Part shown: positions 1-64,000 of the stretch, in pieces
Numbering within the stretch: position 1 is the stretch's first letter
How the letters are laid out: every line of letters starts with the position of its first letter
DNA from: an uncultured Chloroflexia bacterium
GTDB taxonomy: Bacteria; Chloroflexota; Limnocylindria; Limnocylindrales; CSP1-4
Assembly: GCA_963725875.1 (NCBI GenBank)
Contig: CAVRZZ010000006.1
Coordinates: 313,847 to 377,846 of the forward strand
Direction of reading: 5' to 3'
Length of the DNA stretch: 64,000 nucleotides
Notes under the pieces: model-generated
Databases searched by the model: none
What the model saw: the letters and a program-made list of their open reading frames with translations, nothing else
Told to the model about the DNA's origin: nothing
Program-made: the position numbers and the translations under genes

Positions 1-554
1 AGGCGCGCGGCGGGGTCAACCCAGGCCCGGCTCGTGCGGCGGATCCGTGAGCCGTCGGGGAGATCGGCCTCCTCGGTCCATGACTCGTTGGCCGCCTCGT
101 CGTACGCGTAGAACGGCAGGACCAGCGTGCCACCGGGGAGCAGGTGGGCGTGGAAGCGGCCGAGCGTCTCCGCGGCGGCCGCCGGATCGAGCACGAGCTG
201 GAACGACGAGGACGGCACGAGGATCGTCCGGTAGCGGCGCGGGAGGTCCATTGCTTCCATCGGCTGGGCGAACAGGCGCCCGGCGACGTCGAGGCCCGCG
301 GCGTCCGCCTTCGACCGGCAGATCGCCAGCATCTCCCCGGAGATCTCGATGCCGTCGATGTCGATCTCCTGGGCGAGGAAGTCGAGGAGGATGCGGCCGG
401 TCCCGCAGCCGACGTCGAGGACCGGCTGGCCACGCTCGCGGACGACATCGAGGAACCAGTGGCGGTCTTCCCAGTCCGACGTATCGCCGCGAAGCGAGTC
501 CCACGCCAGTGCCATGAGCCCGACGTATTCGAGGTTGGCGGGCTCGCTCGTCAC
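1..554 (-). CDS. Class I SAM-dependent methyltransferase (3' end runs off window)
   Basis: Manual translation from GTG 554 (GTGA overlap with upstream stop): MTSEPANLEYVG...PVLDVGCGTGRI...GIEISGEML...LLPGGTL, containing SAM motif I. Confidence 0.85.
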   Translation of the reverse strand, partial: MTSEPANLEYVGLMALAWDSLRGDTSDWEDRHWFLDVVRERGQPVLDVGCGTGRILLDFLAQEIDIDGIEISGEMLAICRSKADAAGLDVAGRLFAQPMEAMDLPRRYRTILVPSSSFQLVLDPAAAAETLGRFHAHLLPGGTLVLPFYAYDEAANESWTEEADLPDGSRIRRTSRAWVDPAAR

Positions 555-1303
555 GAGCGTGATCCGGAGGTGGGCGCGAAGGTGTCCCCGCCCGGCTGCA
601 CCTTCGCGGCGCCGCCACGCGCCGCCCCCGGCCGGAGCGCCGTGATCGCACCCCACGCCGCGATCGCCATGCCGACGGCGAAGACCGGCCACGGGAAGTC
701 GGTCGGGATGCCGCCCTCGGCCAGGAGGGGGGCGTTCCAGCAGAACGCGACGATCACGACGAGGCCGCCGAGCAGCCCGGCAGCCACCTGCACTGGTCCC
801 ACGCGGACAGGCCTGCCGGCACGGACCCGGCGCGCCGCCGCGAGGCCGAACCCGACGAGCGCGACGCTCACGGCGACCGGCGACCAGACCGGCCCCGCCC
901 ACGGCACCGGGATGAGGAAGAGGAGGTCCCACGTTGTCAGCGACGGCGGCCAGCCGATGAAGACCCAGAGCCACGCGTAGTAGAGGACGTCCCAGGTGCC
1001 GAAGGCGACGGCGGTCCAGGCGAGGCGCTCGAGCCAGCTGCGCCCGGCGAGCCAGCCGGCGGCCGCCAGCATGACGAGCGTCGCGGCCTCCCGGCCGACC
1101 TCGATCGCGGCGAGTTCCCCCACCCCGGCGGGGTCCTGGAGCGGGAAGAGCACGCCCGTCTCGATCCCGAGCGCCCGCTGGAGGTAGACAACGACCGCCG
1201 ACTCGAGGAACGCCATCGCGACGCCGTAGGCGACCACGACGGTCGCGGTGGCGACGAACCAGCCGCCGCGCGGGGCCGGGTCGGGAGCGGGCGTCGGGGA
1301 CAT
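551..1303 (-). CDS. Multi-pass membrane protein of unknown function
   Basis: Several hydrophobic segments; motifs ESAVVVYL, REAATLVML, WDLLFLIPVPW. Confidence 0.75.
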   Translation of the reverse strand: MSPTPAPDPAPRGGWFVATATVVVAYGVAMAFLESAVVVYLQRALGIETGVLFPLQDPAGVGELAAIEVGREAATLVMLAAAGWLAGRSWLERLAWTAVAFGTWDVLYYAWLWVFIGWPPSLTTWDLLFLIPVPWAGPVWSPVAVSVALVGFGLAAARRVRAGRPVRVGPVQVAAGLLGGLVVIVAFCWNAPLLAEGGIPTDFPWPVFAVGMAIAAWGAITALRPGAARGGAAKVQPGGDTFAPTSGSRS

Positions 1304-1359
1304 GGTCGCAGTATCGACGCGCGGGCCACCGCCCGCGTGGCGCGGACCGCGCCTCGGTG

Positions 1360-1818
1360 CTAGGCCGTCGCCGACCCGGGGCCGATCTCCCCCTCGACCT
1401 CCGCGTCGAGGCGGTCGAACCGGGGGGGCGCCGTGCTGCCGCTGGCGGCCAGGAGCGCCTTGGCCAGGTCCTCGGTCGTCGCCTCGAGCAGCGTCATGAA
1501 CTGCGTCTCGGCGAACGCCCGCTTCGGGTCGTCGGCGTCGGCCCCGAAGACCGCGTCGAGCAGGTTGACGAGCATCTGGTCCAACGCGTACAGCCGCAGG
1601 TGGATCAGCTCGTGGACGACGACCTCCTCCAGGTGCTCGGGTGCCTGGCCGGCCCGCAGCAGGAGCACGGCCTTGCGATCGTCGAGGTCGACCTTGACGT
1701 CGCCCGTCTTACGCCACGGCGTGTCGACGAGCCGGACGTCGATGTCCCAGTCGGCGAGCCGCAGGATCGGCTGCCAGCGGGCGAGGACCGCGCGCGCCTC
1801 GTCAGCCGTGATCGGCAT
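1360..1818 (-). CDS. Small zincin-like metallopeptidase/hypothetical protein
   Basis: HExxH motif (VVVHELIH); start overlaps the end of the BMC-P gene. Confidence 0.65.
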   Translation of the reverse strand: MPITADEARAVLARWQPILRLADWDIDVRLVDTPWRKTGDVKVDLDDRKAVLLLRAGQAPEHLEEVVVHELIHLRLYALDQMLVNLLDAVFGADADDPKRAFAETQFMTLLEATTEDLAKALLAASGSTAPPRFDRLDAEVEGEIGPGSATA

Positions 1819-2080
1819 CGGTCACCTCGTCCACGATCCCGACGACGACCGTCCGGATCGGGGCGCCGGGCGCGGCGAGCACCTGGCGCGCCGAGTTCCC
1901 CTCGTCGAGAAGGAGGACCGTCTCGCCTGCCCCGGCACCCACGGAATCCACGGCGATCATGTAGCCGCCGACCGCGTTCCCGGCCGGGTCGAGGAGATCG
2001 CACAGCAGCAGCGTCCGGCCGTCGAACGCCGGGCTGTTGATCGTCGAGACGACGGTCCCGACGACACGCGCCAGCTTCAC
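1802..2080 (-). CDS. eutN: BMC-P pentamer (EutN/CcmL family)
   Basis: MKLARVVGTVVST...AVDSVGAGAGETVL...VVGIVD. Confidence 0.93.
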   Translation of the reverse strand: MKLARVVGTVVSTINSPAFDGRTLLLCDLLDPAGNAVGGYMIAVDSVGAGAGETVLLLDEGNSARQVLAAPGAPIRTVVVGIVDEVTDADHG

Positions 2081-2436
2081 GAACGTGCCCTCCGGGGTCG
2101 CCGCTTCGCCGGCGCGGACGCGGGAGCGGCCGCCGCCACGGGAGGTGGCAAGGCTCCTTCGTCACCCGCCAGTGACCGAACGGCGTCCACGATCCCGACG
2201 ATCGCATGGTCAACCGGGACGAACGGATCGGGCATCGCCTGGGCGGCCTCGCGGGCGGCCACGATGTAGACGAGCTCGCCGGGGCCGGCCATGTGGACGG
2301 CATCGGCGGCCACGACCTGGCCCCCAACGGGACGCAGGTGGCGGTCGAGCGGCTGCACGATGAGCAGCTTGACCCCGGTGAGGCCCGGGACCTTGACGGT
2401 GGCGACGACCGTGCCGGTGACGCGTCCGAGCTGCAT
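2077..2436 (-). CDS. eutN: BMC-P pentamer (EutN/CcmL family) with Ala/Pro/Arg C-terminal tail
   Basis: [15 protein letters not shown]...AADAV.AGPGELV...IVGIVD. Confidence 0.92.
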   Translation of the reverse strand: MQLGRVTGTVVATVKVPGLTGVKLLIVQPLDRHLRPVGGQVVAADAVHMAGPGELVYIVAAREAAQAMPDPFVPVDHAIVGIVDAVRSLAGDEGALPPPVAAAAPASAPAKRRPRRARS

Positions 2437-2441
2437 CGCGG

Positions 2442-3092
2442 CTACCCCCGGACCCGCGCCGCGAACCGCGCGTCGGCGGCCAGGTTCTCGGCCATCTCGC
2501 CGTGGAGCTGCGCAATCACCCGCCGGACGAGACCGGGCGACCCGGCGATCCGCGCGCTCCCAAGCTCGACGGCGGCCTCGACCTCGGCGATCGGCCCGTC
2601 GAAGAGCAGGTATCCCTTGCCCCCCAGGTCGTCCGCAAGGCGCAGCTCGAGGAGCCGGACGTGGGCGCCCTTGAGCCCCGCGTCGGCAGCTTCGATGATC
2701 GCCGCGACCGTGGCGGTCTCGATGATGCCCAGGGCCTCCCCCGTGCCCTGGCAGCGCGCGCCGCGCATGACCGCCACGACGTCCGGGTCGACGTTGGGGA
2801 GGAAGACGACGTCGAGGACGGAGGATGCGGCCACCTCGCGCCCGGCCTCGAGGGCCTCCTCGACATCGGCCACGGCGCCCGCGACCAGGACCAGGTACTT
2901 CCCGGGATGCACGGTGCCCGCCCGGATCACGTCGATCGGGGCCCGCTTCGCCATCGCGTCGCCGGCCTCGATGCCGGCGGCGATCGAGTCGAGCTCCAGG
3001 AGGGCGAGGGCCGGCGCGATCGCGGGGCCGGACTCCCCCGCGGGACGGGCATCCGTTGCGGGGCGGGACTCCCTCGCCGGCCGGGGGCTCAT
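2442..3092 (-). CDS. BMC-T tandem-domain shell protein (PduT-like)
   Basis: Two BMC domains: ALALLELDSIAAGIEAGDAMAKRA and ALGIIETATVAAIIEAADAGLKGA; ATG at 3092 just after upstream stop. Confidence 0.88.
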   Translation of the reverse strand: MSPRPARESRPATDARPAGESGPAIAPALALLELDSIAAGIEAGDAMAKRAPIDVIRAGTVHPGKYLVLVAGAVADVEEALEAGREVAASSVLDVVFLPNVDPDVVAVMRGARCQGTGEALGIIETATVAAIIEAADAGLKGAHVRLLELRLADDLGGKGYLLFDGPIAEVEAAVELGSARIAGSPGLVRRVIAQLHGEMAENLAADARFAARVRG

Positions 3093-3094
3093 CG

Positions 3095-4549
3095 TCAGAC
3101 GATCCGCAGCGCGCCGACGACGGTGATGCGCCGCTCGCGCGAGAACGTCCGCGGCCGCGTGAGGCCGTCCCCGGACGGGCTGGCGATGGAGAACGAGGTG
3201 AAGCCCTCGCCGCCCTCGCCGAGCCCGGCCACGTTCGGGCCGTTCGTGACGAAGATGCTGCAGTTCATCGCCCGGGCCATCTTCGTGATGGTCTCGACGT
3301 TCGTGGAGTGGATCGACGCGGTGTGGCGGAAGCCGTGCTCCATGCGCACCGCGAGGTCGATGGCCTGGTCCACGGTGCCGACGCGCACGATTGGGAGGAC
3401 CGGCATCATCTGCTCGGTCCACGCCAGGCTGTGGTCCCGGGGGACGTCGCAGATCAGCAGGCGCGGGGTCGGCTCCGCCTGCACGCCGATCTCGGCGAGG
3501 ATCTTCGCGGCGTCCTTGCCGATCCAGGCCGCGTTCATGGCCCCGGGCTTCCCCGGCTGCCCCATCTCCTTGAAGATGACTCGCTCCAGGCGGCGCAGCT
3601 CGTGCTCCTTGAGCAGGTAGGCGCCGTTCTGGGTCATCGCCCGGAGCAAGCGGTCGGCGACCGTGTCGACGACGAGGACCACCTTCTCGTCGATGCAGAC
3701 GAGGTTGTTGTCGAACGAGGCGCCGCGGACGATGTCCCGGCCGGCGCGCTCCACGTCGGCGGTCTGGTCGACGACCGCCGGGGGGTTGCCGGGCCCGGCG
3801 GTGATGGCGCGCTTGTCCGACCTCAATGCCTCGCGCACGACGGCCGGCCCGCCGGTGACGAGCAGGACCCGGACGCCGGGGTGGCTCATGAGGGCCCGGG
3901 CGGACTCGATCGTGGGCGTCGCGACCGCCGTGACGAGGTCGGGCGGCCCGCCGGCCCCGACGATCGCCCGGTTGATGAGGCGGATCGTCTCCGAGGAACA
4001 GCGCTTCGCGCTGGGGTGGGCGTTGAAGACAACCGCATTCCCGGCGGAGACGACGCTGATCGTGTTGTTGATGATCGTGGACGTCGGGTTCGTCACGGGG
4101 GTGACCGCCGCGACGATGCCGAACGGGGCGAACTCCGTGACCATCATCCCGGCGTCACCGGTGACAGCCTGGACCTCGAGGTCCTCCGGTCCGGGCGCCT
4201 TCGAGGCGACGAGGCGGTTCTTGACGACCTTGTCGTCGACCCGCCCGATGCGGGTCTCCTGGTGGGCCATGCGGGCCAGCTGCTCGGCATGGTCCAGCAT
4301 GCTGCGGCGGACCGCGTCGATGATGACCTTGCGGCCCGCGAGGCCCTGCGCCCCGAAGGCGACGAAGGCGCGGGTGGCGGCCGCCACCGCCTCGTCGACC
4401 GTGGCGTGGATGCCGTCGCCCAGCTCGGCCGCGGCGGCCGCCGACAGCTCCGCTTCGGCGCGCAGCCCGGCTCCCGGTCGGGCGTCGCCCGCCGCCGACA
4501 CGCGGCGCCGCACTCGCTCGATGATCTCCTGGATCTCGTGCTCGTCCAT
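3095..4549 (-). CDS. eutE: CoA-acylating aldehyde dehydrogenase (EutE/PduP family) with N-terminal encapsulation peptide
   Basis: PVTNPTST, VTGGPAVV, AGPGNPPAVVD, SFDNNLVC, EQMMP, GEGFTSFSIA; GGAGG SD before ATG 4549; amphipathic MDEHEIQEIIERVRRRV. Confidence 0.93.
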   Translation of the reverse strand: MDEHEIQEIIERVRRRVSAAGDARPGAGLRAEAELSAAAAAELGDGIHATVDEAVAAATRAFVAFGAQGLAGRKVIIDAVRRSMLDHAEQLARMAHQETRIGRVDDKVVKNRLVASKAPGPEDLEVQAVTGDAGMMVTEFAPFGIVAAVTPVTNPTSTIINNTISVVSAGNAVVFNAHPSAKRCSSETIRLINRAIVGAGGPPDLVTAVATPTIESARALMSHPGVRVLLVTGGPAVVREALRSDKRAITAGPGNPPAVVDQTADVERAGRDIVRGASFDNNLVCIDEKVVLVVDTVADRLLRAMTQNGAYLLKEHELRRLERVIFKEMGQPGKPGAMNAAWIGKDAAKILAEIGVQAEPTPRLLICDVPRDHSLAWTEQMMPVLPIVRVGTVDQAIDLAVRMEHGFRHTASIHSTNVETITKMARAMNCSIFVTNGPNVAGLGEGGEGFTSFSIASPSGDGLTRPRTFSRERRITVVGALRIV

Positions 4550-4598
4550 CGTCCTCCGCCCGCCCGCCGCCATCGACTCGCCGCCGATCCGCGGCCGG

Positions 4599-4886
4599 CT
4601 ACTTGCGGTAGACCTCCGTCCCGCCCGTCTCCCACGTGTCCACGATCGCCACGATCACCGCGTCGCAGGGCCGGTCCTTCGTTGCCTCCGTGTTCCGGGC
4701 CGAGCTGCCGGTCGCGTACAGGACGACCTCCCCGACACCCGCGCCCACCGCGTCCGCGGCCACCACGTACCCGCCGGCCTCGCGGTTCTCGGCGTCGAGC
4801 TGGCGCACCACGAGGAGCTTCCAGCCCTCCATGAGCGGCTCTTTACGGCTCGCAACCACGGTCCCCGTCACTCGTCCGAGCAGCAT
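4599..4886 (-). CDS. eutN: BMC-P pentamer (EutN/CcmL family)
   Basis: [15 protein letters not shown]...[20 protein letters not shown]...DAVIVAIVD. Confidence 0.94.
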
Positions 4887-4947
4887 GTTGGCACCCGCCT
4901 GCAGGGGAGGGGGCGCCGGCCCGGGGCCGGCGCGCCCGATCCGCGTC

Positions 4948-5256
4948 CTAGCCCTGGCCGGACTCGGCCTTCGCCTCGTCGAGGCGGCCGAGCGGCAGCA
5001 CGAGGTCGACGTTGACGTGCGGCCGGGCGATGACGTGGCTTGCGACGACCTCGCCGACCTTGCCGGCGTTGCGGACGCCGGCCTCGACCGCTGCCTTGAC
5101 CGCGGCGACGTCGCCGCGGACCACCGCCGTGACGTACCCGCCGCCGGTCTTCTCGTAGCTGACGAGCTCGACCTTCGCCGCCTTGACCATCGCGTCGGCG
5201 GCCTCGACCACCGCCGCGAACCCGCGGGCCTCGATCATCCCGAGCGCTTCTGCCAT
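4948..5256 (-). CDS. BMC-H hexamer shell protein (PduA/EutM-like)
   Basis: [10 protein letters not shown]...[11 protein letters not shown]...[15 protein letters not shown]...HVIARPH. Confidence 0.95.
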
Positions 5257-5344
5257 CGATCGTTCTCCTTCTCGACCTGCTCGACCTGTCTCGTGCGTGC
5301 GTGCCGGGCCTGTCAGCCCTTCCGCTTGCCAGCCCCGCGGCCCC

Positions 5345-5974
5345 CTAGGCCTTCGCCTCGCGTCCCTCGAGGCCCTCGATCGCGGCCAATGCCGCGCGCC
5401 AGCCGACGTCGATGTCCCGCTCCTCGCCGCCGAGGTAGATGCGGCCCATCGACCCGAAGGACCGGACCTCGAGGATGTTGATGTGGGCCGCCTTCTCCGC
5501 CTCGTTCGCGGCCAGGGCGGCGTAGGCAGCCGGCTCCAGCTCCAGGACGTAGAGCGTCTGGCCGGGGATCAGCATCTGGCCGTGGCGCGTCCGGTTGATC
5601 AGCTGGGCCTGGTGGTCGTCGATGCGGCGGATGATCTGGGAGGACAGGACCCGCGGCTTGATCCGGTCGGTCTCGGCCAGGCCGATCTCGCCGAGGATCG
5701 CGGCGCCGGCGGCGCGCACCTCGGCCTGCGACGGCGAATGGATCTCGAGCATGCCGTAGTAGCGCTCGATGATCTGCATCCCGGGCTTGACGCTCGTCGA
5801 CTTGAGGGCGATGTCGGTCAGCCGATTGATCTCGATGCCGGGCGAGATCTCGATCGAGAGCGAGGCATCGCCGGCCAGGGGCAGGAACCCCTGGGCGACC
5901 GTGCCGAGGAAGGCGGCGTACTGGGCCTGGAGGCTGTCCAGGAAGACGTAGGCCCGGAGGTCAATACTGCTCAT
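5345..5974 (-). CDS. BMC-T permuted, double-stacking type shell protein (CcmP/CsoS1D-like)
   Basis: [11 protein letters not shown]...[17 protein letters not shown]...IERYYGMLE...[17 protein letters not shown]...FGSMGRIYL. Confidence 0.88.
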
Positions 5975-6872
5975 GCGCGCCCTTCTCTCCCGTGACGATC
6001 TTGACGCCGGCCGAGGCCCCGATCCGGGTCGCGCCGGCCGCGATCATGTCCTGCACGTCCTCGGCCGTCCGGATCCCGCCGGCCGCCTTGACGCCCATCC
6101 TCGGGCCAACCGTCTCGCGCATCAGCGCGACGTCGAAGACGGTGGCGCCGCCCTTCGCATAGCCGGTCGACGTCTTGACCATGTCGGCCTTCGCCTGCTG
6201 CGCGAGGCGGCAGGCGATCACCTTCTCCTCGTCGGTGAGGAGGGCGGTCTCGATGATCACCTTGTTCGCCGCGCCGGCTTCGCGGCAGGCATCCGAGACG
6301 CGCGCGATGTCCTCGCGGACGGCGTCGTGCATGCCGCTCTTGAGCGCCCCGATGTTGATGACCATGTCGATCTCGCGGGCGCCGTCGCGGATCGCCCGGC
6401 GTGCCTCCATCGCCTTGACCTCGGTCGTGCCCGCGCCGAAGGGGAAGCCGATCACTGAAGCCACGGCTACGTCGGAGCCGCGCAGGTTCTCCGCGGCCCG
6501 CCGGACCCAGGTCGGGTTGATGCAGACGGCCGCGAAGCCGTGCTCGGCCGCCTCCGCGCAGAGACGGTCGATGTCGGCCGCGGTGGCCTCGGGCTTGAGG
6601 AGCGTGTGGTCGATGTAGTGGGCGAGGTCCCCCGGGACCTCGTCGGCGCGACCGTGGTACTCGACCCGCGAGGCGCCCCCGGCGACGATGTCGCGCACCT
6701 TCGTGGCGCACTGGGCCGCGCAGCCGCGCACGCACGAGGCACACGGGTCGGCAGCCGCGCCCGGGGAGCCGCCGATCCCGCCCGCCGCTGGGCCTTCGGC
6801 GCCGAGGGCGGCGAGCACCTCCCGGGTGATCGCCTCCACGAGGTCATTCCGCTGGTTGATCGTCTCGGTCAT
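5961..6872 (-). CDS. deoC: Deoxyribose-phosphate aldolase with N-terminal encapsulation peptide and Cys cluster
   Basis: [50 protein letters not shown]. Confidence 0.95.
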
Positions 6873-7528
6873 CCTGGTCGACCCTCACCGGTAGGCTTCA
6901 TGTAGCGGCGCTCGACGTCGGTGATCTTCTCCACTCGGGCGGCGTGGCGGCCCGGCGCCCAGTCCGTCCCCAGCCAGGCCCGCACGATCTCGACGGCCAG
7001 GCCCTCCCCGACGAACCGGGCGCCCAGCGTCAGGACGTTGGCGTGGTTGTGCTCGCGGCTGTTGCGGGCCGACGAGAGGTCGTGGCAGAGGGCGGCCCGG
7101 ACGCCCGGCACCTTGTTCGCGACCATGCACGACCCGATCCCGGCCCCGTCGAGGATGATGCCGTAACGGCAGGTCCCGCCGGCGACGAGTCGCGCCACCG
7201 CGTGGGCGATGTCGGGGTAGTCCACGGCCTCGGGGCCGTTCGTGCCGCAGTCCGTGATCGCGTAGCCGGCCTCGGCCAGCACCCGGCCGATGGCGTCCTT
7301 GAGCTGCCAGCCGCCGTGATCGGCGCCGATCGCGATGGCGACGGGGCGTGCCGCGGGCGCGGACGTCGCGGGCGGTGCGGTGGAGCCGGGCGCGGCGTGC
7401 GCGGCGGTGGCGACGGTCGCGGGCGACGCGGCGGTGGTGGTCGGGGCGACGCCGTCGAGCGTCGCGTCGACGATCCGGCGGACCAGCTGCCGGACGTCGT
7501 CGGCGGAGGGCGTCCGCTGCTCAGCCAT
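6869..7528 (-). CDS. rpiB: Ribose-5-phosphate isomerase B family with N-terminal encapsulation peptide
   Basis: [52 protein letters not shown]. Confidence 0.93.
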
Positions 7529-8519
7529 GGGCGAGCACCCAGGCGGCGGTCGCCTCGTCGGCGACGACGACCGTCACGATGCCGGCGCGGAGCGCAGCGA
7601 GGGCGATCGGGCCGCGCCCCGCGCCCGCCGCGAGCCCGACCGTCACCGGCGTCGCACGGAGGTCGTCGAGGGGAAGCCCCACGGTGCGTGCGTCGAGCGC
7701 CGGGGAGGCGATTCTGCCGTCGAGGGCCAGGAACCGGCCCAGGATGTCGCCGACGGCACCGGCCGCTTTCAGCGCCGTGAGCTCGGCGTCGTCGAGGTAG
7801 CCCGAGGCGACGTGAACACTGTCCGGGCCCAGGACGCCCATCCCGAAGACGGCCGTCGGGGCCGCACGGGCCGCGGCGATTGTCTCGCCGACCGCGGCGT
7901 CGCCTTCGAGGGCTTCGCGCAGCTCGGACGAGCCGACGATCGCCGGCGCGGCCATCAGGCGGATCGCGGCGCCGGTCGTGGTCCCGAACCGCTCGACCAC
8001 CTCCTGGGCGCGTGTCGGGCGCGCCGACCGGGAGATGGCCCCGTTGAGCTGGACGATCTCGGTCGCGGACGTCCAGCCGGGTCGAAGGTGGGCGGCAAGC
8101 TCGAGCATCGTGCGGCCCCAGGAGACGCCGATCGCGCCCTCCGGCCGGAGCGCGGCCAGCTGGGCGGCGGCCGCGGCGGCGACGCGCTCGCGTGCGAGGA
8201 GCTCGTCGTCGGCCCGGGAGCCCGCAGCCGGCACGTCGACGACCACGGCGCCGCGAAGCGAGAACCGCTCGCAGAGCGCGTCCTCCAGCGCCACGAGCCG
8301 GGCCACCGGGTGGACGATCTCGATCCGGACGGCATCCTCCCGCAGGGCGCGATCGAGGAGCCTGCCGACCTTGAAGCGGCTGACGCCGAGGCGCTTGCCG
8401 ACCTCGTCCTGCGTCAGGTTCAGGCGGTAGTACAGGTGGGCCGCGCGCAGCATCAGGCGGGTCTCGCCCGGCCCGGCCTCGTCGCGGCGGAGCGCCGCGG
8501 GGATCGTCGACATGCTCAC
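7521..8519 (-). CDS. Sugar-binding transcriptional regulator (SorC/DeoR/CggR family)
   Basis: N-terminal HTH (LYYRLNLTQDEVGKRLGVSRFKVGRLL), GVSWGRTM, AVGDILGRF. Confidence 0.9.
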   Translation of the reverse strand: MSMSTIPAALRRDEAGPGETRLMLRAAHLYYRLNLTQDEVGKRLGVSRFKVGRLLDRALREDAVRIEIVHPVARLVALEDALCERFSLRGAVVVDVPAAGSRADDELLARERVAAAAAAQLAALRPEGAIGVSWGRTMLELAAHLRPGWTSATEIVQLNGAISRSARPTRAQEVVERFGTTTGAAIRLMAAPAIVGSSELREALEGDAAVGETIAAARAAPTAVFGMGVLGPDSVHVASGYLDDAELTALKAAGAVGDILGRFLALDGRIASPALDARTVGLPLDDLRATPVTVGLAAGAGRGPIALAALRAGIVTVVVADEATAAWVLAHG

Positions 8520-8577
8520 CTGTGCAGCACCCCGCTCATATGTTCGCAGGCTACGCTCACGGACGCCGACGTGTCAA
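8513..8577 (-). promoter_or_regulatory. Sigma70-type promoter of the BMC operon with two candidate operator boxes
   Basis: Minus strand TTGACA (8577-8572), 18 nt, TAGCCT (8553-8548); imperfect GCTCA-N3-G/T-rich dyads at 8513-8529 and 8533-8548. Confidence 0.65.
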
Positions 8578-8704
8578 GGGGTTGCGGGGATCGTGGTGCA
8601 GGGATCCAGCCGAAGCCCTGGGGCCCTGGCGCGTGCCGCGGGCGTGCCGGCAGCAGGAGACCAGGACGTCGGCTGGGGGCAGACCGCCGGTTCGGGCGAT
8701 CCGC

Positions 8705-9994
8705 CTACGGCGCGACCCGACGGCCGGCGAGGGCCGCCGGAGACGCGGCCGGACCGCCCACGCCGCGGTGCCGGCGCACCCAGAGCAGCGCGCCGATTCC
8801 GACCGCCACGGTCAGGGCGCCGCCCACGGCGAGCGCGGCGAGCGCACCCCAGCGCGAGGCGATCGCCCCCGCGAAGAGCGCGCCGATCGGCGTCGATCCG
8901 GCGAAGACCGTCGTATAGACGCTGAGGACCCGGCCCCGCAGGGCGTCCGGGACCGTCGCCTGGATGAGCGTGTTGCCGTTGGCGGCCATCCAGATCGCAC
9001 CGAAGCCGGCGAAGGCGAGCGCCGGGATCGCCACCGCGTACGAGGGCACGGCCGCCGTCGCGAGCAGCCCGAGTCCCAGCATCGCGGCGCCACCGGCGAT
9101 GGCCCAGGAGCTCGGGTGGCGCCGGGTGGCCAGGAGAAGCGCGGCGGCCACCGACCCGACGCCGCTGGCGGTCATGAGGAACCCGAACGACGCCGAGTTC
9201 CCACTCAGGACGTCGCGGGCAAACGGCGGGATCGTCACCTGGAAGTTCATGCCGATCGTCGCCGCGAGGCCGACGACCACGACGGGCAGCAGGACCGCCG
9301 GTGTCCAGCGCACGTACGTGATCCCCTCCCCGACCGACGTGACGACCTCCCGCACGGAGGTGGGCCGCGGGATGGGCGGCGGCGTTCGGAGCTCGTCGGC
9401 GCGCATCATGAGGAGCCCGGCGATCACGGCCAGGAAGCTGAAGCCGTTGATGAAGAACGCGACCGAGAGGTCGAAGACGGCGATCGTGACACCCGCGATG
9501 GCGGGGCCGACCACGCGGGCGGCGTTGAACGTCGCCGAGTTGAGGGCTACCGCGTTCACCACGTCCTCGCGGCCGACCATCTCCACGGCGAACGCCTGGC
9601 GGACCGGCATCTCGACAGCGTTCACGCAGCCGAGGAGCACCGCGAGGACCAGGATCATCCACACCTCGACCAGGCCGGTCAGGGTGAGGAGACCGAGCAC
9701 GATCGCCAGCGACGCCATCACGGCCTCGAGGGCAACCAGGGTCTGGCGCTTGGGAAGCGCGTCCGCGATGAGGCCGCCGAAGAGCCCGAGGACGAGGACG
9801 GGCGTCCACTGGGCCGCGGCTACCACCCCCAGCATCAGGGGATCGTCGGTAAGCGTGAGGATCAGCCAGGACTGCGCCACGGCCTGCATCCAGGAGCCGA
9901 CGAGCGAGATCGCCTGCCCGCCGAAGAACAGGCGGAAGTTGCGGTGCCGCATCGCCCGGAGCGCGCTGGCGCTGCCGAGCGACCGGATCGTCAT
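8705..9994 (-). CDS. MFS transporter (EntS/MacB-efflux-like MFS_3 group)
   Basis: About 12 TM segments; GGLIADALPKR motif A; LRGRVLS; ATGA overlap with merR. Confidence 0.9.
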   Translation of the reverse strand: MTIRSLGSASALRAMRHRNFRLFFGGQAISLVGSWMQAVAQSWLILTLTDDPLMLGVVAAAQWTPVLVLGLFGGLIADALPKRQTLVALEAVMASLAIVLGLLTLTGLVEVWMILVLAVLLGCVNAVEMPVRQAFAVEMVGREDVVNAVALNSATFNAARVVGPAIAGVTIAVFDLSVAFFINGFSFLAVIAGLLMMRADELRTPPPIPRPTSVREVVTSVGEGITYVRWTPAVLLPVVVVGLAATIGMNFQVTIPPFARDVLSGNSASFGFLMTASGVGSVAAALLLATRRHPSSWAIAGGAAMLGLGLLATAAVPSYAVAIPALAFAGFGAIWMAANGNTLIQATVPDALRGRVLSVYTTVFAGSTPIGALFAGAIASRWGALAALAVGGALTVAVGIGALLWVRRHRGVGGPAASPAALAGRRVAP

Positions 9995-10512
9995 GGCCCG
10001 GTCTCCGCGTGTGGGGCACCGGCGACGTGGGCCGGCGCACCGCCCTCGAGCTCGTTGAGGTGGGCCTGCAGGTGCTCGCGCCGCACCCCCGCAGCCTCGA
10101 TCATCTCCCGGAGCCGGTTCGCCTTCGCCGCCAGCGTGGAGACCTGGCGGTCCATGCGGTCGATGAGGTCCCGCAGGATCGCGCGCTTCTCGGCTTCGTC
10201 ACCGGCTGTCCGGAACCGCTCGCGGTCGCGGATGCGGGCTTCCTCGTCCTCGAGCAGGAGGGCGATCTCCGCGAGGCTGAAGCCGGCATCGTCGCGGAGC
10301 CCGCGGATGAACCCCAGGCGCTCGAGGTCGGACGCGTCGTACAGGCGATACGCGCCCTGCGAGCGGGCGGCCGGGCGCAACAGGCCGATCTCCTCGTAGT
10401 AGCGGATCGAGCGGGGCGTCAGGCCGGTCTCCGCCGCCACCTCCTGGATCCGGAGGAGCCGCGGCGGGCTCGGAGCCGAGGCTGACCCCGTCGAGGGTGG
10501 TGGGATGGCCAT
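9991..10512 (-). CDS. MerR-family transcriptional regulator
   Basis: LRIQEVAAETGLTPRSIRYYEEIGLL...YRLYDASDLERL...GFSLAEI. Confidence 0.92.
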   Translation of the reverse strand: MAIPPPSTGSASAPSPPRLLRIQEVAAETGLTPRSIRYYEEIGLLRPAARSQGAYRLYDASDLERLGFIRGLRDDAGFSLAEIALLLEDEEARIRDRERFRTAGDEAEKRAILRDLIDRMDRQVSTLAAKANRLREMIEAAGVRREHLQAHLNELEGGAPAHVAGAPHAETGP

Positions 10513-10528
10513 TCCCAGATCTTCCCAC

Positions 10529-10552
10529 AACCTTGACGTTCGCGTAAAGGTT
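10529..10552. promoter_or_regulatory. MerR-type dyad operator
   Basis: AACCTTGACG-TTCG-CGTAAAGGTT (10-bp arms, one mismatch) just upstream of the merR start. Confidence 0.75.
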
Positions 10553-10580
10553 ATGGTTGTCGGGTCCACGAGCAGCGACC

Positions 10581-10792
10581 CAGGTCGGGGGAGGCGAGCC
10601 GCTGCTCACCGACGCACGCCGGCTGCATGCGACGCTCGTTGCCGCGGGCGTCGAGGCGGAGCTCCAGGAGTACCCGCGCCGCTGGCACGTCTTCCAGCTG
10701 CATGCGGCCTGCTGACCGACGCCAACCGTGCCCTGGGCGCGGCGGGCGAGCTCATCCGGTCCCGCGCGCCGGCTGCGACGGCCACGCCGTAG
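10581..10792 (+). pseudogene. Frameshifted C-terminal remnant of an HSL-family alpha/beta hydrolase
   Basis: QVGGGEPLLTDARRLHATLVAAGVEAELQEYPRRWHVFQLHA, frameshift near 10707, then LLTDANRALGAAGELIR; no start or N-terminus. Confidence 0.7.
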
Positions 10793-11618
10793 GGCCGGCT
10801 TCGGCCGCCCGCGCCCGCCGCGCCCCGAGGGCCCCGCGCCAGGTCTCCATGGCCGCCGGCCACCACGCGTCGAGCTGGGCCTCCTGCCCGTACCACGGGT
10901 CGCGAACGCCGGGGCCGTGGACCGCGTCCTCCAGGACCAGGTGGCGCGCGCCGGGCAGCAGCGCCGACGCGACGGGCACGAGGCCGTCGCCGGCGACGAT
11001 CGGCTGGTCCGGCGCCGGGTGAACGTCCTCGTAGAGCCGGCGCATGAATCGGGAGCGTCCGTCCTCCGCCTCGTCGTGGCCCACGATGAAGCGGGAGGCA
11101 ACGGCCAGGTAGCCCGTGGTCGGGGCGAAGAACGCCCCCGGCACGTGGCGGTTCGCGAAACGAGCCCCCGCGTCGGCGACGCGGCTCCCCCAGCGGGCCT
11201 CGTCGCCCACGAGGTGCGGCGCCCCCAGCGTGACGAGCGCCCCGATGCGGCCGCGCGCGTTGAGGTCGCGGCCCTCGAACGGTACCGGCGAGGTGAGGAG
11301 CCGTCCCACGATCCCGCCGGCGCTGTGGCCGACGTAGAGGATTGGGGTGCCGCGGCTGGCGGGGTTGGCGCGGCTGAGCTCACCGGCCTCGAGGAGCGCC
11401 CGGCCGACGCGTGTCGTGACGGGCCCCAGGCCGCGCACGGTGCAGAGGACCCAGTCGGGAGGGTAGACCCGGGCAACGACGACGTCGGCAGCGCCGCGCG
11501 CTCGAAGGGCCGCTGCCATCGGCCGGTACCAGCCGGGTGTCGTCAGGAAGCCGCCGGCCACGAGGACGACCGGCGCGAGGTCGGCGGGGTCGGAGTCGAA
11601 CCCGGCGAGTCTGCTCAC
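10752..11618 (-). CDS. Alpha/beta hydrolase (lipase/PGAP1-like)
   Basis: GHSAGG nucleophile elbow, LVTLGAPH, GDGLVP, catalytic His region VHG. Confidence 0.85.
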   Translation of the reverse strand: MSRLAGFDSDPADLAPVVLVAGGFLTTPGWYRPMAAALRARGAADVVVARVYPPDWVLCTVRGLGPVTTRVGRALLEAGELSRANPASRGTPILYVGHSAGGIVGRLLTSPVPFEGRDLNARGRIGALVTLGAPHLVGDEARWGSRVADAGARFANRHVPGAFFAPTTGYLAVASRFIVGHDEAEDGRSRFMRRLYEDVHPAPDQPIVAGDGLVPVASALLPGARHLVLEDAVHGPGVRDPWYGQEAQLDAWWPAAMETWRGALGARRARAAEAGPTAWPSQPARGTG

Positions 11619-12895
11619 GCTGCCTCCTTCGCACCGCGCGGCTCCGGGGATGGGAGCGGCGGCGCCACGCCGGTCCCCGCCGGGCGCAGCTCACGAAGCT
11701 CGCGACCTCCGACCGCCAGGCCCGCAACGAGCGAGCCGACCATCGTGACGGCGAACGTGTAGAAGGGGAGGTGGGCGTCGACCGTGAAGAGGATCCCGGC
11801 GGTGATCGACGCAACGATCGTGCCGATCGTGCCCGCTGCCCCGAAGACACCCTGCGTCGTGGCCGAGCGGCCGGCCGGCGTCCCGCGGGCCACGACCGCG
11901 TAGAGCGCGGGCCCCAGGAGCGCGAACGAGACGCCCTCGAAGAAGACGACCGGCACGACGAGGAGCGGGTCCTGCAGCAGGGCGTACAGGACGCCCGCCA
12001 GCGCGGCGCCGAGGCTGCCGAGCACGATGAAGGGGACGGGGCCACGGCGATCGGCCCACTGGCCCGCGAGCGGCGAGACGACGATGACGCCGAGCCCGAA
12101 GGCGACGAACGTCAGGCCGATCAGCCCGAGGTCCGCGCCGAGCTCGGTCATCCACAGGCTCCAGATCACCTCGTAGGTGCCGGAGGCGAAGAAGCTGCCC
12201 ACGTTGATCACGATCGCCGCCAGCAGGAGGCGGTTCCAGAGCCTCGGCGGGGCGTCGGCGGCCGCGAGCGCGGCGGCCTCGTCCCCGGCGACGTGCACGG
12301 GTGCCGGGCGGCGGCCGACCGTCAGCCCGAGCACGATGGCCGCCCCAACCAGGGCCACGCTGCAGAAGACGAACGGGAAGACGTACCCGCCGCCGAGCGC
12401 GGCGCCGACAGCTCCGAACGCGGGCCCGAGGAGCAGGCCGCCCATCTGGGCCGAGCTGTACAGCCCGAAGGCGGCCCCCCGCTCCTCGGGGGGCGTCGCG
12501 TCGAGGATGTAGGCGCGGGCCGCCGGGTCGTAGGCGGCCGTGGTGAGGCCCGCCAGGGCGCGCGCGAGCAGGAAGGCGGGCGCCCCGGTAAAGACCAGCG
12601 GCAGCGGGACCACGACCGCGGTCGCCAGGAGTCCCGCGAGCATCAGCACGCGCTTGTCGCCGCGATCGCCGAGCCAGCCGAACAGCGGCTCCCCGAGCAG
12701 GCGGGCGGCCGGCCAGGCCGCCACGATCCAGCCCAGGGTCGCCGTGTCGATCCCCTGCTCGGTGATGTACAGCGGCAGCACCGGCAGGAGCGCGCCGAAA
12801 CCGAGCCAGAGGATCGCCTCGGCCACGAGGACGGGAAGGATCGGGAGCGTCCGGGCGAGCCGCCCGCGGACACCCCCGGCGCGGACCTCGGTCAT
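11615..12895 (-). CDS. MFS transporter (DHA1/TetA-like)
   Basis: GWLGDRGDKR and GQWADRRGP motifs, about 12 TM; TACGAT -10 box 7 nt before ATG 12895 (alternative start 12904). Confidence 0.88.
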   Translation of the reverse strand: MTEVRAGGVRGRLARTLPILPVLVAEAILWLGFGALLPVLPLYITEQGIDTATLGWIVAAWPAARLLGEPLFGWLGDRGDKRVLMLAGLLATAVVVPLPLVFTGAPAFLLARALAGLTTAAYDPAARAYILDATPPEERGAAFGLYSSAQMGGLLLGPAFGAVGAALGGGYVFPFVFCSVALVGAAIVLGLTVGRRPAPVHVAGDEAAALAAADAPPRLWNRLLLAAIVINVGSFFASGTYEVIWSLWMTELGADLGLIGLTFVAFGLGVIVVSPLAGQWADRRGPVPFIVLGSLGAALAGVLYALLQDPLLVVPVVFFEGVSFALLGPALYAVVARGTPAGRSATTQGVFGAAGTIGTIVASITAGILFTVDAHLPFYTFAVTMVGSLVAGLAVGGRELRELRPAGTGVAPPLPSPEPRGAKEAA

Positions 12896-13017
12896 CGCCG
12901 ACATCGTACCGGTCGCGGGCCGCCCACGGGATCGCGCGACCCGGCGCCCCCTCGCCCGGTCGCCGCGCCGCGACGCTGGCCGGAGCCCGGTGGGCCGCCT
13001 CCCTCGCGCCGCTGATC

Positions 13018-13296
13018 CTAGTAGACGATCTCGTCCGACTCGGGGATCGTGACGCTGTGGGCGTCCTTGGCGTCCCAGCCGACCTGGGCTGAGACGACCC
13101 AGTGGCCGAGGCCCGCCTGGTCGTTCATGTCGTGGACCGGGCCGGTCACGATGACGCGCGCGACCGACGAGCCGCCCCGGTCGTAGCGGACCTGCGTCTC
13201 GCGGTCCCCGTAGCGGTCGGTGCTGCGCACGGTCAGCTCGTCCCGGGTGCAGCCCATCAGGCCCGCCAGCCAGTCCCGCGCATCGAATGTCGCCAT
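13018..13296 (-). CDS. Hypothetical protein
   Basis: Clean 92-aa ORF with coding-like composition (MATFDARDWLAGL...EIVY). Confidence 0.6.
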   Translation of the reverse strand: MATFDARDWLAGLMGCTRDELTVRSTDRYGDRETQVRYDRGGSSVARVIVTGPVHDMNDQAGLGHWVVSAQVGWDAKDAHSVTIPESDEIVY

Positions 13297-13449
13297 GTTC
13301 GGCTCAGGGTACCTCAGCGGCGGTGCGGATCTCGCGCCCACGCGGCACGGGCGACGTCGGGGCAGGAGCCGGCTGCCAGTTCGGGATCCGGTCCCACGGC
13401 GGGCCGCCCGGCCCCGTCCCGCCGGACCGGGCCTCCGGGTGGACGCGGC

Positions 13450-14640
13450 TCACGGGGTGGTGGAGCGGCGCCCGGCCAGCCACGGGCGGCCGGCAGGGGG
13501 CAGCGACTGGGCCTGGATCCGCGCGCCGGCCACGACGCTCGCGAAGAGCTGCCGGTACTGGGTCCCCACGTTCGACCAGACCATCGCCCGGCTGTGCTCG
13601 TGGGCACGCCGGCCGACGGCGGCCCGGAGATCGTCGTTCTCCAGGAGGCCGATGATGGCGTCGGCCCAGGCGGCCGGAGAGACGCCCGGCACGACGAGGC
13701 CCCGATCGCCGTCGAGGAGCTCGACCGCATGGGCGTACGGGGTGGCCACGATCGCGCGCCCGGCGCCCATCGCGTACGACAGGGTTCCGGACACGACCTT
13801 CTCGAGGTTCGGGTATGGGGTCACGACGACGTCGGCGGCCTCGAGCCAGCGGGTGAGCTCGACCCGGCCAACGAAGCGGTCGACGAACCTCACGTGGCGC
13901 TCCATGCCGAGCCGTGCCACGCGGCCCTCGAGCGAACGGCGATACGCCTCGCCCTCGGTTGCCAGGAGGCTCGGGTGGGTGGCTCCCAGCACGACGTAGA
14001 GGGCAGCCGGACGGGCCGCGACGACCGCGGGGAGCGCGTCGAGGACGAGCTCGCACCCCTTGCCGGGCCCGAGCAGCCCGAAGCCCAGGATCACCTCACG
14101 GCCAGCCAGGTCGAGCGCCGGCTTGATCGTCGTGGGATCGACGAGCGGAAGATTGGGCACGCCGTGGGGGATGACCTCGACCGTGCCGGCGGGAACGCCG
14201 TACGTCCCGGCCAGGACGTGGGCAGCGGACCGCGACATGACGACGGTCGCGGCGGCGAGGCGGACGAGCTCGAGGAGCACCGCGCGCTGGTTCGGGGTCG
14301 GGTGCCGGAGCAGGGTGTGCAGGGTGACCACGGCCGGCGCATCAACGGCGCGCACGAAGTCGAGGACCGCCGCCCCGTCGTTGCCGCCCCAGATGCCGGG
14401 CTCGTGCTGGACCGCGACCACATCGGCGCAGCGGGCGAGGTCCCGGGCCGTCCGGGCGTAGTCGCCGGGCTCGTCGAACCGGATCCGGTGATGGACCTCG
14501 GGGGGGTAGAGGAGGTTGGGGCCGGGGCCGTGGAGGGCGACGATCTCGCGCTCGCCCATCGCGCTCGAGAGCGCCTGCGTGAACGTGGCGATGCCACAGT
14601 GGCGGGGCGGGTACGTGGAGGCGAAGATCGTGCGGACGAT
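13450..14640 (-). CDS. Glycosyltransferase family 4
   Basis: STYPPRHCGIATF, QHEPGIWGG, VIPHGVP, FGLLGPGKG, SGTLSYAMGAG; start codon apparently non-canonical (ATC 14640, see findings). Confidence 0.85.
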   Translation of the reverse strand: MVRTIFASTYPPRHCGIATFTQALSSAMGEREIVALHGPGPNLLYPPEVHHRIRFDEPGDYARTARDLARCADVVAVQHEPGIWGGNDGAAVLDFVRAVDAPAVVTLHTLLRHPTPNQRAVLLELVRLAAATVVMSRSAAHVLAGTYGVPAGTVEVIPHGVPNLPLVDPTTIKPALDLAGREVILGFGLLGPGKGCELVLDALPAVVAARPAALYVVLGATHPSLLATEGEAYRRSLEGRVARLGMERHVRFVDRFVGRVELTRWLEAADVVVTPYPNLEKVVSGTLSYAMGAGRAIVATPYAHAVELLDGDRGLVVPGVSPAAWADAIIGLLENDDLRAAVGRRAHEHSRAMVWSNVGTQYRQLFASVVAGARIQAQSLPPAGRPWLAGRRSTTP

Positions 14641-14774
14641 GACGTCGCTCCTTCCGGGGCGCCGGCAACGCCGGTGTCGCGACGGTGCGGGCCGCGTTGG
14701 CTCCGCGCGGCAGGGAGGCCGGCGTGTGCCAGGTGCGGGAGCGGCCCGTCCGGCTGGACGGGCCGCAGATCCGG

Positions 14775-14978
14775 CTAGGCGGAGCGCACGTGTGCGGCGC
14801 GAGGCCCCTTGGGGCTCTCCTCGATGTCGAACTCGACGCGCTCGCCGCCGGAGAGGCGGTCGAAGTCGAGCGACGTGTCCAGGCCGCCGCGATGGAAGAA
14901 GTATTCCTTCGCATCCTCGGCGACGATGAAGCCGAAGCCGCGATCGGCGACGACCTTCTTGATGGTACCGGTGGCCAC
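14775..14978 (-). CDS. Cold-shock domain protein
   Basis: TGTIKKVVADRGFGFI (RNP1), YFFH (RNP2), VEFDIEESPKGPRA; GGAGG SD before GTG 14978. Confidence 0.93.
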   Translation of the reverse strand: MATGTIKKVVADRGFGFIVAEDAKEYFFHRGGLDTSLDFDRLSGGERVEFDIEESPKGPRAAHVRSA

Positions 14979-15250
14979 GAGGGACCTCCACACTCTTCCC
15001 GAACAGGGAGGGCGGAACGCACGGTCCGTTCGAGAAGGGGGATCGACCACGCGACGCTTCGTCGCACGAGGCGGCGAGAGCTGAGCATAGCACGGATCCG
15101 GTCCATCCCCACTCAGGCCCGATCCGGGCCCCCACTCGGGCGGGGCGGGCCGTGGACTGGCGACGGCACGGCGCGGGCTCGGTGCGGCTCGGGCTCGGTG
15201 CGGGCTCGGCGCGCGCCATGGGCGGCGGCCGTGGGCAGCCGGCCCGGGGT

Positions 15251-15407
15251 GCGCGCGGCGATCCTGGCCGCCTGAGTAGACAGTCTGCTCAGGATCGGCG
15301 GGCAGGAACGTGCGACTCACCCCGAACCGGCACGTCGGCGTGACCCACGTGCTCACGGACCGCGTGAGCGAGCAGATAGTCTGCTCAGGCGAGGATCGGC
15401 GACGCGC
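15251..15407. repeat. Imperfect inverted-repeat element containing two copies of a palindrome
   Basis: CCTGAGTAGAC-A-GTCTGCTCAGG (15271-15293) and GAGCAGAT-A-GTCTGCTCAGG (15370-15389); about 30-bp outer arms imperfectly complementary. Confidence 0.6.
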
Positions 15408-15606
15408 GGCGGGAGTGGGGCCGGAGTGGGATGAGCACGTCCGACCCGGCATCCGGCGCCCGCCCCCGCTCGCCAGCGTGATCGCCTCGCTCGTCGGTGG
15501 AGGCCGACAACGCCACCGAGCAGGTGGCGCCGCCAGGTCCACCGGGCAAACGACAGATCCAGTGCCCGCCACGCTCACGGCCGAGCCCTATCATCGGCGT
15601 GAGTGT

Positions 15607-15775
15607 CACCCTGTCGGGTGTCCGGCGGCTTGGCTCGTATCCTCGCTGCCCGCCGACGGGTGTGGCATCCCATCGATCTGCCGGCCGCCGGACATGGATC
15701 GGACCGACCGGTGTGACTTCATAGGAGCGTGGCAACCGCCCCCACTCAGGCGTGTCCACCGGCCGGTCCGGAGTG
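15607..15775 (+). ncRNA. IS110 bridge RNA (target-binding and donor-binding loops)
   Basis: Stem 15619-15629/15684-15694 (11/11) encloses guides matching the flanks; stem 15700-15713/15757-15770 (13/14) encloses guides matching the element ends. Confidence 0.82.
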
Positions 15776-15803
15776 TCACCCCTGATCAGGAGGCGACGAG
15801 GAG

Positions 15804-16853
15804 ATGATCGTCATCGGCATCGATTCGCACAAGCGCACGCACACCGCGGTGGCCGCGGACGGCAACGGCCGCAAGGTCGCCGAGGTCACCCTCGCGGCGA
15901 CCGGCGAGGGCCACCTCGAGCTCGTCCGCTGGGCGTCCCGGTTCCCGGACCGCCGGTTCGCGCTCGAGGACACCCGGCACCTGTCCCGCCGCCTGTCGGC
16001 CGACCTGCTGCGGGCGGGCGAGGCCGTCACCTGGGTGCCGACCCGGCTGATGGCCGGCGCCCGCCGCCACGGCCGCGAGCAGGGCAAGAGCGATCCGATC
16101 GACGCCCTCGCCGTCGCCCGGGCCGCGCTCGCGAACCCTGACCTGCCGGTCGCCACGCTCGACGGCGAGGAGCGCGAGCTGCGCCTTCTCGTCGACCACC
16201 GCGAGGACCTCGTCGCCGAGCGGACCCGGGCGACCAACCGCCTCCGCTGGCACCTCCACGAGCTCGACCCCGGCAACGAGCCCGCTCCCCGCAGTCTCGA
16301 CCGGGCGGTCGTGCTCGACGCGCTCGAGGTGCGGCTGGCCGGCGTCCCGGGCACCGTGGCCCGGATCGCCCGCGAGCTCGTCGCCCGGATCCGCGATCTC
16401 ACCAAGGTCATCCGGGAGCTCGAGCGGGAGCTGGAGCGCCTCGTCGCCCTCGTCGCGCCGTCGCTGCTCGCCCTGCCCGGCTGCGGGCCGCTGTCGGCCG
16501 CCAAGCTCGTCGGCCAGGTCGCGGGCGCCGGCCGTTTCCGGTCGGCCGCCGCCTTCGCCCGCCACAACGGCTCGGCACCGCTGCCGGTCTGGTCGGGCAA
16601 CACCGAGCGCCACCGCCTGTCCCGCACGGGCGACCGCCAGGTCAACGTCGTCCTCCACCGGATCGCCATCACCCAGATGCGCCTGGGCGACCGGGGTCGT
16701 GCCTACTACGAGCACCGCCGCGCCGCCGGCGACAGCAAGACGGAGGCGATCCGGGCCCTCCGCCGGCGGATCAGCGACGAGGTCTACCGCCGGATGCGCC
16801 ACGATGAGCTCCTCCGGGCGACGGCGCGGGCACCGCTCGCGACCGCCGCTTGA
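15804..16853 (+). CDS. IS110-family transposase/bridge recombinase
   Basis: RuvC-like DEDD (GIDSHK, ALED, KSDPID), LPGCGPLSAAKLVG, RFRSAAAFARHNGSAP, catalytic-Ser region WSG, EAIRALRRR; SD GAGGAG. Confidence 0.96.
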   Translation: MIVIGIDSHKRTHTAVAADGNGRKVAEVTLAATGEGHLELVRWASRFPDRRFALEDTRHLSRRLSADLLRAGEAVTWVPTRLMAGARRHGREQGKSDPIDALAVARAALANPDLPVATLDGEERELRLLVDHREDLVAERTRATNRLRWHLHELDPGNEPAPRSLDRAVVLDALEVRLAGVPGTVARIARELVARIRDLTKVIRELERELERLVALVAPSLLALPGCGPLSAAKLVGQVAGAGRFRSAAAFARHNGSAPLPVWSGNTERHRLSRTGDRQVNVVLHRIAITQMRLGDRGRAYYEHRRAAGDSKTEAIRALRRRISDEVYRRMRHDELLRATARAPLATAA

Positions 16854-16866
16854 CATAGGAGCATCG

Positions 16867-17214
16867 ATGGGAATCCCCGCACCGTGGCTGATCGGCCTCG
16901 TCCTCGTCTGCTTCGTCCTGGCCGCCATCCCGACCCGCCGGCTGGCCGACGCGGGGATCCGGCCGTCGTGGCTCGCGATCTACCTGCTCCTGCTCGTGGC
17001 GATGGGTGTCGCCGTGGTCGCGGCGCGGGGGGCCGGGCGGTACCTGGTCCCGCTTGTTGTCGTGCTCTACGTTGCGCCCCTGGTCGTCGCGCCGGAGACG
17101 ACCGCACGCTGGCTCCTCCGGGGCCGGCGGCCGCCGAAGCACGTCGGCTCGGGGCCCGGGCGTGACGTCGGCTCGGGCCGCGACGTGGGCCCGGACGACC
17201 ACCCCGCGCCGTGA
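16867..17214 (+). CDS. Small membrane protein
   Basis: Three hydrophobic segments from ATG 16867, immediately after the IS right end; GTGA overlap with next gene. Confidence 0.75.
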   Translation: MGIPAPWLIGLVLVCFVLAAIPTRRLADAGIRPSWLAIYLLLLVAMGVAVVAARGAGRYLVPLVVVLYVAPLVVAPETTARWLLRGRRPPKHVGSGPGRDVGSGRDVGPDDHPAP

Positions 17215-17774
17215 TCCGCGAGCGGACGGTTCTCGTCCTCGGCCACGGCGCCTCGGGCAACGCGGGGACGATGGCCCCGCACGTGGCCGGCCTGCGTGCT
17301 CGGGGGATCGACGCCCGGGCGGTCGACCTCCCGCGGGGCCGCGCCGAGCGGGCGATCCCGGTCTTCGCCGGCGTCCTCGCCGCGCAGCCCGGCATCGCCG
17401 TCGGCGGGCATTCGTTCGGCGGGCGCGTCGCAAGCCTGGCCGCGGCGGACGCCTGCGACGCAGGGTTGTCGCCGCTGGCGCTCATCCTGCTCTCCTACCC
17501 GCTCCATGCGCCCGGCCGGCCCGACGACTGGGGCGCCCGGACGGTCCACTGGCCGAGGATCACCTGCCCGGTGATCCTGCTCTCGGGCACGTCGGATCCG
17601 TTCGCGACGCCCTCCCTGCTGGAACGAGCGGTGGCGGAGCGGCTGCCGGTGGCCGAGCTGGTCACGTACCCGCGCCTGGGGCATGGGCTGACGGCGGTCC
17701 TCGACGACGTGCTGGACCGGGTGGCTGCCTTCGTGACGGGCACCGGCCAGTCGCGGCCGACGGGCCCCTTGTGA
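17211..17774 (+). CDS. Small alpha/beta hydrolase (KANL3/Tex30-like)
   Basis: LGHGASG, GGHSFGGRVAS, LSYPLH.PG, SGTSDPFA, GHGL. Confidence 0.85.
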   Translation: MIRERTVLVLGHGASGNAGTMAPHVAGLRARGIDARAVDLPRGRAERAIPVFAGVLAAQPGIAVGGHSFGGRVASLAAADACDAGLSPLALILLSYPLHAPGRPDDWGARTVHWPRITCPVILLSGTSDPFATPSLLERAVAERLPVAELVTYPRLGHGLTAVLDDVLDRVAAFVTGTGQSRPTGPL

Positions 17775-17882
17775 CCCGGTCTCGCGCACCGACCGGCGGA
17801 AGGTCGTTCGGGCGGCCGATCGCCGTTCACCGCACGAGAGGCGCCGCGTGGCAGTCCCCGCTCGGATGCGGCCGGCGGCGGG

Positions 17883-18137
17883 CTATGCGGGACCCGCCTC
17901 CCGGAGCGCGTAGGTGACCGTGAGCGTTCCAGCGGGGTGCACGATCAGCATGAGGAGCAGGGCGACCAGCCGCGCGCCACTGCCCCACCGGCTCGGCGAC
18001 CAGCTCTGGCTCACCGGGTCGTAGCCCTGCCTCGCGAGATCCTCCGAGTCGCGCTGGAAAGCAGCGATCGCGTCGGGCTGCTGGGCACCTCGATAGACCC
18101 GGACCAGCGTGGCGGGGGAGCCCGAAGCGGTGCTCAT
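17883..18137 (-). CDS. Hypothetical protein
   Basis: GAGGGG SD before ATG 18137; 84 aa with one hydrophobic stretch. Confidence 0.55.
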   Translation of the reverse strand: MSTASGSPATLVRVYRGAQQPDAIAAFQRDSEDLARQGYDPVSQSWSPSRWGSGARLVALLLMLIVHPAGTLTVTYALREAGPA

Positions 18138-18189
18138 GCGAGTCCCCCTCTCCCTCCCCGAGGATTTCGGTCCGTCGCCGGGCGTCCCA

Positions 18190-18423
18190 TCAGCCGCAGC
18201 CGTTCTCGTCGGAGTCATCCCGCCTCCCGCCGCGTCGCGGCTCGTCCTCCATGGGAGGCAGGCGGACAACAAGGACACCACCGTCCTCGGCGGGCGCGGG
18301 CTGATCGGGACGGGCGTGTTCGACCATCTCGCGTGCCGGGGGGCTCGTCCTGAAGACCGCCTGGTCCCAGCCCGCCAGGATCGACCCGACCGTCTCGCCC
18401 GCGGTGAGCTTCCGCTTCGCCAT
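18190..18423 (-). CDS. Hypothetical protein
   Basis: GAGGA SD before ATG 18423; MAKRKLTAGETVGSILAGWDQAVFRTSPPA. Confidence 0.55.
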   Translation of the reverse strand: MAKRKLTAGETVGSILAGWDQAVFRTSPPAREMVEHARPDQPAPAEDGGVLVVRLPPMEDEPRRGGRRDDSDENGCG

Positions 18424-18549
18424 CGTCCTCGCCTCCGGTGGCCGCCCAAGCACTCCTCACCCGGTACGACGGCCACGTGCCCGCGTTCGTTGCACGGGAG
18501 TGCCAAGCGCCGCCGGGCCGCCGGGCCCATCCTGAGCACGGATCGGTCG

Positions 18550-18621
18550 TGAGCCCGCTGGGATTCGAACCCAGGACGCAGGGATTAAAAGTCCCTCGCT
18601 CTGCCACTGAGCTACGGGCCC
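18550..18621 (-). tRNA. tRNA-Lys(TTT)
   Basis: GGGCCCGTAGCTCAGTGGCAGAGC-GAGGGA-CTTTTAA-TCCCT...GGTTCGAATCC-CAGCGGGCTCA; CCA not encoded. Confidence 0.95.
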
Positions 18622-18757
18622 ACGTGGGGGCAACGATACCCGGCCATGCCCAGCCGGGCGCGGCCGCCCACGGTCGACGTGGGCGCGGGTGTCCAGGGTC
18701 GGCGCGGCCGCTGACCCCTGCCAGGGGTTTCCGGCGGTCCACCGGTAGAATTGGGTC

Positions 18758-19201
18758 GTGACGACCTTCTACACCCTCGATCGAGCCAACACGAGGCTTC
18801 CCGAGGTCCGTGGCATCCTCGAGGACCTTCGATCGCGCCGGCTCGAGCTGGTCGGCCTGCGCGATCGCCTCCACGCCGCGACCGGGGCCGAGGTGCCGGG
18901 TGGGCCGGGCTCCCTCGTCGACGACGCGCTCGCCGACGCGGGCGCCGGGACGGCGGAGTCGCCGCGCGTCCTCGCGGCGCGCATCCAGGCGGTCATCGAC
19001 CAGATGCAGGCGGCCGTCGAGCGGCTCGACGGCTGGGACATCACCCTCCGGGACATCGAGACCGGCCTCATCGACTTCCCGGCCCTCGTCGGCGGGCGCC
19101 AGGTCTGGCTCTGCTGGCGGCTCGGCGAGGACGACGTGGCGTGGTGGCACGAGCTCTCGACGGGGCTCGCCGGCAGGCGGCCCCTCGCCGATCTCGCGTG
19201 A
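18758..19201 (+). CDS. DUF2203-family protein
   Basis: FYTLDRAN..LP, LRDIETGLIDFP, VWLCWRLGE, WWHE..G.AGRRP. Confidence 0.85.
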   Translation: MTTFYTLDRANTRLPEVRGILEDLRSRRLELVGLRDRLHAATGAEVPGGPGSLVDDALADAGAGTAESPRVLAARIQAVIDQMQAAVERLDGWDITLRDIETGLIDFPALVGGRQVWLCWRLGEDDVAWWHELSTGLAGRRPLADLA

Positions 19202-19752
19202 GCGGCCGGGCTCAGCCTCCACCGGCTGGCTCCACCGGTGGTCCCACGACGAGGGCCGCTCGGATCGTCGATCCGCGCGGTCGGGCCAAGGCGTACCGCC
19301 CGCTCCCGGCCGCGGCGCGCGAGGCGGCGGTCGCGGCCGGCCTCGCCGCCTACGGTCGCGGCGACTTCTACCTCGCCCACGAGGACATGGAGCCGGCCTG
19401 GATGGCGGCCGGCGACCCTGGGGAGCGCGAGCGCCTTGCCGGTCTCATCAAGCTCGCCGCCGCGTACGTCCACGCCGCGCGCGGGAACCCGGCAGGCGTG
19501 ACCACCAACCTGCGCGGCGCCCGCGAGCGACTTGCCCGCGCCGAGGGCGCCGGCGCGGACGGCGGACTGGACCTGCCGACGCTGCTCGCGGCGATCGACG
19601 AACAGTTGGCCCGGGTCGCGGCGATGCCGATCACGGCCACGGCCGACGCCGTCCCCGACCCACCCCACGACGTGGCGGGCCCACCCGGCCGGGCGCATCG
19701 TCTCCCGCTCGACCTCGACGCACCACCGATCCCGTGGAGGACCCACGCCTGA
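19198..19752 (+). CDS. DUF309-family protein
   Basis: GDFYLAHEDMEPAW, GLIKLAAAYVH..RGN; GTGA overlap at start. Confidence 0.8.
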   Translation: MSGRAQPPPAGSTGGPTTRAARIVDPRGRAKAYRPLPAAAREAAVAAGLAAYGRGDFYLAHEDMEPAWMAAGDPGERERLAGLIKLAAAYVHAARGNPAGVTTNLRGARERLARAEGAGADGGLDLPTLLAAIDEQLARVAAMPITATADAVPDPPHDVAGPPGRAHRLPLDLDAPPIPWRTHA

Positions 19753-20120
19753 TGCATCCCGGCCGGCCGCAGATCCCGATGATCCAGGTCCAGGAGGCGT
19801 CGGCCGCCCTGGACGGCACACCCGGCTCACCCCTGCTGGTCGACGTCCGCGAGCGCGACGAGTTCCTCCGCGTGCGGGCCCCGGGTGCCGTGCTCTACCC
19901 GACGTCGTCGTTCCTGCTCCGGTTCGAGGAGCTGCCCCGTGATCGACCGCTGCAGGTGATCTGCCACAGCGGCAGCCGGTCGGCCGCGGTCACGGCGTGG
20001 CTGCTCCGCAACGGGTGGACCGAGGTGACCAACGTGGCCGGCGGGATGGACGCCTGGGAACGAGCCGGGCTCGACGTCCGCCGGGGCCCCCTCGCGCCCG
20101 GGGAGGGTGTGCTCGCCTGA
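19752..20120 (+). CDS. Rhodanese-like domain protein
   Basis: LVDVRERDEF, active-site CHSGSRS, NVAGGMDAW. Confidence 0.9.
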   Translation: MHPGRPQIPMIQVQEASAALDGTPGSPLLVDVRERDEFLRVRAPGAVLYPTSSFLLRFEELPRDRPLQVICHSGSRSAAVTAWLLRNGWTEVTNVAGGMDAWERAGLDVRRGPLAPGEGVLA

Positions 20121-20393
20121 CGCCGGCGGGCCGGGGCCTCCCATCCTGGGCTGACTCGACGGCTGATCCAATGCGCACGAAACGGGTCGCGTCCCGACGG
20201 GATGGCCGCGGATGCAGCCCGGTTCCATGCTCGTCGGCCCGCGCGGCGAGCCGCCACAGACTCAGGACCCAGCTTCGGTGTCGGCAACCGACCAGGGTGT
20301 CCGGCGACGCCCGCTGCGGACCCGGTCAGGCGGTCGCGAGTGGCGGCGGCATCCGCGATCAGTCGGGCGGCGTGCCGCCGGCTGCGGACCCGG

Positions 20394-21890
20394 TCAATCG
20401 GCGCCGGCAGACCCGGGCTGGCCGCCGCGGCGCCGCCGGTCGCGGATCCGGTTGAAGAGCAGCCCGGTCTGCTTCGGATGGTTGTAGGCGTAGCCGATGA
20501 GCAGCAGGATCACGAAGTTGACCGTCGCCACTCCGGCGGCCACCAGGTACGACAGCTGCTGGCCGACTTCGCCCTGGATCCCGAGCGCCGGAAGCACCAT
20601 GTAGAAGAGCCCGAGACGGAAGAACGGCTGCGGAGGTGCGAGGTTCGCGCGGGTGATCCCCTGCGTTGGCGCCCCCGCCGCGGTCCCGCCGAAGAGGAAC
20701 GCGTTGGAGCCGTTCACGAGGGGGGCCGCGTCCTGGAGACGCAGGTCTGCCGGGAGATTGCTCTGCGTGAGCGTGTTCCAGCCGGTGAGGTTGCCGTCGG
20801 CGTCGGGGGCCGTCCAGTAGAGCGTGCCGTCGCCGTCGCCACCGGCGTAATACAGCGTGCCGTTGGAGACGAAGCCCATGGCGCCCTGCGCGGCCGCCGG
20901 CAGGTTCGTCTGCGCGGCCGCCCCCGCGGTCGGGGTCGACCAGCCGGTGATCTGGCCCAGGTTGTCGGTCGCCGTGCCGATCTCGCCGCGGACGACGGCG
21001 GTCGTCGGGCCGGTTGCATCCTCTCCGCCGTAGACGAACAGGTGGGTCCCCAGGAGGACGGCCGTGGCACCGGTGCGCGGTGCAGGCAGCGATGCCGTCG
21101 GCTCCCATGCCTTGAGCTTGCCGGTCGTCGAGACGAGCGGGGCCCTCCAGGCACTGTCGACGGGGCCTGCCGCGTCACGCCCGCCGACGAGGTAGACGCC
21201 GTCGCCGCTGATGACGGCCGCCGCCTCCGCCCGGGGCGCGGGCAGCTTCAGCCCCGGCGATTCGGTCCAGGCGGTGATCGTGCCGGTGGCCACGTCGGGC
21301 GTCCCGACGAAGACCGTGTCGGTCGGCGCACCCGCCGCGTCGAGGCCGCCGATGACGTAGGCCGAGCCCGCGAAGAAGACGGCGGCCGCGCCGGCGCGGG
21401 GCGCCGGGAGCGGCGGGCCCGGGGTCCAGCCGTCGATGTTGCCGTCCGCGCGGACCACGGTGGCGAACACGCTGTCGCGAGCGGCCGTCCCGTCGGATCC
21501 ACCGACGAGGAGCGTCTGGAGGCCGGCCGCGACGACCGCCGCGTCGGTCCGCGCCTCGGGGAGGCCGAGCTCGGGCGGGTTCGGCTGCCAGGGCAGCACC
21601 GCGCCGACCGGTGCCGGACACGGGAGGTTCGCGTTCGAGGGCGGGCAGAAGTTGACCGGCGTGACGTCGAGACTCTTGTTGAACGTCGACAGTGGGACGC
21701 CAAGCTCGATGGTGGGCTGGACGGTGGCGTACAGGGCCCGGTCGGGGAGGTACGCCATCATCATCACGATGACGACGAACCAGAACGCGGCCTTGAGCGT
21801 GGCCCAGGCCCAGCCGCCGGCGTCGAGCAGCCCGAAGAAGGCCCGCCGTCGGACGATCGTGGTGCCGGGACCGAGCGCCTGGGCCGCCAT
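20394..21890 (-). CDS. Membrane-anchored Kelch-repeat beta-propeller protein
   Basis: Repeated W...LPAPR..A.AV....YV.GG units; TM helices at both ends. Confidence 0.8.
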   Translation of the reverse strand: MAAQALGPGTTIVRRRAFFGLLDAGGWAWATLKAAFWFVVIVMMMAYLPDRALYATVQPTIELGVPLSTFNKSLDVTPVNFCPPSNANLPCPAPVGAVLPWQPNPPELGLPEARTDAAVVAAGLQTLLVGGSDGTAARDSVFATVVRADGNIDGWTPGPPLPAPRAGAAAVFFAGSAYVIGGLDAAGAPTDTVFVGTPDVATGTITAWTESPGLKLPAPRAEAAAVISGDGVYLVGGRDAAGPVDSAWRAPLVSTTGKLKAWEPTASLPAPRTGATAVLLGTHLFVYGGEDATGPTTAVVRGEIGTATDNLGQITGWSTPTAGAAAQTNLPAAAQGAMGFVSNGTLYYAGGDGDGTLYWTAPDADGNLTGWNTLTQSNLPADLRLQDAAPLVNGSNAFLFGGTAAGAPTQGITRANLAPPQPFFRLGLFYMVLPALGIQGEVGQQLSYLVAAGVATVNFVILLLIGYAYNHPKQTGLLFNRIRDRRRRGGQPGSAGAD

Positions 21891-21899
21891 CGTGTCTCC

Positions 21900-22949
21900 C
21901 TACTTCGCCGTCAGGGTTCCGGTCATGTTCGGGTGGACCGTGCAGACGAAGCCGTAGGTCCCCGCCGGCAGGGCCGGGACCTCGTAGGTCCGAGTCTCCA
22001 CGCCGCTGAAGATCTCGCCGGTCCAGACCGCGGGGCCCGTCGGGGTCCCCTCGTGGATCGCGACGTTGTGGGGGATCCCGGCGTCGTTGTTGGTGAACTC
22101 GATCTTGAAGGGCGTGTTCGCCGGGACCTCGAGGGTGTCGGTGTCGAAGGCGATCCCCTGGGCGCTGAGCTTGATGGTGACCGACTCACCCGGCGCCTGG
22201 CTCGGGGCAGCAGACGCCTGGCCCGAGGGGGCCGGCGTCGGGCTGGCACCGCCGCCGGCCGCGAAGGCGTCCTTCCAGCAGGCCGGGACGGGCGTGGCGC
22301 CGGCCGGCAGCACGTAGTTCGGGTCGCGCCAGCCGGTTGCCTCGGTCTCGGTGCCCGCCGTCGTGTTGACCGCCGTGTAGGAGAGCGTGTTGGGAGCCCG
22401 GAGGAACGAGATCAGCTCCTCCACCTCGCGGTAGTTGAGCGGGCCCTTCGGCTCCAGCCAGGCCAGCATGAGGGAGTTCGGGTCGCCGCAGACGTAGCGG
22501 CCGCCGACCGTGAGCACCGTGGCCAGGTACTGCGGCGTCAGGTGGGTCAGCAGCTTGGCCTGGTCGTTGAGGGCCGGCCCGATCAGGCCCTGGCCCTGCT
22601 CGCCGTGGCAGCGGGCGCAGTTGGCCTGGAAGAGCTTGTAGCCGCGCTGGACGTCCGTGACCTGCTGCGCGGCCGTCTCCTTCTCCATCCTGCTGGAGTC
22701 GGGAACGCCGGGGATCCCGAGCTCGTAGAAGTAGTAGCCGATCACGAAGACCGTTACGAGCGTGACGGCGAGGAAGGCCACCCAGCGGGAGCTCCCGCTC
22801 TGGCGGACGATCTTCGCGGCGCGCTCGGACGTCAGCCCGAACGAATGCGCCTGGACCGGCGCGCTGAAGCGCTCCGCGGGCTCGATCTCGGCCGGCTCGC
22901 GGGGAACCGGCAGGCGCTCCTCGGGGCCCTGGCCCGGCTGGTCGGTCAT
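21900..22949 (-). CDS. Membrane-anchored cytochrome c fused to a C-terminal cupredoxin domain
   Basis: TM helix, CARCH heme motif, Met in SLMLAW; type-1 Cu ligands PHNV and CTVHPNMTG. Confidence 0.88.
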   Translation of the reverse strand: MTDQPGQGPEERLPVPREPAEIEPAERFSAPVQAHSFGLTSERAAKIVRQSGSSRWVAFLAVTLVTVFVIGYYFYELGIPGVPDSSRMEKETAAQQVTDVQRGYKLFQANCARCHGEQGQGLIGPALNDQAKLLTHLTPQYLATVLTVGGRYVCGDPNSLMLAWLEPKGPLNYREVEELISFLRAPNTLSYTAVNTTAGTETEATGWRDPNYVLPAGATPVPACWKDAFAAGGGASPTPAPSGQASAAPSQAPGESVTIKLSAQGIAFDTDTLEVPANTPFKIEFTNNDAGIPHNVAIHEGTPTGPAVWTGEIFSGVETRTYEVPALPAGTYGFVCTVHPNMTGTLTAK

Positions 22950-23023
22950 CGGGGTCCTCGCTGCGTGGCGGGGGCGGAGGCCGGGGCGGGGGCGGAGGCC
23001 GGGGCGGGGGCGACGGCCGGCAT
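22946..23023 (-). CDS. Candidate 25-aa coupling mini-ORF containing 18-bp tandem repeats
   Basis: TGATG overlap with Rieske stop and ATGA overlap with cytochrome c start; MPAVAPAPASAPAPASAPATQRGPR. Confidence 0.35.
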   Translation of the reverse strand: MPAVAPAPASAPAPASAPATQRGPR

Positions 23024-23691
23024 CAGATGCACCCCGTGGGGCTCTTCGACGGCTCGAGGCCGGGCTGGCCGAGCGCGACGGGAAGTGGGCCGAGGGTGAT
23101 CTTGCCGGTGTCGAGCACGAGGGTCCCGTCGGGCTCCACGATCGCGGAGAAGCGATCCATCCCTCGCGGCGCGGGGCCGAGCTCCTTGACCTTCGTCCCC
23201 AGCCGGTCGTAGCGCGAGCCGTGGCAGGCGCACTCCAGCCAGAACGACTTGACGCACGGGTTCGGCTTGCAGCCGAGGTGCGGGCAGCGCTGGTAGAGCG
23301 CCCGCACGTTGAGGGCCGTGCCGTCGCCGGAGGGGTCCTCGCCGGGGATGAACTCCTGGCGGGACGGGTCCACCAGCATGACGAAGGCGCGGGCCTCCTG
23401 GTAGTAGGCCGGGAAGCCCTCCGCGATCGGCAGGGAGGCGTTGGTGTTCCTGATGTCGCTGTACTTGCCGATCGTGACCTGGCCGCCGAAGCCGCCGGAC
23501 AGGTTCGGCCACAGGAAGCTGAGCGTGCCGGCGCCGACCTCCAGCAGCCAGAGCCCGATCCCGGCGCCCAGCGAGGTCCGCAGGAGCTGGCGCCGCGAGA
23601 GGCCCTTCGGGGCCTCGTTGCGCATCGACTTCAGGGCCTCGGACGTGAGGGCCTGGGGCTTGCTGGCCGGTTCGACGTGGTAGTTGCTCAT
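23023..23691 (-). CDS. qcrA: Rieske 2Fe-2S protein (Tat-exported)
   Basis: SRRQLL Tat motif plus TM; CPHLGC and CACHGSRY boxes; GPAPRGMDRF. Confidence 0.93.
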   Translation of the reverse strand: MSNYHVEPASKPQALTSEALKSMRNEAPKGLSRRQLLRTSLGAGIGLWLLEVGAGTLSFLWPNLSGGFGGQVTIGKYSDIRNTNASLPIAEGFPAYYQEARAFVMLVDPSRQEFIPGEDPSGDGTALNVRALYQRCPHLGCKPNPCVKSFWLECACHGSRYDRLGTKVKELGPAPRGMDRFSAIVEPDGTLVLDTGKITLGPLPVALGQPGLEPSKSPTGCI

Positions 23692-23722
23692 GGGTACTGG
23701 TCCCGCCCGCTCGCTGCGCCGG

Positions 23723-24319
23723 TCACAGGGTGAAGAAGAAACCGTCCACCCAGGGCAGGGTGAACGAGTAGCCGGGGCCCCGGAAGAAGATGCCGATGAA
23801 CGTCACCACCAGGCCGAGGCCGCAGAAGATCGTGAACAGGACGACCGTGGTCTTGCGGTCCGACGGCCGGACGGCCGCGAGGTTGCCGCGATCGATGAAG
23901 GGGACCAGGGCCGCCCCGACGAGGACGAAGATCGGGACGAGGGCGCCGGCGACGGTGGGATGGAAGTAGGCCAGCAGCTCCTGCAGGCCCAGGAAGTACC
24001 AGGGCGCCTTGGCGACCTCGGGCGTGACGTTCGGGTTGGCCAGCTCCTCGAGGGGCGCGTTGACGATCAGCCCCATGAACAGGATGAACACGCTCATCGC
24101 CGCCGCCGCGAGGAACTCGATCGCCAGCAGGTGCGGCCAGGTCATGACCGTGTCGTCGGGCTCCTTCTGGACCCGGACGACGGCGTCCTGCTTGACGAGC
24201 GCGAGGAGCCGGTACGGCCGCGCCGACATCGGCACGCGCTGCTTGTCGATCTCGGTCCGCCGGGTCGGGTCGACGGGCAGGACGACGCGGCGCTCGGGCG
24301 GGCTCTTCGTGTCGGTCAT
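23723..24319 (-). CDS. Cytochrome b6 subunit IV-like (C-terminal half of split cytochrome b)
   Basis: WPHLL, PLEELANPNVTP, KAPWYFLGLQELL (PEWY-equivalent), 3 TM. Confidence 0.88.
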   Translation of the reverse strand: MTDTKSPPERRVVLPVDPTRRTEIDKQRVPMSARPYRLLALVKQDAVVRVQKEPDDTVMTWPHLLAIEFLAAAAMSVFILFMGLIVNAPLEELANPNVTPEVAKAPWYFLGLQELLAYFHPTVAGALVPIFVLVGAALVPFIDRGNLAAVRPSDRKTTVVLFTIFCGLGLVVTFIGIFFRGPGYSFTLPWVDGFFFTL

Positions 24320-24344
24320 GCTCGGCGTCCCTCCTCCCCGCGGC

Positions 24345-25073
24345 TCACAGCGGCCCGCTGATGCCGCCGTCCTTCCGGATGCGCCAGAAGTGCACGGCCA
24401 GGAAGATCGCCGCGACGAGCGGGAAGACCATGATGTGGAGCACGTAGAAGCGCAGGAGCGTGTTGCCGCTCACCTCGAGGCCGGCCAGCAGGAGCAGCTT
24501 GCTCGGCGTGTTGAAGAGTGGGGCGTAGCCGGCCATGTTGGAGCCGATCGTGATGGCCCAGTAGGCGATCTGGTCCCACGGCAGCAGGTAGCCGGTGAAG
24601 CTCAGCATCAGGGTGAGGAAGAGCAGGACCACGCCGACGACCCAGTTGAACTCGCGCGGCGGCTTGTAGGCGCCGTGGTAGAAGACCCGCATCATGTGGA
24701 GGAAGACGAAGAAGACCATCAGGTGGGCGGCCCACCGGTGGATGTTCCGCGTCAGGAGGCCGAAGGGCACCTCCGACTGGATCTTCAGGATGTCCGAGTA
24801 CGCCGAGGTGGCGGTCGGCGCATAGAAGAACATGAGATAGACGCCCGTCACGGTCAACACGAGGAACAGGAAGAACGAGAGCCCGCCCAGGCAGAACGTG
24901 TAGGCGAACTTGACTGCGTGCTGCCGCACCCGCACCGGGTGCAGGTGCAGGAAGACGTTGTTCATCACCGCGTACGCCCGCGACCGCTCGTCGTTGGGGT
25001 ACGGGTTGCGGAAGATCGACCGGAAGACGGGGCTCCGCCGGATCGTCTGGTCCACCCGCTCCAGGAAGCTCAC
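24345..25073 (-). CDS. qcrB: Cytochrome b6-like N-terminal subunit
   Basis: FCLGG (heme ci Cys), RNIHRWAAHLM..HMMRVF, GYLLPWDQ.AYWA, LRFYVLH...HFWRIRKDGGISGPL. Confidence 0.93.
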   Translation of the reverse strand: MSFLERVDQTIRRSPVFRSIFRNPYPNDERSRAYAVMNNVFLHLHPVRVRQHAVKFAYTFCLGGLSFFLFLVLTVTGVYLMFFYAPTATSAYSDILKIQSEVPFGLLTRNIHRWAAHLMVFFVFLHMMRVFYHGAYKPPREFNWVVGVVLLFLTLMLSFTGYLLPWDQIAYWAITIGSNMAGYAPLFNTPSKLLLLAGLEVSGNTLLRFYVLHIMVFPLVAAIFLAVHFWRIRKDGGISGPL

Positions 25074-26909
25074 CTACCTGGCTCCTCCTGCGACGCCGGG
25101 CGTCCCGGCAAGCTGCGCGTCACGGTACGACTCCTTGTAAAGCCGCCCGTCCGTCGAGATCTCCTGGAGCTCGAACCGCTCCATCGTAATGGCGTCGAAC
25201 GGGCAGCGCTTCACGCACAGGGCGCAGCGGATGCAGCGCTCCTCGTCGAGGATCATCGCCGCGCCCTGGTCCCAGCCGTACGCCTCCTCGAGCTCCGGCA
25301 GGTACCCCTCCGACCTCATCTGATTCACGTCGATCATGTGGATGACGCCCTCGGGGCAGACGTCGGCGCAGGCGCCGCAGAGCACGCACCGGAAGGGGTC
25401 GAACCAGATGTTGTAGTTGCACATCAGGCAGCGGGTCGACTCGGCGACCGCCTGGGTCGTGGTGTAGCCCAGCTCGACCGAGGTCGTGAAGTTGACCTCC
25501 GGGTCGCGCGACGGCATCCGCACGTCGACCGGGGCCATCGGGACGTGCTGGCGCGGCAGGACGTCGTAGAACTCGGGCATCTCGTGGCGCCACGAGCTGG
25601 TGATCTTGACGTTGGCCGCCACCGTGACGTCGGTGCGGCCGGAGAGGTAGCGGTCGATGGCGTACGAGCACTTCTTGCCGTGCCCGGCCGACTCGATGAG
25701 CGTGGTCGGGCCGGTCACGAAGTCGCCGCAGGCGAAGACGCCGCGGACGTTGGTGGCGTAGGTGGCCGGGTCGACGCGGAGGCGGCCCCGCCCGACCTCG
25801 AAGCTCGACTCGACCGGCAGGAAGCTGAGGTCGGCTGCCTGCGAGACCGCCGGGATCACCGTGTCGGCCGGGACCACGAACTCGGAGCCGGGGATCGGCA
25901 CCGGCGAGCGCCGTCCCGAGGCATCCGGCTCGCCGAGCTTGTTGCGGATGAACTTCACGCCGGTGAGCTTCCCGGCCTCGCCGACCAGCTCGATCGGGCT
26001 GACGAGGAACTCCATACGGACGCCCTCGCGCTCGGTCTCGCCCAGCTCCTCCTCGTCCACGACGAGCTCCGAGCGGGTGCGCCGGTAGGCGATCGTCACG
26101 TTTTCGGCGCCGTGCCGGAGGCTCGTCCGCGAGCAGTCCATGGCCGTGTAGCCGCCGCCGACGACGACCACGTTCCGCCCCACGTCGAGCGGCTCGCCGA
26201 GGTTCGCCTTGCGCATGAAGTCGACGCCGTACTGGACGCCCTCGAGGTCGGACCCGGGGATGTCGAGGCCCACCGCGTCCATCGCGCCCGCGCAGATCGC
26301 GATGGCGTCGTAGTCGCGCTGCAGATCCTCGAACAGGACGTCCTTCCCGACGGTGGTGTTGTAGTGGAAGGTCACGCCCAGCCGCTCGACGAGCCGGACG
26401 TCCATCTCGATCGCCTCGCGCGGCAGGCGGAAGGCGGGTACGCCGATGAGCATCGTTCCGCCGCCGTACGGAAGGCTGTCGAAGACGGTGACCCGGTAGC
26501 CCTTCACGGCCAGCTCGCGGCCGACGGCCAGCCCGGCCGGCCCGGAGCCGATGACCGCCACCTTCTCGTCGCGTGGCGTGATCTCCGGGATCACGTCGGG
26601 GATGCCCGAGGCCTCGTGCCACTCCACGAGGAACCGCTTCATGGCCCGGATCGACAGGGGCCGGTCGATGTCGCCGCGCCGGCAGGCGCGCTCGCAGGGG
26701 GCAGAGCAGACGTACGCGCACATCGCCGCGACCGGGTTCGGATCGCGGGAGAGGATGTACCCCTCCTCGAAGCGTCCCTCGGCGGCAAGGTTCAGGTATC
26801 CCCGGCAGTTCGTCCCGACCGGGCACGCCTCCTGGCACTCGATGTTGCACTGGAGCCAGGATGCATCCACCGGCTGGACGAGGAACTCCTGGTTGGGGTC
26901 GATGGCCAC
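25074..26909 (-). CDS. FAD/NAD(P)-dependent FeS oxidoreductase (GltD/NfnB/DsrL-like) with C-terminal 2x[4Fe-4S] ferredoxin domain
   Basis: CQEACP..C, CAYVCSAPCERACRR, GSGPAG, GGGYTAMD, YRRTR, RCLMC, CVLCGACADVCP, CIRCALCVKRCP. Confidence 0.9.
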   Translation of the reverse strand: MAIDPNQEFLVQPVDASWLQCNIECQEACPVGTNCRGYLNLAAEGRFEEGYILSRDPNPVAAMCAYVCSAPCERACRRGDIDRPLSIRAMKRFLVEWHEASGIPDVIPEITPRDEKVAVIGSGPAGLAVGRELAVKGYRVTVFDSLPYGGGTMLIGVPAFRLPREAIEMDVRLVERLGVTFHYNTTVGKDVLFEDLQRDYDAIAICAGAMDAVGLDIPGSDLEGVQYGVDFMRKANLGEPLDVGRNVVVVGGGYTAMDCSRTSLRHGAENVTIAYRRTRSELVVDEEELGETEREGVRMEFLVSPIELVGEAGKLTGVKFIRNKLGEPDASGRRSPVPIPGSEFVVPADTVIPAVSQAADLSFLPVESSFEVGRGRLRVDPATYATNVRGVFACGDFVTGPTTLIESAGHGKKCSYAIDRYLSGRTDVTVAANVKITSSWRHEMPEFYDVLPRQHVPMAPVDVRMPSRDPEVNFTTSVELGYTTTQAVAESTRCLMCNYNIWFDPFRCVLCGACADVCPEGVIHMIDVNQMRSEGYLPELEEAYGWDQGAAMILDEERCIRCALCVKRCPFDAITMERFELQEISTDGRLYKESYRDAQLAGTPGVAGGAR

Positions 26910-27211
26910 GATGCGGTCGCCTACGTCCTCTCGGAAGGGGATCTGGTTGCGCTCGGCCGAAACCGACGCCCGGGGGATCGACGCGGGCGGATGCTACACG
27001 ACGATGCGCATGGATGCACGCTCCAATTGTCGGCACTGGCCGGCTCCACGGGCCGGCGCCACGGCGAGGATCCGGCGCGCCGGGGAACCGCCGACCGCTC
27101 CCGGGGACGCTCCCGAGATTGACGCGGGACCTCGGCGGAGCCTACGCTCGCCGTGGCCCGGACCGGGCGCTCGGGGGCGCCGGCAGCGGGTCCCGCGTGG
27201 GGAGCGAGCCT

Positions 27212-28627
27212 GTGCGCCTGACGCACCGCATCGTGGACCTGGTCGGCCGACAGCATGACCCGGCACCGCCCGCGGCCTTCCCTCTCCCACCCAGGGTACC
27301 GGCCTACCCCGCGATCGCGCCCGAGGAGGCCGCCCCGGTGCGCCCCGTCGGGCCCCCCGACACGGCTCCGGGCGGCCCGGGAGCGGCGGCGGCGCTCGGC
27401 GCCGACCCGTGCGGGCCGGCCCGGGTCGCCGCGCAGGATGCCTGCTCGCTTGCCGACCGGATGAACGCCCTGGCGATGGCGTCCCAGGAGCGGCACCGGG
27501 AGGTGCGCCGGGCATACGACGAGCACATCGGGCGGCGGCAGCGGGCCGCCGAGGCAGCGGACCCGCGGGCCGTGCGCGGCGCGAAGGACGAGGCCCAGGC
27601 CACCTTCCGAAGGGCGCGCCTCGCCGCGGCGGACCGCGGCGCGCTGGAGGCTGCTGCCGGCGAGTGGCTCCGGGAGATCGACCGCATCAACGCCCGGACC
27701 CGCGAGGCGGTGCGGATCGTGGCGCGCGAGGACGCGGCCGAGGTCGGCATGCTCCAGGCGGTTGATCGCCTCGGCGTCCAGGCCGACGGCGCCCGCATCG
27801 CGGCCGAGAGTGCGGCGGAGGCCTGCCGGAACGCCCGCATCACGCTGGCCACGTGCGAGGAGCACGACCGGATCGGGATTCCGGCGGCGGAGGTGCCCAC
27901 GCCCGGTGGTGCCACGCTGGCGCCCGCGTCGGTTGCGGCCCGGATCGGTGCTGCACCGCCGCCCCCGCCGCAAGGTGGGGCGGTCGCGCCGGCTGCCGCC
28001 GCGCCGGGGGGAGGTATCGCGACCCGGGGGCCGGGCCCCGACGCCGACGACGACACGGCCGCGTCGGAGCCGGGCGCCGTCGAGCCGGCCGTCCTCGCCC
28101 TCCTGGGGGGTGACCGGGCGGTGCGGCGGCGCATCGCCGCGACGCTGGCCGGCGGGGATCCCGCGGCCGAGCGCCACTGGGAGGGGCGCCTGGGGAGCCT
28201 CGTGGAAGCCGTGAGAGCCCGCGCGGTCGACAGCGCCGCCCTGAGCTTCCCCGAGGACCACGTCCTCTGGGGACCGTACACGCAGGTCCAGTGCCGCGAG
28301 ATCTCCGCGGCCCTTGCCGCACTCGGCTATGCCTTCGACGGCTCCGGCGGCTTCACCGACGGGCGCGTACCCGGCCAGCGGGATCTCTCGCTCGCGATCG
28401 GGTACGCCGGCCTCGACCCGATGCGGGTGCGAATCTGGCCCACCGAGGCCGAGCTGCCGAACCTGTACGCCGACGTCGAGGTCGAGGCCGGGCGGTTTCT
28501 GGCCGAGGCCGCCGGCGAGCTGACGCTCGGCGAGATGATCGATATGCTGGGTCGCCGCGCGGAGGACCTCGGCGAGCTCTGGAACGCCTGGGGGCGCATC
28601 CGGCCGCTGCTGCTCGGGCCGGCCTGA
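27212..28627 (+). CDS. Hypothetical protein (N-terminal helical/coiled-coil region, Pro/Ala linker, globular C-terminal domain)
   Basis: Long ORF with coding-like codon pattern; GGGGAG SD before GTG 27212. Confidence 0.7.
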   Translation: MRLTHRIVDLVGRQHDPAPPAAFPLPPRVPAYPAIAPEEAAPVRPVGPPDTAPGGPGAAAALGADPCGPARVAAQDACSLADRMNALAMASQERHREVRRAYDEHIGRRQRAAEAADPRAVRGAKDEAQATFRRARLAAADRGALEAAAGEWLREIDRINARTREAVRIVAREDAAEVGMLQAVDRLGVQADGARIAAESAAEACRNARITLATCEEHDRIGIPAAEVPTPGGATLAPASVAARIGAAPPPPPQGGAVAPAAAAPGGGIATRGPGPDADDDTAASEPGAVEPAVLALLGGDRAVRRRIAATLAGGDPAAERHWEGRLGSLVEAVRARAVDSAALSFPEDHVLWGPYTQVQCREISAALAALGYAFDGSGGFTDGRVPGQRDLSLAIGYAGLDPMRVRIWPTEAELPNLYADVEVEAGRFLAEAAGELTLGEMIDMLGRRAEDLGELWNAWGRIRPLLLGPA

Positions 28628-28680
28628 CTCCCGGCGGCCGGGGGCTCCGGCGCGAGCTCGGCCCGGCGCGACGACCTCGG

Positions 28681-29478
28681 TCAGGCGGGACGGGCCTCGC
28701 CGGTCACCTCGCCCGGGCCCTCGTCGGGGTCCTCGTCGATGACGATCACCCGGAACGCCTCCGCCGCCGCGACGCCGACCGGCTCGCCCTCCTCCCCCAG
28801 CCACGCCCGAATCCGCTCCGCGAGACCGTCGGGGTCTGCGACCTGGCTGGCGTGGCACCGCAGGGCGTCGATCTTCCGCCCGGCGGTCGCGCTGACGTCG
28901 ACCCATGCCGTCGGCGCGTTGGGCCAGAAGAGGTAGAGGCGGCGCACCTTGTGCGCCGCGAGGCCGGCGCGCACGAGGCCCGGGAAGGCCATCGGGTTGC
29001 GCGCCGCCGGGAAGACCGCGTCGACGGCGGCCAGCCCGGCCGCCCGGTGGTCGGCGTGGTTGACGCCGGCACCGGCGAAGAACAGGACCTCGGGGTCGTG
29101 GGTCAGAACCGCGTCGGGCCGGAACCGCCGGATCTCGCGGACGAGGAGCTCCCGCAGGGGCAGCTCGTTCGCCAGCGCCCCGTCCGGCTGGTGGAGGAAG
29201 ACGACCTCGTCGTACCCCACGATGGCGGCCGCCCGGCGCTGCTCCTCCTCGCGGGCCACCGCGAGCGCCAGCGGGTCGGCCGCGGGATCCTCGCCGCCCT
29301 GGTCGCCGGAGGTGCAGCAGATGAGCCGGCCGACCGAGCCGGCGTCGATCCACGCCGCGGCAGTCGCCGCCGGCCCGAACTCCGCGTCGTCCGGGTGGGC
29401 GGCGACCACCAGGAAGCGGGCCGGCCGCCAGGCGTGGGGCGACGGCTGCTCGCCCGCGCGGGGCGGCCCGGGGGTCAT
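28681..29478 (-). CDS. PIG-L/LmbE family deacetylase
   Basis: VAAHPDDAEF, CTSGDQG, REEEQR, NHADH, KIDALRCHASQ. Confidence 0.9.
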   Translation of the reverse strand: MTPGPPRAGEQPSPHAWRPARFLVVAAHPDDAEFGPAATAAAWIDAGSVGRLICCTSGDQGGEDPAADPLALAVAREEEQRRAAAIVGYDEVVFLHQPDGALANELPLRELLVREIRRFRPDAVLTHDPEVLFFAGAGVNHADHRAAGLAAVDAVFPAARNPMAFPGLVRAGLAAHKVRRLYLFWPNAPTAWVDVSATAGRKIDALRCHASQVADPDGLAERIRAWLGEEGEPVGVAAAEAFRVIVIDEDPDEGPGEVTGEARPA

Positions 29479-29644
29479 GGCCTGGCGGACGCGCCCGCGG
29501 ACACGGGCCCTCGCGACCTTGGGAACCGGCTCATCCATGGGCGGTTGTACACCGTATGCACGTCATGGCGACCTGGTGCTACCATCCGGATCTGAGGCTT
29601 CGCTCGTCTCCCCCCACGAGCGAGGCCTCCTTGATTCCCGGCCG

Positions 29645-29700
29645 GCGATCGACGCGCCTGCCTCGTGCGCGATCGAGACGCCTCCCTCGTGCGCAATCGA
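29645..29700. repeat. 24-bp tandem repeat (about 2.3 copies)
   Basis: GCGATCGACGCGCCTGCCTCGTGC / GCGATCGAGACGCCTCCCTCGTGC / GCAATCGA. Confidence 0.6.
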
Positions 29701-29706
29701 CAGCCA

Positions 29707-30189
29707 TCACCGCGCCGCCTTCGCCGCCTCGAGGGCCGAACGGACCTCCTCGGCGTGGCCCTCGGGCTTCACGCGGTGCCAGGCGTGCGCCACGCGGCCG
29801 TCCGGCCCGACGAGGAACGTCGAGCGCTGCACCCCCATGTACGTCCTCCCGTAGTTTGTCTTCTCGACCCAGGCGCCGTAGGCCTCGGCCGTGGCATGGT
29901 CCTCGTCGGACAGGAGCGGGAAGGTGAGGTGGAACTTCTCGCGGAACCGACCGTGGCTCGCGGCGTCGTCGGGGCTGATCCCCCACACGACGGCGCCGGC
30001 CGCAACCAGGTCCTCGTTGGCGTCGCGGAAGGCGCAGGCCTCGACCGTGCAGCCCGGCGTGTCGTCCTTCGGGTAGAAGTAGACGACCGTCCAGCGGTCG
30101 CGCTGGTCGGCCAGGCGGTGGATCCCGCCGTCTTCGTCGGGCAGGGCGAAGTCGGGGGCCGGATCGCCGGCAGCGGGCATCGTCGACAT
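29707..30189 (-). CDS. bcp: Peroxiredoxin Bcp/PrxQ
   Basis: YFYPKDDTPGCTVEACAFRD, GISPD, RSTFLV. Confidence 0.95.
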   Translation of the reverse strand: MSTMPAAGDPAPDFALPDEDGGIHRLADQRDRWTVVYFYPKDDTPGCTVEACAFRDANEDLVAAGAVVWGISPDDAASHGRFREKFHLTFPLLSDEDHATAEAYGAWVEKTNYGRTYMGVQRSTFLVGPDGRVAHAWHRVKPEGHAEEVRSALEAAKAAR

Positions 30190-30198
30190 GGACGGAGG

Positions 30199-30957
30199 CT
30201 ACCGCAGCGCGAGGATCGCTGCGAGGACGACCAGCCCGCCGAGAAGGATCCCGGCATCGACCGCGGACCAGCGGACGACCCGGAAGCGCGTCCGTCCCGG
30301 GCCGGCGAACCCACGGGCGTCCATCGCGACGGCCAGGCGATCGGCGCGGCGCACCGCGAGGACCAGCAGCCCCACGAGGACCCTCGGGTGCCAGCTGGCC
30401 CGCAGGCCGCGGACCCGGCGGGCCTCGCGCAGCGCCACCAGGTCCTCGGCGAGCCAGGGGATCGCCTGCAGCGCGGCCAGCGCGCCGTAGGCGAAGCGGT
30501 GCGGAAGGCGGGCCTGCTGGACCAGGGCGTCGGCAAGGTGGGTCGGGTCGGTGACGCGGCTCCACGCCACCCCGACGGCGACGATCGCGACGACGCGCAG
30601 GGCGAGCGCGATGCCGCCCTGGACGGCCGGCACCGTGAGGCGCAGCGGGCCGGCCGTCGCGACGACGGCCGCAGTGGGGTCCGCGTTGGCGGGGGCCAGG
30701 AGGGCGTTGAAGAGGCCGACGGTCACCGCGGCGAGCCAGAGGGGCGCGAGACCGCGCGCCAGGTCGCCGGGAGCCACCCTGCCGAGCACGAGGGCGGCCG
30801 CGATGGCGACGACCGCAACGAGGATCGGCGGGCGGGGATCGGTGGTGGTCGCGAGCGCCACGAGCCAGGCCGCCGCGACGGCCAGCGTCCCGACGGGGCT
30901 CGCGCGGCCCAGGGGGCTCGCGGCGACCCGGTCGCCCTGGACCGGCAGGCTGATCAT
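30199..30957 (-). CDS. ECF transporter T component
   Basis: TM helices plus ARRVRG and AMDARGF motifs. Confidence 0.88.
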   Translation of the reverse strand: MISLPVQGDRVAASPLGRASPVGTLAVAAAWLVALATTTDPRPPILVAVVAIAAALVLGRVAPGDLARGLAPLWLAAVTVGLFNALLAPANADPTAAVVATAGPLRLTVPAVQGGIALALRVVAIVAVGVAWSRVTDPTHLADALVQQARLPHRFAYGALAALQAIPWLAEDLVALREARRVRGLRASWHPRVLVGLLVLAVRRADRLAVAMDARGFAGPGRTRFRVVRWSAVDAGILLGGLVVLAAILALR

Positions 30958-32465
30958 CGCCCGGGCCTCGGGACGAGGCGGCCGTGCTCCAGGCGCACGA
31001 CCCGCTCGGCCATGTCGCCGGCGAAGCGGAGGTCGTGGGTCGCCGCGAGGATCGCCGTCCCGTCCGCCACTCGCTCGTGGAGGAGCGCCAGCAGGCCGTC
31101 GTAGGTCCGGCGGTCCTGGCCGAAGGTCGGCTCGTCGAGCACGAGCAGCCGCGGCCGGCGCACCAGCTGACCGGCAAGCGAGAGGCGCCGCTGCTCGCCC
31201 CCCGAGAGCGTGTAGGGGTTGCGGGTGCCGAACCGGTCGAAGGGAAGGCCGAGCGCGGCCGCGACGTCGCCGGCGCCGTCGCGCTCGCGCCCGACCAGGC
31301 CGGCCAGGACCTCGGCCTCCACCGTGCCCGCGAGGAATCCGCGCTCGGGGTCCTGAACGACGTAGCCGGCGAGCCGGGCCAGGTCCCGCGGGGCGATCCG
31401 CCCCGGGTCGCGGCCGGCGAGGCGGATGTTCCCCGCCGTCGGCCGCAGGAGCCCGACGAGGAGCCGCCCGAGGGTCGACTTCCCGCTCCCGTTCGATCCC
31501 AGGAGCGCGACCCGCTCGCCGGCGGCCAGCACGAGGTCGAGGTCGGCGAGCACCGGCGTGCCGCGCTCGTAGGCGAAGCCGACACCGCGCGCCTCGACGA
31601 GTGCGGCCCCGGCGCCGGCCGACGCGCTCCCCGGTGCCGGCTCGGCGCCGCCGGTGCCGGGCAGGGCCGGCAGCGGGTCGTCCGGGAGCCAGATCCCAGC
31701 CGCCGCCAGCTCGTCACGGCGCGTCGCGAGGAGGCTGGCGGGCGGGCCCACTGCCAGCGGACGCCCGTCGGCGCCGAGGGCCAGGACGAGGTCGGCGAGC
31801 GGCCACGCCAGCTCGGCGCGGTGCTCGACGAGCACGATCGTCGCGGCGCGGGCGGCGCGCACCGCGGCGAGACGGGCGGCGAAGGCTGCGGCACCCGCGG
31901 GGTCGAGGCTGGACGTCGGCTCGTCGAGGACGAGCAGCCCCGGCCGCGGGGCGAGCGCGCCGGCGAGGGCGAGCCGCTGCTGCTCCCCGCCCGAGAGGCG
32001 CGCCGTCCTGCGCCGCGCGAACCCCGCGAGGCCCGCTTCGGCGAGCGTCACGGGGACCCGAGCCCGCATCGCCGCGCGCGGCCATTGGCGCCCCTCCAGG
32101 CCGAACGCCACGTCGTCCTCCACCCGCTCCATCACGAGCTGGCTCGACGGGTCCTGCAGCACGAGCCCGACTCGCTCCACCGCGCGCGCCGGGTCGAGGG
32201 CACCGATGGGCTCGCCGTCGATCCGGAGCTCTCCCTCGAGGCGCCCGGGGACCGACCACGGCACGAGGCCGGCCAGGGCCCGTGCGAGCGTGCTCTTGCC
32301 CGAGCCAGAGGGGCCGACGATCAGCAGGCACGACCCCGCGGCGAGCTCGAAGGAGACGCCTGCGACGGCCGGATGGCTGCGCCCGGGATGGGCGATCGCG
32401 AGATCGCGGGCGACGACCTCGGCGGGCGACGCCGGCGGGGCGTCCGGGAGCGGGAGCGCGCTCAG
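30954..32465 (-). CDS. ECF transporter duplicated ATPase (YkoD-like)
   Basis: Two ABC domains (GPSGSGKST, LSGGEQQR, LDEPT; GSNGSGKST, LSGGEQRR, LDEPTFGQD); start apparently CTG 32465. Confidence 0.9.
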   Translation of the reverse strand: MSALPLPDAPPASPAEVVARDLAIAHPGRSHPAVAGVSFELAAGSCLLIVGPSGSGKSTLARALAGLVPWSVPGRLEGELRIDGEPIGALDPARAVERVGLVLQDPSSQLVMERVEDDVAFGLEGRQWPRAAMRARVPVTLAEAGLAGFARRRTARLSGGEQQRLALAGALAPRPGLLVLDEPTSSLDPAGAAAFAARLAAVRAARAATIVLVEHRAELAWPLADLVLALGADGRPLAVGPPASLLATRRDELAAAGIWLPDDPLPALPGTGGAEPAPGSASAGAGAALVEARGVGFAYERGTPVLADLDLVLAAGERVALLGSNGSGKSTLGRLLVGLLRPTAGNIRLAGRDPGRIAPRDLARLAGYVVQDPERGFLAGTVEAEVLAGLVGRERDGAGDVAAALGLPFDRFGTRNPYTLSGGEQRRLSLAGQLVRRPRLLVLDEPTFGQDRRTYDGLLALLHERVADGTAILAATHDLRFAGDMAERVVRLEHGRLVPRPGR

Positions 32466-33058
32466 GTCGGCGAGCCCTCGCGGCCGTCGACGCCGTCGAG
32501 CACGCCCGCGTCGCGCAGCGCGCGGGCGAGGAAGAGCGACCCCCCGGCCACGACCACGACGCCCGAGACGGCCATCAGCGCCCCGACGAGCAGCTGCGTC
32601 GCGACCGCGACCTCCGCAAAGTAGAAGGCCCAGTCGAGAAGCCAGGCAGCCAGGCTGGCGAGGACGCCCGCGGCGACGACGACCGGCCACGTGAAGACCC
32701 GGTAGCGCGTGGCGAGGAAGGGGAGCTCGCCGGCAAGGCCCTGGACCACGCCGTAGAGCAGCACGATCACGCCCCACTGGGAGCCGAGGATGGCCGACAC
32801 CGACGCCGCGACCACCTCGGCGAAGACCCCGGACCCGGGACGGCGGATCACGACAGGGGCGAGGACGGCGGGGATGAGCCACGGCCCGTAGAACAGGTTC
32901 TGCAGGGGTCCGAGGAACGCCAGCGCCGGCCAGGCGAGGTTGCCCCAGGCCCAGAAGACCACGCCGAAGGCCGCGCCGAGCACGGCCGTGACGACGACGT
33001 CGCGGGTGCGCCAGCCGGCGCCGCCTCGCGGACCGATCGAGGGTGCGAGCGAGCTCAT
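32462..33058 (-). CDS. ykoE: ECF S component for thiamine/HMP (YkoE family)
   Basis: WRTRDVVVTAVLG..FGVVFWAW, RRPG, QWG, QGLAGEL.F; TPP riboswitch upstream. Confidence 0.88.
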   Translation of the reverse strand: MSSLAPSIGPRGGAGWRTRDVVVTAVLGAAFGVVFWAWGNLAWPALAFLGPLQNLFYGPWLIPAVLAPVVIRRPGSGVFAEVVAASVSAILGSQWGVIVLLYGVVQGLAGELPFLATRYRVFTWPVVVAAGVLASLAAWLLDWAFYFAEVAVATQLLVGALMAVSGVVVVAGGSLFLARALRDAGVLDGVDGREGSPT

Positions 33059-33768
33059 GGGAGGTCCCCCTTCAGCGCATGGGTTTCCGAGTGGGTCTCG
33101 ACGACGAGCAGCCGGCCGGCGCGCAGCGCGACACGCGCCCAGGTGCCGGAGCGGACGTTCGAGAGGCCCCGTGCCGGGCCGACGGCGAGCGGCTCGTCAC
33201 GGAGCGGGTAGGCGAGCCCCTCGGTGCTGACGCCCTCCGCGCCGGCGCCGAAGGGGAACAGCGAGACGAGGTCGCCCGACCGGCCGGGCAGCTCGACCAC
33301 CACGGGCCCGGAACCCGCGTCGAGCAGCCGGACGCGCGCGGCGGCGTCGAGGAGGACGACGGCGCGCCCGGCCAGCGCCGGGTGGGCCAGGAGCCAGGCG
33401 TTGGCGAGGGCGTGGTCGAAGCGAGGGCCGCCGAGCGCGCCCAGGACCGTGAACCGGGTCGCCCCGCGCGCCAGCGCCGCCAGCACGGCGAGCTCGAGGT
33501 CGGACTCGTCCTTCGCGGCGGCAGCGAGCTCCACGGGGATTCCGGCCGCCCGCACGGCGGCGAGCCCGGCGGCGTCGAGCGAATCGGCGTCGCCGACGAC
33601 GAGGTCGGGGCGCAGGCCGACCCGGGGCGCCTTGGCGGCGCCGCCGTCGGCTGCGACGACCAGCGCGACGTCGACGTCCCAGCCGGGCCAGGCGGCGTCC
33701 AGCGCGGCGCGGGGCGGCACGTCGCCGTCGCCGACCAGGATCGCGTGCAGGCCGTCCGGGCTGCTCAC
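33055..33768 (-). CDS. thiN: Thiamine pyrophosphokinase
   Basis: AADGG, VGDADS, KDESDLELA, GALGGPRFDH.LAN, GLAYPL, RGLSN. Confidence 0.93.
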   Translation of the reverse strand: MSSPDGLHAILVGDGDVPPRAALDAAWPGWDVDVALVVAADGGAAKAPRVGLRPDLVVGDADSLDAAGLAAVRAAGIPVELAAAAKDESDLELAVLAALARGATRFTVLGALGGPRFDHALANAWLLAHPALAGRAVVLLDAAARVRLLDAGSGPVVVELPGRSGDLVSLFPFGAGAEGVSTEGLAYPLRDEPLAVGPARGLSNVRSGTWARVALRAGRLLVVETHSETHALKGDLP

Positions 33769-33810
33769 GGAATCGAAACGCCTCCGCGGGATGGGACGGA
33801 GGCGTCGTCT

Positions 33811-33902
33811 GGACTCCCTTCGCCGGCATGACCCGGATCAGGTTCCGAGGGTCTGCGGGTGGTTCCCGCACTCTCAGCGCCGCCGCGGCGCTCCCCTGTC
33901 CC
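33811..33902 (-). ncRNA. TPP riboswitch
   Basis: GGGGAGC...GCTGAGA...ACCC.CGGAACCTGATCCGGGTCATGCCGGCGAAGGGA consensus upstream of thiN. Confidence 0.95.
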
Positions 33903-33943
33903 ACTCTTCTGTTGGGCCGGACTCCGGCCGGCGCGGACCGAGT

Positions 33944-34588
33944 CTACACCCGCCTCGCGAGGAACCCGTCGACCCAGGCGGCGACCGACAGCGCGATCTC
34001 GTCGGCACCGGCGGCACGGAGGGCGGCCGCATCTCCCAGCACGGAGTCGATTCCGACGGCACGGGCGCCGGCGGCCCGGGCCATTCGCATGTCGTCGAGC
34101 GCGTCACCGACGTAGACGACGCCGTCGGCGGCGGGCCCGAGGCCGAGCTCCCGGACGGCCCGCAGGAGCGGCGCCGGGTGCGGCTTGGCCTCGGCGAGGT
34201 CGTCCCCGTGGACCCGGACCGGGAGGAGCGCCTCCAACCCGTGGCGCCGCAGCTGGGCTCCCACGTTGTCGCGGTGGCCGGCCGTCACCAGCGCCAGCGG
34301 ATAGCCCGCGGCATGGAGGCGCTCCAGGGCCTCGCCGGCGCCCGGCAGGAGCTGGGCCTCGTCGCGTCCGCGGTACGCGGCCCACCAACGGCGCCCCGCC
34401 TCCTCGATCACGTCCTCGGGGAGCCCGGCGGTCCGGTAGAGCACGCGCCAGTCGGGGGTCCAGGTGCGGCAGTAGTCCTGCCACGTCAGCCGCAGGCCGA
34501 AGCCCGCCACGACCTCCTCGGTCGCGACGTACATCAGGTGGAGCGTGTCGGCCAGGGTGCCGTCCCAGTCGAACACGACGGCGCGCAT
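33944..34588 (-). CDS. HAD-family phosphatase (Gph-like)
   Basis: FDWDGTLADT, LVT, KPHP, YVGDALDD; GGAGG SD. Confidence 0.92.
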   Translation of the reverse strand: MRAVVFDWDGTLADTLHLMYVATEEVVAGFGLRLTWQDYCRTWTPDWRVLYRTAGLPEDVIEEAGRRWWAAYRGRDEAQLLPGAGEALERLHAAGYPLALVTAGHRDNVGAQLRRHGLEALLPVRVHGDDLAEAKPHPAPLLRAVRELGLGPAADGVVYVGDALDDMRMARAAGARAVGIDSVLGDAAALRAAGADEIALSVAAWVDGFLARRV

Positions 34589-34679
34589 CACCTCCGAATC
34601 GTAGTCCGCGGCTGCGGTGCGTGCCGTCCGGCGATCGGCGAGGGCCGGGCCCGGCGGCGCCGATGCTAGACTCCGGGCC

Positions 34680-35216
34680 GTGCCCGATCCGGTCGTGCCC
34701 CAGGTCCCGGACGCCGCCGTCCGGCGCGTCGTCGACGCTGCCGCGCGCAAGGGCGTGGAGCTGCGCATCGTCGTGCTCGAGGCGACGACCCACACGGCCG
34801 AGGACGCCGCGCGAGCGCTCGGCGTGGAGCTCGGCCAGATCGTGAAGTCGCTCGTGTTCGTCGTCCCCCGCGAGGATGCTGGCCACGAGCCGGTCATCTG
34901 CCTCGTGGCCGGCACAAACCGGGTCGACGTCGGGCACCTCGCGGCGGTCGTCGGGGAGCCCGGGATCCGCCGGGCCACCGCCCGCGAGGCCCGGGACCTC
35001 ACAGGCTTCTCGATCGGGGGCATCGCGCCGGTCGGCCACCCGCGGCCGGTCCGCGTCGTGATGGACCCCGACCTCGGCCTTTACGGAGAGGTGTGGGCCG
35101 CCGCCGGGACCGACCGGGCCGTCTTCCCCGTCACGCCGACAGCCCTCCGCGCCCTGACCAACGCGCTCGTGGCCCCGATCGCCGACGAGGCCTCGCGGCC
35201 CGGCACGTCCGCGTGA
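34680..35216 (+). CDS. YbaK/EbsC/ProX-family aminoacyl-tRNA deacylase
   Basis: THTAEDAA, QIVKSLVF, TGFSIGGIAPVGH, WAAAGT. Confidence 0.9.
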   Translation: MPDPVVPQVPDAAVRRVVDAAARKGVELRIVVLEATTHTAEDAARALGVELGQIVKSLVFVVPREDAGHEPVICLVAGTNRVDVGHLAAVVGEPGIRRATAREARDLTGFSIGGIAPVGHPRPVRVVMDPDLGLYGEVWAAAGTDRAVFPVTPTALRALTNALVAPIADEASRPGTSA

Positions 35217-35785
35217 CGGCCGACCCCCGCCAGGAGGTCGTGACCTACCCGGGCGGCATCCGGGCGCGCTACCGCTGGGCCGGCAGCGGGCGGGGTCCGG
35301 CCGTCTTCGCCCTGAGCGAGGCCGGCGGCGCGCTCCACGAGTACGGGGAGCTCGTCTCGCCGAGCTTCGAGCGCCTGTGCCGGGCCGAGCTGAGGGTCGA
35401 GAGCCCGGCCGGAACCTGGGCCGCCCGGCTCGCCTCGCCGATCTTCGACGCGCCGGCAGGCCTTGCCTGGGACACCGCGGGGCTCCTCGTGGTCGCCTAC
35501 GGGTTCCTGGCCTACGCGCTGGATTCGCGCTCCGGCGTGTTGCGCTGGTCACGGCGATCGGGCTCGCCGCTCGTGGCCGTCCTCGGCTCGTCGCGCCTCG
35601 AGCACGTCATCGTGCAGGCCGAGGTCGAGACGTTCGCCATCGAGGCAGATGGCGAGGTCCGCTGGCGGGTCGCCCACTCCGACGTGGTGGCCGCGGCGGA
35701 GCTCGTGGGCGGGAAGCTCGTCCTCGGCAGCTACGGCGGGCTCATGAGCGTGCTCGACCCCGGGACGGGCCGCCCGGCCACCTAG
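35213..35785 (+). CDS. Hypothetical protein with PQQ-like beta-propeller repeats
   Basis: ALDSRSGVLRW, ADGEVRW, LDPGTG; GTGA overlap at start. Confidence 0.65.
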   Translation: MTADPRQEVVTYPGGIRARYRWAGSGRGPAVFALSEAGGALHEYGELVSPSFERLCRAELRVESPAGTWAARLASPIFDAPAGLAWDTAGLLVVAYGFLAYALDSRSGVLRWSRRSGSPLVAVLGSSRLEHVIVQAEVETFAIEADGEVRWRVAHSDVVAAAELVGGKLVLGSYGGLMSVLDPGTGRPAT

Positions 35786-35893
35786 CGGAGCCGCCGCGGC
35801 TGCGCCCGGCCGTGCAGCCGACGCTCCCGGCCGCGTCGTGGACGAGGTGTGGACAACCGGCACCGGAACCGCAGATTCCGTGGACGACGGCCG

Positions 35894-35923
35894 TTGACCC
35901 GGCCACCCGGCGGCCGGTAGCGT
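35894..35923 (+). promoter_or_regulatory. Sigma70-type promoter upstream of candidate ncRNA
   Basis: TTGACC (35894-35899), 18 nt, TAGCGT (35918-35923). Confidence 0.6.
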
Positions 35924-35929
35924 TGACCT

Positions 35930-36008
35930 CGACCCGGAGGGGTCATGAGCTCGCTAATGGCGGAGGCTCCGGCCGAGGCCCACGCGACGCGGAGGTTCCT
36001 CCGGGTCG
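35930..36008 (+). ncRNA. Candidate structured small RNA, family not recognised
   Basis: Perfect 11-bp closing stem CGACCCGGAGG/CCTCCGGGTCG starting at the predicted TSS, with internal hairpins. Confidence 0.5.
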
Positions 36009-36039
36009 CTTGCTGCCCGGCGCGGTACCATCCCGGGCC

Positions 36040-36771
36040 GTGACCCCCTTCGTCGTGATCGCCGCGGGCCTCGCCGCGATCGCGGTCGGCACCCTCCTGC
36101 TACGGACCTACGGCCCGCGCGTGCGCGTCGGGCGCCTGCTCGCCGTCACGCCGGCCGTCGACATCGTCGAGGCCCGGTCCCTGGCCGCGCAGGGGCTCCG
36201 CCGCTACGTCCGCGTCGACGGGCGCCTGGACGCCGACGACGAGTTCCCCGACGAGAGCGCGCGGCCGCTCGTCTTCCGACGGCGGCGGGTCGAGGCGCGT
36301 CGCGGGAGGGACTGGCGCCTCCTCGACGAGCAGCGGGACGTGGTCCCCTTCCGGCTGCGCGAGGGCCTCGACGAGATCGACGTCGACGCGGATGCCCTCG
36401 ATGTCGGGCTGGTCACGCTCGTCCGGGAGTCAATCGGGACCGCCGGTGAAGCCGCCGCGGCGCTCCCGCCGGCGATGCTCGCCGGGCTGCCCGACGACGC
36501 CACCGTCCGCCTGCGCATCGAGCATCTGTCGTCGGTCGAGCACGCCACGGTCCTCGGGATGCCGGTGGCCTCGGGGGACGGCCGCGTGACGATGACCGCG
36601 GGCACCGGCCGGCCGCTGGTCGTCTCGACGCTGGAGCGCGACGAGGCGATGCGCGTCCTCGCGGAGGGGCGGCGAGCCCGCCCGCTGGCGGCCGCCGCGG
36701 CCCTCGGTGGAGGGCTGATGGCCCTCGCCGTCGGGTTCCTGTGGGCGCTCCTGGCGGGCGGACTCTCGTGA
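36040..36771 (+). CDS. Membrane protein (TM helices at both ends)
   Basis: TACCAT -10 box 8 nt before GTG 36040; coding-like ORF. Confidence 0.7.
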   Translation: MTPFVVIAAGLAAIAVGTLLLRTYGPRVRVGRLLAVTPAVDIVEARSLAAQGLRRYVRVDGRLDADDEFPDESARPLVFRRRRVEARRGRDWRLLDEQRDVVPFRLREGLDEIDVDADALDVGLVTLVRESIGTAGEAAAALPPAMLAGLPDDATVRLRIEHLSSVEHATVLGMPVASGDGRVTMTAGTGRPLVVSTLERDEAMRVLAEGRRARPLAAAAALGGGLMALAVGFLWALLAGGLS

Positions 36772-37088
36772 TGCCGAGCGAGAGAGCCGCGAGGCCGCGG
36801 CCGCGCAGGCGACGCGCCGGCGGCCTGGTCCGGGGTCGGGGTCGACGGGCCGCCGTCCGGGCCGGCATCACCGGGCTCCTCGTGCTCGCGGCGCTGGCGG
36901 CCACGGCGGCCGTGGCCGTGGCCGCGGATCCGACGGCATCACCCGGGAGCGGCGGCGACGTGCGCACGAACCCGGCTGCACCCGGCCTGGTGGGCGACCC
37001 ACTCTTCGCCATCCTGGGTGTCGCGGTGGTCGGCCTCGTCGCCCTGGCGGTCACGCTCGTCGCGGTGCGCCTGGCCGACCGCCGGTAG
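36771..37088 (+). CDS. Small membrane/secreted protein
   Basis: Basic N-terminus, two hydrophobic helices, GGDVRT..APGLVGDPL linker; overlaps upstream stop. Confidence 0.6.
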   Translation: MPSERAARPRPRRRRAGGLVRGRGRRAAVRAGITGLLVLAALAATAAVAVAADPTASPGSGGDVRTNPAAPGLVGDPLFAILGVAVVGLVALAVTLVAVRLADRR

Positions 37089-37201
37089 CGCGCGCTCCCG
37101 TTGTTCGCGGGCACGGCCGTGCATCGAGCAGCCCGACCAGATCCGGGACGTCGTGGCATTGAGCCGGGAGGCCCAAGGCCGACGGCGCGCGATCGCGCGC
37201 C

Positions 37202-38020
37202 CTATCGGCTCGCGGTGACCGCCCCGACCGCCGGGTATCGGGGACACTGCCCGTGCGCGGCCGTCAGGCAGTGGGATTCCTGGTGCTCCACGCTGATCGG
37301 CTCCGACGTCCCGGCGCGGGCCGTGCCGGTCCCGAACCGTCGGCGGGCCGCCCCCGGCGCGGCGCCCTGCTGCGAGGCCGCGTGGCACAGGTTCCGGGGG
37401 TCCGGGAAGTCGTACCTCGTCGAGGGATCGTCCTTGAACCCGAGAAACGGGCAGATGGTCCCGCTCGCGGGAGCCTCGGCTCCGGGAGCCGGCAACGCGC
37501 CCGCGGAAGCGGCGGCAGTGATGTCCGTTGCCGCAGTGGCGAGTGCCGCGGTGGCGAGCCCCTCGGCCATGACCGGGACGCCGGGGCCGGCCGGAACCGT
37601 GGCGAGTGCCGCGGTGGCGAGCCCCTCGGCCATGACCGGGACGCCGGGGCCGGCCGGGACGCCGGGGCCGACCGGGACGCCGGGGCCGACCGGAACCGCG
37701 CTCGGCGCCTGCCCGCCCCCGGAGCCCCTCCGCGCCCGGCAGCTGTAGCAGCGGCTCACCCTGCGGCGATTGAGCGAGCTACAGGTCGCGCAGATCCAGA
37801 ACTCCCCGGATCCGACGAGCGCGTTGATCTCGTCGAACTCGACGTCCGGGCTCTGCGTCCGCACGAACACTTCGTCGGACGGCCCATGAAGCCGCGCCCG
37901 ATGCCCGCGGACGGTGCGGTAGACGAGCCACAGGCCAGTCGGTCCCCAGAGGCACGCGAGGAACAGGGCGAACCCAACCTCCGGGCTCATCGCGGCAGAC
38001 CCGGTCGCGCTGCCTGCCAC
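37202..38020 (-). CDS. Membrane-anchored Cys-rich protein (RanBP2-like zinc ribbon plus C-terminal Cys/His domain)
   Basis: WICATCSSLN...CYSC; CPFLG..DDPSTRYDFPDPRNLCH...HQESHCL...H..CPRY. Confidence 0.65.
   Translation of the reverse strand: MAGSATGSAAMSPEVGFALFLACLWGPTGLWLVYRTVRGHRARLHGPSDEVFVRTQSPDVEFDEINALVGSGEFWICATCSSLNRRRVSRCYSCRARRGSGGGQAPSAVPVGPGVPVGPGVPAGPGVPVMAEGLATAALATVPAGPGVPVMAEGLATAALATAATDITAAASAGALPAPGAEAPASGTICPFLGFKDDPSTRYDFPDPRNLCHAASQQGAAPGAARRRFGTGTARAGTSEPISVEHQESHCLTAAHGQCPRYPAVGAVTASR
37536..37697. repeat. In-frame 63-bp tandem duplication followed by 18-bp repeats
   Basis: Near-identical units start at 37536 and 37599; CCGGGACGCCGGGGCCG units follow. Confidence 0.85.
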
Positions 38021-38357
38021 TCGCTGGACGTGCAGCGGCCCACTGGACGTGCGCCGGATCGATGAAGAATCGATGGCCCCCCTACTGCATGGAACGCTCG
38101 GACGTCAGCATACCCCCGCCGCCAGAACGCACCCCGGCCGCGTCACGGGCATGTCGCGGCCCGCCCGCGCGCACTCTCGCGGCCCGCCCGCGCGGCGGCC
38201 GTGGCCGGCCGTCCGCACCCGCTCCGCCGCCGGGCGTCCGCGTCCGCGACCCGGACCTTCGACCTATTGGCAAGAACTGTGAAGTAGCCGAGACTCCGCA
38301 CGTCGACTTCACCGATCCTCCATTCGGCGCCCGGCCGCGGCCACCCGCGAGGGTCCG

Positions 38358-41300
38358 ATGGAGGGCGCGAGACCGCCAGGGGATCCGGCCACGCAGCTCG
38401 CAGCCCGTCCGTCCGACGCGACGCTCACCGTCACGAAGGCGGCACGCCTCCTGGGCGTGCACCCGAACACGATCCGGGCCTGGAGCGACCAGGGGCGCCT
38501 GCGCTTCTACCGCATCAACGCGCGGGGCGACCGACGCTACCGCCTCGGCGACCTGCAGCGCTTCCTGGCGGCGGCCGAGCAGCCGACCCCACCGGCGCGC
38601 CGGGGCCGGGCCTCGGGACCGATCCCGCTGCGGCCGGTCCCGTCGATCGGCGCGGAGCTCGTGGAGCTCCGGTCACGGCCCTCGGAGCGGCCCTCGACGG
38701 TGGGCGACCCGTTCGGCGCGGCCGAGCCCGGGGCCTCGCTCGTCCGGGACCGCTTCGGCGACACCGAGCGCCCGGCCCTCGGTCACTCCCCGTTCGTCCC
38801 GCCCCTCTCGTCCCCGCTCGACGTCGAGCGTCGGCTGGTGGAGATCGACCTCCTCGGACGCCTGGCAGACCTGGTCGCGTCCGGGCGGAGCCTCGACGAG
38901 ATCGCGGGCACTGCCGTCGACCTCCTCCACGGCCGCGCCGGCCACGACCTCGCGGTCGTGCTCCAGCGGAGGGAGGGACGGCTCGCGCCGGTCGCCGCCC
39001 GCGGCGAGGGCGCCGATCGCCTCGGCTGGACCCAAGCGTCGGGGGGCCTGCCCGGTCGCGCGCTCACTGCCCCCGGCCCGGTCAGCGAGACGGACGGCGG
39101 GAGCGGCCACGACTGGCTGCAGTCCGGCCACCGCCTGCCGGCGCGGATCGCGGTCGGCATCCCTGGGCCGTCCGGCCAGCCCTGGGGCGTCCTGGTGACC
39201 GCCGACGAGATGCCGCCGGCCACGCTGGCCGAGCTCGAGACGTTCCTGGTCGCGGTGGCCCGCCAGCTCGGCGTCGCCGTGCATGCGAGCCGCCTCCTCC
39301 ACGAGACGGCGACGCAGCTGCACCGGGCCGAGGCGCTCCGGAGGATCGCGACCGACATCGGCAGCAAGCTCGACCTCGCGCAGATCCTCTCGGGCGTCGT
39401 CGATCACGCCCGCATCCTCTTCGGCGGTGACCGGGCGGCGGTCTTCCTGCGGCGCCCGGACGGCCGAGTCTCCGCGGAGGTGGCGCGCGGCCTGTCCGAG
39501 GGCTACCTGGCCACGGTCCGCGACTTCCCGGTCCCGTCGCTGTCGGCCGAGGCGGCTGCGGCCCGGCGCCCGCTGTTCGCCACGCACTACCGCGACGACC
39601 CCCGGGCGGTCGAGGTTCGCTCGGCCATCGTCCAGGAGGGCTTCGACACGATCTGCGCCGCCCCGCTGTACGACGGGGACGACCTCCTGGGGCTCCTGGT
39701 CGTCTACCACGATCGGCCCCACGCGTGGACCGACGAGGAGCTGGCGACGCTGGGCGGCTTCGCGGCCCAGGCGGCGACCGCGATCAAGAACGCCCAGAAC
39801 TACGAGCGGATGGCGCGCTGGGCCGCCCACCTCCAGTCGATCCAGCAGCTGGGCGCCCGCCTGGCGCGCCTGACCACCGAGAGCGAGATCGGCGCGGCCA
39901 TCGCGAACGAGCTCGACCAGCTGATCGAGTACCACAACGTCCGTGTCTACCGGGTCCGGGCCGACGGCTGGCTGGTGCCGGTGGCGATGCGCGGCCTCGT
40001 CGGCGAGTTCCACGACGAGACGCCCGACCAGCTGCGCATCCGGGTCGGCGAAGGGATCACCGGCTGGGTCGCCCAGCACCGCGTCCCCCAGAACCTGCCC
40101 GATGCGGCCCACGACCCGCGGGCCATGACGATCCCGGGGACGGACGACGACCTCGACGAGTCGATGCTGCTGGCGCCCCTGCTCTTCGAGGAGAACGTCC
40201 TCGGCGTGATCGTCCTCTCGAAGCTGGGGCTCCGCCAGTTCAGCGACGACGACCTGCGCCTGCTCGTGATCTACGCGAGCCTCGCTGCGCCGGCGATCGC
40301 CAACGCGGAGGCGACCGAGCGGCTCCGCCAGCAGTCGATCCGCCTCGAGCGGCGCCTCGCCGGCCAGCGCGCGCTCCTCGAGATCTCGGGGGCGATCCTG
40401 GGCACCCTGGACCTGCCCGGGATCCTGGACGAGGTCGCCGACCGCCTGGCGGGCATCGTGCGCTGGGACAACATCTCGATCGAGTGGCTGAACCCCGGCA
40501 CGGGCATGCTGACCCCGCTCATGGCGCGCGGCGTGCATGCCGACGAGTACATCAAGCCGTGGGAGCCGGGCGAGGAGGGGCTCGCGACGTGGGTCCTCGC
40601 CCATGGCGAGCCTCAGCTGGTTCCCGACGAGCTCCACGACCCCCGCATCCACCAGTTCGAAACGACCGGGGATGTCGAGGGCAGCCTCATCTGCGTCCCG
40701 CTCCACGGCCGCGACGGCGTCCGCGGCGTCCTCTCGATGGAGCGGCTGGGGGCCGACGAGCGGTTCGACGAGGACGACTTCGAGCTGGTCCAGCTCTTCG
40801 CCTCCCAGGTCTCGATCGCGATCCGCAACGCCGAGGCCTACCGCGAGAAGGAGATTGAGGCCGAGACCGACGACCTCACCGGCCTGCTCAACCAGGGCAC
40901 GTTCGCCGAGTGGCTGGCCCGGAGCGTCGCCAAGGGTGAGGAGTTCGGGCTCCTGATGCTCGACCTCGACGAGTTCAAGACGGTGAACGATCGCCTGGGG
41001 CACCAGGCGGGCGACGACCTGCTCCGCTCGGTCGCCCGGGCCATCCGCGGCGCCAGCCGAGAGTCCGACCTCGTCTTCCGCTACGGGGGCGACGAGTTCA
41101 CGGTCATCTGCACCGCCACCGGCGCCGTCGGGACGACCGCCCTGGCCGAGCGCATCCGGGCGTCGCTCCAGGCGATCGCCCTCGAGTGGGGCCAGCGCAG
41201 GGGGCAGGGCCGCGTCTCCGCGTCGATCGGCATCGCCACCTTCCCCCAGGACGGGCCGAGCGCCGACGAGGTGCTGCTGGCAGCCGACCGGGCCTGCTTC

Positions 41301-41459
41301 GTCGCGAAGCGCCGGGGCCACGCCCAGATCGCGACCGCCGAGGAGGGCCTCGCGCTCGCCGGCGAGCTGACCCTCCAGGAGCCGACGCCGTTCGACCCGC
41401 GCGAACCGCTCGACCCGGCTGCGGCTGCCGCCACGCTGTCCGGGATGCCGCCGGCCTGA
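38358..41459 (+). CDS. Diguanylate cyclase with N-terminal MerR/excisionase-like HTH and four GAF domains
   Basis: LTVTKAARLLGVHPNTIRAWSDQGRL...RGDRRY; GAF motifs; TDDLTGLLN, DLDEFKTVND.LGHQAGD, RESD I-site, RYGGDEF. Confidence 0.9.
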   Translation: MEGARPPGDPATQLAARPSDATLTVTKAARLLGVHPNTIRAWSDQGRLRFYRINARGDRRYRLGDLQRFLAAAEQPTPPARRGRASGPIPLRPVPSIGAELVELRSRPSERPSTVGDPFGAAEPGASLVRDRFGDTERPALGHSPFVPPLSSPLDVERRLVEIDLLGRLADLVASGRSLDEIAGTAVDLLHGRAGHDLAVVLQRREGRLAPVAARGEGADRLGWTQASGGLPGRALTAPGPVSETDGGSGHDWLQSGHRLPARIAVGIPGPSGQPWGVLVTADEMPPATLAELETFLVAVARQLGVAVHASRLLHETATQLHRAEALRRIATDIGSKLDLAQILSGVVDHARILFGGDRAAVFLRRPDGRVSAEVARGLSEGYLATVRDFPVPSLSAEAAAARRPLFATHYRDDPRAVEVRSAIVQEGFDTICAAPLYDGDDLLGLLVVYHDRPHAWTDEELATLGGFAAQAATAIKNAQNYERMARWAAHLQSIQQLGARLARLTTESEIGAAIANELDQLIEYHNVRVYRVRADGWLVPVAMRGLVGEFHDETPDQLRIRVGEGITGWVAQHRVPQNLPDAAHDPRAMTIPGTDDDLDESMLLAPLLFEENVLGVIVLSKLGLRQFSDDDLRLLVIYASLAAPAIANAEATERLRQQSIRLERRLAGQRALLEISGAILGTLDLPGILDEVADRLAGIVRWDNISIEWLNPGTGMLTPLMARGVHADEYIKPWEPGEEGLATWVLAHGEPQLVPDELHDPRIHQFETTGDVEGSLICVPLHGRDGVRGVLSMERLGADERFDEDDFELVQLFASQVSIAIRNAEAYREKEIEAETDDLTGLLNQGTFAEWLARSVAKGEEFGLLMLDLDEFKTVNDRLGHQAGDDLLRSVARAIRGASRESDLVFRYGGDEFTVICTATGAVGTTALAERIRASLQAIALEWGQRRGQGRVSASIGIATFPQDGPSADEVLLAADRACFVAKRRGHAQIATAEEGLALAGELTLQEPTPFDPREPLDPAAAAATLSGMPPA

Positions 41460-41487
41460 TCCGTCGCAGATCCCTCGTGGATCCGTC

Positions 41488-42663
41488 GTGGATTCGGCGC
41501 CGTCGGGTACGCTCAGCGACGTGTTCCGCAGCCATCACCCCGGTCGACGCGTCGCCCGGCCGTGCGCCATGGTGGCCATCCTCGGCCTGGTCGTCGCCGC
41601 GTGCGCCGTTCCGCCCGGCGGCGACGGCCCCGGATCCGCCCCGATGTCGCCCACGCCCCCGCCAGCCTCGCCCGACGCCTCGCCCACGGCCTCGACGCCT
41701 TCGCGGCCGTTCCGCCCGACGCCCGCGCCCGGGCCGAGCTTCGCCACGCATGTCGTGCGGCCCGGGGACACCCTCATCGCCCTCGCTGAGCGCTTCGCGA
41801 CCACCCCCGAGAGCCTCGCCTACTGGAACCGTGCCCGCTATCCGTCCCTCGACCCGGAGTCGCCGGCCTACCGCCCGGAGCGAATCGAGGTCGGCTGGCA
41901 GCTGGACTACCTCCCCGGGGAGGTGGTCGACCCCGAGAACCTGCCGCCGGCGAGCGCGGCGCCGACCGGCGAGCCGGCGCCGGCCGAGCCCGTCGGCCCC
42001 TACCCGACGCTCCCGGCCGACGGGAGCGCGGCGCTGGTCCGCCGGGGGCCGGCCGGGCTCGATGCCGTCGCCGTCACCTTCGATTACGCGGGCGGCGCCG
42101 GCGCCGGCCCCGGCGGCGCGGAGGCGATCGTCCAGTGGCTCGCCGTGAACGGCGTGCCGGCCACGGTCTTCGTGGCCTCGTCCGCCGCGGCGCCGGACGA
42201 CACGGCGGCCGCGGCGGTGCTGACCCGCCTGCGCGGCAGCCCGGGAATCGAGACGGGCATGCTCGCCGCGACCGAGGGGTCGACGGCCCTCGCGGCGGAG
42301 CTGCAGGCGGCGGACGCGGCGCTCGCCCCGGGGCTCGGGGGGACGACGGCCCCGCTCCTGCGCCCGGCCCGCGGGACGGCGCCGGCCGCGGCGCTCCAGG
42401 CGGCCGGCCCTGCCGGCTGGACCTGGGCGATCGCGTGGGATGTCGACCCCGGCGACGGCGTGGAGCCGGCCGCGGGCGGCCCGATCGCGACCGACATCGT
42501 GGCCCGCGTCGTGTCGCGCGCGTTGGGCGGCTCCATCGTCCGCCTCCAGCTGGGCGGAGCGCGGACGATGGAGGCACTGCCGGGGATCATCGACGGCCTC
42601 GCGGCAGCCGGGCTGCGCGTGGCCCCCCTCGCCGAGCTGCTCGGGCTCGCCGCCGGGGAGTAG
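41488..42663 (+). CDS. LysM-domain lipoprotein with degenerate polysaccharide deacetylase (NodB) domain
   Basis: Lipobox VAAC; HVVRPGDTL..LAERF; VAVTFD, PATVFV, LRP, WDVDP.D, GSIVRLQ; start uncertain. Confidence 0.78.
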   Translation: MDSAPSGTLSDVFRSHHPGRRVARPCAMVAILGLVVAACAVPPGGDGPGSAPMSPTPPPASPDASPTASTPSRPFRPTPAPGPSFATHVVRPGDTLIALAERFATTPESLAYWNRARYPSLDPESPAYRPERIEVGWQLDYLPGEVVDPENLPPASAAPTGEPAPAEPVGPYPTLPADGSAALVRRGPAGLDAVAVTFDYAGGAGAGPGGAEAIVQWLAVNGVPATVFVASSAAAPDDTAAAAVLTRLRGSPGIETGMLAATEGSTALAAELQAADAALAPGLGGTTAPLLRPARGTAPAAALQAAGPAGWTWAIAWDVDPGDGVEPAAGGPIATDIVARVVSRALGGSIVRLQLGGARTMEALPGIIDGLAAAGLRVAPLAELLGLAAGE

Positions 42664-42709
42664 GCGGCCATCGCAGCCTCCGCCCGCCCTCGCGGCGCGG
42701 GCGCCGCGC

Positions 42710-43489
42710 CTACAGCCGGCCGGCCTCGACGATCCGGCGCAGGAACTGCTGCGTGCGCTCCTCGCGCGGCGCGCTGAAGATCCGGTCGGGCGGCCCCTCC
42801 TCCAGGATCCGGCCGGCGTCGAGGAAGCAGACCCGGCTCGCGATGTCGCGGGCGAAGCCCATCTCGTGGGTCGCGATGAGCATCGTCATGCCACCCGCGG
42901 CCAGCTCCCGGATGACGTTGAGGACCTCGGCGACGAGCTCAGGGTCGAGCGCGCTCGTCACCTCGTCGAGGAGCAGCAGGTCGGGCTCCATCGCCAGCGC
43001 CCGGACGATCGCGACCCGCTGCTGCTGGCCGCCCGAGAGCCGGTCGGGGAAGTCGAGGGCCTTCTCCTCCAGGCCGAAGCGCCGCAGGAGGGCCCGCCCC
43101 CGCTCCTCGGCGGCGGCCGGCTTCAGCTTCAGCGCCTTGCGCGGCCCGAGCGTCACGTTGTCGAGGACGCTCATGTGCGGGAACAGGTTGAAGGCCTGGA
43201 ACACGATCCCGATCCGCCGCCGGATCCGGTTGACGTCGACCTTCGGGGCAGTGATCTCCTGGCCGGCAACGACGATCCGGCCGGCGTCGATCGGCTCGAT
43301 GAGGTTGATGCAGCGCAGGAGCGTGGACTTGCCGCTCCCCGAGGCGCCGATCAGGCAGATGACCTCGTGCTCTGCGACGGTGAGGTCGATGCCGCGCAGC
43401 ACCTCGCTCTTCCCGAACGACTTGTGGAGGCCCTCGATGACGAGGGCCGACCCGTCCCCGGGGGCCGGCGCGGCCGGGTTCGCGCTCAT
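42710..43489 (-). CDS. Polar amino acid ABC transporter ATPase (GlnQ-like)
   Basis: GASGSGKST, VFQAFNLFPHM, LSGGQQQR, LDEVTSALDPE, THEMGFA. Confidence 0.95.
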   Translation of the reverse strand: MSANPAAPAPGDGSALVIEGLHKSFGKSEVLRGIDLTVAEHEVICLIGASGSGKSTLLRCINLIEPIDAGRIVVAGQEITAPKVDVNRIRRRIGIVFQAFNLFPHMSVLDNVTLGPRKALKLKPAAAEERGRALLRRFGLEEKALDFPDRLSGGQQQRVAIVRALAMEPDLLLLDEVTSALDPELVAEVLNVIRELAAGGMTMLIATHEMGFARDIASRVCFLDAGRILEEGPPDRIFSAPREERTQQFLRRIVEAGRL

Positions 43490-44394
43490 CGGGCGCCCGC
43501 GGCGGCACGCCGCCTGTCCCGGGAGACGAGCCAGTCCGTGAACCGCGCGAGGGGGATCGTCATGACGATGAAGACGAGGGCCGTCGCCAGGTACGGCGTG
43601 AAGTTGAACGTCGCCGCCTGCTTGATCTGCGAGAACCGGAAGATCTCCACCACGCCGATGTACGACACGAGGACGGTGTCCTTCTGGAGGCCGATGAAGT
43701 CGTTGAGGAGCGGCGGGACCACCCGGCGCACGGCCTGCGGCAGGATCACGTGGCGCAGGGACTGGAAGCGCGAGAGGCCGAGCGAGCGGGCCGCCGCCTC
43801 CTGGCTCGGGTGGACCGAGTCGATCCCCGCCCGGTAGACCTCCGAGACATACGCGGAGTAGATAAGGGTGAGGGCGAGCACGGCGTACGGGAACGGCTCG
43901 ACCGGCACGCCGGCGATGCCGAGGCCCGGGATGCCGAAGCCGAGGATGTAGATGACCAGGATCCCGGGCAGGGCCCGGAACACGTCGACGTAGACGGTGG
44001 CGAGGAGGCGGACCGGGAACAGCACCGGCCCGGGCACGCTGCGCAGCACCGCCAGGACCAGGCCCAGGCCGAGGATCAGGACCTCGGCGATCAGGAACAG
44101 CTGGATGTTGATCAGGAAGGCCCGGAAGATCGAGCGCTCCCAGACGAATGCGCCGTCGTAGAAGCCGAGGGTCTCGGCGAAGATCTCGCCGTTGAGGAAC
44201 GACTCCTGAACCGCCGGCCAGCCCGGCGCGTTGACGACGATCCAGGCGATGACGCCGAGGAAGACGACGGTGCTGACGAGGGCGACCGCCGTGGAGCGGA
44301 GGGCGCCGCCCTCGCGGGCACGGGACGGCGGCCCGCCCGACCGCAGGTGAACGGTGTCACCCGGGTCGGCCGGGCCGCCGCTGAGCGGGCTCAC
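43486..44394 (-). CDS. Polar amino acid ABC transporter permease
   Basis: YVDVFRALP, SAYVSEVYRAGI, EAAARSLGLS, ILPQAVRR, QKDT. Confidence 0.93.
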   Translation of the reverse strand: MSPLSGGPADPGDTVHLRSGGPPSRAREGGALRSTAVALVSTVVFLGVIAWIVVNAPGWPAVQESFLNGEIFAETLGFYDGAFVWERSIFRAFLINIQLFLIAEVLILGLGLVLAVLRSVPGPVLFPVRLLATVYVDVFRALPGILVIYILGFGIPGLGIAGVPVEPFPYAVLALTLIYSAYVSEVYRAGIDSVHPSQEAAARSLGLSRFQSLRHVILPQAVRRVVPPLLNDFIGLQKDTVLVSYIGVVEIFRFSQIKQAATFNFTPYLATALVFIVMTIPLARFTDWLVSRDRRRAAAGAR

Positions 44395-44434
44395 GCGTCT
44401 CGGGCTCGACGCGCGACGGCCGGGGTGCGGAGGG

Positions 44435-45397
44435 CTACGGCGTGAAGACCGGCGCGTTCGCCTTGTCCGACAGCCACTCCTTGGTGATCGCCTCGAGCGT
44501 GCCGTCGGCCTTGAGCGCGTCGAGCGCCTGGTTCACGCACGGCGTGAGCGTGCTGTTGCGGGGCAGCACGAGGCTGAAGAACTCGCCCTCCTCCGGGGCC
44601 GGGAACTGGCCGACGATCGACGCCAGCGGATTGAAGTCCTTGTCGACGATTTGGGCGGCGGTCACGTAGAAGGCGGTCGGCAGGTCGACCACCAGGCCGT
44701 CGATCTGCCCGGCCTTGAGGGCCTCGATCGCCGCGTCGTTGGTGTCGTAGACGGAGGGCTCCTGGGTCGGCTTGATCGTGTTGACGACCGTGTCGTAGCT
44801 CGTCGTCCCGACCATGGCGCCGAACTTGTGCTGGGCCAGGTCGGCGATCGTCTTGGCGCCCTCGAGCGGGCTCCCCTTCATCGCCACGACGGACTGGTTC
44901 ACGGCGTAGTAGCCGCGCGAGAGGTCGACCGCCTGGGCGCGCTCGATCTTCCACGAGACCTGGGCGAGGTAGAAGTCGAAGGTCTTCTGGCCCGGGGCGT
45001 ACGAGTTCGTGAACGGCACGACCGTCCAGGAGACCTTGTCCTTCGCGAAGCCAAGCTGCTCGGCGATCGCGTAGGCGACAGCGCTCTCGAAGCCCTTGCC
45101 GTTCGTGGGGTCGCCGAGCTCCCAGGGCGGCGTCGCCGGGTCGCTGATCTCGAAGTAGGGCGGATAGGCCGGGTTGTCGGTGCCGATCATGAGCGTGCCG
45201 GCGGTGAGCGTCGTCAGGCTCTCCGGGGCGCAGGCGTTCGGCGTCGCCGTCGGGGCCTCGCTGGGGGCCTCGCTGGGGGCGGTCGAGGCCGCCGGGGTCG
45301 GGGTGGGAGCGGGCGTCGGCGTCGCGCCGCCCGAGCAGGCTGCCAGCACCGCGCCGGTCAGGGCGAGGGCGGCGGCGAAGCGGAACGTGGATCGCAT
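44435..45397 (-). CDS. Amino acid ABC transporter substrate-binding lipoprotein
   Basis: Lipobox LAAC, GTDNPAYPP, GFESAVAYAIA, GQIDGLVVD, DGTLEAITKEWL. Confidence 0.92.
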   Translation of the reverse strand: MRSTFRFAAALALTGAVLAACSGGATPTPAPTPTPAASTAPSEAPSEAPTATPNACAPESLTTLTAGTLMIGTDNPAYPPYFEISDPATPPWELGDPTNGKGFESAVAYAIAEQLGFAKDKVSWTVVPFTNSYAPGQKTFDFYLAQVSWKIERAQAVDLSRGYYAVNQSVVAMKGSPLEGAKTIADLAQHKFGAMVGTTSYDTVVNTIKPTQEPSVYDTNDAAIEALKAGQIDGLVVDLPTAFYVTAAQIVDKDFNPLASIVGQFPAPEEGEFFSLVLPRNSTLTPCVNQALDALKADGTLEAITKEWLSDKANAPVFTP

Positions 45398-45510
45398 GGG
45401 CTGAACTCTCCTCCAATCGGGAACCGGCGAGAGTGTAGCGCGGGCGGACCCCAGCGACCCTGCCCGGCCCGCGAGACGGCACTCGCCGCGCCGTCGCTAG
45501 ACTGGTCGTC

Positions 45511-46695
45511 GTGCGCGTCCGCCTCCTCGAGCTCCGCCTCCTCGCCGTGGGCCTTGCGGGCCTGTGGGTCGCCGTCGCGGCTCTCCTGCTGGTCGGCTAT
45601 CGGCCCGGCGGCCCGGCCGACCTGCTGGTGGGCATCGCGGCGCTGGCCCCACTCGCCGTCGCGGTGGCGGCCGTCGCCTGGCCCCCGGCGGCGCGCGGCC
45701 GCCTGGCCTTCCGCGCGATCGCCGGCCTCGGCGTGGCGACGTTGATCGTCCTGCTGCCCACGCTTGCCGGCCTCGTCCGTCAGCTGGTGGACCAGGGCCT
45801 GCAGACCCTGCTCCCGTCGCTCGAGACCGCCTACGCGTGGGCGCTCGCGATCCTCGGCACGTCGCTCTTCGCCGGCCTCGGTGTCGCGCGGCGGATCCTC
45901 GGGCCCGACAGCGGCCGGCCGGGGCGCCTGGCGGCGGCCATCGCCCTCGGGCTCGGCCTGGCCGCCGTCTCCGCGACGGCGATGGCCGGGGCGACGATCG
46001 CGAACGAGCTGGCCCTCCGGGATCGGCCGGCGGCCGCGTCGCGCTACGGGCCGACCGACCCCTCGCGCCTGCCCCCGCTCTGCGACGCGCCCCTGGTCGC
46101 CGGCGGCACGGCACAGCTCACGCTCGACCTGGCCGGCACCGTCGACCTCCGGTCGCTGGGGGACGCCCGGGTGCGCGGCGCCCGCTCCGCGCAGGACTTC
46201 CGCTGGCTGGCCGAGGTCACGACGACGCGTGACATCGGCTTCGCGGGGGCGGCCGTCGTCGCGAACCACGGCTGGATCCGCGAGCCGGGCACGCGCTGGC
46301 AGCAAGTCCCGGCAGCCCCGGCCGAGGCCGAGTCGCTCGACCTGGCCGTGATCCGGGCCGCCCTGGACCCGCTCCAGCGCACGGCCGCCGAGGAGGTCGG
46401 GCTGGCCTACGTCGAGGGCGCCCGGGCCCGGCGCTGCCGGATCGCCGTGGACGGAGCGGTCTTCCGGGAAGCCTTCCCCCAGGTCCGCTGGCTCGTCGGG
46501 GACGCCGACCTGGCCACCTGGCGCGGCGAGATCGACGTGTGGACCTTCGCCGACGGCCAGGTCGGGCGGGTCGAGGGGCGGCTGGGCGGCCCGGGCTTCG
46601 CCATCCAGCCCGATGCCATCCGCGCCGAGATCACCACGATCCTGACGGCCACCCACCGGGGCAGCCCGGTGACGGTCACACCACCCACGAACTGA
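45511..46695 (+). CDS. Membrane protein with C-terminal extracytoplasmic beta-rich (LolA/LppX-like?) domain
   Basis: About 5 N-terminal TM helices; TAGACT -10 box 7 nt before GTG. Confidence 0.7.
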   Translation: MRVRLLELRLLAVGLAGLWVAVAALLLVGYRPGGPADLLVGIAALAPLAVAVAAVAWPPAARGRLAFRAIAGLGVATLIVLLPTLAGLVRQLVDQGLQTLLPSLETAYAWALAILGTSLFAGLGVARRILGPDSGRPGRLAAAIALGLGLAAVSATAMAGATIANELALRDRPAAASRYGPTDPSRLPPLCDAPLVAGGTAQLTLDLAGTVDLRSLGDARVRGARSAQDFRWLAEVTTTRDIGFAGAAVVANHGWIREPGTRWQQVPAAPAEAESLDLAVIRAALDPLQRTAAEEVGLAYVEGARARRCRIAVDGAVFREAFPQVRWLVGDADLATWRGEIDVWTFADGQVGRVEGRLGGPGFAIQPDAIRAEITTILTATHRGSPVTVTPPTN

Positions 46696-46708
46696 GCCGG
46701 GAGCACGC

Positions 46709-47716
46709 ATGGACCGCTGGGATCTGCCGGGGGGCGACACGCTGGCCGGGCGCAAGCGCGACCGCGTGGCCCGCTTCTACCGCGTGGCGACGTACCTCGC
46801 GACACACCCGGACGGCGTGACACCCGACGAGCTGGCCCGGTTCCTCGGCATGTCGCGGCGCAACGCCTATCGCGACCTCAGGGCCCTCGACGACGAGCTG
46901 GGGATCCCCGTCTGGGCGGAGGGCGGACGCTGGGGCCTGGAGCACGAGGCCCTCCTGCCGGCCTTCCGCCTGAGCCGGGGCGAGGCGATGGCCGTCTTCC
47001 TGGCCGCCCGGCTCATGGCCAAGTACGCGGATGCCTACGACCCGGAGCTCGCCGCGGCGTTCCAGAAGCTGGGCGAGGCGCTGCCGGACGTCCTGGGCCA
47101 GCACGTCCATCGGACCCTCGACGTCATGGCCCGCCGGCCCCCCGACCCGGAGGGCACTCGCCGGCTTCGGGCCCTCACCCAGGCGTGGGCGGAGCGGCGC
47201 GTGGTCGAGCTGACCTACGACACCAGCACCTACGACCCGACCCGTGCCGAGCGGACGGCCCGGGTCCGGCCGTACCTCATCGAGCCCTCGACCGAGACGC
47301 ACGCCCTCTACCTGATCGGCTGGGACGAGACGCGGGACGCCATCCGGACGTTCAAGCTCGAGCGCATCCGGCGCCTGGCGGTGACCGCGGACGTCTTCAC
47401 GGCACCGCCGGACGGCGTCGTCGAGGAGGCACTCGAGCGGGCCTGGGGGATCATCGCCGACCAGGGCGCCGTGGAGGTGGAGCTGCGCTTCGCCCCGTCC
47501 GTCGCCTCGCGGGTCGCCGAGACGACGTGGCACCCGACCCAGTCCGTCCGCCGCGAGCCCGACGGCTCCCTGGCATGGCGCGCGACGGTGTCGGGAACGG
47601 TCGAGATTCGCTCGTGGATCCTCTCGTGGGGCCCCGACGTCGAGGTCCTCGCCCCGGCAGCGCTCCACGACGAGGTCGGGGCCCTGCTCCAGGCGGCCGC
47701 CGCGCGCTACCGCTGA
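46709..47716 (+). CDS. WYL-domain transcriptional regulator (HTH-WYL-WCX, PafB/C-like)
   Basis: ELARFLGMSRRNAYRDLRAL, RVRPYLI, LYLIG, RTFKLERI, WILSWGPDVEVLAP. Confidence 0.92.
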   Translation: MDRWDLPGGDTLAGRKRDRVARFYRVATYLATHPDGVTPDELARFLGMSRRNAYRDLRALDDELGIPVWAEGGRWGLEHEALLPAFRLSRGEAMAVFLAARLMAKYADAYDPELAAAFQKLGEALPDVLGQHVHRTLDVMARRPPDPEGTRRLRALTQAWAERRVVELTYDTSTYDPTRAERTARVRPYLIEPSTETHALYLIGWDETRDAIRTFKLERIRRLAVTADVFTAPPDGVVEEALERAWGIIADQGAVEVELRFAPSVASRVAETTWHPTQSVRREPDGSLAWRATVSGTVEIRSWILSWGPDVEVLAPAALHDEVGALLQAAAARYR

Positions 47717-47793
47717 CCGCGACAAGGGTCGTCCCCGGCCGCTTGACCACCGGTCGACGGGGCGCGACGGCCGTTCCGGGTATCCTGCCGCCC

Positions 47794-48618
47794 ATGTGCC
47801 CGCACCCCGACGCCGGCCGTCGCCCCCTCCGACGCGCGGCCACCCTGGCCCTTGCGGCCGCCCTCCTCGTCACCGGCGCGATGGCCGCGCCCATGCCGGC
47901 GGTGGCCGCCACGACGACAAGCTCGGTCGCGACGGCCCTGCTGCGGCTGACCAACGCGGACCGCGCGGCCCGTGGGCTGCGACCCCTGCGCAACGACACC
48001 AGCCTGGCGGCGGTCGCGCGCGTGCGCGCCGAGAACCTGGCAGCCGCCTCCACGTTCGGGCATGCCGCGGCGGGCGGCAGCCTCTCCACCACCCTCACCC
48101 AGGCGGGCATCCAGTGGTACGGGTGGGCCGAGAACCTCGCCTACACGCCCGGCGGGCTGCGGACCACGACGGCGGCCACGATCCATGCCGCCTGGAAGCG
48201 GAGCCCGTCGCACTGGGCGATGCTCATGAGCCGGACCCTCAACTACGTCGGCTTCGGCGTCGCGGTGCGCTCCTCCGACGGCCGGGTGTTCGCCGGCGCC
48301 GTCTTCACCCAGTCGCGCGACCACACGGCGCCGAGCGCGCGGATCGACCGGGCCACGCGGAGCGGCACCACGATCACGTTCGCCTGGCACGGGTACGATC
48401 CGCCGCTCCAGACGTACTGGGCCGGGCTGCGCGATCTCGACGTCTGGTACCGCGTCGACGGCGAAACCTGGCGCCTGGTCCGCGACAACACCACGGCAAC
48501 CAGCATCCGCCTCGGATCCCGGGCGTCCGGGCACCGCTACTGGCTGATGGTCCGCGCCCGTGACCGCGCCGGCAACGTCGGCCCGACGAGCACTCCCGTC
48601 TCGATCTGGGTGCCCTGA
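47794..48618 (+). CDS. Secreted CAP/SCP-domain protein with C-terminal Fn3/Ig-like domain
   Basis: Signal peptide; TNADR...GLRPL, AENLA, WKRSPSHWAMLM, VGFG; VRARDRAGN. Confidence 0.85.
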   Translation: MCPHPDAGRRPLRRAATLALAAALLVTGAMAAPMPAVAATTTSSVATALLRLTNADRAARGLRPLRNDTSLAAVARVRAENLAAASTFGHAAAGGSLSTTLTQAGIQWYGWAENLAYTPGGLRTTTAATIHAAWKRSPSHWAMLMSRTLNYVGFGVAVRSSDGRVFAGAVFTQSRDHTAPSARIDRATRSGTTITFAWHGYDPPLQTYWAGLRDLDVWYRVDGETWRLVRDNTTATSIRLGSRASGHRYWLMVRARDRAGNVGPTSTPVSIWVP

Positions 48619-48662
48619 CCGTCGGCACTTCCCACCCGCGAGCGAACGGCCACAATGGCCCC

Positions 48663-50078
48663 ATGCGACCGGCCCGCTTCGCCGCCGTCAACCTCATCAG
48701 CGACCCGATCCACGGCTACATCGAGCTGACGAAGCGGCTCGCCCCGGGCGAGGCGCGGGGCGCCGGCCTGCCGCCGGAGCAGGCGGCCGAGGAGGATATC
48801 CTCGACACCGCCTGGCTCCAGCGCCTGCGCCGGATCAGCCAGCTCCAGAGCGCGCGCTGGGTCTTCCCGACGGCCGAGCACTCGCGGTTCACGCACGGCC
48901 TGGGCGTGATGCACGAGGCCGGGCTCTGGGCCCGCCAGCTCTATCCGTCCCTCGTCGAGGCGCTCGCGGACGTCGACCCCGGCATGCGGCCGCCGTCCGA
49001 GGGGCTGGTCGTGGAGACCCTGCGGATCGCCGGCCTCCTCCACGACGTCGGCCACGGTCCGTTCGCCCACTTCTTCGACGACCACGTCCTGGCGGCGTTC
49101 CCTGCGCCGCCCGACGGCCGGCGACCGGATGGGAAGCCGCTCACGCACGAGGACCTCTCGCAGCTGATCATCGAGCGCGAGCTGGGGACGCTGATCGCGC
49201 GCCTCCGGCGGGCCCCCGGGGACGGCATCCCGGCCCGCGAGGCCTTCGCCGACGGCGAGGCGATCGATCCGGCGTGGGTCGCCTTCCTCGTGTCGAAGCC
49301 ACCCCTCGCGGACCCGGGCATGCCGCGCTGGGTCCGCTGGCTCCAGCCGCTCCTCTCGGGCGTCTTCACCGTCGACAACCTCGACTACGTCCGCCGCGAC
49401 GCGTACCTCACCGGCGTCTCCGCCGGGCCGGTCGACGCAGAACGACTGCGGCGCTACGCGTTCATCACGCAGCGAGGCCTCACGCTCTACGAGCCCGGCC
49501 TGGCCGCGCTGGAGATGTTCCTCACCGCGCGCCTCTTCATGTACCAGCAGGTCTACTTCCACCGGACGGTCCGCGGGATCGACCTCGACCTGGCCGAGGT
49601 CTTCGGGCCGTCGATCCGGGCGATCTTCGGTGTCGGCTCCCCCGCCGACGACCTGGGCGGGTATGCCGACCTCGACGAGTACGCCCTGCTCCACCAGGCC
49701 GCCCGCTGGGGCCGCGGCGAGGACGTGACCCTGACGCCGGCTCCCGGCAGCGGCCAGGTGGCCCCCCACGTCGCCGGGATCTGGCGGCAGATCATGCTCC
49801 GGCGTCCGCGCTGGCACGCCGAGGCCGAGGTCCGCACCGAGTACGAATCGGGCCCCCCGCCCCCGGAGGCGGTCGCGACGCTGGGGGCCGCCGAGCCCGG
49901 CCGCGTCGTCATCGACCTCGCGATCGTCGACGCGCGGCCGGCGGCCGGCGACGCCGACGCCCACCTGGCCATCGCGGGCCGTGATGGCCGCCCCCCGCGA
50001 TCCCTCGACGAAGCGCTCGGTCGGCTCCCGGCCTACGCCCTCATCGGGCGCCGGTACGTCCGGTCCGACGGTGAGTAG
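48663..50078 (+). CDS. HD-domain phosphohydrolase (SAMHD1/dNTPase-like)
   Basis: DPIHGYI, QRLRRISQL, HSRFTHGLGV, GLLHDVGHGPFAH, HE, VDNLDYV.RD, MYQQVYFH. Confidence 0.9.
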   Translation: MRPARFAAVNLISDPIHGYIELTKRLAPGEARGAGLPPEQAAEEDILDTAWLQRLRRISQLQSARWVFPTAEHSRFTHGLGVMHEAGLWARQLYPSLVEALADVDPGMRPPSEGLVVETLRIAGLLHDVGHGPFAHFFDDHVLAAFPAPPDGRRPDGKPLTHEDLSQLIIERELGTLIARLRRAPGDGIPAREAFADGEAIDPAWVAFLVSKPPLADPGMPRWVRWLQPLLSGVFTVDNLDYVRRDAYLTGVSAGPVDAERLRRYAFITQRGLTLYEPGLAALEMFLTARLFMYQQVYFHRTVRGIDLDLAEVFGPSIRAIFGVGSPADDLGGYADLDEYALLHQAARWGRGEDVTLTPAPGSGQVAPHVAGIWRQIMLRRPRWHAEAEVRTEYESGPPPPEAVATLGAAEPGRVVIDLAIVDARPAAGDADAHLAIAGRDGRPPRSLDEALGRLPAYALIGRRYVRSDGE

Positions 50079-51147
50079 CCGCGGCGCGCCGACCCGGATG
50101 GCCCGCGAGATCGCGGAGATCCCCGCGGTCGTGGAGCGGACCTTCGACGAGGGGGCGGACGACCTGGACGCCGCCGCCGCCGCCATCACCGCCCGCGCCC
50201 CCCGCTTCGTGCTGATCGCCGCCCGCGGGACGTCGGACCACGCGGGCGTCTACGCGCACTACCTCGTCGAGACGACCCTCGGCATCCCGGTCGGGCTGGC
50301 GGCGGCGGCGATCACGACGATCTACCACGCCCCGCTGGCCTGGCACGACGTCCTCCTGGTCGGGATCTCGCAGTCGGGGGAGAGCCCGGACGTCGCGGCG
50401 GTCGTGGCGGCCGCGCGCCAGGCCGGCGCCCCGACGCTCGCGATCACGAACGACGCGGCATCGCCCCTGGCAACAGCCGCCGAGCTCGTGCTGCCGCTCC
50501 GCGCCGGTGAGGAGCGGGCCGTCGCCGCCACGAAGACGTACGTCGCGTCGCTGGCCGTCGTGGCGGGGCTCGTCGCGCGCCTGGCCGCCCTCGACGCTCG
50601 GCAGGCCCCCTGGGCCGCCGAGCTCGGGCAGCTGCCCGAGACGCTGGCCGCGACGCTTGCGACGGCGGGCGCCTGGGTCCGCGGCGAGGGGGCGGCGCTG
50701 GTCGGCGAGCTCGCCCGGTCGAACGAGGCGCTGGTCGTCTCGCGCGGGCACAACTTCGCGACCGCCCTGGAGGTCGCCCTGAAGCTCAAGGAGACCGGGC
50801 GGATCTTCGCCGACGGGTACTCCACGGCAGACCTGCTCCACGGGCCCGTGGCGCTCGCCGGACCGAAGGTGCCGGCGCTCGCGTTCCGGCCGGACGGCGC
50901 CCCCGGCGGCGCGGTCGACGAGGCGCTGGGAATCGCCCGGCGCAGGGGGATCGCGCCCTGGACGATCGGCGGGCGCGAGGTCGGCGGCCGCGAACGCGCG
51001 CTCGTCGTCGCACCCGATCTCGCGGAGCCGCTGACCCCGTTGGCGTACGTCCTGCCGGGGTTCCTCCTCGCGGAGGCGGTCGCCCGCGCACGCGGCCGCG
51101 ACCCCGACGCCCCGCCCGGCCTGGCGAAGGTGACGCGCACTCGCTGA
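50071..51147 (+). CDS. Double-SIS-domain sugar-phosphate isomerase/deaminase (GlmS C-terminal-like)
   Basis: ARGTSDHA, ISQSGESPD, AVAATKTY, EVALKLKET, HGP, DPDAP.GLAKVT. Confidence 0.9.
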   Translation: MSSRGAPTRMAREIAEIPAVVERTFDEGADDLDAAAAAITARAPRFVLIAARGTSDHAGVYAHYLVETTLGIPVGLAAAAITTIYHAPLAWHDVLLVGISQSGESPDVAAVVAAARQAGAPTLAITNDAASPLATAAELVLPLRAGEERAVAATKTYVASLAVVAGLVARLAALDARQAPWAAELGQLPETLAATLATAGAWVRGEGAALVGELARSNEALVVSRGHNFATALEVALKLKETGRIFADGYSTADLLHGPVALAGPKVPALAFRPDGAPGGAVDEALGIARRRGIAPWTIGGREVGGRERALVVAPDLAEPLTPLAYVLPGFLLAEAVARARGRDPDAPPGLAKVTRTR

Positions 51148-51172
51148 CGCGCGGGCGTGCAATCCTTGGCCC

Positions 51173-52297
51173 ATGCAGCTCCCCGACTTCGCACTGGAGC
51201 GCTACTTCGCCCGCTGGGAGTTCGCCGTCGAGCACCTCCTGTGTGCCTCCGACGTCGAGGGCTGGCGGATGGCCGACCTCCTCGCGCTCGCCGACGACGA
51301 GGCCCGGGCCCGCTGGGACGGCCTGCGCCTCGGCTACACGGAGGCGCCCGGCGATCCTCTCCTGCGCGCCGAGATCGCGCGCCTGTACGAGGGTCTCGAG
51401 GCGGACGACACCCTCGTCTTCTCCGGCGCCGAGGAGGCCATCTTCGTCCTGCTCAACGTCCTCCTGGGCCCGGGCGACCACGCGGTCGTGACGTGGCCGG
51501 GCTACCAGAGCCTCCACGAGGTGGCGCGGTCCGCCGGCGCGGAGGTGACCCTGCACGAGCTGCGCGAGGTCGACGGCTGGGCGCTCGACGTCGAGCGCCT
51601 CGTGGGATCCTTCCGGCCCGCCACCCGGGTCGCCGTCGTCAACGCGCCCCACAACCCGACCGGGATGCTGCCGACGCCGGGGGAGTGGCGGGCGCTCGGC
51701 GAGGCCTGCCGCGCGGCCGGCGTGCGCCTCGTCGCCGACGAGGTCTACCGGCTCCTGGAGCACGACGGGCGGGCGCCGCTGCCGGCCGGCGCCGAGCTGG
51801 CGCCGACGTTCGTGTCGATCGGCGTCCTGTCGAAGTCGTTCGCCCTCGCAGGCCTGCGCATCGGCTGGCTCGCCTCGCGGGACCGCGACCTCCTTGCCCG
51901 CTGCGCCGCGTTCAAGGACTACACCACGATCTGCGCGGCGGCCCCCTCCGAGGTCCTGGGCCTCATCGCGCTCCGGGCCCGCGAGACCGTTCTGGCGCGC
52001 TCTCGGGCGATCGTCGGGCCGAACCGGGACCGGTTCGACGCCTTCCTCGCGGAGCGTCCCGGCTTCGGGTCGTGGGTTCGACCGGCCGCCGGGTCGGTCG
52101 GCTTCCCGCGCCTGGCACCCGGCCTCGACGCCGACGCCTTCGCGGCCGACCTGGTCCAAGCGCAGGGCGTGCTCCTCCTCCCGGGCAGCGCCTTCGGCCA
52201 CGCCGGCAACCACGTCCGGGTCGGCCTGGGACGCGAGGACTTCGACGTCGCCCTGGCGCGGCTCGGCGGCTTCCTGGCGGACCGCGGCCTCGGCTGA
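51173..52297 (+). CDS. PLP-dependent aminotransferase class I/II
   Basis: GAEEAI, NAPHNPTG, DEVY, SKSFALAGLRIGW. Confidence 0.92.
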   Translation: MQLPDFALERYFARWEFAVEHLLCASDVEGWRMADLLALADDEARARWDGLRLGYTEAPGDPLLRAEIARLYEGLEADDTLVFSGAEEAIFVLLNVLLGPGDHAVVTWPGYQSLHEVARSAGAEVTLHELREVDGWALDVERLVGSFRPATRVAVVNAPHNPTGMLPTPGEWRALGEACRAAGVRLVADEVYRLLEHDGRAPLPAGAELAPTFVSIGVLSKSFALAGLRIGWLASRDRDLLARCAAFKDYTTICAAAPSEVLGLIALRARETVLARSRAIVGPNRDRFDAFLAERPGFGSWVRPAAGSVGFPRLAPGLDADAFAADLVQAQGVLLLPGSAFGHAGNHVRVGLGREDFDVALARLGGFLADRGLG

Positions 52298-52302
52298 GGG
52301 CG

Positions 52303-52968
52303 ATGGCCGCGTCGCCCCGCGCCTTCGTGCTGCGCCACACCCGGCTCCGGCCGGTGCCCGGCCTCGAGGAGGTGCGCCTGCACCTCGCCGACGAGGTCCT
52401 GCCGCTGTGGCGGGCGGCCCAGCTCGAGACCGGCGATCCCGAGGCCGCCCTGCCCTACTGGGCGTTCGCCTGGGGCGGCGGGCTGGGCCTGGGACGCTAC
52501 CTGCGCGACCACCCCGAGGTCGTGGCGGGCCGGCGGGTGCTCGACTTCGGGGCTGGGTCCGGGCTGGTGGGCATCGCCGCGCTCCACGCCGGGGCCGCCA
52601 GCGTGGTCGCCGCCGAGATCGATCCCCTCGGGGTGGCGGCGATCGGGCTCAACGCCCGGGCCAACGGCCGCAGGATCGCGATCCTCCGCGGCGACGCGCT
52701 GCTGGGCGGGCCGCCGGACGTCGAGGTCATCCTGGCCGGCGACTGCTGGTACGAGGCGGGGCTGGCTGAGCGGGCCCTGCCCTGGCTGCGGCGGGCGCGG
52801 GCGGCGGGAATCGACGTGCTGCTCGGCGACCCGGGCCGGCGCCATCTCCCGCTGGACGCCCTCCGGGAGCTGGCGACCTTCGAGGTGCGCACGACGACCG
52901 AGCTCGAGGACATGGATCTCAAGCAGGGCCGCGTCTTCGCGCTGCGGGAGTCCGCGACCGGCGGGTGA
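52303..52968 (+). CDS. Lysine methyltransferase-like (METTL20/PrmA family)
   Basis: PYWAFAWGGG, VLDFGAGSGLVGI, ILAGD, GDPGR. Confidence 0.88.
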   Translation: MAASPRAFVLRHTRLRPVPGLEEVRLHLADEVLPLWRAAQLETGDPEAALPYWAFAWGGGLGLGRYLRDHPEVVAGRRVLDFGAGSGLVGIAALHAGAASVVAAEIDPLGVAAIGLNARANGRRIAILRGDALLGGPPDVEVILAGDCWYEAGLAERALPWLRRARAAGIDVLLGDPGRRHLPLDALRELATFEVRTTTELEDMDLKQGRVFALRESATGG

Positions 52969-53045
52969 GCCGCGGCTCAGCCGAGTGCTGGCGGGCCGAG
53001 CACGCCGATCCTGGATCGTCACCACGCGGTCTCGGCCCGCGGTCT

Positions 53046-54743
53046 TCAAGCGGGCCGATCGGTCGTCCGGGCGGGCTCCGGCGCTCGCTTCCCGAGGTCG
53101 GCCGCGCTCGTCCAGGTGGCCGGGTCGAACAGCTCGGGACGGTGGGTGAGCACGATCACGGTGCGGTCGCCGGCGACGGCGTGAAGGTCGGCCACGAAGG
53201 CCCGCGCCGTCGGCTCGTCGAGGTGCTCCGTCGGCTCGTCGAGGAAGAGGACCCGGACGTCGGCGAGCAGGGCTCGCGCCAGGGCGAGCCGCTGCCGCTG
53301 GCCGCCCGAGAGCCGGGCCCCGTGCTCGCCCACGCGGGTGGCGAGGCCATCCGGCAGCGAGTCCACCCACGCCAGGAGCTGGGCGTCGGCGAGGGCCCGG
53401 CGCAGCTCGGCATCGGGCGCGCCGGGACGGGCGAGCCGCAGGTTGTCGGCGAGCGAGGCGTCGAAGACGTGCGGGTCCTGCTCGCACAGGCCGACGGCAC
53501 GCCGGACGCCGTCCCCGGCGAGCGTTCGCACGTCGGCGGCTCCCGCCGCCCCGACCAGCGCGAGCGACCCGCCGGCCGGCTCGAGGAAGCGCAGGCAGGC
53601 GACGGCGAACGTGCTCTTGCCCGATCCGCTGGCGCCCGTCACGAGCGCCCGGGCGCCGGCCGGGACGTCGAGGTCGAGGCTCCCCAGGGCGTCCCGCTCC
53701 GCACCCGGGTAGCGCAGCGTAAGCCCTCGCGCACGGACCCCGAGCGGCCCCTCGGGCACCACTCCCCCGGCGGGCGGATCCGGGACGGGATCCGGGCGAT
53801 CCAGGACGTCCACGACCCGGCGGGCGGCGGCTGTCAGGCCGGGAAGCTGGCGCGCGGCCGGGACGAGCGGCCCGATCACCTCGTGGACGGCGATCGGGGT
53901 GAGGGCGACGACGGCCAGCGCCACGCCCGGCAGGGAGCCGTCCCGCACCGCGACGATGCCGAGCAGGAGCGCGAGCCACGTCGACGCGCCCGCCGCCACA
54001 CCGGCGACGAGGCCCCCGATGCCGGCGCCGGCCGCGACGCGCCGCTCGGCCGCGGCGAGGCGCCCGTCGATCGCCAGCACGCGGTCGACGGCCCGGGGCG
54101 CCGCGCCGGCCGCAAGGAGCTCGGGGGCGCCGCGCAGGAGGTCGACGGCGGCGTCGGCCAGGGCCCCGCGCGCCGGCGCGACGGAGGCCTCGGCCCGTCG
54201 CGCGACGCCGGCCGCGGCCAGCGGTGCCGCGACGGCACCCGCGAGCGTCGCGATCGCGAGCACCGCTCCCGCGCCGGCCACGAGCCACGCTTCGAGCCCC
54301 ACCGCGGCGGCCACGACGATGCCGGCGGCCGCGTACGGCAGGAGCACCCGCAGCCACAGGTCGGCGAGCCCGTCGACGTCGCCCACGAGGCGCGCCAGCA
54401 GGTCGCCGGAGCGCAGCTCGCCGAGGCCCGCGGGGGCCAGCTGCACCAGCCGGGCGTAGACGTCGGCGCGGAGCTCGCCCAGGACACGGAAGGCCGCGTC
54501 GTGTGCCGCGAGGCGCTCCGCGTAGCGCAGGACGCCGCGGGCGATGCCGAACGCACGCACCGCGGTCACGGCGGTGAACAGGTACAGGATCGGGGGCTGC
54601 TCCGCGGCGCGCGAGATCAGCCAGGCGGACGTCGCGGCCAGCCCGATCGCCGCCCCTGCGGCACCCGTGCCGGCCAGGACGGCGAGCGCCAGTCGCGGGG
54701 CCACCGGCCTGCCGAGCCGGGCGATCCGGACGAGCGGCCTCAT
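53046..54743 (-). CDS. cydC: Thiol-reductant ABC exporter CydC
   Basis: SAWLISRAA, AVRAFGIARG..RYAERL..HD, GASGSGKST, LSGGQRQR. Confidence 0.9.
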   Translation of the reverse strand: MRPLVRIARLGRPVAPRLALAVLAGTGAAGAAIGLAATSAWLISRAAEQPPILYLFTAVTAVRAFGIARGVLRYAERLAAHDAAFRVLGELRADVYARLVQLAPAGLGELRSGDLLARLVGDVDGLADLWLRVLLPYAAAGIVVAAAVGLEAWLVAGAGAVLAIATLAGAVAAPLAAAGVARRAEASVAPARGALADAAVDLLRGAPELLAAGAAPRAVDRVLAIDGRLAAAERRVAAGAGIGGLVAGVAAGASTWLALLLGIVAVRDGSLPGVALAVVALTPIAVHEVIGPLVPAARQLPGLTAAARRVVDVLDRPDPVPDPPAGGVVPEGPLGVRARGLTLRYPGAERDALGSLDLDVPAGARALVTGASGSGKSTFAVACLRFLEPAGGSLALVGAAGAADVRTLAGDGVRRAVGLCEQDPHVFDASLADNLRLARPGAPDAELRRALADAQLLAWVDSLPDGLATRVGEHGARLSGGQRQRLALARALLADVRVLFLDEPTEHLDEPTARAFVADLHAVAGDRTVIVLTHRPELFDPATWTSAADLGKRAPEPARTTDRPA

Positions 54744-56443
54744 GCGACGTCCTCGCCGGCGACCGGCGCCTGTTCGCCCCCGGCAGACTCCCCCTGGACC
54801 GGCGCCCACGCCACGCGCACGACGCGGTCCGCGGACGCGGCGGCCGCCGGGCGGTGGGCCACGAGGAGGACAGCCGCGCCGTTCAGCGCGGCGGCGCGGA
54901 TCGCGCCGAGCACCGCCTGCTCCGCCGCGTCGTCGAGGCCGGCCGTCGGCTCGTCCAGGAGCAGGAGCGGCGAGCGGCGCACCAGCGCCCGCGCCACGCC
55001 GACGCGGCGTCGCTGGCCGCTCGAGAGCCCGACGCCACGCTCGCCGAGGGAGGACCCTGGGTCCACGTCCGCCAGCCCGACCGCCGCCAGGGCCGCGGCC
55101 ACGTCGCCGTCCGAGGCCCCGGGCGCGGCCAGCCGCACGTTCTCGGCCACCGTCCCCGGGAACAGGAACGGCGCCTGTGGCACCCAGGCCACCTGTGCCC
55201 GCCACGCATCGCCGTCGAGGTCCGCCACGTCCGCGAGGAGACCGTCGGGGCCGCCCACCGCGATCCGCCCGGCCGCCGGCGCGACGAAGCCGAGGATCGC
55301 GGCGAGGAGCGTGCTCTTGCCGGCCCCGCTCGGCCCGACGACCGCGACGACCTCGCCCGGCCGGACGTCGAGGGTGGCCCCCGCCGGCGCCACGACGTCG
55401 CGGCCCGGCTGGACGACGCTCACGCCCTCCACGAGGAGCCGCCCTCCCCGGAGGTCCGGCACGTCCGTCCGTGCGCCGGACGCGGGCAGCGGCGTGTCGA
55501 TGACCGCGAAGGCCCGCGTCGCCGCGGTGACGCCCTCCTCGCTGGCGTGGAACTCGGCGCCGAGGCGGCGCAGCGGGAGGTATGCCTCGGGCGCCAGGAT
55601 GAGGACGAACAGGCCCGTCTCGAGGCCCAGGTCGCCGGTGACGAGGCGCAGCGCGATCCCCACCGCGACCAACGCGACGGAGATCGTGGCCAGCAGCTCC
55701 AGCGCGAGCGCCGAGAGGAACGCGACCCGCAGCACCCCCATCGTCTCCACGCGGTACGCCTCGGTGACACGGCGCAGGATCGCCACCTGCGCGTCCGCGC
55801 GCCCGTAGGCCCGCAGCGTGGGCAGGCCCTCGACCACGTCGAGGAAGCGGTGGCCGAGGCGAGCCAGCGCGTCCCACCGCCGTTGTCGGCGGGCCGCCGA
55901 CATCCGGCCGACGAGCACCATGAAGACCGGGATGAGGGGCACGGTGAGGAGCACCGTGAGCGCCGCGACGACGTCCACCAGGGCGAGGCACACCACCACG
56001 ACCACCGGCACGACCGCCGCGAGGGCGAGCTGCGGCAGGTAGCGCGCGAAGTACCCGTCGAGAGCGTCGAGGCCGCGCGTCGCCAGCAGAACCACCTCGC
56101 CGCTCCGGGCCTCCGACGCCCAGCGCGGCCCCAGCGCGACCGCTCGGGCCAGGAGGCGCTGCCGGAGGTCCGACTTGACGGCGCCGCTGATGCGCTGGGC
56201 GACGATCTCGGCGCCCCAGCCGAGCAGGGCGCGTGCGGCGAGCACGGCCGCGAGCGCGACCAGCGGGACGGCCAGGTCGGCCACCCCCTCGCCGCCGCGG
56301 AACGCCCCGGCGATCGTCCGCGCAAGGAGGCCCGCCTGGGCCACGGCGAGCGCCGCGCCGAGGACGCCGAGCCCGACGGCCGCCGCGAGGGCGATCGCCG
56401 CCAGGCGCCCCGAGGCGAGGAGCCGACGGTCAGCCGGGGTCAT
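54740..56443 (-). CDS. cydD: Thiol-reductant ABC exporter CydD
   Basis: YFARYLPQ, PLIPVFM, TMGVLRVAFLS..LE, LAPEAYLPLR.LG.EFHA, Walker A. Confidence 0.92.
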   Translation of the reverse strand: MTPADRRLLASGRLAAIALAAAVGLGVLGAALAVAQAGLLARTIAGAFRGGEGVADLAVPLVALAAVLAARALLGWGAEIVAQRISGAVKSDLRQRLLARAVALGPRWASEARSGEVVLLATRGLDALDGYFARYLPQLALAAVVPVVVVVCLALVDVVAALTVLLTVPLIPVFMVLVGRMSAARRQRRWDALARLGHRFLDVVEGLPTLRAYGRADAQVAILRRVTEAYRVETMGVLRVAFLSALALELLATISVALVAVGIALRLVTGDLGLETGLFVLILAPEAYLPLRRLGAEFHASEEGVTAATRAFAVIDTPLPASGARTDVPDLRGGRLLVEGVSVVQPGRDVVAPAGATLDVRPGEVVAVVGPSGAGKSTLLAAILGFVAPAAGRIAVGGPDGLLADVADLDGDAWRAQVAWVPQAPFLFPGTVAENVRLAAPGASDGDVAAALAAVGLADVDPGSSLGERGVGLSSGQRRRVGVARALVRRSPLLLLDEPTAGLDDAAEQAVLGAIRAAALNGAAVLLVAHRPAAAASADRVVRVAWAPVQGESAGGEQAPVAGEDVA

Positions 56444-56470
56444 GCACGGCCGGGGGACGCGGCCACGGGA

Positions 56471-57475
56471 TCAGGGCTCGAGGGCAACCGGCGGCGACGC
56501 GACCCGCTTCCGGAAGACCCAGTAGGTCCAGCCCTGGTAGACCAGGACGATGGGCGTGAAGATCACCGCCACGACGGTCATGATCGTGAGGGTGTACGTC
56601 GTCGACGACGCGTTCGTGATCGTCAGGCTGAAGGCCGGGTCCGTCGACGAGGGCATGACCTCGGGGAAGAGGGCCGCGAACAGGCTCACGACGGCGAGCG
56701 CGATGGCCGCAGCCGTCCCCAGGAAGGCCCAACCTTCCCGCCGGAGCCGGTTGGCGACGATGCCGACGACGAACGCCCCGGCCGCGAGGACGGCCGCCGC
56801 GATCGAGAGCGCGTCGCCCCGGATCACCTGGGCCCAGGCCAGGAACGCCACCGCGGCGAGGGCCGCCGGCAGCCCGACGAGCCAGGCCGCCCGGTTCGCC
56901 CGGTCCCGGATCACGCCCTCGGTCTTGAGCGCCAGGAAGACCGCCCCGTGGGTGACGAACAGGAGCAGCGTGGTCACGCCGGCGAGCAGGCCGAACGGGT
57001 TGAGCAGCGTGAAGAAGGTGCCGGTGAACTCCTTGTCGGCGTCGATCGGCACGCCCTGCACGATGTTGCCGAAGGCGACTCCCCACAGGAGCGCGGGGAC
57101 GAACGAGCCGATCGCGATCGCCCAGTCCCACCGCGTCCGCCAGGCGAGGCTCGCCCGCTTGTTGCGGTACTCGATGGCGATCCCCCGGAAGATGAGCGCA
57201 ACGAGGATCGCGAAGAGGGCGATGTAGAAGCCCGAGAAGAGCGTGGCGTACCACTCGGGGAAGGCGGCGAACGTGGCGCCGCCGGCGACGATGAGCCAGA
57301 CCTCGTTGCCGTCCCAGACCGGGCCGATGGTTCGCAGCATCGCCCGCCGCTCCGGCTCGTTGCGGCCGATGACCGGGAGCAGGATGCCGACCCCGAAGTC
57401 GAAGCCTTCCAGGACGAAGTAGCCGACCCAGAGGAAGGCGATGAGGATGAACCAGAGCGTCGGGAGATCCATCAC
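56471..57475 (-). CDS. cydB: Cytochrome bd oxidase subunit II
   Basis: LEGFDFGVG, IGPVWDGNEVWL, FAAFPEWYA, YQGWTYWVF. Confidence 0.96.
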   Translation of the reverse strand: MMDLPTLWFILIAFLWVGYFVLEGFDFGVGILLPVIGRNEPERRAMLRTIGPVWDGNEVWLIVAGGATFAAFPEWYATLFSGFYIALFAILVALIFRGIAIEYRNKRASLAWRTRWDWAIAIGSFVPALLWGVAFGNIVQGVPIDADKEFTGTFFTLLNPFGLLAGVTTLLLFVTHGAVFLALKTEGVIRDRANRAAWLVGLPAALAAVAFLAWAQVIRGDALSIAAAVLAAGAFVVGIVANRLRREGWAFLGTAAAIALAVVSLFAALFPEVMPSSTDPAFSLTITNASSTTYTLTIMTVVAVIFTPIVLVYQGWTYWVFRKRVASPPVALEP

Positions 57476-57481
57476 GGCCTC

Positions 57482-58882
57482 CTAGTACCCGAGCGCCAGC
57501 GAGGGCTCGCTCTCGCCGTGGACGCCGCCCTCGGCGTCGGCCTCCGGGAGGCCCATCCGGATCTGCCGCAGCAGGAGCCCCACCTCCACGATCGCCAGGA
57601 CCCCGTAGACGATCGTGAAGCCGACGAGCGTCAGGGCCACCGTGTACCACGGGTTCGACGGCGAGACCCCCAGGGGCGTCGTCATCAGGCCCCACACGAT
57701 CCAGGGCTGGCGCCCCATCTCCGTGAAGATCCAGCCGATCGAGTTGGCGGCGATGGGGAGGAAGGGGAGGAGGATCGCCACCGCCACCATGCCGCGAGTG
57801 GGCAGCGCGCCCTTCCGCATGCGCCACAGGAACCAGGCGGCGGCGAGCGCGGCCAGGGCGCCGACACCGATCATCAGGCGGAAGGACCAGTAGGCAACCG
57901 GGATGTTGGGCGTCCAGTCGCCCGGCCCGAACTGCTCCTCGTACCTCGCCTGGATGTCGTTGATGCCCTCGACCTTGCCGTTGGGGTCGCCGGTCGCCAT
58001 GAACGAGAGGATGTACGGGATCCGGATCGAGAAGAGCTCCTGCGTGCCGTCGAGCGAGCCGATCGTCAGGATGGAGAACGACGCCGGCCGGGACGTCACG
58101 TAGAGCGCCTCGGCGGACGCCATCTTCATCGGTTGCACGTCGGTCATGACCCGGGCCTGGAGGTCACCGGTGACCGTCACGAGCAGGCCGGAGACGATGA
58201 GCATCCAGGCACCGGCCTTCGCCGCCGTGCGGAACGCCGGCCGGTCCGTGTCCGGGTGGCGCAGCAGGCGCCACATCGCGATCCCGGCCACGAACGCGCC
58301 GCCGGTCATGAACGCGGCAGGGATCGTGTGGGCGAACGTGACGAGCGCCACCTTCGAGGTCAGGACGGCGACGATGTCGGTCAGCTCCGCGCGGCCCGCG
58401 ACCTCGTTCAGCGTGTAGCCGACCGGGTACTGCATCCACGAGTTCGCCGCCAGGATGAAGTAGGCGGAGAGGACCGTGCCGAACGCGGCGATCCAGATCG
58501 TCGCCAGGTGGACCCGCTTCGAGAGGCGATCCCAGCCGAAGATCCAGAGGCCCAGGAACGTCGACTCGAGGAAGAACGCGAGGAGGCCCTCGATCGCCAG
58601 CGGTGCGCCGAAGATGTCGCCGACGAACCGGCTGTAGTCGCTCCAGTTCATGCCGAACTGGAACTCCTGGACGATGCCGGTGACGACCCCGATCGCGAAG
58701 TTGATGAGGAACAGCTTCCCGAAGAACCGCGTCAGGCGCAGGTACTTCTCGTCGCCGCTCCGGTACCAGGCGGTCTGGAGGCCGGCCACCGTGAAGGCGA
58801 GCGAGATCGTCAGGGGGACGAAGAGGAAGTGGTAGACGGTCGTGATGCCGAACTGCCACCGGGCGAGCAGGAGCGGATCCAC
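57482..58882 (-). CDS. cydA: Cytochrome bd oxidase subunit I (short Q-loop)
   Basis: ARWQF..T..YHFLFVP, QEFQFGMNW, ANSWMQ, QPMKMA..E, EMGRQPW; GGAGG SD before GTG 58882. Confidence 0.96.
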   Translation of the reverse strand: MDPLLLARWQFGITTVYHFLFVPLTISLAFTVAGLQTAWYRSGDEKYLRLTRFFGKLFLINFAIGVVTGIVQEFQFGMNWSDYSRFVGDIFGAPLAIEGLLAFFLESTFLGLWIFGWDRLSKRVHLATIWIAAFGTVLSAYFILAANSWMQYPVGYTLNEVAGRAELTDIVAVLTSKVALVTFAHTIPAAFMTGGAFVAGIAMWRLLRHPDTDRPAFRTAAKAGAWMLIVSGLLVTVTGDLQARVMTDVQPMKMASAEALYVTSRPASFSILTIGSLDGTQELFSIRIPYILSFMATGDPNGKVEGINDIQARYEEQFGPGDWTPNIPVAYWSFRLMIGVGALAALAAAWFLWRMRKGALPTRGMVAVAILLPFLPIAANSIGWIFTEMGRQPWIVWGLMTTPLGVSPSNPWYTVALTLVGFTIVYGVLAIVEVGLLLRQIRMGLPEADAEGGVHGESEPSLALGY

Positions 58883-59062
58883 GGGGCGGCGTCCTCCAGC
58901 GGAATCTCGGGCACCCCGCAGCGTGGCGGAAGTCACCCGCCGTCGGATCGGCCGAACGTCCCGAAGCCGGGTGCCCAGTGGCGGCCGTGTCGGGACCGAG
59001 TCTCAGCCTCTCCCGCCGCGCGGGGCGACCTCGCCCTGCCTCGTGCCCGCAGCGTCCGACCC

Positions 59063-59623
59063 TCAGCCCTCCGTGCCGGAGGAGCCACCGCGACCCTCGG
59101 CCCGCTCCGCCGCGGCCGCCGCGATGTGGGCGCGAGCGTAGGCGACCGCCTCGGCGCGCCGCTCGGGGGATCCGAACGCCCCGACGGGCGCATAGCTCAC
59201 GAGCATGCGGTCCCGCAGGAGGACCACGCAGCGGGCATCCTCGCGCACGTCGGTGAGGGCGGACCAGGCAACGCGTCCGGCAGCCTGCGGGCTCACCACG
59301 TCGAGCCCGGCCTCGCCGAACACCAGCTCGGCGGAGCCCCCGACGAGGCTGCCGGCGCGCCGGCTCACGAGCATGCGCTCGGGCCCGCGGAACACCGTCA
59401 GGGCAAGCGCCAGGATCCCGAACAGGGCGAGCCCCGGGCCGAACCTCCCGTCGCCGGCCACGGTGAGGACGATACCGCCGGCCAGGGCGGCGACCGCGAG
59501 GACGGTCATGCGGCGCCGGAGAGGTGCCATCACCAGGCGCGCCGCGTCGATCGCAGCGTCGGCCGTGATCGGGTAGACGACGTGGTAGGGCGGGCCCGCC
59601 GGGGACCCGGCCGGGGTCGTCAC
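59063..59623 (-). CDS. YcxB-like membrane protein
   Basis: Two TM helices then FGEAGL.V....GRVAWS.L..VRED...P..AF; start uncertain. Confidence 0.65.
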   Translation of the reverse strand: MTTPAGSPAGPPYHVVYPITADAAIDAARLVMAPLRRRMTVLAVAALAGGIVLTVAGDGRFGPGLALFGILALALTVFRGPERMLVSRRAGSLVGGSAELVFGEAGLDVVSPQAAGRVAWSALTDVREDARCVVLLRDRMLVSYAPVGAFGSPERRAEAVAYARAHIAAAAAERAEGRGGSSGTEG

Positions 59624-59831
59624 CGCGCCGTGATGCGGGGCACGCCGACCTGGCGCGCGCGGGAGGCGGCGACGATGTCGAGGATGCGATCGACCCTGCC
59701 GGCCTCCTGCACACAGCCCTCCAGCACTCAACGCGGGACGACCGGCCGGGGCGCCCGCCACCGGTCGATGCGGTCGTCTGGCACCAGTCTCGCCGATCAT
59801 GCCCGCGACCGCAGCGACGCCGCGGCGGCGT

Positions 59832-60245
59832 TCAGTCGGCGACGCCCACCTCCTCGACCTCGGTCTGGTGGAGCGCCGCGTGGGCCTTCGCCTCGTCGTC
59901 GACGCAGAAGATCATCTCCACGACGCCCGGCCTACGGCCCACCATGAGGGTCCCGCTGATGTTGACGCCGGCCTCGGCCAGCCGTTCCGCGGCGTCGGCC
60001 AGCCCGCCCGGCCCGTCGTGGATCTCCACCAGGACGGGGGCGCCCTCGACGTAGGCATGCCCCAGGCCGTGGAGAACCTCGCGGGTCGCCGCGTCGTCGG
60101 ACGTCGTGATGAAGGCGCAGCCGAGGTCCCCGGCCCCGGCGCCGCCGATGTGCCGGATGTCGATGCCTCGCGCGGCCAGGGCGCGGGCGAGGTGGGCGAG
60201 CTCTCCCGGCCGGTTGTCGAGCTGGACGACGAACTGCCGTGCCAT
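59832..60245 (-). CDS. Tandem ACT-domain protein
   Basis: LDNRPGELAHL...GIDI and DGPGGLAD....GVNI. Confidence 0.88.
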   Translation of the reverse strand: MARQFVVQLDNRPGELAHLARALAARGIDIRHIGGAGAGDLGCAFITTSDDAATREVLHGLGHAYVEGAPVLVEIHDGPGGLADAAERLAEAGVNISGTLMVGRRPGVVEMIFCVDDEAKAHAALHQTEVEEVGVAD

Positions 60246-60506
60246 CGCAGCCTGCCTCCTCCGGCCCGGGGCATGGGCCGACCGACCTCAACCGGCGCCC
60301 GCTCCGCAGCCGAGCGCGGGACGTGACGGGCCCTCGAGGAGGGGCACCCGCAGGCGGATGGTGCTCCGCGCAGCCCCGGGGCGGCCAGTGCCGGGAGACC
60401 GGGCGGCCCGGGCCGAATGGGCGCCACGCAGAGGCTCGATGGCCCGGTTCGACTGGGGCGTCGCGGCGGCGCACCTCGCGGATCGGCCGCCGCGGGTCAG
60501 GCGAGG

Positions 60507-60986
60507 TCAGGCGCCGCCGCGCGGGGCCAGCTCCACGGCGCCGCCCTCGAAGGCCACGATCGCCCGCCGATAGTCGTCCGGGACCAGGGTCGGCCGGCGC
60601 GTCGTCGCGTCGATCAGCACGAGCGTCATGCGTGCCGTGCACATGAGGCGGTCGTCGTCCACCCGGTACGCGGCTCCCGCCGTCGTGACGCTCGACCGGC
60701 CGATGCGCGTCGTCCGGACGAAGACCTCGAGGAGGTCGTCGAAGCGGGCGGGCGCCTCGTACTCGACCTCGAGCGCCCGCATGACGAACTCCGGGTCGCC
60801 CTGCCAGAACCCCACGAGGCCCAGGTGGCGCAGGTACTCCAGGCGGGCGTTGTCGAAGTACGGCAGGTAGCGGCCGTAGTAGACGACGCCCTGGGCGTCG
60901 GTGTCGGAGAACCAGACACGGGAGAGCGCCGCATAGCGGTACGGGGGATGGAGGTCGGAGGGGCGCCCCGTCTCGAGGTTCGTCAC
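60507..60986 (-). CDS. Acyl-CoA thioesterase (YbgC/4HBT family)
   Basis: VWFSDTDAQGVVYYGRYL.YFD.AR, PARFDD, IGRSS. Confidence 0.9.
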   Translation of the reverse strand: MTNLETGRPSDLHPPYRYAALSRVWFSDTDAQGVVYYGRYLPYFDNARLEYLRHLGLVGFWQGDPEFVMRALEVEYEAPARFDDLLEVFVRTTRIGRSSVTTAGAAYRVDDDRLMCTARMTLVLIDATTRRPTLVPDDYRRAIVAFEGGAVELAPRGGA

Positions 60987-61122
60987 GCGCGGATCCTACG
61001 CCCGCGATCGGGCACGGCGAAGCGGGAGGTGAGGGGGCGGGCGCAGCCGGGCAGGGCCGGACGCAGCCGGGCGGACGCCGCCGCCCGGCTCACTCGGCGT
61101 CCAGGGCCTGCGTCACGCCTCG

Positions 61123-62415
<1,293 letters not shown>

Positions 62416-62705
62416 GTGGTCCTCTCTCGCATCGACTGCGACCGTGGGTGAAGACGCGTCCCGTCGAATTCTACGCCTGTGCCGCCACCGCCGCGGGGCG
62501 ATCGGCGGACGCTGCGCGCGGACTGGCCGACGCTGCGACGGCGACGTGCCCCTCGTCGGGCGTTGCCGGCACGCCCCACGGTGCACGCGCTTCAAGCCAC
62601 GCGCGCCGAAACGCTCGTGACCTGATCTGGGACCGCTCGTGTCGCCGCCCGGCCGCCCGGCCGCCGTGGGGGCCGCGTGTCGCCTGCGCTACGATGCGTC
62701 CCTGC

Positions 62706-62781
62706 GCGCCCGTAGCTCAGCGGACAGAGCATCTGACTTCGGATCAGATGGTCGGGGGTTCGAATCCCTCCGGGCGCGCCA
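62706..62781 (+). tRNA. tRNA-Arg(TCG)
   Basis: GCGCCCGTAGCTCAGCGGACAGAGCA-TCTGA-CTTCGGA-TCAGA-TGGTCGGGGGTTCGAATCCCTCCGGGCGCGCCA. Confidence 0.95.
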
Positions 62782-62837
62782 GCCACCCGCCCGACCACCA
62801 CATCGTGTGGTCCGTCGGCGACGAACCGCTAGATCTT

Positions 62838-64000
62838 GTGCTCAGCCGGCCTCCGACGGCTCGTCGAAGGAGGCAGACGACATGCGACGAGCATCAGATC
62901 CAGCGCGGTCGCGAGCATCTGACTGGGCGACCCCGCCGGCGTGGGCACCAGATCCTGAGCACGGATTCGGCCGGGCATCCGATCCTGATCCGTGGCCGGC
63001 GCGAGCGCCAGACCCGCGCGCAGGCGTGGGGCGGCCGTGCGTGGCCAGCACCTGATCGGAATCAGGCGGTCCCGCCGCTTCGGCTGGGCCACGCGGCCGG
63101 GCTCTTCTGCGCGGCCAAGACCGCCGAGGGCCTCTCCCCGCGGTCGATCTCCTGGTACGGGGCGATCCTCGACCGCCTCGCCGCGCGGTTCGGGCCCGAG
63201 CGCCCGGTCGACGACCTCACCCCGACCGAGCTCCGGGCCTGGCTCGTGGACCTGCGGACGACCCTCGCGCCGGTCAGCGTCGCCGGCTACGTCCGCGGGC
63301 TGCGCGTCTTCGGGAACTGGCTGACCCGGGACGGGCTGGCCGAGGCGCGGGCGCTGCGCACCCTGGCCCGGCCCCGGGTTCCCCACAAGGTCATGGAGCC
63401 CCTCGCCGACGAGGACCTGCGGCGCCTGATCGCGGCCTCCGACGTGCGGGACCGGGCGATCGTGCTGCTCCTGCTCGACACCGGGCTGCGCGTGTCGGAG
63501 GCGGCCGGCATCAGCCTCGCCGACCTGCGCCCGGACGGCACGATCAAGGTCCTGGGCAAGGGCGCCAGAGAGCGCGTCGTGCCGGTCGGAGCGGCGACGC
63601 GACGGGCGATCGCGCGCGTGCTCGAGGGCCGGGCGCCGAGCGTCGGCGATGCGCCCCTCTTCATCGGCGCGGCCGGCGGGCGCCTCACCCTGACCGGCAT
63701 CCAGCAGCTCCTGCGCCGGCTGCGGGCGCGCACGGGCGTCGCCGGGCGCTGCAACCCGCACACCTTCCGCCACACCTTCGCCCACCGCTACCTCATGAAC
63801 GGCGGCGACGTCTTCACGCTCCAGCGCATGCTCGGCCACTCGAGCCTCGAGATGGTCCGCCGCTACGTCGCCCTCACCGATGGCGACATGGCGACGCGCC
63901 ACCGTGCCGCCTCCCCGGCGGACCACCTCCTGGCGGCCCGCCCGCGTGAACCTGCGGAGACCCCATCGGCGTGGGCCGGGCGGCCGTCGCGCGAGCTGCG
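62838..64000 (+). CDS. Tyrosine recombinase/integrase (start uncertain; runs off window)
   Basis: Manual translation: AKTAEGLSPRSISWY, RDRAIVLLLLDTGLRVSEA, GKGARER, PHTFRHTFA, LQRMLGH, VRRY; full R-K-H-R-H-Y set. Only in-frame upstream start seen is GTG 62838. Confidence 0.9.
   Translation, partial: MLSRPPTARRRRQTTCDEHQIQRGREHLTGRPRRRGHQILSTDSAGHPILIRGRRERQTRAQAWGGRAWPAPDRNQAVPPLRLGHAAGLFCAAKTAEGLSPRSISWYGAILDRLAARFGPERPVDDLTPTELRAWLVDLRTTLAPVSVAGYVRGLRVFGNWLTRDGLAEARALRTLARPRVPHKVMEPLADEDLRRLIAASDVRDRAIVLLLLDTGLRVSEAAGISLADLRPDGTIKVLGKGARERVVPVGAATRRAIARVLEGRAPSVGDAPLFIGAAGGRLTLTGIQQLLRRLRARTGVAGRCNPHTFRHTFAHRYLMNGGDVFTLQRMLGHSSLEMVRRYVALTDGDMATRHRAASPADHLLAARPREPAETPSAWAGRPSREL
62889..63057 (+). 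repeat. Six degenerate 12-bp direct repeats (consensus about GRGCAYCHGAYC)
   Basis: Starts at 62889, 62913, 62943, 62973, 63003, 63046 (spacings 24, 30, 30, 30, 43). Confidence 0.65.

Follow-up and report, generated by a model that had tools for sequence, protein, structure and literature searches.

A probable bridge-RNA IS110 element between a -10 box and a start codon in an uncultured Chloroflexia bacterium

Which signals in the host DNA does an IS110-group insertion sequence read through its bridge RNA, and where exactly does such an element begin and end? This question is raised by a locus in an uncultured Chloroflexia bacterium, which we analysed in a window of 64,000 nt (GCA_963725875.1, contig CAVRZZ010000006.1, positions 313,847-377,846, forward strand). 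Positions given below are those of the window, and all features lie on its + strand. A first-pass annotation had described an IS110 element with guide segments that match its flanks and ends. All the strings on which it was built, including TATCCTCG, TATCATCG, TCCCATCGAT, CATAGGAGC, CACTCA, TTGACA, CACCCT and the repeated GAGTGTCACCC (15601 and 15771), were confirmed at their positions. Taken as a whole, the stretch 15600-16865 is very probably an intact and recently active IS110-group insertion sequence, which carries a bridge RNA and a DEDD/Ser recombinase; this is the best explanation of the locus.

Copies, ends and recombinase

The insertion sequence (15600-16865) is 1,266 bp long. It has neither terminal inverted repeats, with termini that read TGAGTG... 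and ...GGAGCATC, nor a target duplication. The genome contains three copies, which are 100% identical over exactly this interval and have different flanks in each case. Running leftwards, the divergence of the copies starts at 15599. The base preceding TGAGTG is G in one copy and C in the two identical others, and base 15599 is thus a flank base derived from the target. The left flank, which represents the left half of the target (LT, 15589-15599), consists of the -10-like hexamer TATCAT (15589-15594) followed by CGGCG. The left end TGAGTG (15600-15605) forms the right half of the donor (RD). The right end (16854-16865) forms the left half of the donor (LD); it is composed of CATAGGAGC and a terminal ATC, and includes an AGGAG 5 nt before the host ATG.

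All three copies are followed by a G at 16866, which leaves their right end uncertain by about 1 nt. In sister copies, sequence variation begins directly after the terminal 3 nt (four copies in G007; L102 and L104). Four empty sites in orfA of IS3 elements, located in the same three genomes as the occupied ones, reveal insertion between ..TTCGCG and GC(C/G)GAG.. without duplication. From these same-genome empty sites, the right end of the sister elements is CATAGGAGCATC, which is CATAGGAGC plus three bases. Flank end and element end agree over 2 nt in only 2 of 65 distinct insertions. Together with the sister empty sites, this places the element end at 16865 and not at 16862, where the first-pass annotation had put it, three bases (ATC) short. 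The 3-nt rule for the right end is carried over from sister elements that insert in IS3 genes. For the clade with the -10/ATG target, empty sites are cross-species only, and their spacing equals the restored spacing in five of nine cases. These sites gave the target architecture and could not by themselves fix the boundary to the base; one further ortholog search for empty sites added a single usable site.

Insertion takes place without target duplication and without a dinucleotide common to target and donor. CG, GC and CATCG, which had been put forward as duplicated or shared cores, fail when compared with the empty sites, the other two copies and nine more orthologous ones. Only this copy has the CATCG repeat at its two junctions; the other two lack it.

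With these ends, the circle junction would read ...CATAGGAGCATC directly joined to TGAGTGTCA..., and the empty allele at this locus would be TATCATCGGCG followed immediately by GATGGGA. At most 18% of the sampled words were present in any sequencing run. Contigs from four runs represented only related elements (90-99% alike), and neither a circle junction nor an empty-site joint was found among them. Skips and loose ends in these contigs stem from other copies and other organisms. When metagenomes were scanned with 21 nt from the start of the host gene, two matches resulted, both unrelated and due to chance.

The recombinase gene (15804-16853) encodes 349 aa with an IS110-family DEDD (RuvC-like) domain (PF01548, 92.2 bits, E 3.7e-26) and a Tnp domain (PF02371, 65.1 bits, E 7.6e-18). 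The protein scores 181.8 bits against the NCBIfam model NF033542 'IS110 family RNA-guided transposase', which has a cutoff of 140. The open reading frame is intact in all three copies, and the first-pass annotation was right in calling an intact element of the IS110 group. Relationships to solved structures are distant. The best match is the ISCro4/IS622 bridge recombinase (PDB 9t56; bioRxiv 10.1101/2025.05.14.653916), which has the same two domains (E 7.7e-8), and IS621 (8wt6) aligns with E 2e-6. Residues D7, E55, D97, D100 and S273 align with the IGID, E, DxxD and (R)xS motifs of both proteins. On this basis, we equate them with the catalytic residues that passages of PMC11208158 name D11, E60, D102, D105 and S241 in IS621.

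A predicted two-loop bridge RNA and its guide arms

The left non-coding end encodes a predicted two-loop bridge RNA of ~150 nt (about 15618-15770). The target-binding loop (TBL, 15618-15695) consists of a basal stem (15618-15634/15680-15695), an internal loop and a central hairpin (~15647-15667). The donor-binding loop (DBL, 15700-15770) is made up of a basal stem, an internal loop and a small hairpin, GGC-AACC-GCC. The two long stems with internal loops and central hairpins that had been read from the sequence recur in the minimum free energy fold. The energy of this fold is unremarkable by itself (z = -1.1, not significant), and it is the comparison across relatives, not fold energy, which indicates that the fold is more than chance. 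In 53 aligned non-coding ends, 22 of the 27 consensus pairs have compensatory changes. Across these relatives, 96.7% of cells are paired, compared with 80.6% in shuffles (reached in 0 of 500) and 28-49% when the partners are slid. Of the 14 pairs in the TBL helix, 12 show compensatory changes, and pairing is found in 98.7% of its cells; for helices 2-4 the value ranges from 88.7 to 98.7%. In the DBL, pair 130/178, for example, is G-C in 32 sequences and A-U in 21. The best match in an Rfam search had an E of 1.9, and all matches were far below the gathering scores. Directly 3' of the DBL stem lies the second copy of GAGTGTCACCC (15771-15781), and a similar GTGTCACC motif is kept at this position in the Chloroflexota clade. 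One RNA library provided contigs that cover 15600-15844; they come from related elements and possibly from DNA.

The 5' arms share the sense of the left half of the target or of the right end; the 3' arms complement the right target half or the left end. In the TBL, the left target guide (LTG, UAUCCUCGCU, 15638-15647) has the same sense as the target top strand. Its TATCCTCG (15638-15645) matches the left flank TATCATCG (15589-15596) in seven of eight positions, and the guide matches the flank of copy 3, TATCCTCGC, in nine of nine, with a tenth position that would be a G-U wobble. The TBL 3' arm TCCCATCGAT (15668-15677) is the exact reverse complement of 16863-16872. Here, the pairing partner of UCCCAUC (15668-15674) is the right target half (RT, GATGGGA, 16866-16872), host start codon included, so that the RT guide (RTG) matches in seven of seven positions. 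In the DBL, the left donor guide (LDG, CAUAGGAGC, 15720-15728) has the sense of the right end and is identical to 16854-16862. The DBL 3' arm (15743-15751) starts with the RD guide (RDG, 15743-15748), CACUCA, which is the reverse complement of the left end TGAGTG and pairs with it, and continues with GGC. The assignment of all four guide segments and their strand sense, as well as the IS621-type two-loop architecture, had been given correctly in the first-pass annotation.

Across relatives, covariation with the matching DNA is seen for three of the four guide arms, which bears out a check that the same annotation had suggested. The mean match between LTG and flank is 7.19 versus 4.42 in shuffles (n=70), that between RTG and RT 4.76 versus 2.33 (n=66) and that between RDG and left end 5.12 versus 3.54 (n=33). 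In this comparison of distinct pairs, 0 of 5,000 shuffles reached the observed value in each case; such shuffle counts overstate significance, since the relatives are not independent. LTG positions 3-5 covary with the flanks, and RDG and left end change together in relatives, the latter reading TGAGTG, TCAGTG, TTTATG, TAAATA, CCAGTG or TTCGTG. LDG and right end are both nearly constant, and this pair hence provides no covariation information. In related metagenome contigs, variants cluster at 15640-15644 and 15667-15674, that is, in the guide arms. By our own alignment of the junctions, the three natural sites have 2-5 mismatches to the guides out of 16 positions; the best unoccupied sites are similar, with at least three. 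A genome scan for other sites that match the guides found 24 with at most four mismatches and none that is perfect.

Insertion upstream of leaderless start codons

As spelled by its guides, the target in this clade is TANNNT(C) and N1-2-ATG/GTG, and the elements sit 1-2 nt upstream of the start codons of leaderless genes. At our locus, homology with the genes of relatives begins at 16866-16872, where the host start codon ATG lies at 16867-16869. The displaced host gene (16867-17214) encodes a predicted membrane protein of 115 aa without family match and is leaderless in relatives. If the ends are placed correctly, the target of this element would be TATCCTCGCC followed by GATGGGA. At orthologous empty sites of the locus, 5-6 nt separate TATCAT or TATGAT from the ATG. 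In six genomes of the genus, all 12 full copies lie between TANNNT and ATG/GTG, and 14 orthologous empty sites consist of TANNNT, 5-8 nt and ATG/GTG. An ATG or GTG follows the element after 1-2 nt in 39 of 42 insertions of this class and opens an open reading frame in 38 of these 39. Removal of the element restores a spacing of 5 nt (1 case), 6 nt (21) or 7 nt (14). Genome-wide, the distance from TANNNT to ATG/GTG peaks at 6 nt, with 265 sites as opposed to ~50-100 at spacings 0-5 and 10-20, and a control hexamer has a flat spacing distribution. The left half of the target tolerates a length difference of 1 nt.

The IS900/IS901/IS902/IS1110 group of mycobacteria, which belongs to the IS110 family, inserts between the ribosome-binding site and the start codon. 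In IS900, the Shine-Dalgarno sequence of the host remains on the upstream side of the insertion; our element, by contrast, has a -10 box as its upstream target half and inserts at leaderless genes. Insertion in the IS900 group is likewise oriented, site-specific, start-codon-proximal, free of inverted repeats and duplication, and dependent on host expression signals. The target consensus string of IS900 was not found in the best-ranked literature searched. Passages of PMC8141618 describe a 'host expression dependent' (hed) ORF in this group.

What is unusual is not the guide mechanism, which is known, but this type of target and the absence of a crossover dinucleotide common to both partners. 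Our literature search on IS110 targets, leaderless genes, start codons and bridge RNA returned no description of this target; it might be listed among the target logos in the supplement of PMC11187229 or in the orthologue tables that accompany PMC11208160. The gap between -10 box and start codon as the target had been missed in the earlier reading of this locus.

Crossover bases, promoters and competing readings

In a strict IS621-type system, a conserved core dinucleotide common to target and donor is read by all four guides; no such dinucleotide was found here. Instead, GAU, the complement of ATC, occupies the place in the TBL 3' arm where the complement of the core would lie. Through its complementarity to the terminal 3 nt of the element, GAU (15675-15677) would act like a handshake guide. 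Across relatives, the three TBL bases match the last 3 nt of the element with a mean of 2.67 versus 1.55 in shuffles (n=46, 0 of 5,000). The DBL GGC is complementary to GCC, the last three target bases in copies 2 and 3; in this copy they are GCG. Over all classes, the three DBL bases match the last 3 nt of the left flank with 1.68 versus 1.28 (0 of 5,000), and the signal is weak within the -10/ATG class (1.51 versus 1.36, 98 of 5,000). In one relative (G018), the terminal ATC mismatches its own guide (AAC). Judging from sequence, the last 3 nt of each 3' arm follow the position and logic of the core and handshake guides of IS621. Recombination may then proceed as in IS621, with a circular donor, top-strand exchange and a handshake pairing that would favour the inserted state. 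The cleavage and handshake geometry of IS621 is set out in parts of PMC11208158.

The element appears to carry a promoter that is split between its two ends. A -35 half, TTGACA (16850-16855), overlaps the recombinase stop TGA (16851-16853), and the surrounding GCTTGACA is kept in relatives. The left end contributes the extended -10-like half TG-n-CACCCT (15604-15612, with CACCCT at 15607-15612); in 53 sequences of this end T5 is invariant, and G6, A9 and T13 are at least 90% conserved. These halves are predicted to form a promoter in the circular form only, with an RNA start near 15619. The spacer comprises 10 nt of the right end and 7 nt of the left end, a sum obtained only with ends at 15600 and 16865. 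The halves across the junction had been recognised in the first-pass annotation, and its spacer of 18 nt is corrected to 17 nt. A promoter scan of the linear locus gave no sites, and no promoter belonging to the linear element itself was recognisable. Once inserted, the element would have its bridge RNA and recombinase gene transcribed from the host -10 box, located 5 nt upstream of the left end. A terminator-like site (17029-17051) lies inside the host gene, and none was detected between the recombinase stop and the host start.

For IS621, passages of PMC13626964 report that excision is supported by read-through transcription and that the handshake guides set its direction. In our element, translation of the displaced host gene may be maintained by read-through in combination with the AGGAG of the right end, a proposal that we regard as finely balanced, with doubt slightly ahead. 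Sister classes with insertion sites other than gene starts conserve AGGAG equally well, and it thus need not have evolved as a ribosome site. More tentatively, and with the greater weight on the side of doubt, the clade in Chloroflexota and Actinomycetota may be widespread and consist of leaderless-gene promoter traps. Here, the host promoter would drive the element, the arrangement stop-AGGAG-5-6 nt-ATG would turn the displaced gene into the last, Shine-Dalgarno-led gene of an operon, and the recombinase would be core-free, with all crossover-proximal bases acting in the handshake.

Alternatively, the gap between -10 box and start codon may be hit only as an abundant short motif. In this case, insertion would just separate the host gene from its promoter, and AGGAG and the host promoter would both be without a role. 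This reading deserves serious consideration, and we place it a little below an even chance. It agrees with the low copy number (three) and with the fact that AGGAG is part of the donor recognised by the LDG and is kept in sister classes which insert in IS3 genes or elsewhere. It accounts less well for a linear element that has no recognisable promoter, for a left end that follows the -10 box by 4-5 nt in 36 of 42 cases, and for a host start that AGGAG precedes by 5-6 nt and the recombinase stop by 13 nt, without an intervening terminator. Moreover, IS621 excision needs read-through transcription according to parts of PMC13626964.

Two further explanations concern the boundary and the guides themselves. 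The element may be a canonical IS621-like one that runs from 15599 to 16862, with a 2-nt GC core at both junctions and ATCG(A/G)TG as pre-existing target. LTG and LDG both end in GC, and all three copies have GC 1 nt before the left end as well as before ATC. Among 65 insertions, GC is found at flank positions -3,-2 in 23 and before the terminal 3 nt in 64, and two cross-species sites (those of copy 3 and G007d) fit the spacing of this model exactly. However, the same-genome empty sites of the sister elements read ..GCG joined to GCC.. and not ..GC-ATC-GCC.. in four of four cases, and an uninterrupted version containing ATC was not found in the five genomes searched. A(T/A)C precedes the start codon in 0 of 14 orthologous empty sites and in 12 of 12 occupied ones. 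In addition, the restored spacings would be 8-9 nt against a genomic peak at 6-7, the promoter spacer would shrink to 15 nt, and the base before TGAGTG differs among identical copies, which marks it as flank. We consider a GC core unlikely. Far less probable still is that the guide-like matches are by-products of conserved ends and a site preference determined by the protein, with the non-coding end serving merely as promoter or leader. Such a view could point to the near-constant LDG/right-end pair, which is without covariation, and to the missing Rfam family match. Yet in three target classes LTG, RTG and RDG vary in step with the DNA that they match, compensatory changes preserve the stems, metagenome variants cluster in the guide arms (15640-15644 and 15667-15674), and RNA guidance has been demonstrated experimentally for this protein family (PMC11208160).

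The reading that we prefer, a bridge-RNA element ending at 16865, shares many features with IS621 of E. coli as portrayed in sections of PMC11208160 (Durrant et al. 2024), PMC11208158 (Hiraizumi et al. 2024) and PMC13626964. In both, a guide RNA, predicted in our case, with two stem-loops and internal loops lies upstream of a DEDD and Ser recombinase gene, LT and LD are represented in the same sense by the 5' arms, RT and RD are complemented by the 3' arms, and the LTG is 9-10 nt long. The promoter of IS621 at the junction of right and left end, with its -35 box in the right end, has a predicted counterpart here. Both systems also have crossover-adjacent bases in the 3' arms that pair with the other substrate, which in our case is deduced from sequence. 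In contrast to IS621, the proteins being only distantly related, there is no CT or other dinucleotide common to target and donor at the crossover. Where those sections give two core and two handshake bases for IS621, we find three handshake-like bases and a longer RT guide of 7 nt. Our element also differs in the 1-nt tolerance of the left target half and in a target that is the -10/start-codon gap of leaderless genes, not a REP sequence. The ISEc21/seekRNA system of the IS110 family, as presented in parts of Siddiquee et al. 2024 (PMC11187229), has a similar upstream non-coding guide region, inserts without target duplication, and has ends that abut in the circle to create a promoter, which is a prediction for our element. 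ISEc21 targets a conserved stretch of IS3-family transposase genes, as does the sister class (b) found here. In ISEc21, which resides in a different host phylum, this is the region of the DDE codons; in the sister class it is the junction of the AFFA and AELDR codons of orfA. A -10/start-codon target is not mentioned for ISEc21 in passages of PMC11187229, the target logos of which lie in the supplements.

As one more bridge-RNA IS110 element, the insertion sequence would be ordinary. Bridge recombinases are under development as programmable tools for DNA insertion, excision and inversion, and natural variants reveal which features are essential. It is plausible that this element could likewise be used as a programmable recombinase. 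The clade, which is high in GC and occurs in Chloroflexota and Actinomycetota, appears to recombine donor and target without a common core, and the crossover-adjacent bases of both 3' arms appear to pair only with the product. If confirmed, this would constitute a natural test of the handshake model and possibly a scaffold whose programming is not constrained by a core. Reading of a -10 box together with a start codon by the guide RNA would tie the mobile element to leaderless genes, a gene architecture that is common in these phyla. Targeting of the host -10 box would also give a simple answer to how an integrated IS110 element without promoter is transcribed. In a quick transposase tree, the -10/ATG target class is found in more than one clade.

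The recombinase and its relatives

The element spans window positions 15600-16865 (1,266 bp) and is present in three copies in the genome, which are 100% identical across this interval and diverge at 15599 and from 16867 onward. This identity argues for recent movement. Its ORF (15804-16853) encodes a 349-aa protein with both IS110 domains (PF01548, E 3.7e-26; PF02371, E 7.6e-18), which scores 181.8 bits against the NCBIfam model NF033542 'IS110 family RNA-guided transposase' (cutoff 140) and aligns end to end with the recombinases of IS621 (8wt6, E 2e-6) and ISCro4 (9t56, E 7.7e-8). In this alignment, D7, E55, D97, D100 and S273 fall within the common IGID, E, DxxD and (R)xS motifs.

Nine more full copies with 74-89% identity reside in five other genomes of the genus, and a one-genome-per-species scan added 80 loci with recombinases that are 55-94% identical. 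The close relatives among these loci are Chloroflexota ('Limnocylindria'), the remainder mostly Actinomycetota. Truncated or rearranged copies occur in the genus relatives G014 (locus L009), G011 (L014), G042 (L026, L042), G049 (L041) and G053 (L040), suggesting long residence in the lineage with older copies decaying. In one Chloroflexota copy (L053:458-495), the opening 37 nt of the left end occur twice: an extra set sits immediately before the full element with nothing in between, an arrangement resembling the outcome of aberrant or half-site recombination.

A probable bridge RNA with covarying guides

The predicted fold of the left non-coding end has two stems, both of which enclose an internal loop and carry a central hairpin. 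By itself its fold energy is not significant (z = -1.1), and an Rfam search of this end returned no matching family. The comparative evidence comes from an alignment that sets the left end of the window element beside those of 52 loci, taken from 61 distinct upstream regions; L049, L067, L105 and L114 were left out as unalignable, L046, L082, L091 and L104 as near-duplicates and L072 for a long insertion. RNAalifold recovered both basal stems and the donor-loop hairpin, with compensatory changes in 22 of 27 pairs. On this structure 96.7% of cells are paired, compared with 80.6% when partners are shuffled (0/500 shuffles), figures that overstate independence as the aligned sequences are kin. 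Sliding the partners by 1-3 columns leaves 28-49% of cells paired, and many pairs alternate between G-C and C-G or A-U across relatives. Judged by these alignments, the two-stem structure is real.

The direct repeat GAGTGTCACCC occurs at 15601-15611, in the left end, where it covers the right donor half and the putative junction -10, and at 15771-15781, directly 3' of the donor-loop stem. Members of the Chloroflexota clade retain a GTGTCACC-like motif at the latter site, and this second copy might serve as a pseudo left end or bind a protein.

All strings listed by the first-pass annotation are present where it had placed them, including four guide segments matched to the flanks and element ends. 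Covariation bears out three of these. We tabulated 92 copies and excluded five (L049, L067, L105, L114, L053) from the counts, their loops being unalignable or their flank cut. The left target guide (LTG, 9 nt) matches the left flank at a mean of 7.19 positions versus 4.42 after shuffling (n = 70 distinct pairs), the right target guide (RTG, 7 nt) matches the right flank at 4.76 versus 2.33 (n = 66) and the donor guide for the left end (RDG, 6 nt) matches that end at 5.12 versus 3.54 (n = 33), with 0/5,000 shuffles in each case. The remaining donor guide (LDG) and the right end CATAGGAGC are nearly invariant, so this pair is uninformative.

Individual genomes of the genus illustrate the correspondence. 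The LTG reads TATCCTC in G000, as does its flank; TAGGCTC in G015, with flanks TAGGCTC and TAGGATC; and TACGCTC in G007, with flanks TACGCTC, TACGATC and TACACTC. The RTG reverse complements ATCGATGGGA (G000), ATCCCATGGA (G015) and AACGCATGGA (G007, G017, G019) are found after the right junctions there. In G018 the guide also gives AACGCATGGA, yet the junction ATCCCATGAC agrees at just 6/10 positions. In related metagenome contigs, differences from the window are concentrated at 15640-15644 and 15667-15674, which are the guide arms. Aligned to the guides, the junctions of the three copies carry 2, 5 and 3 mismatches in 16 guide positions, so natural targeting tolerates several; the best unoccupied sites in the genome have at least 3. 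Agreement peaks beside the crossover, at TA..T and at ATG.

Element ends and the crossover

The first-pass annotation proposed CG, GC or CATCG as the common core, and none of these holds. CATCG is repeated in the window copy only. GC fits the three local copies, which read LT-GC-x-TGAGTG on the left (LT, left target) and CATAGGA-GC-ATCG on the right, but fails against a sister class whose empty sites lie in the same genomes as its occupied ones. This class inserts in IS3-family orfA genes, between the AFFA and AELDR codons, and uninterrupted targets exist alongside. Occupied and empty sites aligned over 60 nt either side place the insertion point between ..TTCGCG and GC(C/G)GAG.. with zero duplication in 3/3 genomes, the element running from T... 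through ...CATAGGAGCATC. The element thus includes the three bases past CATAGGAGC, and the base preceding the left end is part of the target, which is why that base is G in the window copy and C in copies 2 and 3. Variation begins directly past the terminal three bases in the four identical copies of G007 and in the related loci L102 and L104. A(T/A)C precedes the start codon at 12/12 occupied versus 0/14 orthologous empty sites, and the last 2 nt of flank and element coincide in only 2/65 distinct insertions. The adopted ends give the putative junction promoter a 17-nt spacer, the GC core 15 nt. For the clade of the window element the empty sites are all cross-species, and removing the element gives the same -10-to-start spacing as theirs in 5/9 cases and one that is 1-2 nt shorter in 4/9, so the right boundary is good to about 1 nt.

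The orfA-inserting sisters (L069-L071, L081, L082, L086, L087, L093, L103, L106, L109, L115) use the exact point between AFFA and AELDR/KE.. codons and form one clade on a quick tree; here one IS family acts as a parasite on another. A third target class occupies ...ACACCGTTA.. / ..GGACAC.CCC sites, where the element's third terminal base is usually mismatched to its own guide.

In IS621, the 3' arms read their own right half, then the common CT core and then two handshake bases, whose partners once the top strands have been exchanged are positions 6-7 of the other substrate (PMC11208158). In our element, the 3' arm of the target loop complements ATC+GATGGGA, which joins the last three bases of the element to the right target half. 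Across relatives the corresponding three bases of this arm follow the terminal 3 nt (ATC, TTC, AAC, AAA, AAG), with a mean match of 2.67 versus 1.55 in shuffles (0/5,000). In the donor loop, the 3' arm complements GCC+TGAGTG, as present at the left junction in copies 2 and 3; its three-base match is weaker (1.68 versus 1.28 shuffled overall; within the clade, 98/5,000 shuffles). Both 3' arms thus fit insertion products, not substrates, a configuration reported to favour insertion for IS621 (PMC13626964). We infer an IS621-like mechanism in which every crossover-proximal position would be a handshake position. The left target half is 10 nt in copy 3, G017 and G007b-d and 11 nt in the window copy, copy 2, G007a, G015b and G019.

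The element would work as IS621 does, the common core of IS621 having no counterpart here; by its recombinase domains, catalytic residues, two-loop non-coding end, guide matches and duplication-free insertion, it is a member of the IS110 group.

Leaderless gene starts as targets

For 12/12 full copies in the genus, TANNNT and a further 4-5 nt precede the element, which is followed by 1-2 nt and an ATG/GTG that opens an ORF. Orthologous empty sites read TANNNT, 5-8 nt and ATG/GTG, and gene homology begins at that codon. By this spacing, the targeted genes are without room for a leader. Genome-wide in the window's organism, TANNNT precedes ATG/GTG by 6 nt at 265 sites (177 opening ORFs of at least 150 codons) and by 7, 8 and 9 nt at 179, 132 and 137 sites, compared with about 50-100 sites for each spacing of 0-5 and 10-20 nt. 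A control hexamer gave a flat profile, so leaderless-type starts are common in this genome.

The right flank can be read in 42 insertions of this target class. ATG/GTG lies 1-2 nt past the element in 39, and in 38 of these the frame continues without a stop for 60 codons or more, or as far as the locus end; control frames do so in 10 and 30 cases, high figures that reflect the G+C-rich sequence. With the element taken out, the spacing returns to 5 nt (1 case), 6 nt (21) or 7 nt (14). On the quick tree this class falls in the Chloroflexota clade, in an Acidimicrobiia-rich clade and on basal branches. The displaced genes encode a predicted 115-aa membrane protein without family match (window copy), a protein with a YbaK-like tRNA-editing domain (copy 2; PF04073, E 1.9e-29) and a product without family match (copy 3).

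The IS621 literature suggests how the observed anatomy, covariation, boundaries and target class might work together. Excision would yield a circle whose junction creates a promoter by bringing TTGACA (16850-16855) to within 17 nt of TG-n-CACCCT (15604-15612); in the left end, T5 is invariant and G6, A9 and T13 are at least 90% conserved. From it, transcription of the bridge RNA would begin near 15619, at the base of the target-loop stem. The recombinase-RNA complex would then pair the donor junction with the target and swap top strands, and the handshake bases would pull recombination forward. Once inserted, the element has the host -10 box 4-5 nt before its left end, so transcription should begin around its base 2-3 and may supply the read-through for excision. 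IS621 excision needs such transcription (PMC13626964). Scans detected no promoter in the linear element and no terminator between the recombinase and host genes.

From the recombinase stop (16851-16853) through AGGAG (16857-16861) to the host ATG (16867), the spacing resembles that of a coupled operon. Because this AGGAG is also matched by the donor guide and stays conserved in classes whose targets are not gene starts, we propose only tentatively that it might serve as a ribosome site for the displaced gene.

The mycobacterial IS900 group inserts between ribosome site and start codon. Duplication-free insertion and IS3-gene targeting are described for ISEc21 (PMC11187229). The searchable literature yielded no description of an IS110-type guide on the -10/start-codon gap of leaderless genes, nor of a core-less bridge RNA; the interest of the element would lie in this target class and the missing core.

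On the other side of the targeted promoter, the interval 14775-15095 (minus strand) holds a cold-shock-protein-like ORF that closes a long minus-strand frame (C-terminal part ...KKVVADRGFGFIVAEDAKEYFFHRGG...). Upstream of this ORF, 15000-15095 is 84-97% identical across the genus, far above the rest of the intergenic region, and is possibly a csp 5' leader. Between this stretch and the promoter, the DNA at about 15210-15556 has further copies in the genome (C2 at 92%; C5, C7 and C8 at 72-77%) and is missing from the same intergenic region of relatives.
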